Position numbers and translations under genes: made by a program. Positions 1 through 64,000 of a stretch of 64,000 bases of DNA are shown here, piece after piece. Where the stretch lies: positions 85,312,001 to 85,376,000 of the forward strand of contig NC_083233.1 of assembly GCF_032191835.1 (NCBI RefSeq), written 5' to 3'. Source of the stretch: Heteronotia binoei. Taxonomy: Eukaryota. The notes below the pieces were generated by a model. That model was not told where the DNA came from and ran no database searches. It was given only the letters and a program-made list of their open reading frames with translations. How positions within the stretch are numbered: position 1 is the stretch's first letter; every line of letters starts with the position of its first letter.

Positions 1-3000
1 AAAACCACCTTTCTTGGTCATACTGTAAAATTGTACTTCTTTATAATGTGAACAAAGGGTTTATATGACTTTAAAAGTTTTGCTGAATGCTGTCAGCCAG
101 TATAATTGGTTTGTTTGTTTCCAGTGAGACTCTCACGAGCTGCCTCCGGGCCATGCTATCCTGGGCCCGAAAGGCCAGCTCACCGGCTCCGGCTGGTGCT
201 CGGTCGGGTTTCTCGAGCGCACATCTCCCCACTCACTCTGCTCGCTGGATGTCCTTGTTTCCCCGTCCCCCCGCACGGGTCCCAAACGGCAGCCATCCGG
301 GGCAACCGGCGACTCCAGCCTGAGCCTCCACGGATCTGCCTCTGGGTTTGGATGGCCTGAGATTCCTTGCGCAGGAGCGCCATCTGCTGCCCAAATTGTC
401 TCATCGACCTCCAGGATTACATCGTAGTCACTCATTGCCTCTCTGTTCCTGGCTGAGATGAGATTTGAACCCAGTAACCAGGGACTTCCCGAATCATATC
501 TTAAGCAGTCCGCCCTCTTTCCTGGAAGTCGATTTTGAACTCAGGACTTCCCAGCTGCCATGCAAAGCACAAAACATGGCAAGACTATTCAGCAGCAGCT
601 CCTGCTTGTTTCCACCACTTTCACCCTGAAGGAACACTTACCACAGCTTGGGGTGGAGGAATGAATGGGGAGGGAAATGGACCCGAGGCTTTGACTTTTG
701 TTAGGTAGGAATTCACTGATGACTCTTGGTCTCCCTGCGACAAGACGTTTGTGGTTAGCCAAGTCATGCATAACAAGCAGCTGTTCAAGGGGCAGCTTTG
801 GGGCAGAAGGAAGACACAAGGCAGCCACTCTGGCAGCCTCCTTTCCCAGGTATGTTCTCCTCCGTATGGCTGCACCTCTCTGTGGCCTTTGAACTTGGCC
901 TGCCCTCCTCCCATCGTGGCAAGAGTTGGCCAGTTGTGGCTCCCTGGCAGAGCACCTGTGTGTCACACAAAGGCTCTCCCTTTCCAGTGATGAGTCTTCA
1001 GTTGGAGGTGATGAGAAGGACCTTTCTCTGCCTTGGGCCCTTTTCCTTGGGTTGGAGAGCCAGCCATGCCAGTCTGAGTAGAGGACTCACCTTGGTGGAC
1101 AGGATTGCCCACTCTGGGCTGGGAAATACCTGAAGATTTCTTTGTGGGGGAGATGGAACCTGGACAGGGCAGGGTTTGGGGAGAGGAGGAACTTCAGAAG
1201 GCGATCATCCCAAGCAGCTGTTTGCTCTGGAGTGGGGGGGGGGGACTGAGCTTGGTCACCTGGAGAGAATCTGTGATAGTAGATCTCCAGCTGTCCCCTG
1301 GAGGTTGGCCACTTCAAGTGAGGGATCAAGGGTCTGTCCAGGAGAAGGCAGTTTCCTGTGCCTCACAAGGCATTCTGGGAGGCACAGTTCAGCATCTACA
1401 GACTACAAATCCCAGCAGTGACTCAGTTCCAGGGTGCAGCTACGGTGGCAGAGACTTCTCATAAACTGTGCTGAACGGGCCTTTGATTTGTGCCGAGAAA
1501 AGAGGCTGAGTTTGGGCAGGAGGAGACTGCATTGCAGACATTGTCCCTTCCCCATCCCTGTCAAATCTGGAGGAGGCTGCCTGGGTGGCTTGGGAGGTCT
1601 CAGCACCCCCTGCAGATCAGGACACCTGACAGACAGCAGCTTCCTCCAGCAACTGGAGCCCTGCTGCTGCCTGCCTCAGCAGGGTGTTTGATAGGCAGGC
1701 CGATTACCAAATCAGATGCTGCCTCAGTCATCTGTTTTGCCCCCTCCCTTCCTTGCTCCAAGCAAACTGGCTAGCTTTTAAATCTCTACACATTCAGTAT
1801 GCATTTAGTCAAGTAAATGCTCATCAGACTTTTTTTTTTTAAAGCAGAATCCATTTTTCTAAATATTGGAAATATGTCTCAGAGAAGGGAGGGAGGGCTG
1901 CCAGGCAGTCACTGCTCCTTCCAGCCTGCCTCTGCTCTGGACACAGAACTGTTTTGCCTGAACTCAAAATTGTTTAGCAAAGTTGCATTCTGCCTCCTCA
2001 GACGTGCTTGTGGCCTTTCACTGCTAAGCCCCCCATGCCAAGAGAATAAGCATTAACAGGTCAGGACAGTTTTTACAGAGGACTGCATTCGGCTGAGTTA
2101 GGTCCAGGAGAGGGGAAGCTGTGTCAGTCTGCCTGCAGCAGTAGGGAAGAGCAAGAGCTGGCAGCACCTTCAAGGCTGCGATCAGTTTGACCCAATGTCG
2201 TTGCTGTTCCCTTCTGGATTTAAAGTGCCCAATCAGATAGTGACATCTGCCCCCCTGTCATTGGCAGCCTGTTCTGACCTGCCTTTGAGGCAGAGTTATC
2301 AGGCACCAGGGAAAGTCAGCACATTCACCCCACATTCCTGGATGTCTGAACTCCCCTGTTGTGAATGCAAGGCATGAAACCAAGTGGGCAGGTGTGAAAC
2401 TTCCCTTCCACTGCTTTTTTGAAAAATGAGGCAGCATAAGAGGACCTTTGCTCCAGGGTTTTGAATCACCCCTTGTGCATTTCTGCACCCAACACTCGGT
2501 CAGGGTCAGGAGCCCCCAGGGGAGTTCTTGAGTGACAGTCCCCCCCCCCCCAAAACCCCTCCTGTTCCTTGGGGTTGGAAAGCTGTGGAAATAGTCCCTA
2601 CTTAGGCTCCCATATCGGCAGGAAGCCTGGAGGGGCTGGCAGCCCTACCCCCCCAAAAAAAACCCCACTGTTAGCTGAGAAAGGGTTGCTGTTGGAGAGC
2701 ATCCCATGACTGACACGACAGTAAGTGTACTGAAGTCAATGGGGCCACTCTTGCGTAAATTTGCTTAATGCTTACACTCCCCTCCCCCATAGTCCATGGA
2801 AGAGGGACAATGTGAGGGAGGCTGAGCGGGACCACAGTACTTGGTGGAGGGATTGTGGAGCTGTCAAAAAGGAGCCAAAGTTTTGGACACATGCTTATGC
2901 GCATGAGCAAAGGTCAGACAAACAAAAAGGATGGCACAACAATCTGAACAATCGACCGCAGGCAAGCGCACAGAGAAGCTTGTTCAGGGCAAAATGTCTG

Positions 3001-4510
3001 ATCAAAATTTCCTGTTATAAAATCAAACATTGTAATTAGAGGCATGGCCAGATCACAACAAGCCTGCAGCATGACCGCAGCCACAGACAGACCAAACTTG
3101 TGGTAGGGTATGAACTCTTGAGTCACTGCTACAAAAGCCCCTCCCCTGTGGCCACAGATTCTGTTTGTCTTTAAGGTGCTGCTGGACTCTGACTCTTTGA
3201 CTGATTTAGGTTTTATTTGTTGGAAATATTAAATTGTGTCCTTTTGTGGGTTTTTTACAAGGTAGAAAGGTGGCTAAGAAATACTTTAAATCAATGAAGT
3301 CAACAAGAAGGCACAAAGAAGGCAGCAAGAGCAGGAAATCTGAACCAGCAGGCCAAGCCAGGCGAGAGCTTTGGTCCCCAGCTGGGAGGGAGGGAGGATG
3401 GCAAATGCAAACATCCCCCCAGCTCAGCGCCTGAACTTCCACCCATGGCTCCCTGCTCCTGCACCACACACACCCCTCTGGCCCAAAAGGCTGTCTGAAT
3501 GCTGGCCCCCTCTGGCCCTCATTTGGTCTGTGCTGGACATCACCACCCCCTTCTGGTGTAAAATCCCCGGTTTCAAAACTCTGAAACATTTACCATAATT
3601 AGGTTTTCCAGGTCACCTTGGCCTCTAACGGGGAGGGGGCCCCTGCATTTTGCTGTTGCAGCAACCTCATGTGATTCCTCAGCTACCCCCCAGGTGGGGC
3701 TGAAGCAGGAAGAGGCTGGGCAGGCTCTCTTGGCCTTGCCATCCCATCTGACAGTCTCATAGTGGGCGCTGGTGGCACTCCAGGCAGAGCAGGGGAGTAG
3801 GGCACCCAGCCAGTGGTGCTCAAGAGGATCCAGTAAACCCTCTTTGTCTCAGGGTGGGGGCTTCTGGGTGCTCTCTGGCTGCTGTGGCATTGCTCGTAGA
3901 TGTGCAGTGTGCTGGTGGGTCAGTTTCTGTGAGCTCCTTGAGCACCTTTGTGAGCGAGAGCCCCCTATGTTTACTTATATACGGACATCGTGATCACTGG
4001 TTTGGTTGCCAGGTGCCCGAAGTTTCAACTCACACACATCTGCTCTAAGACGTGGGTTTTATCTGCCATTTTCTGACAGATTTAGGTGGATACTAAAGGC
4101 CTCATCTTTACAGCAGCACTCTCTGTCCCTGAATGAGTGCTAGCCAGAAGCAAGGCAATCTCCCAGCCTCCCCATGTGTGCACAATCGGAGCCGTTGCAG
4201 TGGAAGAAGTCACGCCACCATGAGCTGTCCAGTCAAGCGGTTTGCAGCTCTTTTTCCATGAAAACCTTTTCCAAGGCTAACATCACCAGCAATCATCTTT
4301 CTGCACATCCAGACTCCATGATGGAGAAACAAGAGCCTCACCTATTCAACAGCTGCTTCAAACAGCTGCATAAGGTCATCATGCTTATCTTAGGCGTGGA
4401 TCCTGCCGGGCTGCCCGAGCTTTTGTCAAACGGAACTCTAGACAAAGGATGGTGCCAGCCAGAGGAGGAAGAAGAGGAAGACCAGCCTTAATCCAGAGCC
4501 AGAGGTATTG

Positions 4511-5432
4511 TGTAAATTGGGGGTCACCTTAGATATCAATTCGGCCCTCTATTGTCACTTTAGATATGTTTGTATAGCTAGTTTTGATGCCCTCAACCCA
4601 CGGTTCGTCCCTGTCTTGCCCAGACTGTCACTTTGGAGCCTCCCCTTTTCTGAGGTAATGCACCATGTGATGCAGCATCATGTCCCACCTGATCCCATGT
4701 CATAAGTCCTTGGACCTCCTAAGAAGAAGAAGAAGAAGAAGATATTGGATTTATATCCCGCCCTCCACTCCGAAGAGTCTCAGAGCGGCTCACAATCTCC
4801 TTTACCTTCCTCCCCCACAACAGACACCCTGTGAGGTGGGTGGGGCTGAGAGGGCTCTCACAGCAGCTGCCCTTTCAAGGACAACCTCTGCCAGAGCTAT
4901 GGCTGACCCAAGGCCATTCCAGCAGGTGCAAGTGGAGGAGTGGGGAATCAAACCCGGTTCTCCCAGATAAGAGTCCACACACTTAACCACTACACCAAAC
5001 TGGCTCTCCTACCCCCCAAGGGCTCAAGGTAGACATCCCACCAGGGTGCATCTGACAGTCCCCCTACCCTGCTGTTTAGATACGCCCCCAATACCTGAAG
5101 GGTCCTTCCCCCATCTCTTTTCTTCATCACCATTGGAGCCTTCCTTGAAGACCACGATAGGTAATTATCACTCTGTTTGTCCATCCTGGTGTTTGCCCAT
5201 GTGCATTTCCATGCTGTTTTCTTAGGCCTGTATGTGTGTCGTATGATTTTATACCTTTGTATGTTTGTCTTTATTTCATAATAAAACCCCTTGATTATTA
5301 AACAATATCTCCTTGTTATAGGGTGACTTCCAAAGGAGAAATCTGTATACACAGATCCTTGGTCTCACCAAAAGCCTTGTTGCCCACCAAACTAATCCCC
5401 CAAAACCTATTTTTAGGGCAATTTGGCTTACA
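4511..5432 (+). mobile_element. Probable solo LTR interrupted by a SINE
   Basis: TGTAA...TTACA termini, near-identical 5-bp flanks (TATTG/TCTTG) and an internal AATAAA at ~5280. About 630 bp net of the SINE. Confidence 0.4.
4721..5008 (-). mobile_element. Full-length tRNA-derived SINE (MIR/Ther1-like; resembles squamate Squam3)
   Basis: A box TGGTGTAGTGG, B box GGTTTGATTCC, L2-type 3' segment CACCTCACAGGGTG and a (TTC)n tail. Many near-identical copies occur in the window. Confidence 0.85.
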
Positions 5433-7844
5433 TCTTGGAGGAAATGTGGGACTTACTTGTTGAGCTGCCCCATTCTTGCTTTCATGACCCTGCTCTGCTA
5501 AACGTGTCTCCCTCCTCAATGGGATTCTTCCATCTGTTGCTGCTCTCTGCAATAAACTCTGGTGTGTCTGGCTCTGGTTATTGCAGCTGTGGTGCAACAT
5601 GGCTGCAGGCCCCCTTCTGCTCCGCCCTCCTAGGTTTCTTTCAACCCCTGGAAAGGTTTCTCTCTCTCTCTCTCTCTCCCCCAGGTAGCTTGCCACCAGC
5701 TCCCCGCCTTTGTATGGAGTTGTCTCCTGGGAGGGGTGAGGACTCCCAGCTTCCTTTTCAAGTTCTGAGGCCTAGCCTCTGGGTCTCCCACTCACCCAGC
5801 ACCTGGTCATCCGGGGGACAGCTTACTGCCTGGGGCACCCCTTGCCAACTGCCTGCCTTTCCCCTCCTAACCCTAACCCCTTTTAAAAGAGCGTGTCCAA
5901 GACAGTGGAGGTCTGGGTGGTACAGAGGACCACTTCCAGCATCTGAAGTTATGAAATATTTATTAAAAAGAAAATGTTCACAAGCATCCTTTCAGCACAG
6001 CACCAGACTGAGCAAGAAGTACAAAAGAAATAGGTAAAATGCAAATCCTCCATCCCTCTCTCTAGACATGCCCTATCAGATGTTGAAATACAGGACAGGC
6101 TCTTTAGCTTAGGAGATTTCTACAGAGTTTTCATTACCATGAAGCTCCCTTCAGCTGCCCAGGCCAACCCCATGGTCGGTGGCTGCCTCCTCATTGGAGA
6201 GCCCCCCTGTCTCCTCTCATGACCTCAGCACCCAAGGGAAAGAGACCTCCTTCCTGCTGCAAGGAGTTCTGGCCACTTCTCTTTCCCCTACCCCCCGAGC
6301 AGCTCATGCCAGGTCAGAGGCTTTCCCCAGAGATGAAAAGGGCATTTCCTCCCTGGAGTCCCTCTAGCATTTCATTCCTCCAAAAATCTCTGTTCCCTGC
6401 TTGGGGAAAGGGGAAGAGCTTGACCTACCCATTATCTCTCCTGCTAGATCTATTAGCATTTGGGTGAAGGTGAGCTGATTGAAGGGACTCTCCACCTGGA
6501 GAACTGGTGGAATGTTCTGGAGGCCTCGCTTCAAGAAGGAGGTGGGCAGGAAGGAGTGGGTGCAGAGGAGAGTGAGAGGAGGAGGATCAGGGGCCTGGAG
6601 ACCAAGAAGCCCTCCAAGGAGGAGAGGCTGAGGAGGGACTTGGGAGGTTCAGTCTGGAGAAGAGGAAGCTGAGGGGGACAGGATGGCTTTCTTGAAGTGT
6701 TGGAAGGCCTGTCACGCAGAGGAGGAGGGCAGGGAGCTGTTCCTGTGGGCAGCAGAGCAGAGGACTTGCAATAAGGGGTCTAATTAAGGATTGGAAGGTG
6801 CTGAAAAAACCGTTGGGGTATAGGAAAAATTTTGGAAAGTAAGAGTTGCTCAACAGTGGCATCAGCTACCAAGGGAGGTGGCTGTCTTGGCTGGACAAAG
6901 ACTTGTCAGGGATGCTCTAGGCTGACCCTGCACTGAGCAGGGGCTGGCCTGATGGCCCCTTCCCACTCTGGGACGCTATGGCAAGCCCCCCAGCCTGATT
7001 TCTGCCCGGAGGGGAAAAATTTAAAATGCAACATGGAGGTTTAGCTCATTTCAGGCCTGGGCGGGGGGGAGGCATTTCTTCACAGAAGCATTAGAGAAAG
7101 TACAGGAGTTGCAGCACCTTCTTTAGGAGGGAAGATTGTGGCGTTCAGAGCTTTCCAATTCTTCTTCTTCTTCTTCTTTTAAAAGGGTTCTTTTTTCAAG
7201 ACCTGAGGCAGCAGCGTGTGCCTGCCACTCCCAGCAGCAGCCGCCATGACTTCCCTGGCCTCTGTCCCTGCTGCTGCAGAGATCATCATCCCCTTCCTTC
7301 CTCCTGCAGTCCACGGGCCGCCACCACCCTCTCTCTGGGAACTCAGCCTCCTGCCTCAGTGGCTGCCCCTCCCTGGGAAGAAGAACTGAAGTGCCTGCGG
7401 GCCTCTGGGAATCGAGCCAGGGATGGCACTGGCGCCGCCTCCAATCCTCTGGGAACCTCTTGCGCAGCACCAGGCAGCCAGGCTTGTGGAGGCAGGCCCA
7501 GAAGAGCCACGCTGCCTGCCTGCCTGCCGGGCATCCCTCAGCCAGGGGCCACGCCGGGCTATGGGAAGGGGGGGAGGGGCCGGGGGCAGTAGAGCCTCCT
7601 CCTGGCTAGGCTGGGCTGGGCTGGAGGGGCTGAGGCTGTGGAGGGAGGGGCTGCTGCTGAGCCCCCATCGCCTTGCCTGCCAGGGCAAGGGGGAATGCTG
7701 GTTTCGGGGGGGGGGGTCTCACACAGCAGTCTCCTCAAAGAGGCAAAAGGCGGGGCCTTCTGGCTTCAGCCACATGGTGGCGCTGCAGTCCCAGTCCAGG
7801 GGCCTGGAGGAAGCAGCGGAGAAATGCCCCCCGCCCCCTCCAGG

Positions 7845-8019
7845 CAGGACCGGATCTACATTTGGGGGGGCGGGAATTAAAAAATGGCACCCCCTTATGG
7901 GCAATTCTATCTTATGGTCCCATAGAATACAACGGACTCCATACCCAATTCGGCGCCCCCACTCTGACGACACCCAGGGCAAGAACCCCCGTCTGCCCCC
8001 CCCCCCAGATCCGGCCCTG
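7845..8019. mobile_element. hAT-like MITE
   Basis: 13-bp TIR CAGG(A/G)CCGGATCT and 8-bp TSD CCTCCAGG/CCCCCAGG. Confidence 0.65.
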
Positions 8020-9749
8020 CCCCCAGGCTAGGGCTTATGAGGTTCGCTCGCTGGGAAGCCGGGCCAGGCAGGGGATCTGGGAGGCAGCCTTGTAGGCAGA
8101 CCCCTCTCCCTGGGCACAGCAGCTGGGCTGGGATGGGAGTCTGCCCAGAGCGGGCTGCTGCTGCTGGTGGGGGAGGGGGTGGCTCCCTCCCCCAATGGGA
8201 CCCCCACTGCAGGGAGCTCCGTCCAGCGCCCAGAAGGGGCAGGAAATGGCCTTCCTCCTTGGGGGGCCAGCAAGGCTGTTGCAGGCGGGGCCTTGAAGCC
8301 CTTGGCCCCCTCAGTCACAGTTGAGGACCAACTGGGCATTGTTGCGCTGACCGCCCACTTGCCCTTCTCCCTGCACACACGGGCTTGGCCCCATTTCTCA
8401 TCCTGCAAGCAGGAGTCACACTCAAGAAGAGCCAGGCTGCCTGCCCAGTGGACCCCCCCCCGCCCCCGTGGACTGCTTGGAGAGGCCCTTCTCCGTGGGA
8501 TGCTGAGGGACTCTGCAGGAGCAGTGCAGGGGGCTCCAGAAGACTCCAGCTGAGGACTGGGGAGGGAGGGGGGAGTCTGCCTCTTGGGGGAGGGAAGAGA
8601 GGGAGCAGCCCTGCTGGGCGAAGGAGTGCTGGGAAGTGGCATCCCAGACCCCTGGGGGATGGGGCAGAGGCTGCCGCGGCCAAAAGAACTTTGGTTAGGA
8701 GAAGGGGAGGGGCTGCGTGATGCTGGGGAGGAGAAGGGCCCCAGTCCCATCCATGGCAGCTCTAGCTAAAAGGACCAGGCAGCAGGTGAAGGGAAAGACC
8801 CGGTCCCCGTGAGCCCCTGGAGAGCCCCCAGCAGTCTGAGCAGACAAGACTGGGCTCAATAGACCAAGGCAGCTCCAGGCATGGCTCCTCCCCTGCCGCT
8901 AGGTACCCAGGAGGCACTGCCTGCAGCAGTCCGGTGCCCCACCCTTCTCTCCCTGGGGCACGGGGTGGGGGCGGGGGGCTGCCACAAGGAGAGCCCAGCA
9001 GTGAGTTCCTTCCAGGAAGAGCAGCTGGGCAGGTGCGGGAGAGAGCAGCTGGCCCCCAAGCTGTTTCCTGGCCACTGTGCTGATGCCCTCTGCCTCCTCC
9101 TGGCTCACCATCACCCCAGAAGCAGGGGCTGAATGGCTTGCCCTGGGGAGGGGGTTGTTCTGGGGAGCTGGGGTGGGGCTTGGGGCTCCCTCTCCCCCCC
9201 TCCCACTTACTGGGAGCTGCATGGAAAATGGATCTGCTTCCCCTTCCGTCTCCCCTGCACCTGAGCAGGATGCATCTCCAAAAGAGGGGGGTTTATTCCT
9301 GCCCTCCCAGGGACTTTGCTGGAGCGCTGCAAGAGGGCATGCTTCAGTCTTGAGGGGGCTAGGATGACACAGGTGTGGGGGGGGGACAGGCGTCTGCTCA
9401 CTGCTGGATCCTGCGGATGGACTGCACCTGAGGGCTGTGGGCGTGACAGCCCAGCTCCCGGAAGTGCTTGTATTCCCCTCCGTGGCAGTCGCTCTCCACC
9501 ACATACTGGAAGCCGCGGTACCCAGGGAACTGGCAGCACACCCAGCTGGGGAGAAAGGAGAGGAGGCAGCCTTAGAAGAAGGGGTGGGAGGAATCCTGCC
9601 CTGAGGACAAGCGCTGGCCTGGCCTGGGCAGCCTGGGGGCCTCTGGCTCAGGTAGGGGGGGAGGCCCATGGACTGGTGTCCCTCTCAGATGGCGGCTCCT
9701 GCCCTGCCGCCCCTCTCTGGTATCTTGGCTACTGGCCCCCATGAGGCTG

Positions 9750-10034
9750 GAGAGCCAGTTTGGTGTAGTGGTTAAGTGTGTGGACTCTTATCTGGGAGAA
9801 CCAGGTTTGATTCCCCACTCCTCCACTTGCACCTGCTGGAATGGCCTTGGGTCAGTCATAGCTCTGGCAGAGGTTGTCCTTGAAAGGGCAGCTGCTGTGA
9901 GAGCCCTCTCCAGCCCCACCCACCTCACAGGGTGTCTGTTGTGGGGGAGGAAGGTAAAGGAGATTGTGAGCCGCTCTGAGACTCTTCGGAGTGGAGGGCG
10001 GGATATAAATCCAATATCTTCTTCTTCTTCTTCT
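9750..10034 (+). mobile_element. Full-length SINE of the same family, in the CRYBA4 3' region
   Basis: Near-identical to 4721-5008, with A/B boxes and a (TTC)n tail. Confidence 0.85.
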
Positions 10035-10143
10035 CAGTTGCAGGAAGGGAGGTGAACAGACAGCCAGGCCGCATGGCACAGGCCAGGCCTCTGGGCCACG
10101 TTCGGACCCTGCAGGGCCGGGGGGAGCTGAGTGCAGGGGGGTC

Positions 10144-13100
10144 CTAGTGCTGGGCCTCTGCAAGACTTTGGGTCTGGCCCACACTCTGAACCACCACCCC
10201 CCACCACCACCTTTGTAGACCAGGGACCAGATCCCCTCTCCTTTGGCTTCAATGATCCAGAACTGGCCTCGCTTCTCCGTGCAGACTCCGCAAACCCACC
10301 TGGTTCCCCGTGGAAAGTCCACCCCTGGCCAGCCGACCGGCCAGCCAGCCAACAAGGTCCCCTGATACTTACGCTCCAGCGTAGACCCGGAGGGAGCCCA
10401 CCTCGCTGCCACCCCAGCCCATCGCCTTGAGAGACGGGTAGTCCTCACTCAGGTCTCCCTTGCGGCCCAGGAAATTCTCCTGCTCGAAGATGGTCACCTT
10501 GCTGTCCCGGAGGTTCTACAAGAGAGAGAGAGAGAGAGAGAAGGGGGGCTCTCAGTCCTCTGAGGCGAGGGGGCGTCACGGACTCTCCAGGAACAGCTGC
10601 CCCCCTCTGCTGCTCTCTGTCCCCACCCCCCACCCCGCTTGGGGCAGAAGAGCCTGAGAGAAAAGGCAGCCTGGCCCTGGGGAAGGTCCTTCCCTTCTGG
10701 AGCAGGGCTGGGCAGTCCCTTGGCACTGCTGAGGGGGCTCAGGTAGCGGGGGGGGGGGGCGTGATTCTGTTGTTCTCTCCAGCAGCCACCCAAAGGCTTG
10801 GGAGGCTCCCCCAAGGGAGGAGGAAGAGGAGGGGAGGGGGAGGGACTCTCTCCCACTCAAAGGAAGGTCCCCCCCAAGGCCCCACTCACCGCACAGGAGA
10901 CGGGTCGGAAGGAGCTCATCCTTGGCACGTGGTAGGCGATGTTGCCAGCCCAGGCTTCCCAGCAAGGGTAGTCCCCTTGTTCCAGCACAAACTGCTGCCC
11001 CTGGAAGCCGGGGTGCTCAAAGCCCACCCATCTGTGGAGGGGGGGGGGAGAACACCNNNNNNNNNNNNNNNNNNNNNNNNNNNNNNNNNNNNNNNNNNNN
11101 NNNNNNNNNNNNNNNNNNNNNNNNNNNNNNNNNNNNNNNNNNNNNNNNNNNNNNNNNNNNNNNNNNNNNNNNNNNNNNNNNNNNNNNNNNNNNNNNNNNN
11201 NNNNNNNNNNNNNNNNNNNNNNNNNNNNNNNNNNNNNNNNNNNNNNNNNNNNNNNNNNNNNNNNNNNNNNNNNNNNNNNNNNNNNNNNNNNNNNNNNNNN
11301 NNNNNNNNNNNNNNNNNNNNNNNNNNNNNNNNNNNNNNNNNNNNNNNNNNNNNNNNNNNNNNNNNNNNNNNNNNNNNNNNNNNNNNNNNNNNNNNNNNNN
11401 NNNNNNNNNNNNNNNNNNNNNNNNNNNNNNNNNNNNNNNNNNNNNNNNNNNNNNNNNNNNNNNNNNNNNNNNNNNNNNNNNNNNNNNNNNNNNNNNNNNN
11501 NNNNNNNNNNNNNNNNNNNNNNNNNNNNNNNNNNNNNNNNNNNNNNNNNNNNNNNNNNNNNNNNNNNNNNNNNNNNNNNNNNNNNNNNNNNNGAAGGACG
11601 GGAGGGAGGGAGGAGGGAAGGGAGGGAGGGAAGAAGGATGGGAGGGAGGGAGGAGGGAAGGAAGGAAGGAATAGAGGGAGGAAGGGAAGAAAGATGGGAG
11701 AGAGGGAGGGAGGAAGGGAGGCGGGAGGATGGAGGGAAGAAGGATGGGAGGGAGGGGGAGGGAGGAAGGAAGGATGGGATGGGAAGGGAAGNNNNNNNNN
11801 NNNNNNNNNNNNNNNNNNNNNNNNNNNNNNNNNNNNNNNNNNNNNNNNNNNNNNNNNNNNNNNNNNNNNNNNNNNNNNNNNNNNNNNNNNNNNNNNNNNN
11901 NNNNNNNNNNNNNNNNNNNNNNNNNNNNNNNNNNGGACGGGAGGGAGGGAGAAGGGAAGGGAGGGATGGAGGGAAGAAGGACGGGAGGGAGGAAGGGAGG
12001 AGGGAAGGAAGGAGGGAAGGAAGGAATAGAGGGAGGAAGGGAAGAAAGATGGGAGAGAGGGAGGGAGGAAGGGAGGTGGGAGGATGNNNNNNNNNNNNNN
12101 NNNNNNNNNNNNNNNNNNNNNNNNNNNNNNNNNNNNNNNNNNNNNNNNNNNNNNNNNNNNNNNNNNNNNNNNNNNNNNNNNNNNNNNNNNNNNNNNNNNN
12201 NNNNNNNNNNNNNNNNNNNNNNNNNNNNNNAAGGAAGGAATAGAGGGAGGGAAGAAGGATGGGAGGGGGAGGNNNNNNNNNNNNNNNNNNNNNNNNNNNN
12301 NNNNNNNNNNNNNNNNNNNNNNNNNNNNNNNNNNNNNNNNNNNNNNNNNNNNNNNNNNNNNNNNNNNNNNNNNNNNNNNNNNNNNNNNNNNNNNNNNNNN
12401 NNNNNNNNNNNNNNNNNNNNNNNNNNNNNNNNNNNNNNNNNNNNNNNNNNNNNNNNNNNNNNNNNNNNNNNNNNNNATGGNNNNNNNNNNNNNNNNNNNN
12501 NNNNNNNNNNNNNNNNNNNNNNNNNNNNNNNNNNNNNNNNNNNNNNNNNNNNNNNNNNNNNNNNNNNNNNNNNNNNNNNNNNNNNNNNNNNNNNNNNNNN
12601 NNNNNNNNNNNNNNNNNNNNNNNNNNNNNNNNNNNNNNNNNNNNNNNNNNNNNNNNNNNNNNNNNNNNNNNNNNNNNNNNNNNNNNNNNNNNNNNNNNNN
12701 NNNNNNNNNNNNNNNNNNNNNNNNNNNNNNNNNNNNGAAGAAGGATGGGAGGGAGGGAGGGAGGGAGGAGGGAAGGAAGGAATAGAGGGAGGAAGGGAAG
12801 AAAGATGGGAAAGAGGGAGGGAGGAAGGGAGGCGGGAGGATGGNNNNNNNNNNNNNNNNNNNNNNNNNNNNNNNNNNNNNNNNNNNNNNNNNNNNNNNNN
12901 NNNNNNNNNNNNNNNNNNNNNNNNNNNNNNNNNNNNNNNNNNNNNNNNNNNNNNNNNNNNNNNNNNNNNNNNNNNNNNNNNNNNNNNNNNNNNNNNNNNN
13001 NNNNNNNNNNNNNNNNNNNNNNNNNNNNNNNNNNNNNNNNNNNGACGGGAGGGAGGGAGAAGGGAAGGGAGGGATGGAGGGAAGAAGGACGGGAGGGAGG

Positions 13101-16100
13101 GAGGAAGGAAGGAGGGAAGGAAGGAATAGAGGGAGGAAGGGAAGAAAGATGGGAGAGAGGGAGGGAGGAAGGGAGGCGGGAGGATGGAGGGAAGAAGGAT
13201 NNNNNNNNNNNNNNNNNNNNNNNNNNNNNNNNNNNNNNNNNNNNNNNNNNNNNNNNNNNNNNNNNNNNNNNNNNNNNNNNNNNNNNNNNNNNNNNNNNNN
13301 NNNNNNNNNNNNNNNNNNNNNNNNNNNNNNNNNNNNNNNNNNNNNNNNNNNNNNAATGAAGAGAGGGANNNNNNNNNNNNNNNNNNNNNNNNNNNNNNNN
13401 NNNNNNNNNNNNNNNNNNNNNNNNNNNNNNNNNNNNNNNNNNNNNNNNNNNNNNNNNNNNNNNNNNNNNNNNNNNNNNNNNNNNNNNNNNNNNNNNNNNN
13501 NNNNNNNNNNNNNNNNNNNNNNNNNNNNNNNNNNNNNNNNNNNNNNNNNNNNNNNNNNNNNNNNNNNNNNNNNNNNNNNNNNGGGAAGGAGGGGGAGGGA
13601 GGGAGGAGGGAAGGAATAGAGGGAGAGAAGAAGGATGGGAGGAAGGAGGGAAGGAATGGAGGAAGGGAAGAAGGATGGGAGGGAGGGGGAAGGTGGGAAG
13701 GAATGGAGGGAGGGAGGGAAGAAGGAATGGAGGGAGGGAGGGAGGGAGGGAGGAAGGAGGGAGGAAGGGAAGGGAAGGAAAGGAAGGAATGGAGGGAGGG
13801 AACTTATGGCCGTTTTCCCACTCACGTTTTACTGGCGCCACGACCATCCTGACGCCGGCGAATCTGCCTGGATTTCGCAACAGAAGCGCCGGCGCTCCCA
13901 GAAGCGCCGGCGCTTTCCGTCGCTAAGCCAGCGCAAACGTTTTCCTGCATCTTTGCGATTTCCGTTTGCGCTGGCTTAGCGACGGAAGTAGCCGGCACTT
14001 CTGGGAGCGCCGGAGCTTCTGATGCGAAATCCAGGCAGATTCGCCGGCGTCAGGATGGTCGTGGCGCCAGTAAAACGTGAGTGGGAAAACGGCCTATATA
14101 AAATGGCGTATAGATGGTACCTTACACCCGACAGGTTGGCTAAAATTTATCCTACATATTCCAACAAATGCTGGAAGTGTCAAGAAATTAAAGGATCCCT
14201 GTTTCATATATGGTGGCAATGCAAAGTAGCTAAAAAATATTGGACGCAAGTGAATATTTGGATACAAAAGATTCTTAAAGTTCAAATTAACCATGTGCCG
14301 GAATTGTACCTCTTAAATATTTGCAGACAAAATATTCCCGAGACAAAGTTGAAATTGCTACTATATATAGTTACTACTGCCAGAATTTTATATGCTAAGT
14401 ATTGGAAGACAGATATAATTCCCAAGAGAGATGAATTTATTAGTAAGCTACTGGATGCCGCAGAATCTGACTTATTGTCCACAAGGGTACGAAATGGCAA
14501 CTGGCAAAAATGTCAGAAGGAATGGGACCCCATTTATAAATGGGCTAAAAGTAAAGGTTTTGGTTTGGAGTAATTATGGTTTTTCTATGCTTTTTAATTC
14601 TCTTCACCTCCCATGGTATGAATTATGGAGTGTATGTAGCAAGATGTATGTAGTCTGTCCAGTTTGTATAGTTGTATAGTTTGTTTAGTTGTTTAGTTGG
14701 TAGTTTGGTTTGTAGCATGTAAACTGTTTGATATCTTTGTGAGTTGTTTATTTCCTTTTCTTTTCAATAAACTCTTTTATAAAATGGTAAAAAAAAAAAA
14801 AAGGAATGGTGGGAGGGAAGAAGGACAGGAGGGAGGGAAGGAGGGGAGGGAGGGAGGAGGGAAGGAATAGAGGGAGGGAANNNNNNNNNNNNNNNNNNNN
14901 NNNNNNNNNNNNNNNNNNNNNNNNNNNNNNNNNNNNNNNNNNNNNNNNNNNNNNNNNNNNNNNNNNNNNNNNNNNNNNNNNNNNNNNNNNNNNNNNNNNN
15001 NNNNNNNNNNNNNNNNNNNNNNNNNNNNNNNNNNNNNNNNNNNNNNNNNNNNNNNNNNNNNNNNNNNNNNNNNNNNNNNNNNNNNNNNNNNNNNNNNNNN
15101 NNNNNNNNNNNNNNNNNNNNNNNNNNNNNNNNNNNNNNNNNNNNNNNNNNNNNNNNNNNNNNNNNNNNNNNNNNNNNNNNNNNNNNNNNNNNNNNNNNNN
15201 NNNNNNNNNNNNNNNNNNNNNNNNNNNNNNNNNNNNNNNNNNNNNNNNNNNNNNNNNNNNNNNNNNNNNNNNNNNNNNNNNNNNNNNNNNNNNNNNNNNT
15301 AGCAGGATCGGAGGGAGGGAGGAAGGAGGGAAGGAAGGAAGGAATAGAGGGAGGAAGGGAAGAAAGATGGGAGAGAGGAGGCGGGAGGATGGAGGGAAGA
15401 AGGATGGAGGGAGGAGGGAAGGAATGGAGGAAGGGAAGAAGGCTGGGAGGGAGGGAGGGAGGAAGGAGGGAAGGAAGGAAGGAATGGAGGGAGGGAGGAA
15501 GGAGGGAGAAGGAAGGAGAGGAATGAAGAGGGAAGGAAGGGATGAAGGGAGGGAGGGAAGAAGGAATAGAGGGAGGGAGGAAGGGAAGGAAGGAAAGGAT
15601 GGATGGAGGAAATGGATGGGAGGGAGGAGGTAGGGGAGGGAGGAGGAAGGAGGGAAGGGAGGAGGAAGAGGGAGGGGAAGAGGGAGGGAAGGAGGAAGGG
15701 AGGGAGGAGAGGAAGGGAGGGAGGAGANNNNNNNNNNNNNNNNNNNNNNNNNNNNNNNNNNNNNNNNNNNNNNNNNNNNNNNNNNNNNNNNNNNNNNNNN
15801 NNNNNNNNNNNNNNNNNNNNNNNNNNNNNNNNNNNNNNNNNNNNNNNNNNNNNNNNNNNNNNNNNNNNNNNNNNNNNNNNNNNNNNGGAGGAGGTGGGAG
15901 GGTGGAGGGAGGGAGGAGGAAGGGAGGGAGGGAGGAAGGGCGGAGGGAGGGAGGAGAAGGGAGGAAGAGAGGGAGGGAGGAGAATTGCAAGGGGACATGT
16001 GGGGGCCAGAGCCGCAAGGGTGAAGAGGAGTGGGGAAGCAAACCACTTACGTGCCACTCTCAATGCGGGCAGAACCAATGCACTCCAAGCCACAGGCTGC

Positions 16101-16767
16101 GATGTCCTCGCACTCAGAGGTGAACTCGTGCTGCTGGCCCTGGAAGGATGGCTCACCCCACGCCACCAGCTGAAGGAGAACATCAGCTGTAGGGAAGCTG
16201 CAGCACTGCGGGGGGGGGGGGAGAAATTGCCCCCAGGGGTGTGCTTTTGTCCTCCCACAACCTTGGCGGAGAAGGAAACCCTTGTCCCTCTCTCAGGGGC
16301 TGCAGCTTCCCAAGGGAAAGAAGCCAGAGTGGGCTCTGAACCCTTCCCACTCTGCAGCAAGAGCTGCCATTTCCGCCCCCCACACACACACACACCCCCC
16401 TCCCAGGGGTATGAAGCCATGTGCAAAGACTGAGGTGTGCAAACAAACCCAGATGAGACCCAAACATGGCCAGTATGGTCTTGTGGCTAGGGTGCAGGTC
16501 CAAAACCCCCCTCTGCCGCAAAGATGCCTGAGATAACTGAGTGTGTGTGTGTCACTCAGCCTCACACCTGCAGCAGAGGAGAAGGGTGATGAGGGGAGAA
16601 TGAAGGGGCAGCCCCCGTGGGTCTCTGGGCTGGGCAGAAAGTTGGCAGGTGCCTCCTGAGAGTGGTAGCGTGATGCCCTGACCCTCCCCCTTCCTGCTTT
16701 TCCTCTTCTCCACGCCTGCTTTCTCCTCACTGCAGGGCCCCAAAGGCCAAGGGAGAGGGTGACTCAT
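10144..16767 (-). CDS. CRYBA4: Beta-crystallin A4-like gene, frame-disrupted or strongly diverged (possible pseudogene)
   Basis: Coding exons (minus): 16767-16731 ([12 protein letters not shown], 37 nt), 16169-16051 (119 nt, [20 protein letters not shown]...ESGT), 11031-10890 (142 nt, [27 protein letters not shown]...RPVSCA), 10515-10373 (143 nt, [20 protein letters not shown]...YAGA), 10299-10144 (degenerate, to the ancestral-position TAG). All introns are GT-AG. The 119/142/143 exon sizes match recalled human CRYBA4, and the gene is head-to-head with CRYBB1. Exon 2 and the last exon are out of frame as assembled. Confidence 0.88.
13803..14802 (+). mobile_element. 5'-truncated L1-clade LINE (ORF2 C-terminus, 3' UTR, poly-A)
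   Basis: Open frame to 14573 with the zinc knuckle CWKC-x8-H-x4-C and the [12 protein letters not shown] motif. AATAAA at 14766, A14 tail at 14789-14802, and a candidate 19-bp TSD (13784-13802 / 14801-14819, 1 mismatch). Confidence 0.85.
13808..14094. mobile_element. Palindromic 287-bp MITE, PIF/Harbinger-like
   Basis: Perfect 72-bp TIR starting GGCCGTTTTCCC. The stem extends to ~132 bp around a 23-nt loop. TAT is duplicated on both sides and CpGs are intact. Confidence 0.8.
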
Positions 16768-17065
16768 CAGCCACCAGAACTTCAGAGCCAAGCAGAGAGT
16801 TTAACCAAAGCCTCCCCAGTTTGCGCCCAGCTCCCTTCCCATCTCTCACACACACACACACCCTGGGACTTTCTTAGGCCTGCCCTTGAAGCTGCCTAAC
16901 CCATGTGGTAGGGAAAGAGCCAGAGCCAAGACCAAGATGACTTGTGGCAGTGGAGGAACTTTCAGGAGTCCCTACAGCCACTCCTTCAGATACCGAAGGA
17001 CAGACTAGCACTTCTACCCATCTCAATCTAACCCATCTAGCTCTCCATTGTTTAGTCTGACTGTC

Positions 17066-17290
17066 AGTGTGCGGACTCTCATCTGGGAGAACCGGGTTTG
17101 ATTCCCCACTGCTCCACTGTCAGCTGCCAGAATGGCCTTGGGTCAGCCAGAGCTCTCGTAGGAGTTGTCCTTGAAAGGGCAGCTTCTGGGAGAGGTCTCT
17201 CAGCCCCACCCACCTCACAGGAGATTGTGACCACTCTGAGACTCTGAGATTCAGAGTATAGGGTGGGATATAAATCCAATACCATCATAA
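17066..17290 (+). mobile_element. Diverged SINE in CRYBA4 intron 1
   Basis: B box GGTTTGATTCC and GGGATATAAATCCAAT tail. Confidence 0.75.
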
Positions 17291-17662
17291 TCTTTGCTGG
17301 GTCCCCTCCCACCTTTTCATAACTTCCACAGCTCAGAGGGTTTCTCCATGGCTTGACTCATGGCTTCTGGACAACCAGCCACTCCCTAGAAAGCAAGGGA
17401 AGGGACTTGTGGTGGGGAGAGGGGGCTTGGGTGTCCCACACAGGCACCAGTGAGAGTTTAGCTCCAGATCCTGCAGAGATGACCGGGGGTGGGGGTGGGG
17501 GGAGGCATTTTTCTCAGAAGGGCCCTCCCCCCCACACCTCAGGGGACAGGGTAAGAGGACTTAGCCAGGGGCTCTTTCAGCCAGATGTGGCCACCCAAGA
17601 CAGATGCGAGGGGTAGCCCCCAGTCCCAGCAGATGGATGGCTGCACAGCTCTCAGCACTTAC

Positions 17663-17715
17663 CTGGGTGGTATCAGCCTGCCCCCTCCCAGCTGCCCTTC
17701 AGAGCGACTTTTATA
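17663..17715 (-). promoter_or_regulatory. CRYBA4: CRYBA4 TATA box and short non-coding exon 1
   Basis: TATAAAA on the minus strand at 17715-17709. About 45 nt downstream is CAG|GTAAGT (exon ends 17663). The exon 2 acceptor at 16779 leaves a 12-nt UTR before the ATG. Confidence 0.65.
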
Positions 17716-18353
17716 CCACAGCCTTTGCCATCCCAACCCCCTGAGTCAGCTCCGCCTGGAACAAAAGCCCGTCTCGCTGAGGAGGATCAAGGGCTCATCC
17801 GCCTGGCAGCCCAGCCGCTTCCCCAGCCAGCCGTGGGGTGACATCCCACATGTGCCGTGGGACTAGGGAGGCGAGATCTGTCAGGCAGAACTCAGGCCCA
17901 GAACCCAGACTTTTTAAAGCTCAGAGCTTGGCCCTGGGACAGAGAGTGCCTCAGAACATGTGCAGAAGGCTTTCTCTCCACCAGTGAACAGCCACCATAA
18001 CCCTTCTGGGAAGCCTGGAGTGACGTGCTAAGGGTACCAACAGGCTGAGGAGGGCATTGAAGCTGAGGCATCCACAGTGCATTGATGTTCTAGCTATGAT
18101 TCTGTGCGGTCTGGGTCAGACTACATGGTCTCTGGAGGCCCCTGAACATCCTGGCTGCCTCAGAGGTGGAGCTGTGGAGTGACTGCCAGAGCCACCTTTT
18201 CATCCTGCCCACAATGGGAAACGTTTGGTCAGCAGGGGCTCTGCTGGGGGAAGGGGAGGCATGGACTGGAGGGGGCGGGTGGGGGGGCAGACGGTTTTCC
18301 AGCCCAGCGGCCTCATTGAGAGAGGTTATTGTGGCGGCCCCCAGGGAAGACTC

Positions 18354-18486
18354 CGATGAGCCAGCACTTCTATTGTGCCCACTGGGGGCTGCCTGGGACC
18401 AGCCCAACATATAAAGGGCAGCAGCAGGACTCCCTCAACCCAGCTGGAGCAGACCCCTCCATGACAAAAGAGACTCAGAAGTCCAG
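18354..18486 (+). promoter_or_regulatory. CRYBB1: CRYBB1 proximal promoter, TATA box and exon 1
   Basis: TATAAA at 18410-18415 and donor CAG|GTAAGA after 18486. The upstream CGATGAGCCAGCACTTCTATTGT (18354-18376) is a MARE-like plus Sox-like composite that resembles my recollection of the avian betaB1 promoter elements. Confidence 0.65.
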
Positions 18487-18989
18487 GTAAGAGGAAGCAG
18501 GACCTGTCTGGCCTGGGGGGGGGGGGTGTTCCCTGGCAGGTTAGCTGGTGGGGAGTGGTCCGCACAGACCACCACAGAAGTGAGAGACCTCTCTGCAGCT
18601 CCCTTCCCGCTTGCAGGAAGCACGGATCAGGGCCCTGGGCTCAGGCTAGGAAGTCCTCCTCCACAGAGCTTGCTAGGAGGCACCAGACTCTAGCCCCTCT
18701 CCTCAATCTCCCAGAAGCCCCAAAGAAGGCGCTGCCCTTCTGCTTGCTGGTGTCTGGCAGCGGAGAGGTCAAGCCTGCCTGTGGCACGCAGGGTCTGCTC
18801 TGGCTGGGGAGGCCGGGCCCCCCTACACGGACAGAGCTCAGAACAAAGTAGGAGTCCTTGAGCATCTTTAAGACCAAAAAAGTTTGATTCAGAATGTCAG
18901 CTTTTGTGTGTATGCACACTTCATCAGATAATGGAATGGGGTACAGTGAGCCGAGCTACATAGAGCTATGGGCAGTGGTTAAGAATGCA

Positions 18990-19214
18990 AAGTGGTACCA
19001 AGTTAGAATCCAACAACAAAAAAGCGAGAGCCCTGGGTGACCCAAGGCTATTCCAGCAGCTGTAAGTGGAGGAGTGGGGAATCAAACCTGGTTCTCCCTG
19101 AATTTCCTGCATTATGCAGGGGGTTGGACTAGATGGCCCTAGAGGTCCCTTCCAATGCTATGATTCTCCCAGATAAGAGTTTGTGCACTTAACCACTATG
19201 CCAAACTGGCTCTC
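18990..19214 (-). mobile_element. SINE head with a nested ~70-bp CR1 3'-end fragment
   Basis: The SINE head is split at TTCTCCC by GGTTGGACTAGATG...CTATGATTCT (~19100-19167). Confidence 0.6.
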
Positions 19215-19329
19215 AGGTGTCTCTGTTCACCCCAGTCCAACCCACACTGCCATTTCAGGCCTCAGCAGGACACTCTGCCTCGCCTGGAAGCCCAAGAACT
19301 GGCCAGCCCAACAGGGTCCCTCGGAGAGG

Positions 19330-22300
19330 ATGGCTGAAGGCAGCATCCCCCCCGCAGCCGCCAATGGCCAGGCTGAAGAGTCCTCCAGGGAGACTTTCCG
19401 GGTAAGCTGGGGGTGGGGGGGGCTCAGCAGAAGTCCTGCAAAGAAGGCAAGGCCTGTCCAGGTGGGGGAGGGGGCGGACGGGCAAGGATCTTGGTGTTTC
19501 TGGGGCCCTGGTGAAAACCCAGGCTGGGGTCCCAGAATCACTGCCACCCCCACTCTGCCAGGGTCAAGCAAGAGGGGGCCAAGAGCTGCCGCTGGAGCCC
19601 CGGGCAGGCAGGCGTGGCCTCAGGGCTTCTTTTCCTAGAATGCCCACTGGCAAAGACCACCCCTGCTCTCCCCAGAGGCTGCAGCACAGGGGATGGGGGG
19701 AAGGGGGCAGCAGCAGCCAGGCTGGGAGAAGACAAGATCGGCAAAAGGAGGAGTGGAGAGGACAGCAGGGAAACCTCACCTGGAAGCACTGAACGTGGGG
19801 AAAGCAGCCAGCCTCCTGCAAGCCCCTCCCTGCTGCCCTGGGACTAACGACTGGCTGAGGACAGTGAACAGTGAGCCTTTGTGAACAGGCCCAGCAGGGC
19901 TGTCCTGGGGGCTCAGCCGGACTGGCAGCTCTTCACCAACAGGAAGAAGAGCAAGAGCAGCAGGCACTTCCACACATGTCTTAAAACTGCCCCTGGCCTA
20001 CTCTTGGGAGCTCAGCCTAATGGTGGGTTTGAAAGGGGAAATCCACCTTCTTCTCTTCACTTAAAATGTTGCTTAGCTGCCTGCCTGCCTGCCTGCCTGC
20101 CTCCCTTCCTTGCAGAGCTCAGTGAAGCTATCACCATAAATGAAACAAAAGTGTAAGGACCCTTTCCCTCCAAGGGCCCTTCCTTGTGAAGGGGACCTGC
20201 ATCTCCACACCCTCTTGCTGAGCTGCTGCAGGGAAGGCTGGGCGGGGGGACTTCAGGGTTGTGTGGTTCAGCCACCAAGGGCCATTCCAGCAGCCAGCCT
20301 CTCCCTCCCTCTCCCCTGGTGATGCAGCTGCTGCTGCTGCTGCTTCTTCCAGGTCCTCGTGTTTGACCAGGAGAGCTTCCAGGGCCAGCAGAAAGAATTC
20401 ACCAGGGAGTGCCTGAACCTGGGGGACCACGGCTTCGAGCAAGTGCGCAGCATCATTGTGGCCTCTGGACCGTAAGTGGCCTTGAAGGTGGGGGGAGTCT
20501 GCACTCATGGCAGGGGGGTCAGACTCAGGGCTTCATACTGCCCATTTTTGGAAACTCCACAGAAAGATTGCAGTGCTCGCCCTTCAGTCTAGAAGCCCCC
20601 TCCCCTCTCAGCACTAAACAAGACTCCTCTTAGATCTCTCTGAGGTGCTTGTATTTCTTCCGATCACCCGTTCTCAAAGCATGACCGGAGAGGTAGGCCA
20701 GGGCTCAAGGCAGAAGGCCCCTGGGCAGCTCCATCTACAGCAACTNNNNNNNNNNNNNNNNNNNNNNNNNNNNNNNNNNNNNNNNNNNNNNNNNNNNNNN
20801 NNNNNNNNNNNNNNNNNNNNNNNNNNNNNNNNNNNNNNNNNNNNNNNNNNNNNNNNNNNNNNNNNNNNNNNNNNNNNNNNNNNNNNNNNNNNNNNNNNNN
20901 NNNNNNNNNNCAGAAGCTAGATGGCCATCTGACAGCAATGCTGATCCTGTGAACTAGGCCGAACATGAGAAGGAGGGCAGGAAGGGTTGCATCCATGCCT
21001 AGTTCTCACGCCCTTTCTTACATGCCCAGGGGAACGCTGTTTGCTGCTTTGGAGCGATTTGTCTCCAGGCCTGTTTGGCCAGGGATCCCGGAAGGTTATT
21101 TTGCTGTCTTCTGGGCAGAGAGCATAAGTCACACACTTGGTGTGTGTGTGTGTAGGGTGGAAGTACTTGTGGATTTCCTGCATTGTGCAGGGGGTTGGGC
21201 TAGATGACCCTGGAAGTCCCTTCCAACTCCCTGCTTCTGTGATGGGAGAGACCTTCCTCTGGCTGGCTGCCTGGCTGAACAGAGAGCTGCTGGCAGTCCG
21301 AGAAGGCAAGTCCAGCCTGACTGAGCAGAAGACAGCTTCAGTGAGAAGGCGGCTTCCTGCCTTCACTGTTAACCCAGCCAGCCATTCGAATGCCTTGTGC
21401 TGCTGTCCTGCGTGCCACTCAGCAGAAATGTCAGCCTTCCATTTGCTCTTTTGTTCGGTCTGACCCAGACCAAACCCCCTTAGTTTCCAGTCCTGCTGTT
21501 CAGGTTCAGCAAAGTTTGACATGTGAAGCAGTTACCTGATGGAAGGTCTGCTTCCCAGAACCAGACATAAGCAAACTTCACCCTAACTTGCCAGACAGCC
21601 AAGATCTTCCCAGAAGTGCTGCTGGATCCTGCAAGTCAGGTGTGCTGCGCCTCCTTTCAGTCAACTTGCAGAGCAGCAAAACATAGTTGCAGAACACTCA
21701 GCTTGGAATTAATAAGCTCAGCATTGGTCCATCAAGGGCAGTCTTGCCTACTCAGACTGGCAGCCGCTCTCCAGGGTCTCAGGCAGAGAAGGGTCTTTCC
21801 AATCACTACACCTTGGTCCTTTTAGCTGGAGATGCTGCTGGGGGTTGAACCGGGGACCTTCTGCATGCCAAGCAGAGGCTCTGCCACTGAGCCTCAGTGT
21901 CCTATCTGCAGCGGACTTCTTCTTGTAAAGGATTGATCTGACACAAAGCCCAAAATGGAGCTGTCCAAACAGGTTTCTCCTGCACCTGCTGCGTGACAGA
22001 ACCAGTGGCTGGTTAGTGGAGGAGGAAAACACGCCCCAAGGCCCACCTCCTGTCTTCCAAGACAGTGCCCAGTGCTGGAAATGAGTGCTCTGGAACTGCC
22101 ATAGCTACTGCAAGACCAGTCAGAGAAGCGATGGGAGCAGTCCCTCTTTGGCTTCCTGGAGACACCCAGAGGCCTGGTCTCAGTGGGTCAGTGTGTGTCT
22201 AGACTCCCTGGAAAGGTATTAGGAATGGATTTTGAAAAGTTACCTGCTGAGTAAAAATCTCAAAACTACAAGGGTTCAAGTCTGAGTGGCTCAGAAGACT

Positions 22301-23945
22301 GGCCTTGCCCTGCCTTCAGGTGCCCTTCTGGCTCCGGCCTCTGTGTGTGTGTTCCCTGACCTCCTGGTCTCTAAGCAACCCCATCTCAGCAGAAGAGTCT
22401 CCCAGGACAGAATGTAAAGGGTCTGTTTTCCTTTTCTCCCTAGAAAGAAGGCAGGATGTGGGATTCGCAAGGACAGGATTGCGGCGCTGTTGGTTTTGGA
22501 CTTGCATGTGCACCAGCATCAACCGCGCTCTTCCTAAAACCGCCGCTTCCATCACCTGCAGTCCTGACTGATTGTCTTCTCTCCCAGATGGGGGCAGCGG
22601 GGGGGGGGGGGGTTAGTAATTTTTAAGACTCCCCTGAGGCTTCCGAACCAACACAAAACCCTACAGCTGGAAATGAGTTCTGTCTCTTGGCTGCTGGCTT
22701 CTAAGCAGACCAAGGATGGAGCCACCGGCTCCCCCCTCCCCCAGACCTTCCCTCTGACCGCCTGCTTGAGTCTTCTCCTCCCTTTCTCCAGCTGGGTGGC
22801 CTTTGAACAGTCCAACTTGCGTGGCGAGATGTTCATCTTGGAGAAGGGCGAGTTCCCACGATGGGACACCTGGTCCAGCAGCTCCCGCAGCGACCGCTTG
22901 CGCTCCCTGCGGCCTGTTAGAATGGTGAGCCTGCAGCAGTGGCCTCTCGGCCCTTTTCAGCAGCCAGGGCTTTCCCCAGGGAAGCTGCCATTCGAGCCCC
23001 AGCACAGGGCTGCACTCCGTAGAGGACACAGTTCAGCGCTGGGGCTCCTGCTTCTCCACAGGGAGACTTTGCATCAGTCCCCCCCCCACAAGATCCACCT
23101 CTCCCATCCCATGAAAACATCTCTGGCGCTTCTCAGCCCGAGCCCCAGGAGAATGGATTATTGTCAGCCACCCTGAGTCCACCATGGAGAGAGTGAGTTA
23201 GAAATTGAAAGCAATAAGTAATAAATAATGCCCAGGGGAGCAGACTTGCCACAAGATCCCAGAAGGCCCGTTCTGAGGGCAGCCTCTGTTGCCAGGCAGG
23301 GCAGTCCTTGCGGGGCACACACCCACGTCTGCCCTTGCCTGTCTCTGTCTGTTCCTCCAGCATGAAGCCCAGGAGCACAAGATCATCCTCTTTGAGACGG
23401 CCAACTTTAAAGGCAACAAAATGGAAATTGAAGACAAGGACGCGCCGAGTCTTTGGGTGCATGGCTTCTGTGGCCACATTGGAAGTGTGAAGGTGCCCAG
23501 TGGAACGTAAGCCTAGGCCTAAAGTCCGGTCTCTTTCCTTCCAGCCAACCCAGGCGGCAGAGAGGTCAGCTGGGCAAGTCTGCCGCCCACTCCGCCCCAT
23601 GCAGCAGCGAGGGCTCCCTGCTCTTCCTTGGAGGAGGGGGGGTGTCTGTTTTCATTCCATAAGACCTTGAAGACCAAGGGCAGACCAGGCTGTGGGTTCA
23701 GGCAGGCTCTCTTGTGCCACATTTGGCCAATCTCACATGGATGTCTTCTTTGCTACCTCTGCAGGTGGGTGGGCTACCAGTACCCTGGCTACCGAGGCTA
23801 CCAATACCTCTTGGAGCGAGGAGACTTTGGGCACTGGAACGAGTGGCTGGCCTTCCAGCCCCAAATGCAGGCCATCCGTCGCATCCGGGACACGTGCTGG
23901 GAACACAAAGATCACGATCTCCCTCCGGAGACCCCTCTCAGCTGA
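19330..23945 (+). CDS. CRYBB1: Beta-crystallin B1 (~216 aa)
   Basis: Exons 19330-19401 ([24 protein letters not shown]), 20353-20471 (119 nt), 22792-22924 (133 nt, [28 protein letters not shown]), 23361-23506 (146 nt), 23765-23945 ([27 protein letters not shown]...). The joined 651 nt is open and all introns are GT-AG. The start codon is uncertain. Confidence 0.92.
21690..21897 (-). mobile_element. Second tRNA-derived SINE family (partial copies also near 30250, 40100 and 60780)
   Basis: The minus strand reads GGCTCAGTGGCAGAG...GGTTCAACCC (A/B boxes), and the body is shared with the other listed loci. Confidence 0.6.
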
Positions 23946-24372
23946 GCGCACACCTCCTCTGGTTCATCAAGCACCTGCAAGGGGAGCGCAAGCACATCCC
24001 CCGACCCACAGATCGCGGGACCATCACAGCGGCCTCCTGGTGCTCCCTCTGGGCTCCTCAGCATGAGCCCTCCCCTTCCTGTAGTTTTGCGATCTGCAGC
24101 TTCTGTTCTCCCCCCGTGGGATTTAATTCTGATGTTATTAATTGAAAGACTAGGTGAGGGGTGCTAGGGGGGGCAGCTGATTCTTGGATGTGGGAATGAC
24201 CAACAAAATGCACAAACCACTATTCTACCCCCAACCGCTTCTGATAGGTCCATTAAGGCAACAAAACATAGCAGGAGAAGATCTTGTATGGCTAGCAGCT
24301 ATGATAACTGAATGGAACATCCATGAGCAGAGACAGTCAACCATCGAACACCAGAGGCAGGAGGCAACATCC

Positions 24373-26975
24373 AGGGAAGGCCACAGCCTCCACACAATGT
24401 TCTTGGCCCTCCAGAGGAACTGGTCGGCCAGTGAGTGTGACAGGAGGCTGGACTAGATGGGCCCCCCCTGGTCTGATCCAACAGGGCTCTTCTGATGTTC
24501 TTCTCAGGGGAAGGCCTCGGCCTCTCTGCTCTGTTGTTGGCCCTCCAGAGGAACTGGATGGCCACTGAGTGAGACAGGAGGCTAAACTGGATGGACCCTC
24601 CCTGGTCTGGCCCAGCAGGGCCCTCCTGAGGTTCTTCTCAAGGGAAGGCCTCGGCCTCTCTGCCCTGTTCTTGGCCCTCCAGAGGAACTGGGTGGCCACT
24701 GAGTGAGAAAGGAGGCTGGACAGGGTGGATCCTCCCTGGTCTGATCCAGCAGGGCTCTTCTGAAGCACTTCTCAGGGGAAGGCCTTGGACTCTCTGCCCT
24801 GCAGTTGGCCCTTCAGAGGAGCTGGCTGGCCACTGAGTGAGACAGAAGGCTGGACTGGATGGACCCTCCCTGGTCTGACCCAGCAGGGCTCTTCTGATGT
24901 TCTTCTCAGGGGAAGGCCTCGGCCTCTCTGCCCTGCAGTTGGCCCTTCAGAGGAGCTGGCTGGCCACTGAGTGAGACAGAAGGCTGGATTAGATGGACCC
25001 TCCCTGGTCTGACCCAGCAGGGCTCTTCTGATGCTCTTCACAGGGGAAGGCCTCGGCCTCTCTGCCCTGTTGCTGGCCCTCCAGAGGAACTGGTTGGCCA
25101 CTGAGTGAGACAGGAGGCTGGGCTAGATGGACCCTCCCTGGTCTGATCCAGCAGGGCTCTTCTGAGGTTCTTCTCAGGGGAAGGCCGAGGCCTCCCTGCC
25201 GTTGTTGGCCCTCCAGAGGAACTGGCTGGCCACTGAATGAGACAGGAGGCTGGACTATATGGACCCTCCCTGGTCTGATCCAGCAGGGCTCGTCTGAGGT
25301 TCTTCTCAGGGTAAGGCCTCGGCCTCTCTGCCCTGTTGTTGGCCCTCCAGAGGAACTGGCTGGCCACTGTGTGAGGAAAAAGAGGCTGGAGTAGATGGAT
25401 CCTCACTAGTCTGACCCAGCAGGGCTCTTCTGATGTTCTTCTCAGGGGAAGGCCTCGGCCTCTCTGCCCCGTTGTTGTCCCTCCAGAGGAACTGGTTGGC
25501 CACTGTGAGACAGGAGGCTGGACTAGATGGACCCTCCCTGGTCTGATCCGGCAGGGCTGTTCTGATGCTCTTCTCAGGGGAAGGCCTCGGCCTCTCTGCC
25601 CTGTTGCTGGCCCTCCAGAGGAACTGGTTGGTCACTGAGTGAGACAGGAGGCTGGGCTAGATGGACCCTCCCTGGTCTGATCCAGCAGGGCTCTTCTGAG
25701 GTTCTTCTCAGGGGAAGGCCTCGGCCTCTCTGCCCTGTTGTTGGCCCTCCAGAGGAACTGGTTGGCCACTGTGTGAGACAGGAGGCTGGACTAGATGGAC
25801 CCTCCCTGGTCTGATCCAGCAGGGCTCTTCTGAGGTTCTCCTCAGGGGAAGGCCTCAGCCTCTCTGCCCTGTTGTTGGCCCTCCAGAGGAACAGGTTGGC
25901 CACTGTGTGAGACAGGAGGCTGGACTAGATGGACCCTCCCTGGTCTGATCCGGCAGGGCTCTTCTGATGCTCTTCTCAGGGGAAGACCTCAGCCTCCCTG
26001 CCCTGTTGTGGGCCCTCCAGAGGCACTGGCTGGCCACTGTGTGAGACAAAAGCCTGGACTAGATGGACCCTCCCTGGTCTGACCCAGCAGGGCTCTCCTG
26101 ATGTTCTTCTCAGGGGAAGGCCTCGGTCTCTCTGCCCTGTTGTTGGCCCTCCAGAGGAACTGGTTGGCCACTGTTTGAGACAGGAGGCTGGACTAGATGG
26201 ACCCTCCCTGGTCTGATCCAGCAGGGCTATTCTGAGGTTCTCCTCAGGGGAAGGCCTCAGCTTCCCTGCCCTGTTGTGGGCCCTCCAGAGGCACTGGCTG
26301 GCCACTGTGTGAGACAAAAGCCTGGACTAGATGGACCCTCCCTGGTCTGACCCAGCAGGGCTCTCCTGATGTTCTTCTCAGGGGAAGGCCTTGACCTCTC
26401 TGCCCTGTTGTGGGCCCTCCAGAGGCACTGGCTGGCCACTGTGTGAGACAAAAGCCTGGACTAGATGGACCCTCCCTGGTCTGACCCAGCAGGGCTCTCC
26501 TGATGTTCTTCTCAGGGGAAGGCCTCGGTCTCTCTGCCCTGTTGTGGGCCCTCCAGAGGCACTGGCTGGCCACTGTGTGAGACAAAAGCCTGGACTAGAT
26601 GGACCCTCCCTGGTCTGACCCAGCAGGGCTCTCCTGATGTTCTTCTCAGGGGAAGGCCTCGGTCTCTCTGCCCTGTTGTTGGCCCTCCAGAGGAACTGGT
26701 TGGCCACTGTGTGAGACAGGAGGCTGGACTAGATGGACCCTCCCTGGTCTGATCCAGCAGGGCTATTCTGAGGTTCTCCTCAGGGGAAGACCTCAGCCTC
26801 CCTCTCCTGTTGTGGGCCCTCCAGAGGCACTGGCTGGCCACTGTGTGAGACAAAAGCCTGGACTAGATGGACCCTCCCTGGTCTGACCCAGCAGGGCTCT
26901 TCTGAGGTTCATCTCAGGGGAAGGCCTTGACCTCTCTGCCCTGTTGTTGGCCCTCCTGTGGAACTGGTTGGCCAC
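24373..26975 (+). repeat. Tandem array, ~20 x 134 bp, derived from a CR1-type 3' UTR
   Basis: The unit GGGAAGGCCTCGGCCTCTCTGCCCTG...GGACTAGATGGACC...CTGATCCAGCAGGGCTCTTCTGATGTTCTT recurs at ~134-bp spacing. Confidence 0.9.
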
Positions 26976-26981
26976 TGTGTA

Positions 26982-27168
26982 CAGGGCCTGCCCTAGACTG
27001 TCTGGCATCCTAGGCAAGGCCAACTTCTGGCGCCACCCCCTTCCGCACTTATAACCAATTTTCAAAATTAGATGAATTGTGGGGGAAGTGAAATGCCCAA
27101 TTTGGTGCCCCAGAAGGCTGGCGCCCTAGGCAATTGCCTAGTTTTGCCTAATGGCAGTGCCAGCCCTG
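26982..27168. mobile_element. hAT-like MITE inserted in the last array unit
   Basis: CAGGGC...GCCCTG termini and a perfect 8-bp TSD ACTGTGTA. Relatives lie at 29007-29162 and ~54490-54570. Confidence 0.8.
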
Positions 27169-27697
27169 ACTGTGTAGGACAGGATGCCGGACTAGATGAC
27201 CCTGACTGGTCTGATCCAGCAGAGTTCTGCTGTTCTCAATGTCATCTGGACCCCGAAACAAAAGGCCTGGTCCTCAGTCACTTTTTTCACCTCCCTTTTG
27301 GGAAAAAGACCCCACCTTCTGAACCAAACTCACAGCCCTCTTGGTGCTTCCAGCTGCCTCTCTGGCCAAGGAGAGTCTCACATACCACCCCAAGAGCAGC
27401 CTCAGCTGCAGCCAGTCCCGAGATGCCAGCGCCTGCATGTCTGTGGCCTTCCCATCTCTACTCAAAGGCCTGGCTGGTGGGCATGATGGGGGTGGGGAGC
27501 AGGTTCCCTCTGCCAGGTCAGGAGAGCTATCCAAGCAGGAGAACCAGTTGGTGGTGGGGGGGGGGGGGGTAGATGTCTTTTCCCCGCAGGCAGTCAGGCC
27601 TTGTGGGTTAAAAATTCCAACCAAATCTAGAGTTCCTCTGATCCCCCTGTGGGTAGAAACAGCTGCTGAGCCTTGAATTCCCGCCCCCTCTCCTCTC

Positions 27698-29001
27698 CAA
27701 GGCAGCCTCCGTACTGGGTCCCATGCTCTTTAACTTGTTCATTATTGATTTGGAGTTGGGAGTAAACAGTGAACTGCTAAGTTTGCGGATGACACTAAAT
27801 TGTTCAGAGTGGTGAGAACCAGAGAAGATTGTGAGGCACTCCAAAGGGATCTGCTGAGGCTGGGTGAGTGGGCGTCAACGTGGCAGATGAGCTTCAGTGT
27901 GGCCAAGTGCAAAGTAATGCACATTGGGGCCAAGAATCCCAGCTACAAATACAAGTTGATGGGGTGTGAACTGGCAGAGACTGACCAAGAGAGAGATCTT
28001 GGGGTCATGGTAGATAACTCACTGAAAATGTCAAGACAGTGTGCGATTGCAATAAAAAGGGCCAACACCATGCTGGGAATTATTAGGAAGGGTACTTAAA
28101 ACAAATCAGCCAGTATCATAATGCCCCTGTATAAATCGATGGTGCAGCCTCATTTGGAGTACTGTGTACAATTCTGGTCACCGCACCTCAAAAAAGATAT
28201 TCTAGCATTGTAAAAAGTGCAGAAAAGGGCAACTAGAATGATTAAAGGGTTGGAACACTTTTCCTATGAAGAAAGGCTAAAACGCTTGGGGCTCTTTAGC
28301 CAGGAGAAACGTTGACTGTGGGGTGACACAATATTTACAAGATTCTGCATGGGATAGAGAAGGTAGAGAAAGAAGTCCTTTTCTTCCTTTCTCACAATAC
28401 AAGAACTTGTGGACATTCAATGAAATTGCTGAACTGTTGGGTTAGAACTGATAAAAGGAAGTCCTTCTTCACCCAAAGGGCAATTAACGTGTGGAATTCA
28501 CTGCTACAGGAAGTGGTGGTGATTACAAGCATACAAGAGGGGAATGGATAAGCATATGGAGCAGAGGTCCATCAGTGGCTATTAGCCACAGCATACTGAT
28601 GGAACTCTCTGTCTGGGGCAATGATGCTCTGTCTTCTAGGTGCTTGGGGGGGGGGGGGCACAGTAGCAGGGCTTCTAGCGTCCTGGCCCCACTGGTGGAT
28701 CTTCTGATGGCACTTGTTTTTTTGGTCACTGTGGGACACAGAGTGTTGGACTGGAGGGGCCATTGGCCTGATGCAACAGGGCTTCTTTTCTGTTCTTATG
28801 TGACACAGGGTGTTGGACTGGATGGGCCACTGGCCTGATCCAACAGGGCTTCTCTTATGTTCTTATGTGACACAGAGTGTTGGACTGGAGGGGCCACTGG
28901 CCTGATCCAACATGGCTTCTCTGATGTTCTTATGTGACACAAAGTGTTGGACTGGATGGGCCACTGGCCTGATCCAACAGGGCTTCTCTGATGTTCTTAT
29001 G
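27698..29001 (+). mobile_element. 5'-truncated, degenerate CR1 LINE with a 4x67-bp duplicated terminus
   Basis: RT motif [12 protein letters not shown], a premature stop near 28099, and 3'-terminal repeats at 28731-29001. Confidence 0.9.
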
Positions 29002-29006
29002 CTCTG

Positions 29007-29162
29007 CAGGGGCAGCCCTGTCACTAGGGAAACTAGGAGATTGCCTAGGACACTGGCCCTCTGGGGGCACCAAATTGGGCGCCCCCTCCCCTGTGACGTC
29101 ATCAGTGCGGGGGTGGCGGCTGGGGGGCTTGCCTAGGGTGCCAACAGTCTAGGGCCGGCCTG
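29007..29162. mobile_element. hAT-like MITE, inverted relative to 26982-27168
   Basis: Both ends align to the reverse complement of 26982-27168. No clear TSD. Confidence 0.6.
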
Positions 29163-29399
29163 TCCCCCGGGGCTTGGTAGACTTGGCAGCCAGTTTCCGC
29201 GCCCAGCACGAGGGCAGGCGCTGCCATGGAGGCTGGGTGCTGAGCTGGCAGCCCCCTCCCCGCCTCCCGTCCCGTGCCCTGCTGCAGGCCCAGCCTGGGG
29301 GGCCGGAGGAGCCCTGCTGGCGCGCACAACTGGAAGAGCCGGCTGGTCCCGCAAGCTCAGCACGGGTTCCCGGAAGGAAGCCGCCTCTTCTCGGGCTGC

Positions 29400-29950
29400 C
29401 TCCCGCCGCCGCCGGGGACACAAAGGAGCGAGCAGCTGCCGCCACTGCTGCAGGGCCGCCCCCTCCTCCGCCCGGCCCGGGGAGCTCGTCCCTGCAGGCA
29501 GGTGGGCCCCGCCGCAGCCGTCCCTGCCCTGCCCTTGGGGGGCCGCGTGTGTGCGCGTGCGTGCAGGAGGCGGGCCCCCCCTCCATCCTCGCCCTCCCCC
29601 GCCCCCCGGGCGCGTGACGTGCAGGAGGCGCCGCCAGTGGAGGCCGCCAGGGGCACCCGAGCGCCCAGCCAGCCGGGCAGGCAGCAGCAGCAGCAGCCCC
29701 GACGGAAGGACGGGCGAGAGGCGGCGGTGAGTCCCTCCGAAGCGGCGCCCCCTCCCCTCCCCGAGCGGAGCCGAGCCTCCGCCGCGCAGCCGGGCCAGGG
29801 GAGCTCCGCGCTCCTCACCCGCCTCCAACCGCGGGCTGTGGGTTCAGGTCCCGGCACAGCTGCCCCCCCCCCAGCCGGGGCGCGCGGGCACTCCCTCCCG
29901 GGCTCTCTGCTGCGAGGCGGCGGGGGCTCCTCGGGAGCTGCGTTGGGGGT
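29400..29950 (+). promoter_or_regulatory. TPST2: TPST2 CpG-island promoter and non-coding exon 1
   Basis: Very GC- and CpG-rich and TATA-less, with donor GCG|GTGAGT after 29726. It lies ~5.8 kb upstream of the first coding exon. Confidence 0.7.
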
Positions 29951-30733
29951 TGGTCAGCGTGCCCTCCGGCTGCCCGGCTGTGCCAGGAGGAGAAGGCTGG
30001 GGAGGGCGTCTCTTGCAGAGCGAGGACCCACCGAGGCTGGGCCGGAGCCACCCGGCGGCCCAGGGTTGGCATTGGGGCCCTGGCAACGCCTCTGGCTGAG
30101 CCCCCTTCGTGGCCTGTGTGCTCTGCCAGCAGAAGGCCAGGGAAACCTTTGTAGTTGTGGTGCCCCGTTGTCCACTCAGGCCAGCAGCGGCAGCTCTCCA
30201 GGATCTCACCCAGGCAGAGGGAAATCTTTCCCAGCACCGCCTGCCGGGTCCTTCCCTTGAACCTGGGACCTTGTGCATGCGAAGTAGAGGCTCTTCCACT
30301 GAGCCACAGGCCAGTGGTCCACCTAGTCCAGCAGCCAAGCAGCTGCCCTGGAGCACTTAGAGGCTGAGGCCTTCCTGGAGGCTGCTTCCCAGGACTAAGA
30401 TAGACTGCCTTTCAATATGGAGGTTCCTTTTGGTGACCATGACTAGTACCTGCTCAAGTCCTCTGCAGACTTGTCAAGCCCCCTTTGAAAGCCATCTGCC
30501 TTGTGGCCAGCACGCCCGTCTCCACTGGCAGGGAATGCCCGCTCAGTTGGGTTGAGATGCCAGGACTCTGGGCACTTGTGTGCCTGAAGAACAGAGGCCG
30601 GCTCCTTTTGGAAAGGGGGTGGGGCGGGCAAAATGGTCTTTGTGGGAGCACAGAGCAGCAGATGAGATCTCTGAAAGGAGGCTGCTGAATCCACCCAAAC
30701 CACTCCGCCTTCCTGTTGCAGTCAGAAAGACAC

Positions 30734-30908
30734 CGGAAACTAGTTTTCAGGCAATTCTTGTTTTGCATTATCATTAAAGTGTGAAACTGTCCAGAAACCT
30801 TTTTCTAGCGAGTCTCGTTTTGCACTGTCATTAAAGTGTGAAACTGTCCGGAAACCTTTTTCTAGCGAGTCTCGTTTTGCACTGTCATTAAAGCATGAAA
30901 CTGTCCAG
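30734..30908. repeat. 57-bp tandem repeat, ~3 copies
   Basis: CATTAAAG recurs at 30772, 30829 and 30886. Confidence 0.8.
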
Positions 30909-33169
30909 TTTGTTCAAATCCTGGTTTGTTTGTTTTTCTAAAGCATGCTTTATTTGAGAAGAGAAGTTCAAGAAAATTCTAACTTGGATTTCACCCCCCA
31001 CCAAATGCCTATTGGTGTTCTGATGCACTTCCAAAAACATTATTGTCAAAGGCTGGTGTGGCTGAAGTTTGGGGGTGGGCTGGGCTTGGGGGACCTCAGC
31101 AGTACAGAATATTGGCTTCCACTTGGCAAGACAGAAGGGAAGGTGATGGCCATTCTGGCCTCCAGAAGTTAAATGTTGCAGTGTTGTTCTTACTTGTACT
31201 GTTCTGTCTTTTTGTGTTCTGTACAGGTGAGTTTTGGGCCCAGCTCTTTTCTCCTCCTTTTCTTGGATGTGTGAGAACATCACATTTTGCAATAGTTGCT
31301 TTGAGCTCTTGTGTCCTGGGAAGTGTTGCATACAGCCTGACCCCTTTGTTCCCAGAAATGTGGACATCCATCCAGACAACAAAAATATTCCCTTGCTTGT
31401 TTGGTGCCAACAGGCAAAGAGGGAAGAGGATGAACTGGCTTTGGGGAGGGGGCAGCTTAATCCCTGATCTGCCCCCCCCCTTGTGCAAACAGGAGGCAAT
31501 TCCTGCAGGGGTTATGGTGGTCTGCTCTCGAGGTGACTAGAACCCTGAACCAAAGCCTCTGTTTGCTAAGTGGGGAGGTGGGGGCGCAGCTATTGAATAC
31601 ATCTTATAGAGAGTTGCAGCCAGTTCCTGATTTGCTGGTGGCTGCAGGGCTTTTGCTCTGAAAACTGGAGTAGGGGGGAGTGCAGTTCTTACCTGCTGCC
31701 AGCCCTGGCTGTCTGCTCGGTGCAGGTGAAGAGCATTGGAGGGGAGGCTCTCCTGCGAGGGAGGGAGGGAGGGGGATGACCTCCAAGCAAAAGTCCCCTT
31801 CTTTCTCCTTACTGGCTCCATGTCTTCACATGGGTGTCCCTGCCTGAGCATGTTGCAGTGAGAGGAGATGCAGCGGGGCTTTTGGGGTCCAGGTTCGGCC
31901 CTCCCTGTCTTGAGGGTTCTGCAGCTCCTCCTCTGTCCCCTGGTTTGGGGAGGGGGAGAAACCCTTATTTAGTCATTAAAGAAATGCTGCTCCAGTTTGT
32001 GATTCCCAAAACAAAGTTTGAGTCAAGAGGCACCTTTAAAACCAAAAAAGTTTAATTCTGTGTAGACGCTTTCATGTGCATGCCCAGAATAATAAGACTG
32101 CATTGGTCTGAAAGGTGTCTCTCGACTCAAACGCTGCTCTGTTGCTTCAGACCAACAGGGTTACCCGCTGGACTCTGTTAGCAGGATGAAGAAACTCATT
32201 TCTGACCACAGAAGCCAGCCCCCTCCGCTCCCCCTCCTCTTCCAGGCATCTGCCCTCTCTGCAGCATCTGCTGGGTTTCTTGCAGGCCTGCCGAAGGAGC
32301 CTGTCTTTGTTCAGGCATGGGCATGGAGAGGACTCAGAGGGTCCTTGGCTCTTGGCTGCTCTCGGAATCCCTTAGCAACCAGCTCAACTGACTGTTCTGG
32401 AATCCTGAGCCTGCCTGCTCTGGAATGGCCTTGCCAGGGGCCTCTGGCTCCAAGAAAAGAGAGAGAGTGGAGCTGCAGGCAGGTGGGGGTGGGGGTGGGA
32501 TGGAGGTTTCCTTCCAGGTGGTCTGGAATGCACGGCAGAGGAGGTGCTCCTGCAGAGGTGGGGCAGGTGGGGGCATCATTTTTCCTGCCCTGCCTCACTC
32601 TTTGGCTTCTTTTACAGCCTGGGGAGTGGAGGGGGGAGGAAGAAGAGGCAGGTGGGAGACGGACACGGAAGCAAATGCAGCAGCCTCCCCTTTCCTTAAC
32701 AGCAGAAACACAGACTCCACCCCTTTCATCTCTTGCTCTCTGCGTGTGGTTTTTCTTGTTGCCTGTGTAGAACACGTGTAAACGTCTTGTGTGAAAGGAA
32801 CCCTTGGCTAGACTCCCTCCACAAATGGGTGTCCTGCCAATAGGAGCCATTCTGTGGCTATGGAGCAGAACCAGGTGCAGAGCAGAGAAGCTGGGCTTGC
32901 TGCGGTCTGGTGACCTCTCTCTTCAGGCTCAGAATGCCAGCCGTGTTCTCAACATGGTAGAGAGGGCAGGGCCCCTTGCTGGTCTTGTGGGGCCAGTTGC
33001 TTGCCTCAGGGTCCTTTCGTGGGCGCTGGCCTTTCTGACTTTACTGCTCTTGAGAAATGGTCACGGGGGCTTACCTGCACCAGTCTTTTTCGTTAACCGT
33101 ATGAGAAAGTATTTAAATTGCTCCACAGACTGGAATTTCAAATCCTTTTTGACTTTATTCACTGTAGGG

Positions 33170-33290
33170 CAGGGGTGGCCAATGGTAGCTTTCCAGAACT
33201 CCCATCAGCCCCAGCCAGCATGGCCAATGGCTGGGGCTGATGAGAGTTGTAGGCAAAAAACATCCTGAGAGCTACCGTTGGCCACCCCTG
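33170..33290. mobile_element. hAT (Charlie/MER5-like) MITE
   Basis: 21-bp TIR CAGGGGTGGCCAAYGGTAGCT, with 8-bp flanks matching 6/8. Confidence 0.7.
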
Positions 33291-34537
33291 CTGCAGGACA
33301 TTGCCCCCAGCCCCTGCTTTTGTGGGCAAGGGGGAGAGAAAGCTGGTGTGTGGTGCTGGTGGTTTTTAGAGCTGAATTTCCCCCTTTCTTTTTCTCATAG
33401 TCTGCAATTTAAAAGGTGATTTTTAATTACAAATCTTGCTTAAATTCCACCCCTTCCTCACGGATTCTTCTCTGTGACGGCCATGTGTATTTTGTGTTCT
33501 TTAGCCAGAGCCAGTCTGGTTGCTGCTGTTAAAGGCAGAAGAGACATGTGTGTTCTTCGCCTTCCTGCTGTATTTTTGAACACCGGGAGAGAGGAAGTTT
33601 CATCAGGCCTGGCTGCAGGGGAAGCTGCCCTTTCCTTCCTCTTCTTTGCAGGGAGTTAGTTCTGCTTTGCCTCTGGCCTCTGCTGCCTTGTGGCCTTCCC
33701 GGCACACACTTCTTCACCTCCCACAACATGGTTGCCCATCTGTTGTCATGGCAACAAGTGTCAAAGGAGACCCATTCTGTGCCAGGAGCTTGCCACTGGC
33801 TTGCGTCGCTGATGAAATAAGGGATAGATATCTTCTCAGGAGCAGGCCACTGGCAAGAGCGGGTTGTTGTGAGAGTCCTTCTCACAAGACGGCTGGCTGG
33901 CTTCAGGGCTCATTCAGGGGGCCTCCTCAACAGGCCGGGCCCGTTCACGTAGCAGTGCTTAGCCTGCAGTCTCTGGCAGGGGTGAATCCAGAGGCTACTG
34001 ATGAGCTCCGGCCGGCACAAACGTGTGGTGAAATCCAACTTGTTCACTTGGCAGATCTCTGGGGCAGGAAAGCTCCCCCTGGCACAACGTGGCCACCTCC
34101 TGCCTGGCTGCGCTTCCTCTTCTGGGCAGAGGTGATGCTGGGAACAGCCCACAGGGCAGTTGGCAAAAGTCCACTGGCAGAGCAGTTGCCCCAGGGTCTC
34201 AGCAGGCAGTTGCATAACCGCTGCTCTGGGCAGCCTGAAGGGCAGCTGCAGGCCTCCTCCTCTGGTGCTCGATGGCACAGCCCTTGCACAAACGACAGCT
34301 GGGGCACAGCCAGGCCTCTCTGGCTTTCTGCCCAGTGCAGCACCATGTCGTTGCTCAGGAGCCTGTAAGCAGAGGGTAGAAATCTGTCCAGAGAAACATT
34401 AATTGGGAGGGAGGGAGGGCAGGGGACCGTACCTGGGGAACAGGAGGAGGCTTCTTCCAAGCTGTTCCCAGGTAGATCAGCCAGACTGCTGAGCAAGCAC
34501 CTGACCTTGTGGTTTTCCCTTTCTGTTCCCTCCCCAG

Positions 34538-34606
34538 GATTTCTCTCCCTTCCCCGTTTTTGAGCCCAGCAAGTGGTGAGCGACAAAATGAACTTCCCAG
34601 GGCAAG
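34538..34606 (+). other. TPST2: Candidate non-coding 5' UTR exon of TPST2 (69 nt)
   Basis: CTGAC branch-like site at 34501, long pyrimidine tract, CAG acceptor, and AAG|GTGAGT donor. Confidence 0.55.
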
Positions 34607-35574
34607 GTGAGTGTCACCCTAATGGGCTCTTCTGACATATATTGGCAGTGTGTTAATGAATATTTGATGCTATTGCATTCTCGCTCCCCCCCACCGCCCT
34701 GCATGCACCATTAATATTTGAACATGTTCATAGCCACAAGACACACCAATTAAGACTTGCTGGTTGTTGGCATTATTGGAAGGGAATTCGGGGGGAGGGC
34801 AGGGGGGCTTGCTGGCGGTGTCCTTGACCCCAAGGATGAGATTTGCGCCGGCTTGAATTGGTCTGGATTCCCACCTGTGGCTTTCTCGCACAGTGCGTGC
34901 TGGACTCGGCTTTGGCAATGGCGACATGTACCTCCCCCCCGCACACTCTAAAAGCTTTTCTAATGGGCCACGTGCCCTTTCCTCCTGGTTAAAGTTATCT
35001 GCATTGCACACCCATTTCGCATTAAAGCAGCAATCCCCAGTCTGAATCAGTCCTCAGTCTAATGGACTTTGTGATTCTCTGGGCCATTTTTGAGCTGGTC
35101 CCGATCCTAGGGGCTTTCTTAGCTTTGGGTGGGGGAGGCCAAGCACACTGCAGGGCTCAGGTCAGGTAGCAACAAAGTTTAAAACAATACCCTAGATTGC
35201 AGTTATCAAAACAGTAGGATTTCCCAGAACTTGAGCTTCAACATGCATTCCTGCACAGAGTTGTCTCCTTTTAACCTCACTGACATCCATGGCCTTGGAA
35301 GGGGGTGTGATTTTGCTTCAGATCGACTCTTTGCACACTGGCCCCTCCCCACACTGCCATGTCTGAGACTGGCGGAACTCCCTTCTTGCAGGTTTTGAAG
35401 AGGTGCAGATTAAGAAGAGGTGTGTGATGTAACACTTGCAGGCTGCGTCCTTTCTGACTCTGCCTTGATTTATTGGCTTTGTCTTGACAGATCGTCTTTG
35501 CGGCCTCTTCTTGTCTGGAAGCTGAAAGCAGAGCAGATCCCACAGGTTTCTGGGCCCATGTGGGTGGGGAGAGG

Positions 35575-38500
35575 ATGCGGGTGACCATGAAGCGGGTGCT
35601 GCTGGGGGTGGGCTTTGCCATTGGCCTGATGGTGTCGGCACACCTGGGCCAGCAGATGCTGCAGTGCCAACAGATCCTGGGCCAGGGCTCCAGCCAGCGG
35701 GGCCTGATGCGACCAGAGAACGAGGAGCTGGTGATGCTGGACTCCAACCGAGTCGAGTACCGCTACAGCAAAGAGATGCCGCTCATCTTCATCGGCGGGG
35801 TTCCTCGGAGCGGGACCACACTGATGCGGGCCATGCTGGATGCTCACCCGGAGGTGCGCTGTGGGGAGGAGACCCGCATCATCCCGCGTGTGCTGGCCAT
35901 GCGGCAGGCCTGGTCCAAATCCGGGCGGGAGAAAATGCGCTTGGATGAAGCTGGGGTGACGGACCAAGTCTTGGACGCTGCCATGCAGGCCTTTATCTTG
36001 GAGGTGATTGCCAAGCATGGGGAGCCGGCCAGGTACCTCTGCAACAAAGATCCCTTCACACTCAAGTCCTCCGTCTACCTGTCTCGCTTGTTCCCCAACT
36101 CCAAGTTCCTCCTGATGGTGCGTGACGGGCGGGCCTCCGTCCACTCCATGATCACCAGGAAGGTCACGATCGCAGGCTTCGACCTCAGCAGCTACCGGGA
36201 CTGCTTAACCAAGTGGAACAAGGCCATCGAGGTGATGCACAACCAGTGCCTGGAGATTGGCCGGGCACGGTGCCTCCCGGTTTACTACGAGCAGCTGGTG
36301 CTGCATCCCCAGAGGTCCATGCGGGACATCATGGAGTTCTTGGACATCGCCTGGAGCGATGCCGTCCTGCACCACGAGGAGCTGATTGGGAAGCCCGGTG
36401 GCGTCTCACTCTCCAAGTGAGTGCACATGTGTGCATGTGCTCTTTCGGCTCCTCTGGGCACTGTGTTCGGCGGGGGGGGGCAGGGGGGACTGGCTTAGGT
36501 GAGTGGGGGCAAAGGCAGTTGAAGAGGGGCTGCAAGCAGGGTTGGCGTGCTAGAGGTGGCTGCCCCTTGAGTTTCGGCAGCCCACAAGAAAGCAGCCAAA
36601 GAAATAGCCACTTCTTAAAGTAGCCGCTAGCAACACAGGGATCTAAAGGCAGTGCCGGGCTTCCTCTCAGCATCACAGGTGCCTCCCCCTCTCTGGGCAG
36701 CGCTTCCTAAAGGGAGCAAGTAGTGAAGGAGCCGATGTTGCTGGCTGCCGAGGAACCTTCTCTGGCTGCCATGACGTGCCAGCATTTCAGTCTGAGGGAC
36801 GCAGGCCGTTCTCTCTGGCAAGCAGGGTTAGTGAAGCTTCAGCAGCAGAGGGGACAGAGGTCACAGTGGGGCTGGAGTCCATCTCATGAGTTCCCTGAAG
36901 CTGTTGTCAGTACCCAGCACAGCTGTGTGGTGGCAGACAGGCCCAGGGGGGCACTCAGTGGAGCCTCCTTGCTTGGATGCTCCTGGCAGGAAGGGGCTGG
37001 GCTCTTCCACTTGGGCAGATGAATCTACCACTTGGGGGGGGGGCACATGTAAGAAATGCTGACATATAAATCCATGCTGCTTCCCCCTCCCTAGTATAAG
37101 ACACAACATGTTTTCATCAGTTAACACTGAGGACATCTGCAAGATTTGTTTTCTGTTTAGCATTACTGCACAACAGGCTGTCTTCCAAGGCTACTCCGAT
37201 CCTTCTGCCTTTCAGCCTTCCAACACTTCCACTCCCAGCTCACTCTGCCCCCCCCACCTTCAACCTCCAAGAGAGCCAGGGCCTTCAGTTGGAGGACCGA
37301 CAGAGTTTGATCTATGCTGTAAAGACAGCCAGGGCCAAGGGGGGGCAGTGATGGGGAAGGGGCCTTTGAGAACCTGACCTCTTTTTGTTTTAACTCCTGT
37401 GCAGGATTGAGCGGTCCACAGACCAGGTGATCAAGCCGGTGAACACGGAGGCCTTGTCCAGGTGGCTGGGGCACATTCCAGGGGACGTACTTCAGGACAT
37501 GGCCCACATCGCCCCAATGCTGGCCAGGCTGGGCTACGACCCCTATGCCAACCCCCCCAACTATGGGCACCCAGACCCCTTGGTGATCAACAACACCCAT
37601 AGGGTGAGTGCCAGCTCTGATCTTGGAACCGGGTAACTCGAGCCGGTTTGATGTCGTGGTTAAGTGTGCACAGTCTTATATGGGAGAACCGGGTTTGATT
37701 CCCCACTCCTCCTCCTCTTCTTCTTCTTCAGCTTGCAAGCTGGTGTAGAGCAGCAGCAGCTAAAACAATGAGCCAGGAATGAAGAAGTCCACTTGCAGCT
37801 GCTGGCATGGCCTTGGGTCAGCCATCGCTCTGGCAGAGGTTGTTCTTGAAAGGGCAGCTGCTGGGAGAGCCCTCTCAGCCCCACCCACCTCAAAGGGTGT
37901 CTATTGTGGGGGAGGAAGATAGAGGAGATTGTGAGCCACTCTGAGATTCGGAGTGGAGGGCAGGATATAAATCCAATTTCTTCTGCTGCTTCTTCTCTGG
38001 CTGGAACAGAGGACATTTCCTGCCATGGCCCAGTGCCTCCTTGAACTCTCTTTTCATTGACGACAGATTACAGCAAACAATGCCAGTTGTTCAGGCGACC
38101 TGATGCTGGGTCTTAGCCAGCAGGAAAAGTTCTCAGCAGTGTGTTCTTGTCAGGTGGCAACATCTGGCAGAAGTGGGGCCAGCAGCACAAAGGGGTCCTT
38201 TCTCAGCGGACTTGTCTGCTTGAGAGGGGCTCCAGTCGAGGGCGCCTGTCTCTCTCGGAGCGTTGCTGCTCTGGGTGTTAGGGACTCTCTTCCACATCTC
38301 CCCACTTAACCAGGATAGTTTGTGTTTAATGGGAATCAGTCAGTTGCAGTACTTAGTTGCATGAAATGTTGGTTAGGAGGATCCCACTTTCATTCAGAAG
38401 GCCCCTTTATCAGCGTTGCTAGTAAATCAGGATAGCGAGCTGTCTGATTGCTCAAATCTTTTTCTTCTGTCAGGGACAGCCTTTCTGCCACATTGTGTGG

Positions 38501-39089
38501 GCGAGAGGCCAGTCAGCAGAGCACAGGGGACTGTCTCTCGTGTCTACTCGGCTGTCTTGACCCTCCTTTCTTGTTCCTCGCACAGGTTCTAAAAGGGGAC
38601 TTTAAAACACCTGCCAATCTGAAGGGACAGTTTCAGGTGAAGTTTCTTGTCTTTTCCTGCTTGCTGCCTCTTTCTTTGAGCTTTTTCTTTCCCTCCCCCC
38701 TCCAGGGGTGAATTCTGTAAACCTGAGGCCAAGGATCATGAAAAGCCTGAGCAGCAGCAGCACAGTTCTGGAGGGGAGGGCCTGTGGCTGCGCGTGCATG
38801 GCATGCTTCCCCTCCCCACCAGCTGAAGGCTCCCAGGCAGCAGGGTGGAGATAACCTGCCTCTGCCGAATGTGTGTGGCCAGTCAGAGGAGACTGCTCTG
38901 GGCCAGGAGAGCCTTGGGTGGGGGGGCGGGGTGAGAAGGCAGCTCCCAACTGGCAGCTCTATGTCTTCCAGCTTTCTGCTGCCCAGTTCAGAAGGGCAGA
39001 ATGCCACAATCTAAAGGACTGCTGATAATTGCTTTGCTTTATTTTTTGGGCTCTTCCAGGCAACTCAGAATACTACTGCTTTTCACTGA
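35575..39089 (+). CDS. TPST2: Protein-tyrosine sulfotransferase 2 (373 aa)
   Basis: Coding exons 35575-36416 (842 nt; TM anchor, PAPS-binding [20 protein letters not shown]), 37405-37603 (199 nt), 38586-38636 (51 nt, [17 protein letters not shown]), 39060-39089 (ATQNTTAFH*). Sizes match recalled human TPST2 and the 1122-nt join is open. Confidence 0.95.
37650..37990 (+). mobile_element. SINE copy in a TPST2 intron
   Basis: B box, body and GGATATAAATCCAAT tail of the main family, with an internal insertion. Confidence 0.75.
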
Positions 39090-39614
39090 TGCAGCTAGGG
39101 GCTATGTTGCAGGTAGGTCCTTGAGCTGCTCGCAAACAGTGCCCCTTCCTTCTCCTGGCGTTTGGTGATGAGCTGGATCACCTCCAGCATCATGCAGAAG
39201 GGCCTGGGTGACTGCCTCTTAAGCACCTGGTGGTAACACTGCGATGGTCTTGCAACACAACCAGTCGTGGGGCTCTGCAGGGCCTCAGGGTGGAGTGGCT
39301 GATGTTTCCTGAGCCTGATGTTTTCTCAAGCTGCCCTGAGTCTGTTCGTGGAGAGGATGGGATATAAATCCAGAGTAAATAAATGAGTAAATAAAATGTT
39401 TCCCAGGAAGGGTTTCTGGCTTCCCTGAGCTCTTCAGATACTAATTCTTCCTCATGCTCTCCTAGGCCCATTTTTATGTTTCGAAGCCTGTCCTCAAACT
39501 TGAACAGAGACTGTTTGGGGGGGAGTGGGATACACAGACGCACTTAATTACATGCTTAATAAAAGGAGTGCACTTCCTTTGCAGAAGTAACTTTTGACTT
39601 TCTCTCCACTTAAG

Positions 39615-40060
39615 GTGCCAGTTGCATCTGGTTGTGCTGAAGATATGGAAATTTGCAAATAGCAAACGTGGAACTCTGTTATCCAAGCATATTGCTTGCT
39701 ACTGACATTGCCAAATGGAGCATTTTTTGTCAGGCATTTTTGCATTTATTTGCAAACTTTGGACATTTTGGACTCCCAAGTCTGTCTACATTGTGTGAAT
39801 GCTCTGTGGTCATAGGCAAAATCCATGGAAACAAAAGATGTCTGCTGGGGAACATTTTATACTTGTGGGCTGGAGCCCTTTTCTGAGGCTTTGTCAAAAA
39901 GTGTCTTGCAACTCTGGTTCATCTCAAATAACTCTGTTAATTTAACCCTGTTAGAGTGCTTTTGTCTTACAGGTGACAATCTGAAACTTGCTGCCCGTCA
40001 CTTTTATTTGTAATTTACAAAAAAGAAAATAAAAATTAATATATGAGGCTCTCTCCCTTC
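39615..40060 (+). other. TPST2: Probable terminal 3' UTR exon of TPST2
   Basis: Donor CAG|GTAGGT after 39112 (23 nt past the stop), pyrimidine-rich acceptor before 39615, AATAAA at 40028-40033. Boundaries are approximate. Confidence 0.5.
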
Positions 40061-40922
40061 ACATCTTGCCTGGCTTTATTTGACATAATGATGACTAACG
40101 TTCCCAGGTTCAGTCCCCGGCATCTCCAGTTGAAAGAGGTGCAGCAAGTGATGTGAAAGACTTCCATCTGCCTAAGACCTTGGAGAGCAGACAGTACTGA
40201 CCTGGATGGACCAAGGGCCTGCTTCAGTAGAAGGCAGCTTCAAGTATTTGGATACTATAGCTATATCTTCACAGGGGTGGGAGGGATGTTCTCTGCTGTG
40301 AAATCTGCAGCCCCCATAGGCCTTGTCCATGCACCACACGCAGCCCCTCCCTGCTCATCGTGTTGATGCTGAATGATTTCTTTACTTCATTTATACGCCG
40401 CCTTTCTCCTGGGGCTGGGGAGAGGATCCAAAGCAGCTTTCATCGTTCTCCATTTTAACCTACTCTGCGAGGATACGGTTAGGCTGCAAGTTTGTGACTG
40501 TCCAAAGGTGACCCAGCATGCTTCCCAGGCAAGGTAGAGATCCAGATTTGAACTTCCTAGCCTGACACCCCTAACCACCCCGAATCTGGCAAGCAACCCA
40601 GCTGCTCCCCTGTATGGGCTCCTGGCAGGGGTTTCGCACCAAGGGGAGGCTCTGCTCGCAGCTACCCTGCCATCTCCCACCTCAGTCAGTCAGGCAGACC
40701 AGGGAGGGTTTTTGCTTTGCTCTGGTTGAAAGGAGCCCGACCCACTGTGGCCCCACAAGTGAAGCTCCGAAGGAGCAGCAGCAGGGCTTTGGGCTGGAGC
40801 TCCCCTGAAAGGGAGGGGATGGATCCTGCTCTGGGACCAGCCTGCCCACCTCCTGCTGCTGCTGCTCAGGCTGATCTGAGGAGGCCCAACCGGCCAGGTT
40901 CCAAGTTTGGCCTCGGGTCAGC

Positions 40923-41405
40923 TAGGGTTGTCAAGTCCAATTCAAGAAATATCTGGGGACTTTGGGGGTGGAGCCAGGAGCAAGGGTGTGACAAGCATAA
41001 CTGAACTCCAAAGGGAGCTCTGGCCATCACTTTTAAAGGGACGGCACACCTTTTCAATGCCTTCCCTCCCTTGGAAATAATGAAGGATGGGGGCACCGTC
41101 TTTGGGGGCTCATAGAATTGGGCCCTGGGTCCAATTCTTTTGAAACTTGGAGGGTGTTTTGAGGAGAGGCACGGGATGCTATGCTGAAAGTTTGGTGCCT
41201 CTATTTCAAAAAACAGTTCCTCCAGATACCCAAGCATCAATTCTCCATTATACCCTATGCCATGGGAATTGGATTCCATAGGGAATCATGGAGTGCCCGG
41301 CAGACATCCCCCCCCCCCGGGTTTCTGATGACCCTGAAGCGGGGGGGGGGGGGGCGGCTCCAAACCGGGGAATCCCCTGTCCCCACCTGGGGATTGGCAA
41401 CCCTA
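40923..41405. mobile_element. hAT-like non-autonomous transposon
   Basis: TAGGGTTG(T/C)CA TIRs and 8-bp TSD GGGTCAGC/GGTTCAGC. Confidence 0.7.
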
Positions 41406-41783
41406 GGTTCAGCCCTGGTTGGGCGGGCCTCTTGGGGGGGGGGTTGTGGCCTAGGGCTTGTACTGGAGTGGGGGGGGAGGGAGAGCTCAGGCCTTGGGGC
41501 CACCATACCCTGCCTCCCCTCTTCCGAGCTCAGGGCTGGAAAGGGGCCCTGCTGCCCCCCCCTTGTTCTGCATCCTCCCAGAGAGGGACGGAAGCACTTC
41601 CCCAGCTAATCCTGCGCAGGAAGATCCTGGCTAAAGTTGGTGGCTGGGCAGAACTGAGGCCAGGTGAGCCAATTCAGAGGGTTACCAGCTCTGGACTGGA
41701 AACGCCATTCCAGAGATTCGGGGGGGGGGGGTGTGGAGCTGGGAACTCCGTACCAGGGGGCAGCATCTGGGGTGGGGAGAGCA

Positions 41784-44700
41784 GAAGACGACATTGGATT
41801 TATATTCTGCCTTCCACTCAAGAGTCTCAGAGCGGCTCACAATCTCGTTTACCTTCCTCCCCCACAACAGGCACCCTGTGAGATGGGTGGGGCTGAGAGG
41901 CCTCTCACAGCAGCTGCCCTTCCAAGGACAACTCCTACAAGAGCTATGGCTGACCCAAGGCCATGCTAGCAGGTGCAAGAGGAGGAGTGGGAATCAAACC
42001 TGGTTCTCCCAGATAAGAGAGCTGTAGCTGACCCAAGGCCTTTCCAGCAGGTGCAAGCGGAGGAAGGGGGAATCAAACCCGGTTCTCCCAGATAAGAGAG
42101 CTCTGGCTGACCCAAGGCCATTCCAGCAGCTGCAAGTGGAGGAGGGGGGAATCAAACCCGGTTCTCCCAGATAAGAGAGCTCTGGCTAACCCAAGGCCAT
42201 TCCAGCAGCTGCAAGTGGAGGAGTGGGGAATCAAACCCGGTTCTCCCAGATAAGAGAGCTCTGGCTGACCCAAGGCCATTCCAGCAGCTGCAAGTGGAGG
42301 AGTGGGGAATCAAACCCGGTTCTCCCAGATAAGAGAGCTGTGGCTGACCCAAGGCCATTCCAGCAGGTGCAAGCGGAGGAGGGGGGAATCAAACCCGGTT
42401 CTCCCAGATAAGAGAGCTGTGGCTGACCCAAGACCATTCCAGCAGGTGCAAGCGGAGGAGGGGGGAATCAAACCCGGTTCTCCCAGATAAGAGAGCTCTG
42501 GCTGACCCAAGACCATTCCAGCAGGTGCAAGCGGAGGAGGGAGGAATCAGGCCCGGTTCTCTCAGATAAGAGAGCTCTGGCTGACCCAAGGCTGTTCCAG
42601 CAGGTGCAAGCGGAGGACTGGGGAATCAAACCCAATCAAGCTGTGGCTGACCCAAGGCCATTCCAGCAGCTGCAAGTGGAGGAGTGGGGAATCAATTCCG
42701 GTTCTCCCAGATAAGAGAGCTCTGGCTGACCCAAGGCCATTCCATCAGCTGTAAGTGAAGGAGTGGGGAATCAAAACCGGTTCTCCCAAATAAGAGAGCT
42801 ATGGCTGACCCATGGCCATTCCAGCAGCTGCAAGTGGAGGAGGGGGGAATCAAACCCGGTTCTCCCAGATAAGAGAGCTCTGGCTGACACAAGGCCATTC
42901 CAGCAGGTGCAAGTGAAAGAGTGGGGAATCAAACCCTGTTCTCCAAGATAAGAGAGCCATGGCTGACCCAAGGCCATTCCAGTACGTGCAAGTGGAGGAG
43001 TGGGGAATACAACCCGGTTCTCCCAGATAAGAGAGCCATGGCTGACCCAAGGCCATTCCAGCAGCTGCAAGTGGAGGAGAGGGGAATCCAACCCAGTTCT
43101 CCCAGATAAGAGAGCTCTGGCTGACCCAAGACCATTCCAGCAGCTGCAAGTGGAGGAGAGGGGAATCCAACCCAGTTCTCCCAGATAAGAGAGCTCTGGC
43201 TGACCCAAGGCCATTCCAGCAGGTGCAAATGGAGGAGTGGGGAATCAAACCCGGTTCTCCCAGATAAGAGAGCTCTGGCTGACCCAAGGCCATTCATCCA
43301 GCTGCAAGTGGAGGAGGGGGGAATCCAACCCGGTTCTCCCAGATAAGAGAGCTCTGGCTGACCCCAGGCCATTCCAGCAGCTGCAAGTGGAGGAGGGGGG
43401 AATCAAACCCGGTTCTCCCAGATAAGAGAGTTCTGGCTGACCCAAGGCCATTCCAGCAGCTGCAGGTGGAGGAGTGGGGAATCAAACCCGGTTCTCCCAG
43501 ATAAGAGAACTCTGGCTGACCCAAGGCCATTCCAGCAGCTGCAAGTGGAGGAGTGGGGAATCAAACCCTGTTCTCCCAGATAAGAGAGCTCTGGCTGACC
43601 CAAGGCCATTCCAGCAGCTGCAAGTGGAGGAGAGGGGAATCCAACCCGGTTCTCCCAGATAAGAGAGCTCTGGCTGACCCGAGGCCATTCCAGCAGCTGC
43701 AAGTGGAGGAGTGGGGAATCCAATCCGGTTCTCCCAGATAAGAGAGCTCTGGCTGACCCCAGGCCATTCCAGCAGCTGCAAGTGGAGGAGTGGGGCATCA
43801 AACCCGGTTCTCCCAGATAAGAGAGCTCTGGCTGACCCGAGGCCATTCCAGCAGCTGCAAGTGGAGGAGTGGGGAATCCAATCCGGTTCTCCCAGATAAG
43901 AGAGCTCTGGCTGACCCCAGGCCATTCCAGCAGCTGCAAGTGGAGGAGGGGGGAATCAAACCCGGTTCTCCCAGATAAGAGAGTTCTGGCTGACCCAAGG
44001 CCATTCCAGCAGCTGCAAGTGGAGGAGGGGGGAATCCAACCCGGTTCTCCCAGATAAGAGAGCTCTGGCTGACCCGAGGCCATTCCAGCAGCTGCAAGTG
44101 GAGGAGGGGGGAATCCAACCCGGTTCTCCCAGATAAGAGAGCTCTGGCTGACCCCAGGCCATTCCAGCAGCTGCAAGTGGAGGAGGGGGGAATCAAACCC
44201 GGTTCTCCCAGATAAGAGAGTTCTGGCTGACCCAAGGCCATTCCAGCAGCTGCAAGTGGAGGAGGGGGGAATCCAACCCGGTTCTCCCAGATAAGAGAGC
44301 TCTGGCTGACCCCAGGCCATTCCAGCAGCTGCAAGTGGAGGAGGGGGGAATCAAACCTGGTTCTCCCAGATAAGAGAGTTCTGGCTGACCCAAGGCCATT
44401 CCAGCAGCTGCAAGTGGAGGAGGGGGGAATCCAACCCGGTTCTCCCAGATAAGAGAGTTCTGGCTGACCCAAGGCCATGCCAGCAGCTGCAAGTGGAGGA
44501 GTGGGGACTCAAACCCGGTTCTCCCAGATAAGAGAGTTCTGGCTGACCCAAGGCCATGCCAGCAGCTGCAAGTGGAGGAGTGGGGACTCAAACCCGGTTC
44601 TCCCAGATAAGAGAGTTCTGGCTGACCCAAGGCCATTCCAGCAGCTGCAAGTGGAGGAGGGGGGAATCCAACCCGGTTCTCCCAGATAAGAGAGTTCTGG

Positions 44701-44806
44701 CTGACCCAAGGCCATGCCAGCAGCTGCAAGTGGAGGAGGGGGGACTCAAACCCGGTTCTCCCAGATAAGAGTCCGCACACTTAACCACTACTCCAAACTG
44801 GCTCTC
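41784..44806 (-). mobile_element. SINE with an internally amplified 79-bp segment
   Basis: One head (44771-44806) and one tail (41784-41940) bracket the array. Confidence 0.85.
41941..44771. repeat. Tandem array, ~36 x 79 bp, SINE-derived
   Basis: CCAGATAAGAG recurs at 79-bp spacing from 42009 to 44761, with one shortened unit near 42630-42706. Confidence 0.95.
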
Positions 44807-44809
44807 TCT

Positions 44810-45420
44810 GCCCTGCCCTGCCCTCCCTCCCTGCTGGGGCCGGCATCCTGCCCACGGGGCGGGGCTCCAGCCGCCACGACAGTCCTGCCAGGTAGGCCGG
44901 CCCGAGCCCTCCCCCGCCGGCCACCGAGAGGGAGCGGAAGAGCGGCACTGGGGAGCGCTTCCGGCCAGGCCCGGAAGCGGCTCTTTGCGCAGGCGCCGTG
45001 GCGTCCGAGGGCAGGGCAGCGGGAGCGAGGTAGGTGCGGGCGGGCGGGCGGGCTGCGCTCCGGGGTTGCCATGGCGCGGGGCGGCCATTCCCGCTGACCT
45101 CCTCCTCCTCTTCTCGCCGGGGCGCCATGTCGCTGTCGCACCTCTACGGGGCGGCGGAGGAGGAGGACGAGGTGGAGCTGGAGCGCTTCGAGATCACCGA
45201 GTGGGACCTGCAGAACGAGTTCAACCCGCACCGGCAGCGCCGCTGGCAGACCAAGGAGGAGGCCCTCTACGGCCTCTGGGCCCGCCCGCGCGGCGACGGC
45301 GACGACGAAGAAGACGGCGGCGGCGACGACGACCCCGAGCAGCGGCCCAGCTTCGGAGGGAAGCGGTGAGGGGAGGGACGGGGAGGGAGCCAGCCCCCCT
45401 GCAGGGAGGGAGGGAGCCAG
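44810..45420 (+). promoter_or_regulatory. TFIP11: TFIP11 CpG-island promoter
   Basis: CpG-dense and TATA-less, with ETS-type CGGAAG motifs and an NRF1-like TGCGCAGGCGC near 44985. It spans the start codon. Confidence 0.7.
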
Positions 45421-48400
45421 TGGGCGCAGGCGCTGAGCCGCTGCTTGCATCACGCGTTGCCAGCCTCTGAGCTCGCTTGCAGCCGGGGATAAATGGAGGA
45501 TGGACATCTGCTCTGTCCAGGACCCCAAAGGCAGGCTGCTGCTGCTCCCCTAAAGGCCCACCAACCTTAATTCAGGAAGCAGATTTCACTGGGATGCCTC
45601 TGAAGGATGTTGTCTTTAAAATGTCTCCAGGTCTAAAGATTATTCCGCTCCTGTGAACTTTATCAGCGCCGGGCTGAAGAAGACAGCAGCAGATGAGGTG
45701 CTAGATGAAGATTCTGACGAGGATGAGAAGCCTTTGAAGCAAGAGGAAGCCCCCAAAGAGTTTGTGCCAAAAAAGTTAAAAACAGTGAGTCATTGTAGCA
45801 GTACATTATCTGCATGCACTCAAGGCCTCTGAAACCTTAAAGACATCACAAAGCACAAATGATAACTGGCTTCATCTGGTCCGGCATCCTGTTTCTCCCC
45901 AGTAGACAGCTAGAAGGGGCCATTGTGTCCAGAACTGCACACAAGTCTCCAGATGTGGCCTAACCAACGCAGTGTAAAGCAGGACTAGGACATTTTAAGA
46001 TTTGGATGTTATGCCTCTGTTGACCCCAAGATGGCATTAGCCTTTTTTTGTTGGTGCATCACACTGGCTGCTCATATTTAACTTTCAGTCCACCCGTATT
46101 CCAAGGTCTTGTTCACATATACTGGAACTTGGAAGTGTATCCCCCTTCCAATATGCATGTACGTTTAGATGCCCCTGGAGAGACCACAACAGAGGCTGTA
46201 AGAGGAACTGTGACGGAACCAGCCTGATTCTGCCTTCAGACCCAGTCCCATCAACTCCCTTTTGAGTAGCCAACTCCTGAAGAGAGCTAATCTTCTTCCC
46301 ACCACTAGGACACACTGCCACTACCTGTTCAACTTAGGGGTTCCTGACCGAGAGGAACTGGACTCCCAATCCCCCTTGCCAGTTCTGTGGCCGCAAGGTC
46401 CTCTGCCAACCCAGCACCTGGTTAACACAGAGACCACAGTCCTTCTTTGGGAGACCCCTGGAGGACCGGCACCTTACCAACTGTGTGCCTTTCCCTGGAC
46501 TCCCCACTTGAAGTAGTGTGGTCTAAGGCAGTTGGGGAACCTATGTGGTACAGACCTTTTTAAACAGACAAAATATTTATTTAAAATTTATAACTTTTTA
46601 CAGGCATTTTTAAGTACAGGGTGAAGTAATAAATGAAAGTAGAGATAAACACTCCTTTCCCTAATATATAACTGGCCCTGACCCTACCATCCAGAACCGA
46701 CTCACCAGTCACCAAGACTTAAATCAAAACTCAGCTGACTGTCAGCTTCCCCTGACAACTTTTAACTGCCCGTTTCCCTCCAAAAGCCTCTAATATAAAA
46801 CCCCGTTCCCGCCTAGGAACTGGTCTACCTACCTGCAGCATTCTGGGAGACCAGCCTGACAGACTTCCTGTCACTCTAGGAGGCCTCCGCAGAATTGCTG
46901 TTCCCAGACAGGAGGGGAGGAGGGAGGAGGAATAGACTAGGCCAAAGCCTTGCCTAGAGTTTAAGACTCCTCTAGCCAACTCCCAGACAAGCACAGGCCT
47001 AAAATGATGTTTCTCCACAGGAACCATCCTTAATTGTTGGTTCCCTTCCAGCAACTGACTTTCAGAGGGATTCTATTTTTAAGTCACCCACAAACTTGCT
47101 ACCCTGCTCACCCCCAGTTCCAAATTATTTATGAACAAATTAAAGAACATCTGTCCTAATACTGATCCCCACTGTTTACTCCATTGTGAGAACTGTCCAT
47201 TTATTCCTGTTCTCTGCTTTCTGTCATTTAGCCAGTTTCTAAATCTTTAAGAGGACCAATGCTCCCTCTAAGCTGCAGTCTTGTGAACAAAAATTCTACT
47301 TTGTGAACTACTGACATTAAAGTTGTGAGCTACTGCATAAATTAGTGTGCTCTGGGGCCATCCTTCCTGAGCTAAGACAAAAATGTGTGAACTGGAGGCT
47401 AAAAATCTGTGAGCTAGCTCACACTAACTCAGCTTAGAGGGATCACTGAAGAGGACCATTCCCTTATTCCATTATTTCAAAGCTTACTTGGGACACTTTG
47501 TATGAATAAATTACACATTGTATTTCATAGAATCATAGAGTTGGAAGGGGCCTCTAGAGTCATCTAGTCCAACCCCCTGCACAATGCAGGAAACTCACAA
47601 ACACCTCCCCCTGAATTCACAGGATCTTCATTGCTGTCAGATGACCATCTAGCCTCTGTTTAAAAACCTCCAAGGAAGGAGAGCCCACCACTTCCCACAG
47701 AGGAAGCCTGTTCCACTGAGGAATTGCTCTAATGGTCAGGAAGTTCTTCCTAATGTTGAGCCGGAAACTCTTTTGATTTAATTTAAGAACATAAGAGAAG
47801 CCATGTTGGATCAGGCCAACGGCCCATCCAGTCCAACACTCTGTGTCACACAGTGGCCAAAAATTTTATATACACACATACACTGTGGCTAATAGCCATT
47901 GATGGACCTCTGCTCCATATTTTTATCTAAACCCCTCTTGAAGGTGGCTATACTTGTGGCCGCCACCACCTCCTGTGGCAGTGAATTCCACATGTTAATC
48001 ACCCTTTAGGTGAAGAAGTACTTCCTTTTATCCTTTAACCTGTCTGCTTAGCAATTTCATCGAATGCCCACGAGTTCTTGTATTGTGAGAAAGGGAGAAA
48101 AGTACCTCTTTCTCTACTTTCTCCATCCCATGCATTATCTTGTAAACCTCTATCATGTCACCCCGCAGTCGACGTTTCTCCAAGCTAAAGAGTCCCAGCG
48201 TTTCAACCTTTCTTCATAGGGAAAGTGCTCCAGCCCTTTAATCATTCTAGTTGCCCTTCTCTGGACTTTCTCCAATGCTATAATATCCTTTTTGAGGTGT
48301 GGCGACCAGAACTGCACACAGTATTCCAAATGAGACCGCACCATTGATTTATACAGGGGCATTATGATACTGGCTGATTTGTTTTCAATTCCCTTCCTAA

Positions 48401-51400
48401 TAATTCCCAGCATGGCATTGGCCTTTTTTATTGCAAACGCACACTGTCTTGACATTTTCAGTGAGTTATCTACCACAACCCCAAGATCTCTCTCTTGGTC
48501 AGTTTCTGCCAGTTCACACCCCATCAACTTATATTTGTAGCTGGGATTCTTGGCCCCAATGTGCATTACTTTGCACTTGGCCACATTGAACCGCATCTGC
48601 CACGTTGACGCCCACTCACCCAGCCTCAACAGATCCCTTTGGAGTTCCTCACAATCCTCTCTGGTTCTCACCACTCTGAACAATTTAGTGTCATCCGCAA
48701 ACTTGGCCACTTCACTGCTCACTCCCAACTCTAAATCATTTATGATTTCAACCCATTGGTTCTGGTCCTACCTTCCAGGATGACGGAAAACAATTTCAGA
48801 TGGTACCACCTCATAAATCTGTTCAAGGGCATTACGATACCGGCCATTTTATTTCAGTCCTGTAAACCTTGCTTAATTTTCATTGCTTCTACATGCTGAG
48901 TCAACATTTTCTTGAAGTTGCAACCCAAAGATTTTTTTTTTGTCAGACTGTTAGTTTAAGGAGGGGTGTGTGTAGAAGGTTGCTCTAAAATGCATCAGTT
49001 TAGTCTCACTAACACTGGCTTTTATTTGCCATTTCTTCTTTTTAACAGGGTGGCAATTTCAAGCCCAGCCAGAAAGGTTTTGTAGGAGGAACCAAGTCCT
49101 TCTTGGACTTTGGCAGCTGGGAGAGGCACACCAAGGGGATTGGGCAGAAGCTTCTTCAGAAAATGGGCTACGTGCCCGGCCGGGGTCTTGGCAAGAATGC
49201 TCAAGGTAGGACAGGATGTGGCTCACCCAGGGTGAACAGGCAGGAAGCGTCACTCCTGGGCTTAGCTGCTTGGCCGCTCACTGGAGCCCCTCCTCCTCCC
49301 CATCCCGGGCCTTTGGTGTCGGGTGGATGCTGCTGTGGGGCTTCCTTCCCTCTTTCTCCAGGCAGCTTGGATCACTCTGGTGTTTGCAGGGAGCATTCCA
49401 TGAACTGACTGCACTGCACTTTCTCAGGTATCATCAATCCCATTGAGGCCAAGCAGAGGAAAGGCAAAGGGGCCGTGGGAGCCTATGGCTCAGAACGGAC
49501 GTCGCAGTCCTTGCAGGACTTCCCTGTGGTTGACTCAGAGGAAGAAGCCGAAGAGGTAGGACATCTCCCCCCCCCACCACCACCTTGTATTACGTTGGGG
49601 CACTTTGTGGATGCTTTTCCTTTCAAGTTGCCATGAACGAAAGTGGTTCTCAGTGGCTGCATCAGAGACTTCCTCGCAGACTGTGTGCTAAAGAGGCAGG
49701 TGTGTTTGGCCTCTGTGAAAAATGAGGCTGGGTGCCTTTGCAAAGGCAGTCAGAAAAATTCTCAGCTGGACACTAACCCAGTTGTAGCAGCAAAGGTGGA
49801 AGTCCAGCAGAAGTAAGACTCTTGCTTCTTACTCCCAGATACCCTACCCAGAACACGCAGTCTTGACGTTCATAGGAAGAGGAAATTAAGAGGTGGTGTA
49901 AGATATGGCACAGAAGTTGTTATCCAGTTTTGTAAAGGAGAAACAAACTGCCACTGAGAAGAGCACACGTCCCTCTCCATTCCCATTGGGGGTGGGGGGT
50001 GTTAATGAGTTGCCTGTACCCACAAGGGAGGCCAAAGGTCAGAGAAGTGGCCTGCAAGGCAAATTCTACCTGGTGCAGGACTGGAGCCAGGAGAGTGTCC
50101 CCCGCAACCCCCAGGTGCCCTGTGGGCATTACTTATTGGGGCTGCTTCTGCCCCATTCCTAGAGGTTTATCTAAAGTTCTTTATGGACTTGGTCTGCTGA
50201 GATGGGAGCAGAGTGATTAGTAATCCACTGGATCTGACCAAATCAGCTTTTCCAAAGACTTCCTCTAGCCCCTGCTGCTTTGGAGGACTGCATTGTCTCC
50301 CTGATCTCTTCAGTTTGGTGTAGTGATGAAGAGTGCGGACTCTTATCTGGGAGAACCCAGTTTGATTCCCCACTCCTCCACTTGCAGCTGCTGGAATGAC
50401 CTTGGGTCAGCCATAGCTCTTGCAGAGGTTGTCCTTGAAAGGGCAGCTGCAGGAAGAGCTCTCTCAACCCCACCCACCTCACAGGGTGTCTGTCTTCTGA
50501 GAGCCAGTTTGGTGTAGTGGTTAAGTGTGCAGACTCTTATCTGGGAGAACCAGGTTTGATTCCCCACTCCTCCACGTGCACCTGCTGGAATGGCCTTGGG
50601 TCAGCCATAGCTCTGGCAGAGGTTGTCCTTGAAAGGGCAGCTTCTGGGAGAGCTCTCTCAACCCCACAGGGTGTCTGTCAGAAGACAGTTTGGTGTAGTG
50701 GTGAACTGTGTGGACTCTTATCTGGGAGAACCGGGTTTGATTCCCCACTCCTCCACTTGCAGCTGCTGGAATGGCTTTGGGTCAGCCATAGCTCTGGCAG
50801 GAGTTGTGCTTGAAAGGGCAGCTCCTGTGAGAGCCCTCTCAGCCCCCTCCCCCACCTCACAGGGTGTCTGTTGTGGGGGAGGAAGATAAAGGAGATTGTG
50901 AGCCACTCTGAAATTCAGAGTGGAGAGTGGGATATAAATGTAATATTATCATCTTCAAAAATAACAGCACAGCCCTCTTGGAGGAAGCAATCCCTGATGA
51001 GCTCTGTGGAGTGGAATGGCACATCCTTCAGCTCCCAGCAAATGGCAGCCTGCCTCCATATCAGCCTTTGCTTCCCTTCTAGGAGTTCCAGAAGGAGCTC
51101 AGCCAGTGGCGGAAGGACCCAAGCGGGAGCAAGAAGAAGCCAAAGTACACCTACAAGACCGTGGAGGAGCTGAAGGCCAAGGGCAGGGCGGGGAAGCAGC
51201 TAACAGCACCTCAGAAGGATCTGGCCCAAGTCAAGGTGAGGCCGGGACAGGGTTTCCCAGGTGGAGCTAACAGGGCTGCTCAGTACTCCTTCCTCTGCTG
51301 CGATTGGAGGCGGGCTGACCAATCAGAAGGCTCTGCAGCCTGGGGGAGGAGGAGGAGGAGTTGGCCTTTTCTCATGGGACAGTGAAGCTTCCCTATGGCC

Positions 51401-54400
51401 ACAGTCTTAGTACAAGAGGTCCCGCAACAGAGAAAAGAGAAATTTTAGAAATGCCCGTCTCTGGATGGATACAAGGACTGGGAAGCAAAGCAATTTCAGT
51501 TGACTCTGGAGAGTTATAGCTTCATTGGCCTGCATGCGGACTTATCTTTTGCAGCACAAAAAATACTGGTCCAACATCAGCATTTGTGTCAGCAGAACAG
51601 ACCTGTTACAATACTTAACCATTCTGTTTGACTTCTGCCAGTGACATCGTTAACTTGTCTTCCCGCCTGCCTTGAGCTGCTGACCTTTGTTTTGTCTTGG
51701 GCTCTTTCGGAAGGTGATCGACATGACCGGCCGGGAGCAGAAGGTCTATTACAGCTACAGCCAGATCAGCCAGAAGCACAACATCCCCGACGACAACCCC
51801 CAGCAGCCGCTGCCCCTGGGCAAGGACGCCAAGCCCCAGGCCTTCGCCCTGCCCGAGCTGGAGCACAACCTGCAGCTCCTCATCGACCTCACCGAGCAGG
51901 AGATCATCCAGAACGACCGGCAGCTGCAGTATGAGCGGGACCAAGTGATCAACCTGACCCACGAGATCGAGAAGATGGATGAGGTCCTGGCGCGCCAGGA
52001 GGCTGAGATCCGGAACCTCAGCAAGGTCCTGGAGACGGTGGAGGAGTGTGAGCGGCGGATGCAACCCGGCTGCGACAACCCCCTGACCCTGGCCGAGTGC
52101 GCCAAGGTCTTCGAGACTCTCCAGGATAAGTATTACGAGGAGTACCGGATGTCCGACCGTGTGGATCTGGCCGCTGCCATTGTGTTCCCACTGGTGAAAG
52201 ACTACTTCAAGAACTGGGACCCGTTGAAGGTGGGTGGCTGGAGGTCTCGACCTTCCTGGCATTGGGTGGGTGGGGTTGGAAGAGGCCATTGGGGGAGAGT
52301 GGCACAAAGTCATCTCTCCCCCCCCCCCCCGGGCAAATTCTGCCTCCAAACACCAGATATGGGAAGTGCGTGCAGTGTCTTTCTGCCTCAGAGGCATCCA
52401 CGGCCCTGTTCCCCTATGGAAAGGGTTAAAAGAAACTTCAAAACAAGCACAGCAGAAAGCACACGGCTGGTCCCGTGCTGGGGAGCAAGGCCCCCTTCCC
52501 TCCCTCCCTCCCGGGTCCCCATGTGCTCCATCTTTGGGCCTCTTTCCTTCCTCTCTCCCCAGGACTGCACGTACGGCACGGACATCCTGGGCCAGTGGAA
52601 GAGCTTGCTGGAGAATGACCAGCTGTTGTCGCACGGTGGGCAGGACCTCTCCTCGGATGCTTTCCACCGGTAAATGGGCTGCCTGGCTTGTGGAGGGAGG
52701 GGAGGCTGAGCCTTTCTCCCCTAGAGCTGCTCTGCTGTGACCCTTGGGGTAGGGACCCACCAGCACCACCCCCTCCCCTGCCTGGCAGGGTGACAGTCTG
52801 GCCCTCAGATCTGGAGAGAAGATGGGGAAGGAGGTCTTGGTGATGAGTCAGTGGCATTTGCGTTGCCAAGAAGGAAGCAGTGATTAGAATCCCTGCTTGA
52901 TGCGTGTTCTCTTGCGTGGCCATGGCCCCAGCTGCAGCACTCAGTGAGAGGGTCTCTCCTGCTCAGGCTGATGTGGGAGACGTGGATGCCCTACGTGCGG
53001 AACATTGCAGGGCAGTGGCAGCCCCGGAACTGCATCCCCATGGTGGACTTCCTGGACAGCTGGGCGCCCATCATTCCCGTCTGGATCCTGGAGAACATTC
53101 TCGACCAGCTCGTTTTCCCCAAGCTGCAGAAGGAGGTAGGAAGGCGCCTCCCTCAGTGTGGCTGCCTCTGCAGGATCCTTGACGGTCCACCACAGAGCTG
53201 GCTTCTGCTCCGCCCTGCAGGTGGAGAACTGGAACCCGCTGACGGACACGGTCCCCATCCACTCGTGGATCCACCCCTGGCTGCCCCTGATGCAGGCCCG
53301 CCTGGAGCCCCTCTACTCCCCCATCCGCAACAAGCTGGCCAGCGCCCTGCAGAAGTGGCACCCCAGCGACTCCTCTGCCAAGCTCATCCTGCAGCCCTGG
53401 AAGGAGGTCTTCACCCCGGGGTCCTGGGAGGCCTTCATGATCAAGAATATTGTGCCAAAGCTGGGTAAGGAGAGCCCGGCAGACAAACAGAGTGGGACAC
53501 CAGGGGCTTCCAGGTCAAGCCCCCCATTTGCATCAGCAGGCTCTCTGGTCAACTTGCCTGAGATCGGGCTGGCCCCTGTGGTGCTCCTTTCACTCTTTTC
53601 TCTCTGCTTGGCTTGCTGGGGGTGGCCAGGGGAGGGGAGGACTGAGGGTTGCAGAGAAAGGCTTGGGCTGCAGGAATCAGGGACTGTCCCCTTGCACAGC
53701 AGGGAGGGCCTTGTGTCCAGGAGGAGGCAGCGTCTGAAGAGCCCCTTGCCTGCCTCTTCAGCAGCACAGAGAACCATTCTTGTACAAATGAGCCTGGGAA
53801 ACCAGCAGAGCTTTCCCATAATGTCTAGTCCCAGGTTCCGTCTTCCACATTCGCCTGCAGGAAATTCTTGGCTGCGCGGAGCCTGCAGGGTAGAGCAGAA
53901 GGCTTGGAGCTTTGCTGCAGGCCAAGGTGACTTCAGGTGGTTTCGTCCCTCTCTCCTTCCTGCAGGTCTGTGCCTGAACGAGCTGCTGATCAACCCTCAC
54001 CAGCAGCACATGGATGCCTTCTTCTGGGTGATGGACTGGGAGGGCATGATCTCTGTCTCCAGCCTGGTGGGGCTGCTGGAGAAGCACTTCTTTCCCAAGT
54101 GGCTGCAGGTATGTGACCCCACCTGCAGAATTCTCCTCTCTGCCTCCTTGCCCACTGTCTGCGTCAGCTCCGTTCCAGCCCAGGCGTGCTTCAGCCTCCT
54201 CCACCCCCCTTCTAGGTCCTGTGCTCCTGGCTAAGTAACAACCCTAATTACGAAGAGATCACCAAGTGGTATCTGGGCTGGAAGTCGATGTTCTCAGACC
54301 AGGTGCTGGCCCACCCCTCCGTCAAGGAGAAATTCAACGAAGCCCTGGACGTCATGAACAGAGCCGTCTCTTCCAGTGTTGGTGCGTGAGTCGGTTGCTA

Positions 54401-55097
54401 GCTCTGGCCCAAGGGCCTCTGCTGCCTTTGAGCCATGGGCGAGGGAGGGGCTGGCTCAGTGTTGCTGCCTCACCTGAATCTCAGTCAATCAGGGCTGGCC
54501 GGGCCACTAGGCAAACCAAGCCATTGCCTTCTGGGGGTGCCAAATTGGGCCCCGCCATGTGACTCTGCCCCGGGGGGGGAGGAGAAGTTGCTCCCAAAGC
54601 CCTCCCAGAAGCCAGTGCCAGTTGCTAGAGGTGGTTCTTCCCTACCCACTCCTGAGTGTCAGGGCCCGGTGCCGTCTCCTGCCCCAAAGGAGAAGCTAAG
54701 CGGTTCCCTCTTCACCATTTCCTCTCTCTTTGCTGGGCTAGGGGGCTACATGCAACCTGGTGCCCGAGAAAACATCGCTTACCTGACGCACACGGAGCGC
54801 CGGAAGGACTTCCAGTACGAGGCCATGCAGGAGCGGCGGGAAGCCGAGAACATGGCTCAGCGGGGGATTGGCATGGCCGCCGGCTCGGTGCCCATGAACT
54901 TCAAGGACCTGATCCAGACCAAGGCTGAGGAGCACAACATTGTCTTCATGCCCGTCATTGGGAAGCGGCACGAAGGGAAGCAGCTGTACACCTTTGGGCG
55001 CATTGTCATCTACATCGACCGGGGGGTGGTCTTTGTGCAGGGGGAGAAGACCTGGGTCCCCACCTCCCTGCAGAGCCTCATTGACATGACAAAATGA
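45127..55097 (+). CDS. TFIP11: Tuftelin-interacting protein 11 (spliceosome disassembly factor, G-patch; 843 aa)
   Basis: 12 coding exons: 45127-45365, 45631-45784, 49049-49205, 49428-49555, 51083-51235, 51714-52229, 52563-52669, 52967-53135, 53221-53464, 53966-54108, 54216-54381, 54742-55097. All are GT-AG and the 2532-nt join is open. Contains MSLSHLY, the G-patch [20 protein letters not shown], and C-terminal [14 protein letters not shown]. Confidence 0.96.
46209..47090 (-). mobile_element. Possible LTR-like insertion in TFIP11 intron 2
   Basis: The minus strand ends ...CCGTCACA and contains TATA-like and AATAAA motifs. No convincing TSD was found. Confidence 0.3.
47257..47448. mobile_element. 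hAT-like MITE nested in an old CR1 fragment
   Basis: ~19-bp imperfect TIR around CCCTCTAAGCTG and a perfect 8-bp TSD AAGAGGAC. Confidence 0.8.
47784..48744 (-). mobile_element. 5'-truncated CR1 LINE
   Basis: ORF 48153-48728 contains KFADDTKL and [11 protein letters not shown]. The 3' end reads ATGTTCTTA. It abuts an older CR1 tail at ~47525-47783. Confidence 0.9.
50311..50956 (+). mobile_element. Head-to-tail SINE trimer
   Basis: A boxes at ~50311, ~50504 and ~50687. The first two copies break after CACAGGGTGTCTGT and only the third has a tail. Confidence 0.8.
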
Positions 55098-55214
55098 GGG
55101 CGAGGGGCTGGGCCCACACTGGCAGTGGCAGCAGCAGCAGCAGCATTCAAGGGCTTCATCCAAGCACAGCTCTGGGGTCCAGGCCTCTTGTGCTTGAAGA
55201 GGCTTCATTGTGTA

Positions 55215-55220
55215 AATAAA
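55215..55220 (+). terminator. TFIP11: TFIP11 polyadenylation signal
   Basis: AATAAA ~120 nt after the stop, followed by a U/GU-rich tract. Confidence 0.65.
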
Positions 55221-57774
55221 ATGAATTTTCTTTTGTGTTAGTGAGTGTCCAGTCCACTCATTTGCAGGCCTGGAAGTTTCACATCCCACCCTTCTGGGCC
55301 GTGATGAGCTCCCAGCAGAACAGAGCGGGGGTCGGAGGCTGGAGCTGAGGTGGTGCGGGAGCCTGGCAGGTGTCTCCAGGGCCCGCCTCTGTTGCGTGGC
55401 CCCATGCACATAAGGAGCCGGAGGTATGTGCCCCCCACAATGCTTTGGGTTTGATACAGTAAGCAAGTGAAAACATTACAGCAGAATCCTCTCTCCAGTT
55501 TATCAAAACAATATTTAATGACATAGGAGTGATTACTTGAGGCTATTTGCTCTTTCTTGCCAAAAGCAAACAGGTTCCCCAGGAAAACACTCTTCAGTGA
55601 AAATGCTCCATGTCAGTTACAGGTTTTCAAAATCAGCTTTTCTAATTTATTTTATTCTATTCAGAGCAAGATACAACTCTCTATTCTAGGACATAATAAA
55701 ACCCCTCTTGGCAAAACAGCAGCCTGATTGGTTGGGACTGTGGTGCGTCAACCCTTGGCCAAGTCAAGAGTATTTGCATGCCATTGGTTGAATCCGCTTC
55801 TGTCTCCCACCCATCCAAGTGGCTGCTGCTAGCCAGCAAAGTTCATTATGTCAGTAAACGGCAACCAACCTTAGTTCTGGCAGTTGCTGGCTCTCCCTAC
55901 TCTCCCATTGGCTGAGCTCCTGTCACATTCCCTCAATTAGCTGAGGAAGGAGGAGGGAAACAGCCAGAGAAAGGCTTCCCTTGATTGGCTGAGGACTCCT
56001 ACCTTCCTGGAAAGCGGAACAGATGGTATCCTGTGAGAACAGAGCAGATATAGAGAGAGATACGGTGGGAAAGTGAGACACATGGAGAGACTGAAGTTTC
56101 ATGCTTAAGACCCACAACATTATCAGAGACGGACTGTTGGTCTGGACGTATCACTCAAGGCCTCTGAGGGAGAACTCGTTGGGGCCAGTTCCAGATTGGT
56201 AGGAAAGCCCTGCAGATCCTGTGGTGGAGGCCATAGGCATTAGGGCTTTAGAGCAAGGTCTGCCAGACCCACGTTCTTGCTGTGGAAGCTGACGGGAGGA
56301 TTTCAGACCAGTCACAAACTTCCAGCCTAACCTGCCTCACAGGGTTGTTGTTCAGGAGGAGAGAATGATGTAAGCTGCTTTGGTCCCCGCTGCTGTGGAG
56401 AAAGACTGTCCTTTCCCTACAGGAGGCTGCAGGGAGGGGGGATGTAATGGAAAGCTTAAGTTGAGCAGATAAAGAGAAGGAGATAGGGTTCCCAACTCCA
56501 GGTTAAGAAATTCCTCAAGATTTAAGGGGTGCGGCCTGGAGAAGGTGGGATCTGAAAAGGGGATGGGATCTCCAACAGGTGCAATGCCATGCACTCCGCC
56601 CTCCAAACCAGCAGTTTCCTCTGGGGAACCATTGTTGCCGATCTCCAGGTGAGGGCTGAGATCACTCAGTATTACAAGAGCTCTCTGGCTGGCAGAGATC
56701 TCCCCTGGAGGTGGTGGGGGTGAATGGGGGGGGGGCACTTGCCCATAGCCTCTTTCTAGAGCCGTTGTATTTTTCTTCACAAGGGGCCTTATTACTTGTA
56801 TAAACATAAAGCAGTTAGGAAAGAATGCGCACCCTGTTATACGTACGCATGCATTTTTGTAAAAACATCTCAGTGCCGTGTTAATACATTTTTAGCACTC
56901 TGAGTCTTAACCAAGAACACCAAAATGCGTGACTGCTTTTTTCTCATACATGAGACTGCTGCTTTCCCAGTCACTTGACACCCCAAGAAAAGGCTGGATA
57001 GAAATGTTTTCACAAATAAACCGATGTACCCCATTCGTGAACTGTATCCTCACTTGTGTTTAGTCAGACATTCCTGCCATTCTCAAATGCTTCTTTGCAC
57101 TTGGGCCCAGACAGGAATCTCCTGCTATTCCGCTGTTTCTGGTCTGCTAGAGGCCATACCAGTCAGTCAGTCACTCCTCTGCTCCAAAGCAGCTCTGCTG
57201 TTCTGGATCTCTGGCCTTCCTGTCTGGGTCTCAGTGGAGAGCGAGCCTGTGGAGGCAGCTGCTGTTCCACTACCTCTGGCCAGATGCATGAGCTAGACGA
57301 CAGAAATGCAAAATCTTATTCTCACACTCTGGAAAGAATAAAATGACACAAAAAGTCAGAGTTTTAAACCATTTTTTTTTTAAAAATAAACATCCACGAT
57401 TTGTGCTAAGGTTTGGTTTCCCAGAACAGCTGCCTTTTTCTTTGGCTGACGGAGCAGCTGTAAGCTGAGCCAGAGAGAAGAACACCGAGATCCCAACTGC
57501 ACCAGCTCCCTCACAGGCCTCCTCCCCCCACCACCCCTGCTGCACTTGCTGATGACCTAAGCGGAAGCCTCAGCAGAGCGCCCCCTGCTGCTGCTCAGGG
57601 CGTCCATCCGTTCAGCCTTGGGTGGGGGCGTGCCCTGAGCTCTGCCAGAGGATCCAAGGGCACAGGCCCCTCTGCTTCCGGAGCAGGCAGACCATGGAGT
57701 CGACTTCAGTTTGGTACGAAGCCAGGAGCAAATGGCAGTCTTGCAGCTGACTGCCTCTTGGCCAGTCTCTGAAG

Positions 57775-60121
57775 CTAAGTCCCGTCGCTGTTCCTGATGA
57801 TCTCTAACTGGTCCTGGGGAGGGTAAAGGGGCTCCTCGTGGAAGGCCCACGTCTCTCGGGGCACCTCCCTCAGCTTCTGCCACGGGAAGCGGTGGACGGC
57901 CGTGTCGTTGAACACATCCAGAAACCTGTCATGGGGAGGGAGGGCGTCTTCCTCCGAGGCTGTTAATATCTGCCCATGGTTGGCACAGGGAGAGAATCGG
58001 TCGTGAGGGGGCCTGCCAGCAACAGGCCCAGAGCAATGGGGCAGCTCACACACAGGCCAAGCAGAGCTCCCCTCCCCCTTGCATGACCCATCTTAACCTC
58101 AGAATTCACTGGATATAACTCAAGAAATACGCTATTGTTGAGAAAGGTCCACTCTGAGAGGCTGCAGAGGTTCTGGGGTTGCCTGCGCAGCAGAGGGTGG
58201 CACAGCTCAACAACTGGCTGATGTGAGAGCAGCGTGTGCCACCCCCATCCCACCCCCCAACATGGAAGGGGACGTGAGCTCTTGGGCCAGATGTCAGAAC
58301 ACAACCAGATGGGGGGTGGGGAAGTCCCGAGTCAAGTTTCCCCCAAACTGGCAGCTGGAGACACAGCCATGTCCTCACCCCACCCACACTCACCCAGCCT
58401 ACCTTGGCAATGTAAGCGTAATCCCTTTGGAATATCCTGCCCGGGACCCTAGAAGCCAAAGGGACAGAAAGCATGAGGGGCAGGTTGGGGGCCAGCTAGA
58501 GAGGCCCCTTTACCCCCTCCCCAGCAGTCCTTTGGGGAGGGGGCACCTTTCTTCAATCCCCTTGAAACTGTTGCCTACGATGACCATTTTGGACAAGGCC
58601 TCTGCTGACCAGTTGCTCCACAGCAGGTTGTTGTAGAGGGCTTTGCCACAGTGGACCATGTAGAAGACTGTGGGCTCATCTATGGGACGCTTCCCCTCCT
58701 GCAATCAAGACCAGCAGCAAACTAGAAACTCCAGCCAGCCCCAACCCTCCCCACCACCAGATTGTGGGGACAGGCAGCCCCCTTACCCCCAGCCCCTCCC
58801 CCAATGAGGGCCACCTGGTGCTCTGGGCATCCCCCAGGCAAAGATGGCACGCACCTCATTCCACGAGAGGACAGAGAAGCCAAGGCTGCTGAGAACTTCC
58901 CTTTCCAACAGGGAGAAAGCAGGATCAAAGACACAGCAAAGCCCCTCCGGAACCTGCCAGGGAGGGAGAGAAGGGGAGGAGGCAGGCTGCTGGTGGGTGG
59001 GGCCTCTGGGCCAGTGGGCTGAGCCCTGCCAAGGGAGGGGGCAGAGACACTCCGGAACCTGCCAGGGAGGGAGAGAAGCGGAGGAGGCAGGCTGCTGGGA
59101 GAGGGGAGGGGTCTCTGGGCCAGTGGGCTGAGCCCTGCCAAGGGAGGGGGCAGAGACACTCCTCCGGAACCTGCCAGGGAGGGAGAGAAGCGGAGGAGGC
59201 AGGCTGCTGGTGGGTGGGGCCTCTGGGCCAGTGGGCTGAGCCCTGCCAAGGGAGGGGGCAGAGACACTCCTCCGGAACCTGCCAGGGAGGGAGAGAAGCG
59301 GAGGAGGCAGGCTGCTGGGAGAGGGGAGGGGTCTCTGGGCCAGTGGGCTGAGCCCTGCCAAGGGAGGGGGCAGAGACACTCCTCCGGAACCTGCCAGGGA
59401 GGGAGAGAAGCGGAGGAGGCAGGCTGCTGGGAGAGGGGTGGGGCCTCTGGGCCAGTGGGCTGAGCCCTGCCAAGGGAGGGGCAGACACTCACCTGGAGTT
59501 CCTGCAGCAGCAGCAGCAGAAATGCCAGCTGGAAGCGGGCCTTAAAGCAGGAAGAGAAGTTGCCCAGGCCATAACACACACACCGCAAGCAGGCTCTTCC
59601 AGGCAGGTGGGCTGGAGGGCACAGCTGCAGCTCCTCCAATGCCAAGAGGGCATCATCCCCGGTGGGCATGGGCAAATCTTTCCTGTGTGCCAGGACTTCT
59701 CGCAGGGATCTTGAGAGGATTTCTGGAGCAGGCGGACAAGCAGCACAGGAGTCGGGGTGTACCACCACGCCCGACAACACTTCATCCCAGCAGAAACCAC
59801 CAAGGCCTCCCGGCCTCCTTCTCAGGAGGAAAAAGACCCCTCACTTGCCAGGCAAGGCAGGAAAGCCAGCATAGCCCCCTCTGCCAGGCTGGCTTTGTGA
59901 AGCCCAAGTCACAATTTCCTTGGTAGCTGCCTGGCTGGGCGTTTTCTGGGGAACAAAGGGTGCGTAAATGAAGCAGGACTGAGAGGCAGGTGGGCAGCCA
60001 TCTCCCCCTCCCCGGAGCCATGTGGACAATCTCAAGAGTTTCTCAAAAGGATGAAAACAGACTTTGAAGCCAGGACTTACTCAGACTTGAATTCCAGAAC
60101 TCAGAGTCCAGCAGTTCTGCC
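57775..60121 (-). CDS. SRRD: SRR1 domain-containing protein, exons 2-7 (exon 1 not found in the window)
   Basis: Exons (minus): 60121-60081 (41 nt), 59722-59493 (230 nt, CVCYGLGNF), 58953-58855 (99 nt, CVFDPAFS), 58698-58547 (152 nt, [22 protein letters not shown]), 58448-58403 (46 nt), 57969-57775 ([10 protein letters not shown]...LEIIRN). Phases are consistent and the gene converges on TFIP11 as in human. Confidence 0.9.
58945..59490. repeat. 5-copy 102-112-bp repeat filling SRRD intron 3
   Basis: CCGGAACCTGCCAGGGAGGGAGAGAAG recurs five times. Confidence 0.92.
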
Positions 60122-61875
60122 CTGTGAGAAAGAAAGACAAGGAGGGGAGAAAAAGTAAATTTGGGGACTCTCTGTGTGGCGTGTGGGAGACAAGAGGCAG
60201 GGTTGAGGTCTCCCCACCTGTCACAGAGACCAGGGGTCAAACCCTGCAGGCACAAGAAAAGGCCACCCTGAGCTCCACCCCCTTCCACGAGGTTATGGAG
60301 GCGACACTTCCAAGGGGACCTGAGCCCCAGCATCTCTTGCTGTAAGGCCTCCCTCTTGCCTGCATTTAGCTTAGATACAAGCCTCACAGAAATCAGCAGG
60401 GGGGGGGCAATAGAGCAAGCCTGGAAGAGCAGCGAAGGAACTGAGCTGGCAGGCAGAAGGCCCTCTGTCCCAGCACAGGAAGGAAGTGGTCCGGTATCAG
60501 GCCACTTTTTCTCAGCTACCAGTTTGCAACATCACGTTCATATTACTGGCCGACTTTGCAGAGTTGCTGCATGGATTACAAAGAATTGTGCACTTCCTAG
60601 CACTGGGGAGGGCCCACAGTTCAGGCTAGCCAAAGCTCATCTGATCTGGGAAGACAAGCAGGGTCGGCCTGGTGAGTTCTTGGATGGGAGACTAGGGAGG
60701 AACTCCAGGGTCATGACACATTTCTGAGCATTTCCTGCCCTCCAATTTTGCATCTACCTGACGGCCCCTCCTACCTTCCACCCCCATGGCTCAGCGGCAG
60801 AGCCTCTGCTTGGCCTCAGAAGGCCTCAGCCCCAATCCTCAGCAGCAGCTCCAACTCAAAGGATCAGCCGGGGTTAGCTTATTGTTACAATGGTCCTTGG
60901 GCCACTTGCACAGAAGTAAAACGCCAATGTACAAGATTCCAAGATTTTAAAAATACTAAAAACATTTTTAAATCCATCTAATATTCAGTTACCATAACCA
61001 TCTGCTATCGAACTGCCATGCAATTCCCGCAACCTGAGTCTGGCCATGCAGAAACTGGCTATTTGGAAGGCAATCAGATAAAAGAAACTCACGTTTAGCC
61101 TTTTCTGGCAATCCCAATTTTTTTTTCCAATCAGCAGGGTGATGAACGCCTTACGTGCCACTTTATAATAAGGGCACATGAAAAAGAGGCGCTCTGCAAT
61201 CTAGCCTCCCTTAACGGACAGAAAGCAATATTCTCCTATTTCCCTTGAAGTACAGCAGGCAGGAGGACAGAGCACCTTGCCAGAGTGAAGGGTCTTCTAA
61301 AGTCTTTTACTTCCGAAGATGTTAAATAGGTTGGTAGGTGACTGTCGAGGCTTCCAGCAGAGACAATGGAACAAGGGTCTGCTTCTGTATAAGGCAGCTT
61401 TGTTTGTTCATCTGCATGCTAATTTTTGTGGACGTGGACTAAGGTTGTGTATAATTAAAGGTGTTCTTGCCTGGCTCATTGGAGCCTGCAGGACTGAGCT
61501 TGGGGGCTCGGGAACAAGGGGCAGCAGGATCCAAATCCCTGCTGGCCTGCTCCAAGCATGGCCCCCCTGCTGGTTTGAATGACCCAATGGTGCCCAAGCA
61601 CGGGAACCTTGAAGTGTATATTAACTTAACTTATGAATGTAATTTTATTTGTTTTAATTGCTTAATTGTTTGTTGTAATATTGTATTTTACTATCATGGT
61701 ATATACCGTGTCGTGTTAGCCGCCCTGAGCCTGCCTTTGGCGGGGGAGGGCGGGATACAAAAATAAATTTATTATTATTATTATTATATAGTGGCCCCCT
61801 TCTCCAGCTAGAGTTCAGCCTTTGCCATGCTGTATCTAATAAAGGAGATATGATCACAACAGCAGCATCTCTTCC

Positions 61876-62517
61876 TTGATGGGGTGTGAAGTGGCAGAGA
61901 CTGACCATGAAAAAGATCTTGGGGTCGTGGTAGATAATTCACTGAAAATGTCAAGACAGTGTGCATTTGCAATAAAAAAGGCCAACGCCATGCTGGGAAT
62001 TATTCGGAAGGGAATTGAAAACAAATCAGCCAGTATCATAATGTCCCTGTATAAATCGATGGTGCGGTCTCATTTGGAGTACTGTGTGCAGTTCTGGTCG
62101 CCGCACCTCAAAAAGGATATTATAGCATTGGAGAAAGTCCAGAAAAGGGCAACTAGAATGATTAAAGGGCTGGAGCACTTTCCCTATGAAGAAAGGTTGA
62201 AACGCTTGGGACTCTTTAGCTTGGAGAAACGTCGACTGAGGGGTGACATGATAGAAGTTTACAAGATAATGCATGGGATGGAGAAAGTAGAGAAAGTACT
62301 TTTCTCCCTTTCTCACAATACGAGAACTCGTGGGCATTCGATGAAATTGCTGAGCAGACAGGTTAAAACGGATAAAAGGAAGTACTTCTTCACCCAAAGG
62401 GTGATTAACATGTGGAATTCACTGCCACAGGAGGTGGTGGCGGCCACAAGCATGGCCACCTTCAAGAGGGGGTTAGATAAAAATATGGAGCAGAGGTCCA
62501 TCAGTGGCTATTAGCCA

Positions 62518-62555
<38 letters not shown>

Positions 62556-62927
62556 ATATTTGGCCGCTGTGTGACACAGAATGTTGGACTGGATGGGCCA
62601 TTGGCCTGATCTAACATGGCTTCTCTTATGTTCTTATGTCGACTGCAGGGTGACATGATAGAGGTTTACAAGATAATGCATGGGATGGAGAAAGTAGAGA
62701 AAGAAATACCTTTCTCCCTTTCTCACAATACAAGAACTCGTGGGCATTCCATGAAATTGCTGAGCAGAAAGGTTAAAACGGATAAAAGGAAGTACTTCTT
62801 CACCCAAAGGGTGATTAACATGTGGAATTCACTGCCACAGGAGGTGGTGGCGGCCACAAGCATAGCCACCTTCAAGAGGAGGTTAGATAAAAATATGGAG
62901 CAGAGGTCCATCAGTGGCTATTAGCCA

Positions 62928-63018
<91 letters not shown>

Positions 63019-63095
63019 CGCTGTGTGACACAGAATGTTGGACTGGATGGGCCATTGGCCTGATCTAACATGGCTTCTTTTATGTTCTTATGTTC
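61876..63095 (+). mobile_element. Young 5'-truncated CR1 LINE with a duplicated 3' end
   Basis: Uninterrupted ORF2 C-terminus at 61876-62514. The segment 62231-62637 is repeated at 62638-~63091. Confidence 0.92.
62931..63014. repeat. (TG)23(TA)19 compound microsatellite; (TG)16 at 62521-62552
   Basis: Read directly from the sequence. Confidence 0.95.
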
Positions 63096-64000
63096 CTTGC
63101 ATGGAACCCACTCTATTATATTGACTCTCTTGTGCACTGTCACTTGGGAGTCAGCGCAAGGAAATATCCCGCTCAAGCACTGTTTCCACCAGCCTCCTGC
63201 CTCCCTCTATGGCTACCCAAAAGCCCCAAGGAGAGCAGAAAAGTTGACAGAAAACATGTTTCTCTGTCCGTGGAGGTTCTGTTCTTGGCCACCCTAGGTA
63301 ACACCTCCGGAAAGGTCTGTCGCCCATGACCAGGTAGTGGCAAGGGGGCCAGAGTAGGTTTTTGGGAGCCCCAGATCCAGGCCCCCTCCCCCCACTTAGC
63401 ATTCAAATAACTAGCAGGCCCTTGGATGGCCTCTTGCAGTCCCAGCTCCCTTGCAGGCCTGTTGCGAGGATGAGAAGGGATGCCTGTGGGAGGGAGTTCC
63501 TTGGAGGAAGGATGAGTGAAAGCAGTGCTTGCCCTTCCTTCTGCACTCCTGGCCTTTGCAGTCTAGCAGCTAAAAGACAATCAGACATGTCCCCCCAAAA
63601 CCAACAGGTAGCAGCAGCATTAATCGGTCTCGAAAGACGGATACAGCGAGAGGATCAGACCCTCGTCCTCCATTGTCAGTATTGCTGGGGACGGCACGCC
63701 TGCTAGGCTGCCCTCTCTCCCTGAATGGGGCTGCCCAGCGCCCCTCCAGGGCAGAACAGGTTCTCCTCCCGCAGCACCTCCGCTGGCTTCTGCTGTGTGC
63801 AGAGCAAGACCGCTGCCAGGGAGTCACGCCCCGAAGTGAGAAGAAGACGCCTCCCTGGGATGCTCCCGACGACGACTCCGAGAAGCACCAGAAAAGACTT
63901 GAGGGACGAGGGAGGCCTTTGGGCATCTGGCCGACCACAGCTGAGAGCAGGAGGCTGCCCGATGCACCCCTTGCCAACCCAGCAAAGCTCTCTTCCTTAA

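What the first reader, a model, noticed from the sequence alone, without database searches (positions are those of the whole stretch)
58855..59493. SRRD intron 3 is a tandem array of whole introns with five competing 3' splice sites
Each unit is the ancestral ~100-nt intron minus its GT, plus the first ~9 nt of exon 4, joined through GAG microhomology. One donor (59492) therefore faces five near-identical acceptors TTCTCTCCCTCCCTGGCAG|GTTCCGGAG, with exon starts at 59390, 59278, 59170, 59058 and 58953. Relative to 58953 these add 437, 325, 217 and 105 nt. The three nearest the donor frameshift, and only the two most distal keep frame (59058 adds 35 aa). Correct protein needs the spliceosome to skip three acceptors, so copy number could act as an expression or isoform rheostat. 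The single donor and the acceptor positions are read from the sequence; the regulatory role is inference.
Basis: partly seen in the sequence, partly recalled or inferred. Interest (0 to 1): 0.78.

Follow-up and report, generated by a model that had tools for sequence, protein, structure and literature searches.

The report
Silent decoy splice acceptors in gecko SRRD
In the gecko Heteronotia binoei, a once-tiny intron of the SRRD gene has grown to 539 bases by copying itself and its splice acceptor four extra times. The RNA available shows only normal splicing to the acceptor beside the real exon, so this looks like a harmless repeat rather than a regulatory dial.

Summary
SRRD intron 3 (minus strand, 59492..58954) is a 4.9-copy tandem array of 105-112 nt units. 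It has one strong donor and five identical acceptors, with exon-start bases at 59390, 59278, 59170, 59058 and 58953.

The window is Heteronotia binoei. A second assembly or haplotype carries the same five-unit array, so it is not an assembly artefact. Four other geckos have an 87-99 nt intron here, so each unit is close to a whole ancestral intron and the expansion happened on the Heteronotia lineage.

The "competing acceptors / rheostat" reading is not supported. In four RNA runs from two studies, the only junction across the array is 59493 to 58953. Depth over the whole array is zero, and the in-frame +35 aa form, which NMD could not hide, is absent. The only H. binoei SRRD protein in the searched database uses 58953. 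RNA depth is low, so decoy use below roughly 15-30% is not excluded.

Best reading: a young, probably neutral minisatellite that spans a splice junction. It mirrors, on the acceptor side, the donor-repeating arrays known in human F7, CBS, IFI6 and LMNB2. Unchecked notes from this scan report similar boundary-spanning arrays in other genes of this genome (SNRPB, TAF6, AUP1, ATXN1L).

The parts
60081..60121 (-). SRRD exon 2 (41 nt, encodes [13 protein letters not shown])
   Evidence: RNA joint 59722/60081 and loose end at 60122 leading to exon 1 outside the window; 13/13 aa match to H. binoei SRR1-like protein P0081
59493..59722 (-). SRRD exon 3 (230 nt); its end encodes the start of the SRR1 domain
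   Evidence: RNA joints at both ends; Pfam SRR1 profile positions 15-47, E 1.7e-09; 76/76 aa to P0081
59487..59495 (-). The single 5' splice site CAG|GTGAGT (GT at 59492-59491)
   Evidence: Sequence; the only GT in the region with good donor context; used in all spliced reads and contigs
58954..59492 (-). Intron 3 as actually removed (539 nt), almost entirely the tandem array
   Evidence: Joint 'skips 539' in X2, X3, X6 and X7; TRF array 58944-59485
59382..59492 (-). Unit U0: donor-proximal copy, ending in decoy acceptor 1 (exon-like start at 59390; use would add 437 nt and shift the frame)
59270..59381 (-). Unit U1 (112 nt), decoy acceptor 2 (start 59278; +325 nt, frameshift, stop inside exon 4)
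   Evidence: identical to U3
59162..59269 (-). Unit U2 (108 nt), decoy acceptor 3 (start 59170; +217 nt, frameshift, stop inside exon 4)
59050..59161 (-). Unit U3 (112 nt), decoy acceptor 4 (start 59058; +105 nt, in frame, would insert 35 aa into the SRR1 domain)
58945..59049 (-). Unit U4 (105 nt), ending in the authentic acceptor and the first 9 nt of exon 4
   Evidence: the acceptor used in all RNA
58855..58953 (-). SRRD exon 4 (99 nt, 33 codons), followed by donor GAG|GTGCGT at 58854
   Evidence: RNA joints at both ends; Pfam SRR1 profile 53-80; 32/33 aa to P0081
58547..58698 (-). SRRD exon 5 (152 nt), core of the SRR1 domain
   Evidence: RNA joints; Pfam SRR1 profile 81-126, E 3.1e-15

Best explanation
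This is a young minisatellite, specific to the Heteronotia lineage, that spans a splice junction in intron 3 of the gecko SRRD (SRR1-like) gene. A segment running from about the third to sixth base of an ancestral ~90-100 nt intron to the first 9-12 bases of exon 4 was duplicated head to tail at a GAG microhomology. A two-unit block was then duplicated again. The result is five near-identical sets of polypyrimidine tract and AG (and presumably branch site) behind one donor. The transcript is spliced from that donor to the last acceptor, the one next to real exon 4, so the whole 539-nt array leaves as one intron and the four upstream acceptors stay silent. The likely reason (inferred, not shown) is exon definition. 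All five sites are identical from -20 to +9. Only the last is followed by the real exon and its 5' splice site 99 nt downstream; each decoy is followed by C-rich intron sequence. The array is most likely neutral.
For: Array and five exact acceptors. Gene identity: SRR1 Pfam hits on exons 3-5, 97-100% identity per exon to NCBI 'SRR1-like protein [Heteronotia binoei]', and HPS4-like and TFIP11 neighbours. Real, not an artefact: a second assembly or haplotype, 99.18% identical over 9.2 kb, has the same spacing of 112/108/112/105 and one substitution in the array. Lineage-specific: intron 3 is 99, ~91, 87 and 94 nt in Gekko kuhli, G. japonicus, Eublepharis and Paroedura, and aligns to a single unit. 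Recent: U1 and U3 are identical; U2 and U4 differ by one substitution and one indel. Splicing: the only joint across the array is 59493 to 58953, seen in two RNA contigs (depth 11.5 and 9.0) and in 7 raw reads from two runs. Depth is zero in all six bins 58960-59463 in all four runs, while two other introns (5 and 6) show pre-mRNA reads in X7. The only H. binoei SRRD protein found uses the same junction. Context differs downstream: 46-51% C and 10-13 CCC triplets after each decoy, against 24% C and 1 CCC in exon 4. Published parallels: donor-side arrays in F7, LMNB2 and PDGF use only the exon-adjacent site (PMC1557585). Under exon definition, the sites closest across the exon are favoured (PMC9225289).
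Against: RNA depth is low: 7 junction reads plus two contigs. Decoy use below roughly 15-30% is therefore not excluded, and NMD would hide the three frameshifting forms further. The DNA of the animals that gave the RNA was not examined, so their copy number is unknown. Both flanking introns are short (102 nt to the first decoy, 156 nt downstream). For that architecture PMC9225289 reports a preference for the upstream acceptor, so the exon-definition explanation is not the default expectation and has not been tested here. No single discriminating cis-element was pinned down; GGG triplets and predicted RNA accessibility do not differ usefully between the sites.
Confidence: 0.75

Rival explanations
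1. One reading: the five acceptors truly compete. A share of transcripts uses the decoys, three of which frameshift and are degraded by NMD, so array length tunes SRRD output or isoform ratio.
For: The five sites are identical from -20 to +9. The first decoy recreates the ancestral ~100-nt intron with the donor. Short introns favour the upstream acceptor in human data (PMC9225289). NMD could hide three of the four products. In CBS and IFI6, two pseudo-donors of comparable arrays are used (PMC1557585).
Against: No read or contig touches the array in four RNA runs. The in-frame +105 nt form, which NMD cannot remove, is absent. There is a single database protein model. Copy number is the same in two haplotypes or assemblies, so no variation is known on which a rheostat could act.
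Confidence: 0.12
2. Stepwise (recursive) splicing: the donor first joins a decoy acceptor. The regenerated CAG|GTTCCG then acts as a new donor to the next acceptor, and so on. The final mRNA would be the same as from one-step splicing.
For: Every acceptor is an AG|GT junction, and the final product would be indistinguishable in mRNA reads.
Against: No intermediate junction reads were seen. The intron is only 539 nt, whereas known recursive sites lie in very long introns (my own knowledge).
Confidence: 0.03
3. The array is an assembly artefact, or is absent from the animals that gave the RNA, so nothing is being skipped.
For: mRNA junctions cannot reveal the copy number of the source DNA. No intronic reads fall in the array.
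Against: Two different sequences of the locus, 13 substitutions and 9 indels apart, share the same five-unit structure with diverged units and a 220-nt higher-order period. An assembler does not produce such an array by error.
Confidence: 0.05
4. RNA secondary structure hides the four decoy acceptors and leaves only the last one open.
For: The region is GC-rich and folds strongly (local MFE -57 to -64 kcal/mol).
Against: Predicted unpaired probabilities of the pyrimidine tract, the AG and the branch region are similar for all five sites, in both the global and the local folds.
Confidence: 0.03

Closest known systems
Human F7 intron 7 37-bp VNTR (also LMNB2 100-bp and PDGF 81-bp intronic arrays), as described in PMC1557585
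   Same: The array's boundary monomer spans an exon-intron boundary, so an exact splice site is repeated many times inside the intron. Only the site next to the real exon is used, and the pseudo-sites are normally silent.
   Different: Those arrays repeat the 5' donor; this one repeats the complete 3' signal (polypyrimidine tract, AG and first exon bases, and presumably the branch site). F7 is polymorphic (5-9 copies) and has been dissected with 50 minigenes; here copy-number variation and mechanism are untested. Here each unit is nearly a whole ancestral intron.
Human CBS intron 13 31-bp VNTR and IFI6 (6-16) intron 2 minisatellite (cited in PMC1557585)
   Same: Boundary-spanning minisatellites that offer many identical splice sites.
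   Different: In CBS and IFI6 two pseudo-donors are used as well as the authentic one. Here no decoy use was seen. Both are donor-side.
Potato RdRp tandem duplication across an intron-exon boundary (PMC4974935)
   Same: A tandem duplication crossing the 3' intron-exon boundary, so the duplicate inherits the putative branch site, pyrimidine tract and AG.
   Different: In potato the upstream acceptor is used, and a donor in the duplicated exon piece creates a new intron. Here the duplicated exon piece is only 9-12 nt and has no usable donor, and the whole array is removed as one intron.
Competing alternative 3' splice sites and the proximity rule (PMC9225289)
   Same: Several acceptors of equal strength, more than 20 nt apart, each with its own pyrimidine tract and presumably its own branch point.
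   Different: For short flanking introns that study reports a preference for the upstream acceptor. Here the most downstream, exon-proximal site is the only one seen, which matches the pattern they report for exon definition.

Membership tests
Boundary-spanning (splice-junction-repeating) minisatellite, F7/CBS/IFI6/LMNB2 type | Head-to-tail array of monomers tens to about 100 bp long inside an intron | tested here: met
   Period 112 x 4.9 copies, 93% matches, score 938
Boundary-spanning (splice-junction-repeating) minisatellite, F7/CBS/IFI6/LMNB2 type | A terminal monomer spans the exon-intron boundary, so the exact splice site is repeated within the intron | tested here: met
   Five exact copies of the 28-nt acceptor string, including 9 exon bases
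Boundary-spanning (splice-junction-repeating) minisatellite, F7/CBS/IFI6/LMNB2 type | The repeated site is the 5' donor, as in all members listed in PMC1557585 | tested here: not met
   The repeated site is the 3' acceptor. There is only one usable donor. This is therefore a mirror-image variant, not a plain member.
Boundary-spanning (splice-junction-repeating) minisatellite, F7/CBS/IFI6/LMNB2 type | The authentic, exon-adjacent site is used and the pseudo-sites are silent or minor | tested here: met
   Only the 59493 to 58953 joint is seen, and array depth is zero in 4 RNA runs, at low depth
Boundary-spanning (splice-junction-repeating) minisatellite, F7/CBS/IFI6/LMNB2 type | Copy number is polymorphic (VNTR) | tested here: inconclusive
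   Two haplotypes or assemblies have the same five units. No population data.
SRRD / SRR1-like gene (Pfam PF07985) | SRR1 domain encoded across the exons flanking the array | tested here: met
   Exons 3, 4 and 5 hit profile positions 15-47, 53-80 and 81-126. Exon 4 alone scores 23.7 bits, just under the 24-bit cut-off.
SRRD / SRR1-like gene (Pfam PF07985) | Orthology and synteny with annotated vertebrate SRRD | tested here: met
   97-100% identity per exon to the H. binoei SRR1-like protein. The gene lies between an HPS4-like gene (Intu_longin domains) and TFIP11.
Regulated alternative 3' splice-site choice coupled to NMD (the 'rheostat') | Two or more of the acceptors are used in mature or NMD-stabilised RNA | tested here: not met
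   No decoy junction and no array coverage; sensitivity is limited to roughly 15-30%
Regulated alternative 3' splice-site choice coupled to NMD (the 'rheostat') | Output changes with copy number or condition | not testable with these tools
   Needs genotyped individuals with matched RNA
Recursive splice sites | Acceptor placed directly against a strong regenerated 5' splice site | tested here: not met
   CAG|GTTCCG scores about -4 bits against +8.5 for the real donor, on a crude matrix

The most novel reading that the evidence does not exclude
The decoys may be used at a low level that the thin RNA data cannot exclude. Three of the four products frameshift and would go to NMD, so array length would act as a heritable, quantitative brake on SRRD output. 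If boundary-spanning arrays are as common in this gecko genome as the scan's unchecked notes suggest, they could together form a natural library for measuring splice-site choice rules in vivo.
Probability: 0.12. Interest if true: 0.6.

Novelty: new variant of a known kind. Interest (0 to 1): 0.35.

Why it matters
Here four exact copies of a working 3' splice signal sit between the donor and the real acceptor. The first of them recreates the ancestral ~100-nt intron with the donor. Yet the RNA at hand shows only the last, exon-adjacent acceptor in use. So this is a natural experiment: what lies downstream of an acceptor (the real exon and its donor) appears to outweigh closeness to the donor and order of transcription. 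That is the opposite of the preference reported for short introns. It is an acceptor-side counterpart of the human F7, CBS and LMNB2 donor arrays. It offers a ready-made minigene series of 1 to 5 units for testing 3' splice-site choice. For SRRD biology itself there is no sign of any consequence.

Tried and rejected
1. RNA structure as the discriminator. Partition-function accessibility is similar at all five sites, so this was rejected.
2. G triplets as markers of intron identity. There is one GGG after each decoy but three GGG positions (a GGGG run plus one more GGG) in real exon 4, so they do not discriminate.
3. Hidden donors or pseudo-exons in the array. Every internal GT has poor context.
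4. Recursive splicing. The regenerated donor is too weak and no intermediates were seen.
5. A +35 aa isoform in public protein sets. Two word-index searches with natural SRRD proteins found a single H. binoei protein, without the insert.
6. Published acceptor-side boundary minisatellites. Two full-text searches found none; they returned only the donor-side cases and the potato duplication. The library is partial, so this does not prove absence.
7. Two paper queries failed on a syntax rule and were re-worded.
8. Joined step left out. Exons were searched one by one by reference, and full-length searches used natural database proteins returned by the tools.
9. Not examined. Copy number in other individuals therefore remains unknown.

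Full report
**What is there**

On the minus strand, the window carries exons 2 to 7 of SRRD (SRR1-like). Exon 3 is 59722..59493 and ends in CAG followed by GTGAGT. Exon 4 is 58953..58855 and exon 5 is 58698..58547. RNA joints fix all of these borders.

Translated one exon at a time, exons 3, 4 and 5 hit Pfam SRR1 at profile positions 15-47, 53-80 and 81-126. The intron in question therefore interrupts the domain between two adjacent stretches.

Between exon 3 and exon 4, Tandem Repeats Finder reports an array at 58944-59485. It reads as period 112 x 4.9 copies (93% matches) or period 220 x 2.5 copies (96%). The 28-nt string made of the pyrimidine tail, CAG and GTTCCGGAG occurs exactly five times, against none expected by chance. 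The exon-like start bases are 59390, 59278, 59170, 59058 and 58953.

The five units align at 93% identity and are identical from -20 to +9 around each acceptor. The only nearby difference is G to C at -21 in the last unit. No other GT in the array has usable donor context. Use of the decoys would add 437, 325, 217 or 105 nt, with remainders 2, 1, 1 and 0 modulo 3. The +105 form is open and would insert 35 residues into the SRR1 domain.

**Whose genome, and is the array real**

A search of 1.84 billion representative proteins with the exon 3 peptide found squamate SRRD proteins. A follow-up search with one of them, a natural Varanus protein, listed SRR1-like proteins from many reptiles.

Exon-by-exon BLASTP showed identity of 100% (exons 2, 3, 5) and 32/33 (exon 4) to NCBI 'SRR1-like protein [Heteronotia binoei]', P0081. 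That model joins ...QELQ directly to VPEG..., which is acceptor 58953.

Its genomic locus, L001 from GCA_032191835.1, aligns to the window at 99.18% over 9.2 kb, with 13 substitutions and 9 indels. It is therefore a different haplotype or assembly. It carries the same five acceptors with the same spacing of 112/108/112/105 and differs by a single substitution inside the array. An assembly artefact is thus very unlikely. Copy number does not differ between the two sequences available.

**Origin**

Intron 3 is 99 nt in Gekko kuhli, about 91 nt in G. japonicus, 87 nt in Eublepharis macularius and 94 nt in Paroedura picta. These introns align along a single Heteronotia unit. The array is therefore a Heteronotia-lineage expansion of a tiny ancestral intron.

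The other geckos begin exon 4 with ATTCC(T/C).A.GAG. The GAGGAG at three of the four unit joins may therefore preserve 12 ancestral exon bases joined to intron base +6, rather than 9 joined to +3.

U1 and U3 are identical. U2 and U4 differ by one substitution and one 3-nt indel. U1-type and U2-type units differ by three substitutions and a 4-nt indel. The simplest history is one junction-spanning duplication, then divergence, then a recent duplication of a 220-nt dimer.

**What the RNA shows**

I laid two RNA contig sets (X2, X3, one study) and two raw-read RNA runs (X6, X7, another study) on 57700-60200.

- The only joint across the array is 59493 to 58953 ('skips 539'). It is seen in one contig per contig set (depth 11.5 and 9.0, with 98 and 232 nt on the two sides), in 6 reads from 5 start points in X7, and in 1 read in X6.
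- All six depth bins covering 58960-59463 are zero in all four runs. In X7, introns 5 and 6 do carry pre-mRNA reads.
- The in-frame +105 nt form, which NMD could not remove, is absent.
- Two protein searches found only one H. binoei SRRD protein, without any insert.

Limits: depth is low. My rough bound on any one decoy form is 15-30%. The copy number in the animals that gave the RNA is unknown.

**How it most likely works**

Shown: the whole array is removed as one 539-nt intron, using the exon-adjacent acceptor.

Inferred: the choice is made by what lies downstream. The five sites are identical from -20 to +9, so they should score equally with any window-based tool. Predicted accessibility of the tract, the AG and the branch region is similar for all five. 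What differs begins at +10. Each decoy is followed by the next unit (46-51% C, 10-13 CCC triplets). The last acceptor is followed by real exon 4 (24% C) and its donor GAG|GTGCGT 99 nt away.

[quoted passage not shown] It also mirrors the donor-side arrays, where only the exon-adjacent donor is used (PMC1557585). It is not the default expectation, though. The flanking introns are short (102 nt to the first decoy, 156 nt downstream), and for that architecture PMC9225289 reports a preference for the upstream acceptor. That mismatch is the interesting part of this case.

**Rivals**

It has no positive evidence.
- Stepwise splicing through the AG|GT junctions would give the same mRNA. No intermediates were seen.
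- Structural masking is not supported.
- An artefact is contradicted by the second haplotype or assembly.

**Comparison with what is known**

Minisatellites whose first monomer spans an exon-intron boundary, and so repeat a donor inside the intron, are described for human F7, CBS, IFI6, LMNB2 and PDGF. The pseudo-sites are silent in F7, LMNB2 and PDGF, and partly used in CBS and IFI6 (PMC1557585).

A single duplication across a 3' intron-exon boundary is described in potato RdRp, where it created a new intron (PMC4974935). I found no published multi-copy acceptor-side array in two full-text searches. The library is partial, so this is weak evidence. I therefore file this as a mirror-image variant of a known kind.

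Unchecked notes from this scan report many boundary-spanning arrays in this same genome (SNRPB, TAF6, AUP1, three neighbouring genes, and an ATXN1L acceptor array). The window itself holds several large minisatellites. This suggests a genome-wide tendency rather than something special to SRRD. I did not test those notes.

Exons were searched singly by reference, and full-length searches used natural proteins returned by the tools. No N stretch lies in the region.

**Verdict**

The structural interpretation is supported. The regulatory interpretation is not supported by the RNA available. Interest is modest: a clean natural decoy-acceptor series, with no evidence of function.

Noticed in passing
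window 58448-58855 (exon 5 = 58547-58698): RNA contigs in X2 and X3 contain a joint from exon 4 straight to exon 6 (58855 to 58448), at depth 6.9 and 9.4. This skips the 152-nt exon 5, which would shift the frame and delete the core of the SRR1 domain. Its depth is comparable to the normal exon 5-6 joint (3 and 4.3). It was not listed for the raw-read runs.
   Followed up: no
window 58036-58371 and 58456-58539: Run X7 has reads inside introns 6 and 5 (depth about 0.5-2.7) but none in intron 3 (the array) or intron 4. The array intron therefore does not appear to be slowly removed.
   Followed up: no
proteins P0097 and P0119 (Thamnophis elegans isoforms X1 and X2): Snake isoform X2 carries a 32-aa insertion exactly at the exon 3/4 junction. 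This fits in-frame retention of a 96-nt intron 3, so this tiny intron is sometimes retained in other squamates.
   Followed up: partly
L003:3335-3455 (Gekko japonicus) and protein P0103: The G. japonicus sequence lacks the canonical CAG|GTGAGT at the end of exon 3. Its predicted protein has 7 more residues at this junction than the other geckos, and the end of that segment (CLCLPPWQ) looks translated from the intron's pyrimidine tract. This is probably a model forced around a changed donor.
   Followed up: no
window 41940-44771 and 24398-26980: Two large minisatellites: 79 nt x 36 copies and 134 nt x 19 copies, both at 90-92% matches. The first was noted separately by the scan as an array of Pol III B-boxes. 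The window is rich in minisatellites.
   Followed up: no
window 62540-63100: Two copies of a dispersed element, each next to an (AT)n/(AC)n microsatellite, lie in SRRD intron 1. The two haplotypes or assemblies differ here by 30-nt and 6-nt microsatellite indels.
   Followed up: no
window 58865 and 58882 (exon 4): Two exon 4 variants. Position 58865 differs between the window and assembly GCA_032191835.1 and probably accounts for the single amino-acid difference from P0081. Position 58882 (A>G on the plus strand) appears in RNA from X3, X6 and X7.
   Followed up: partly
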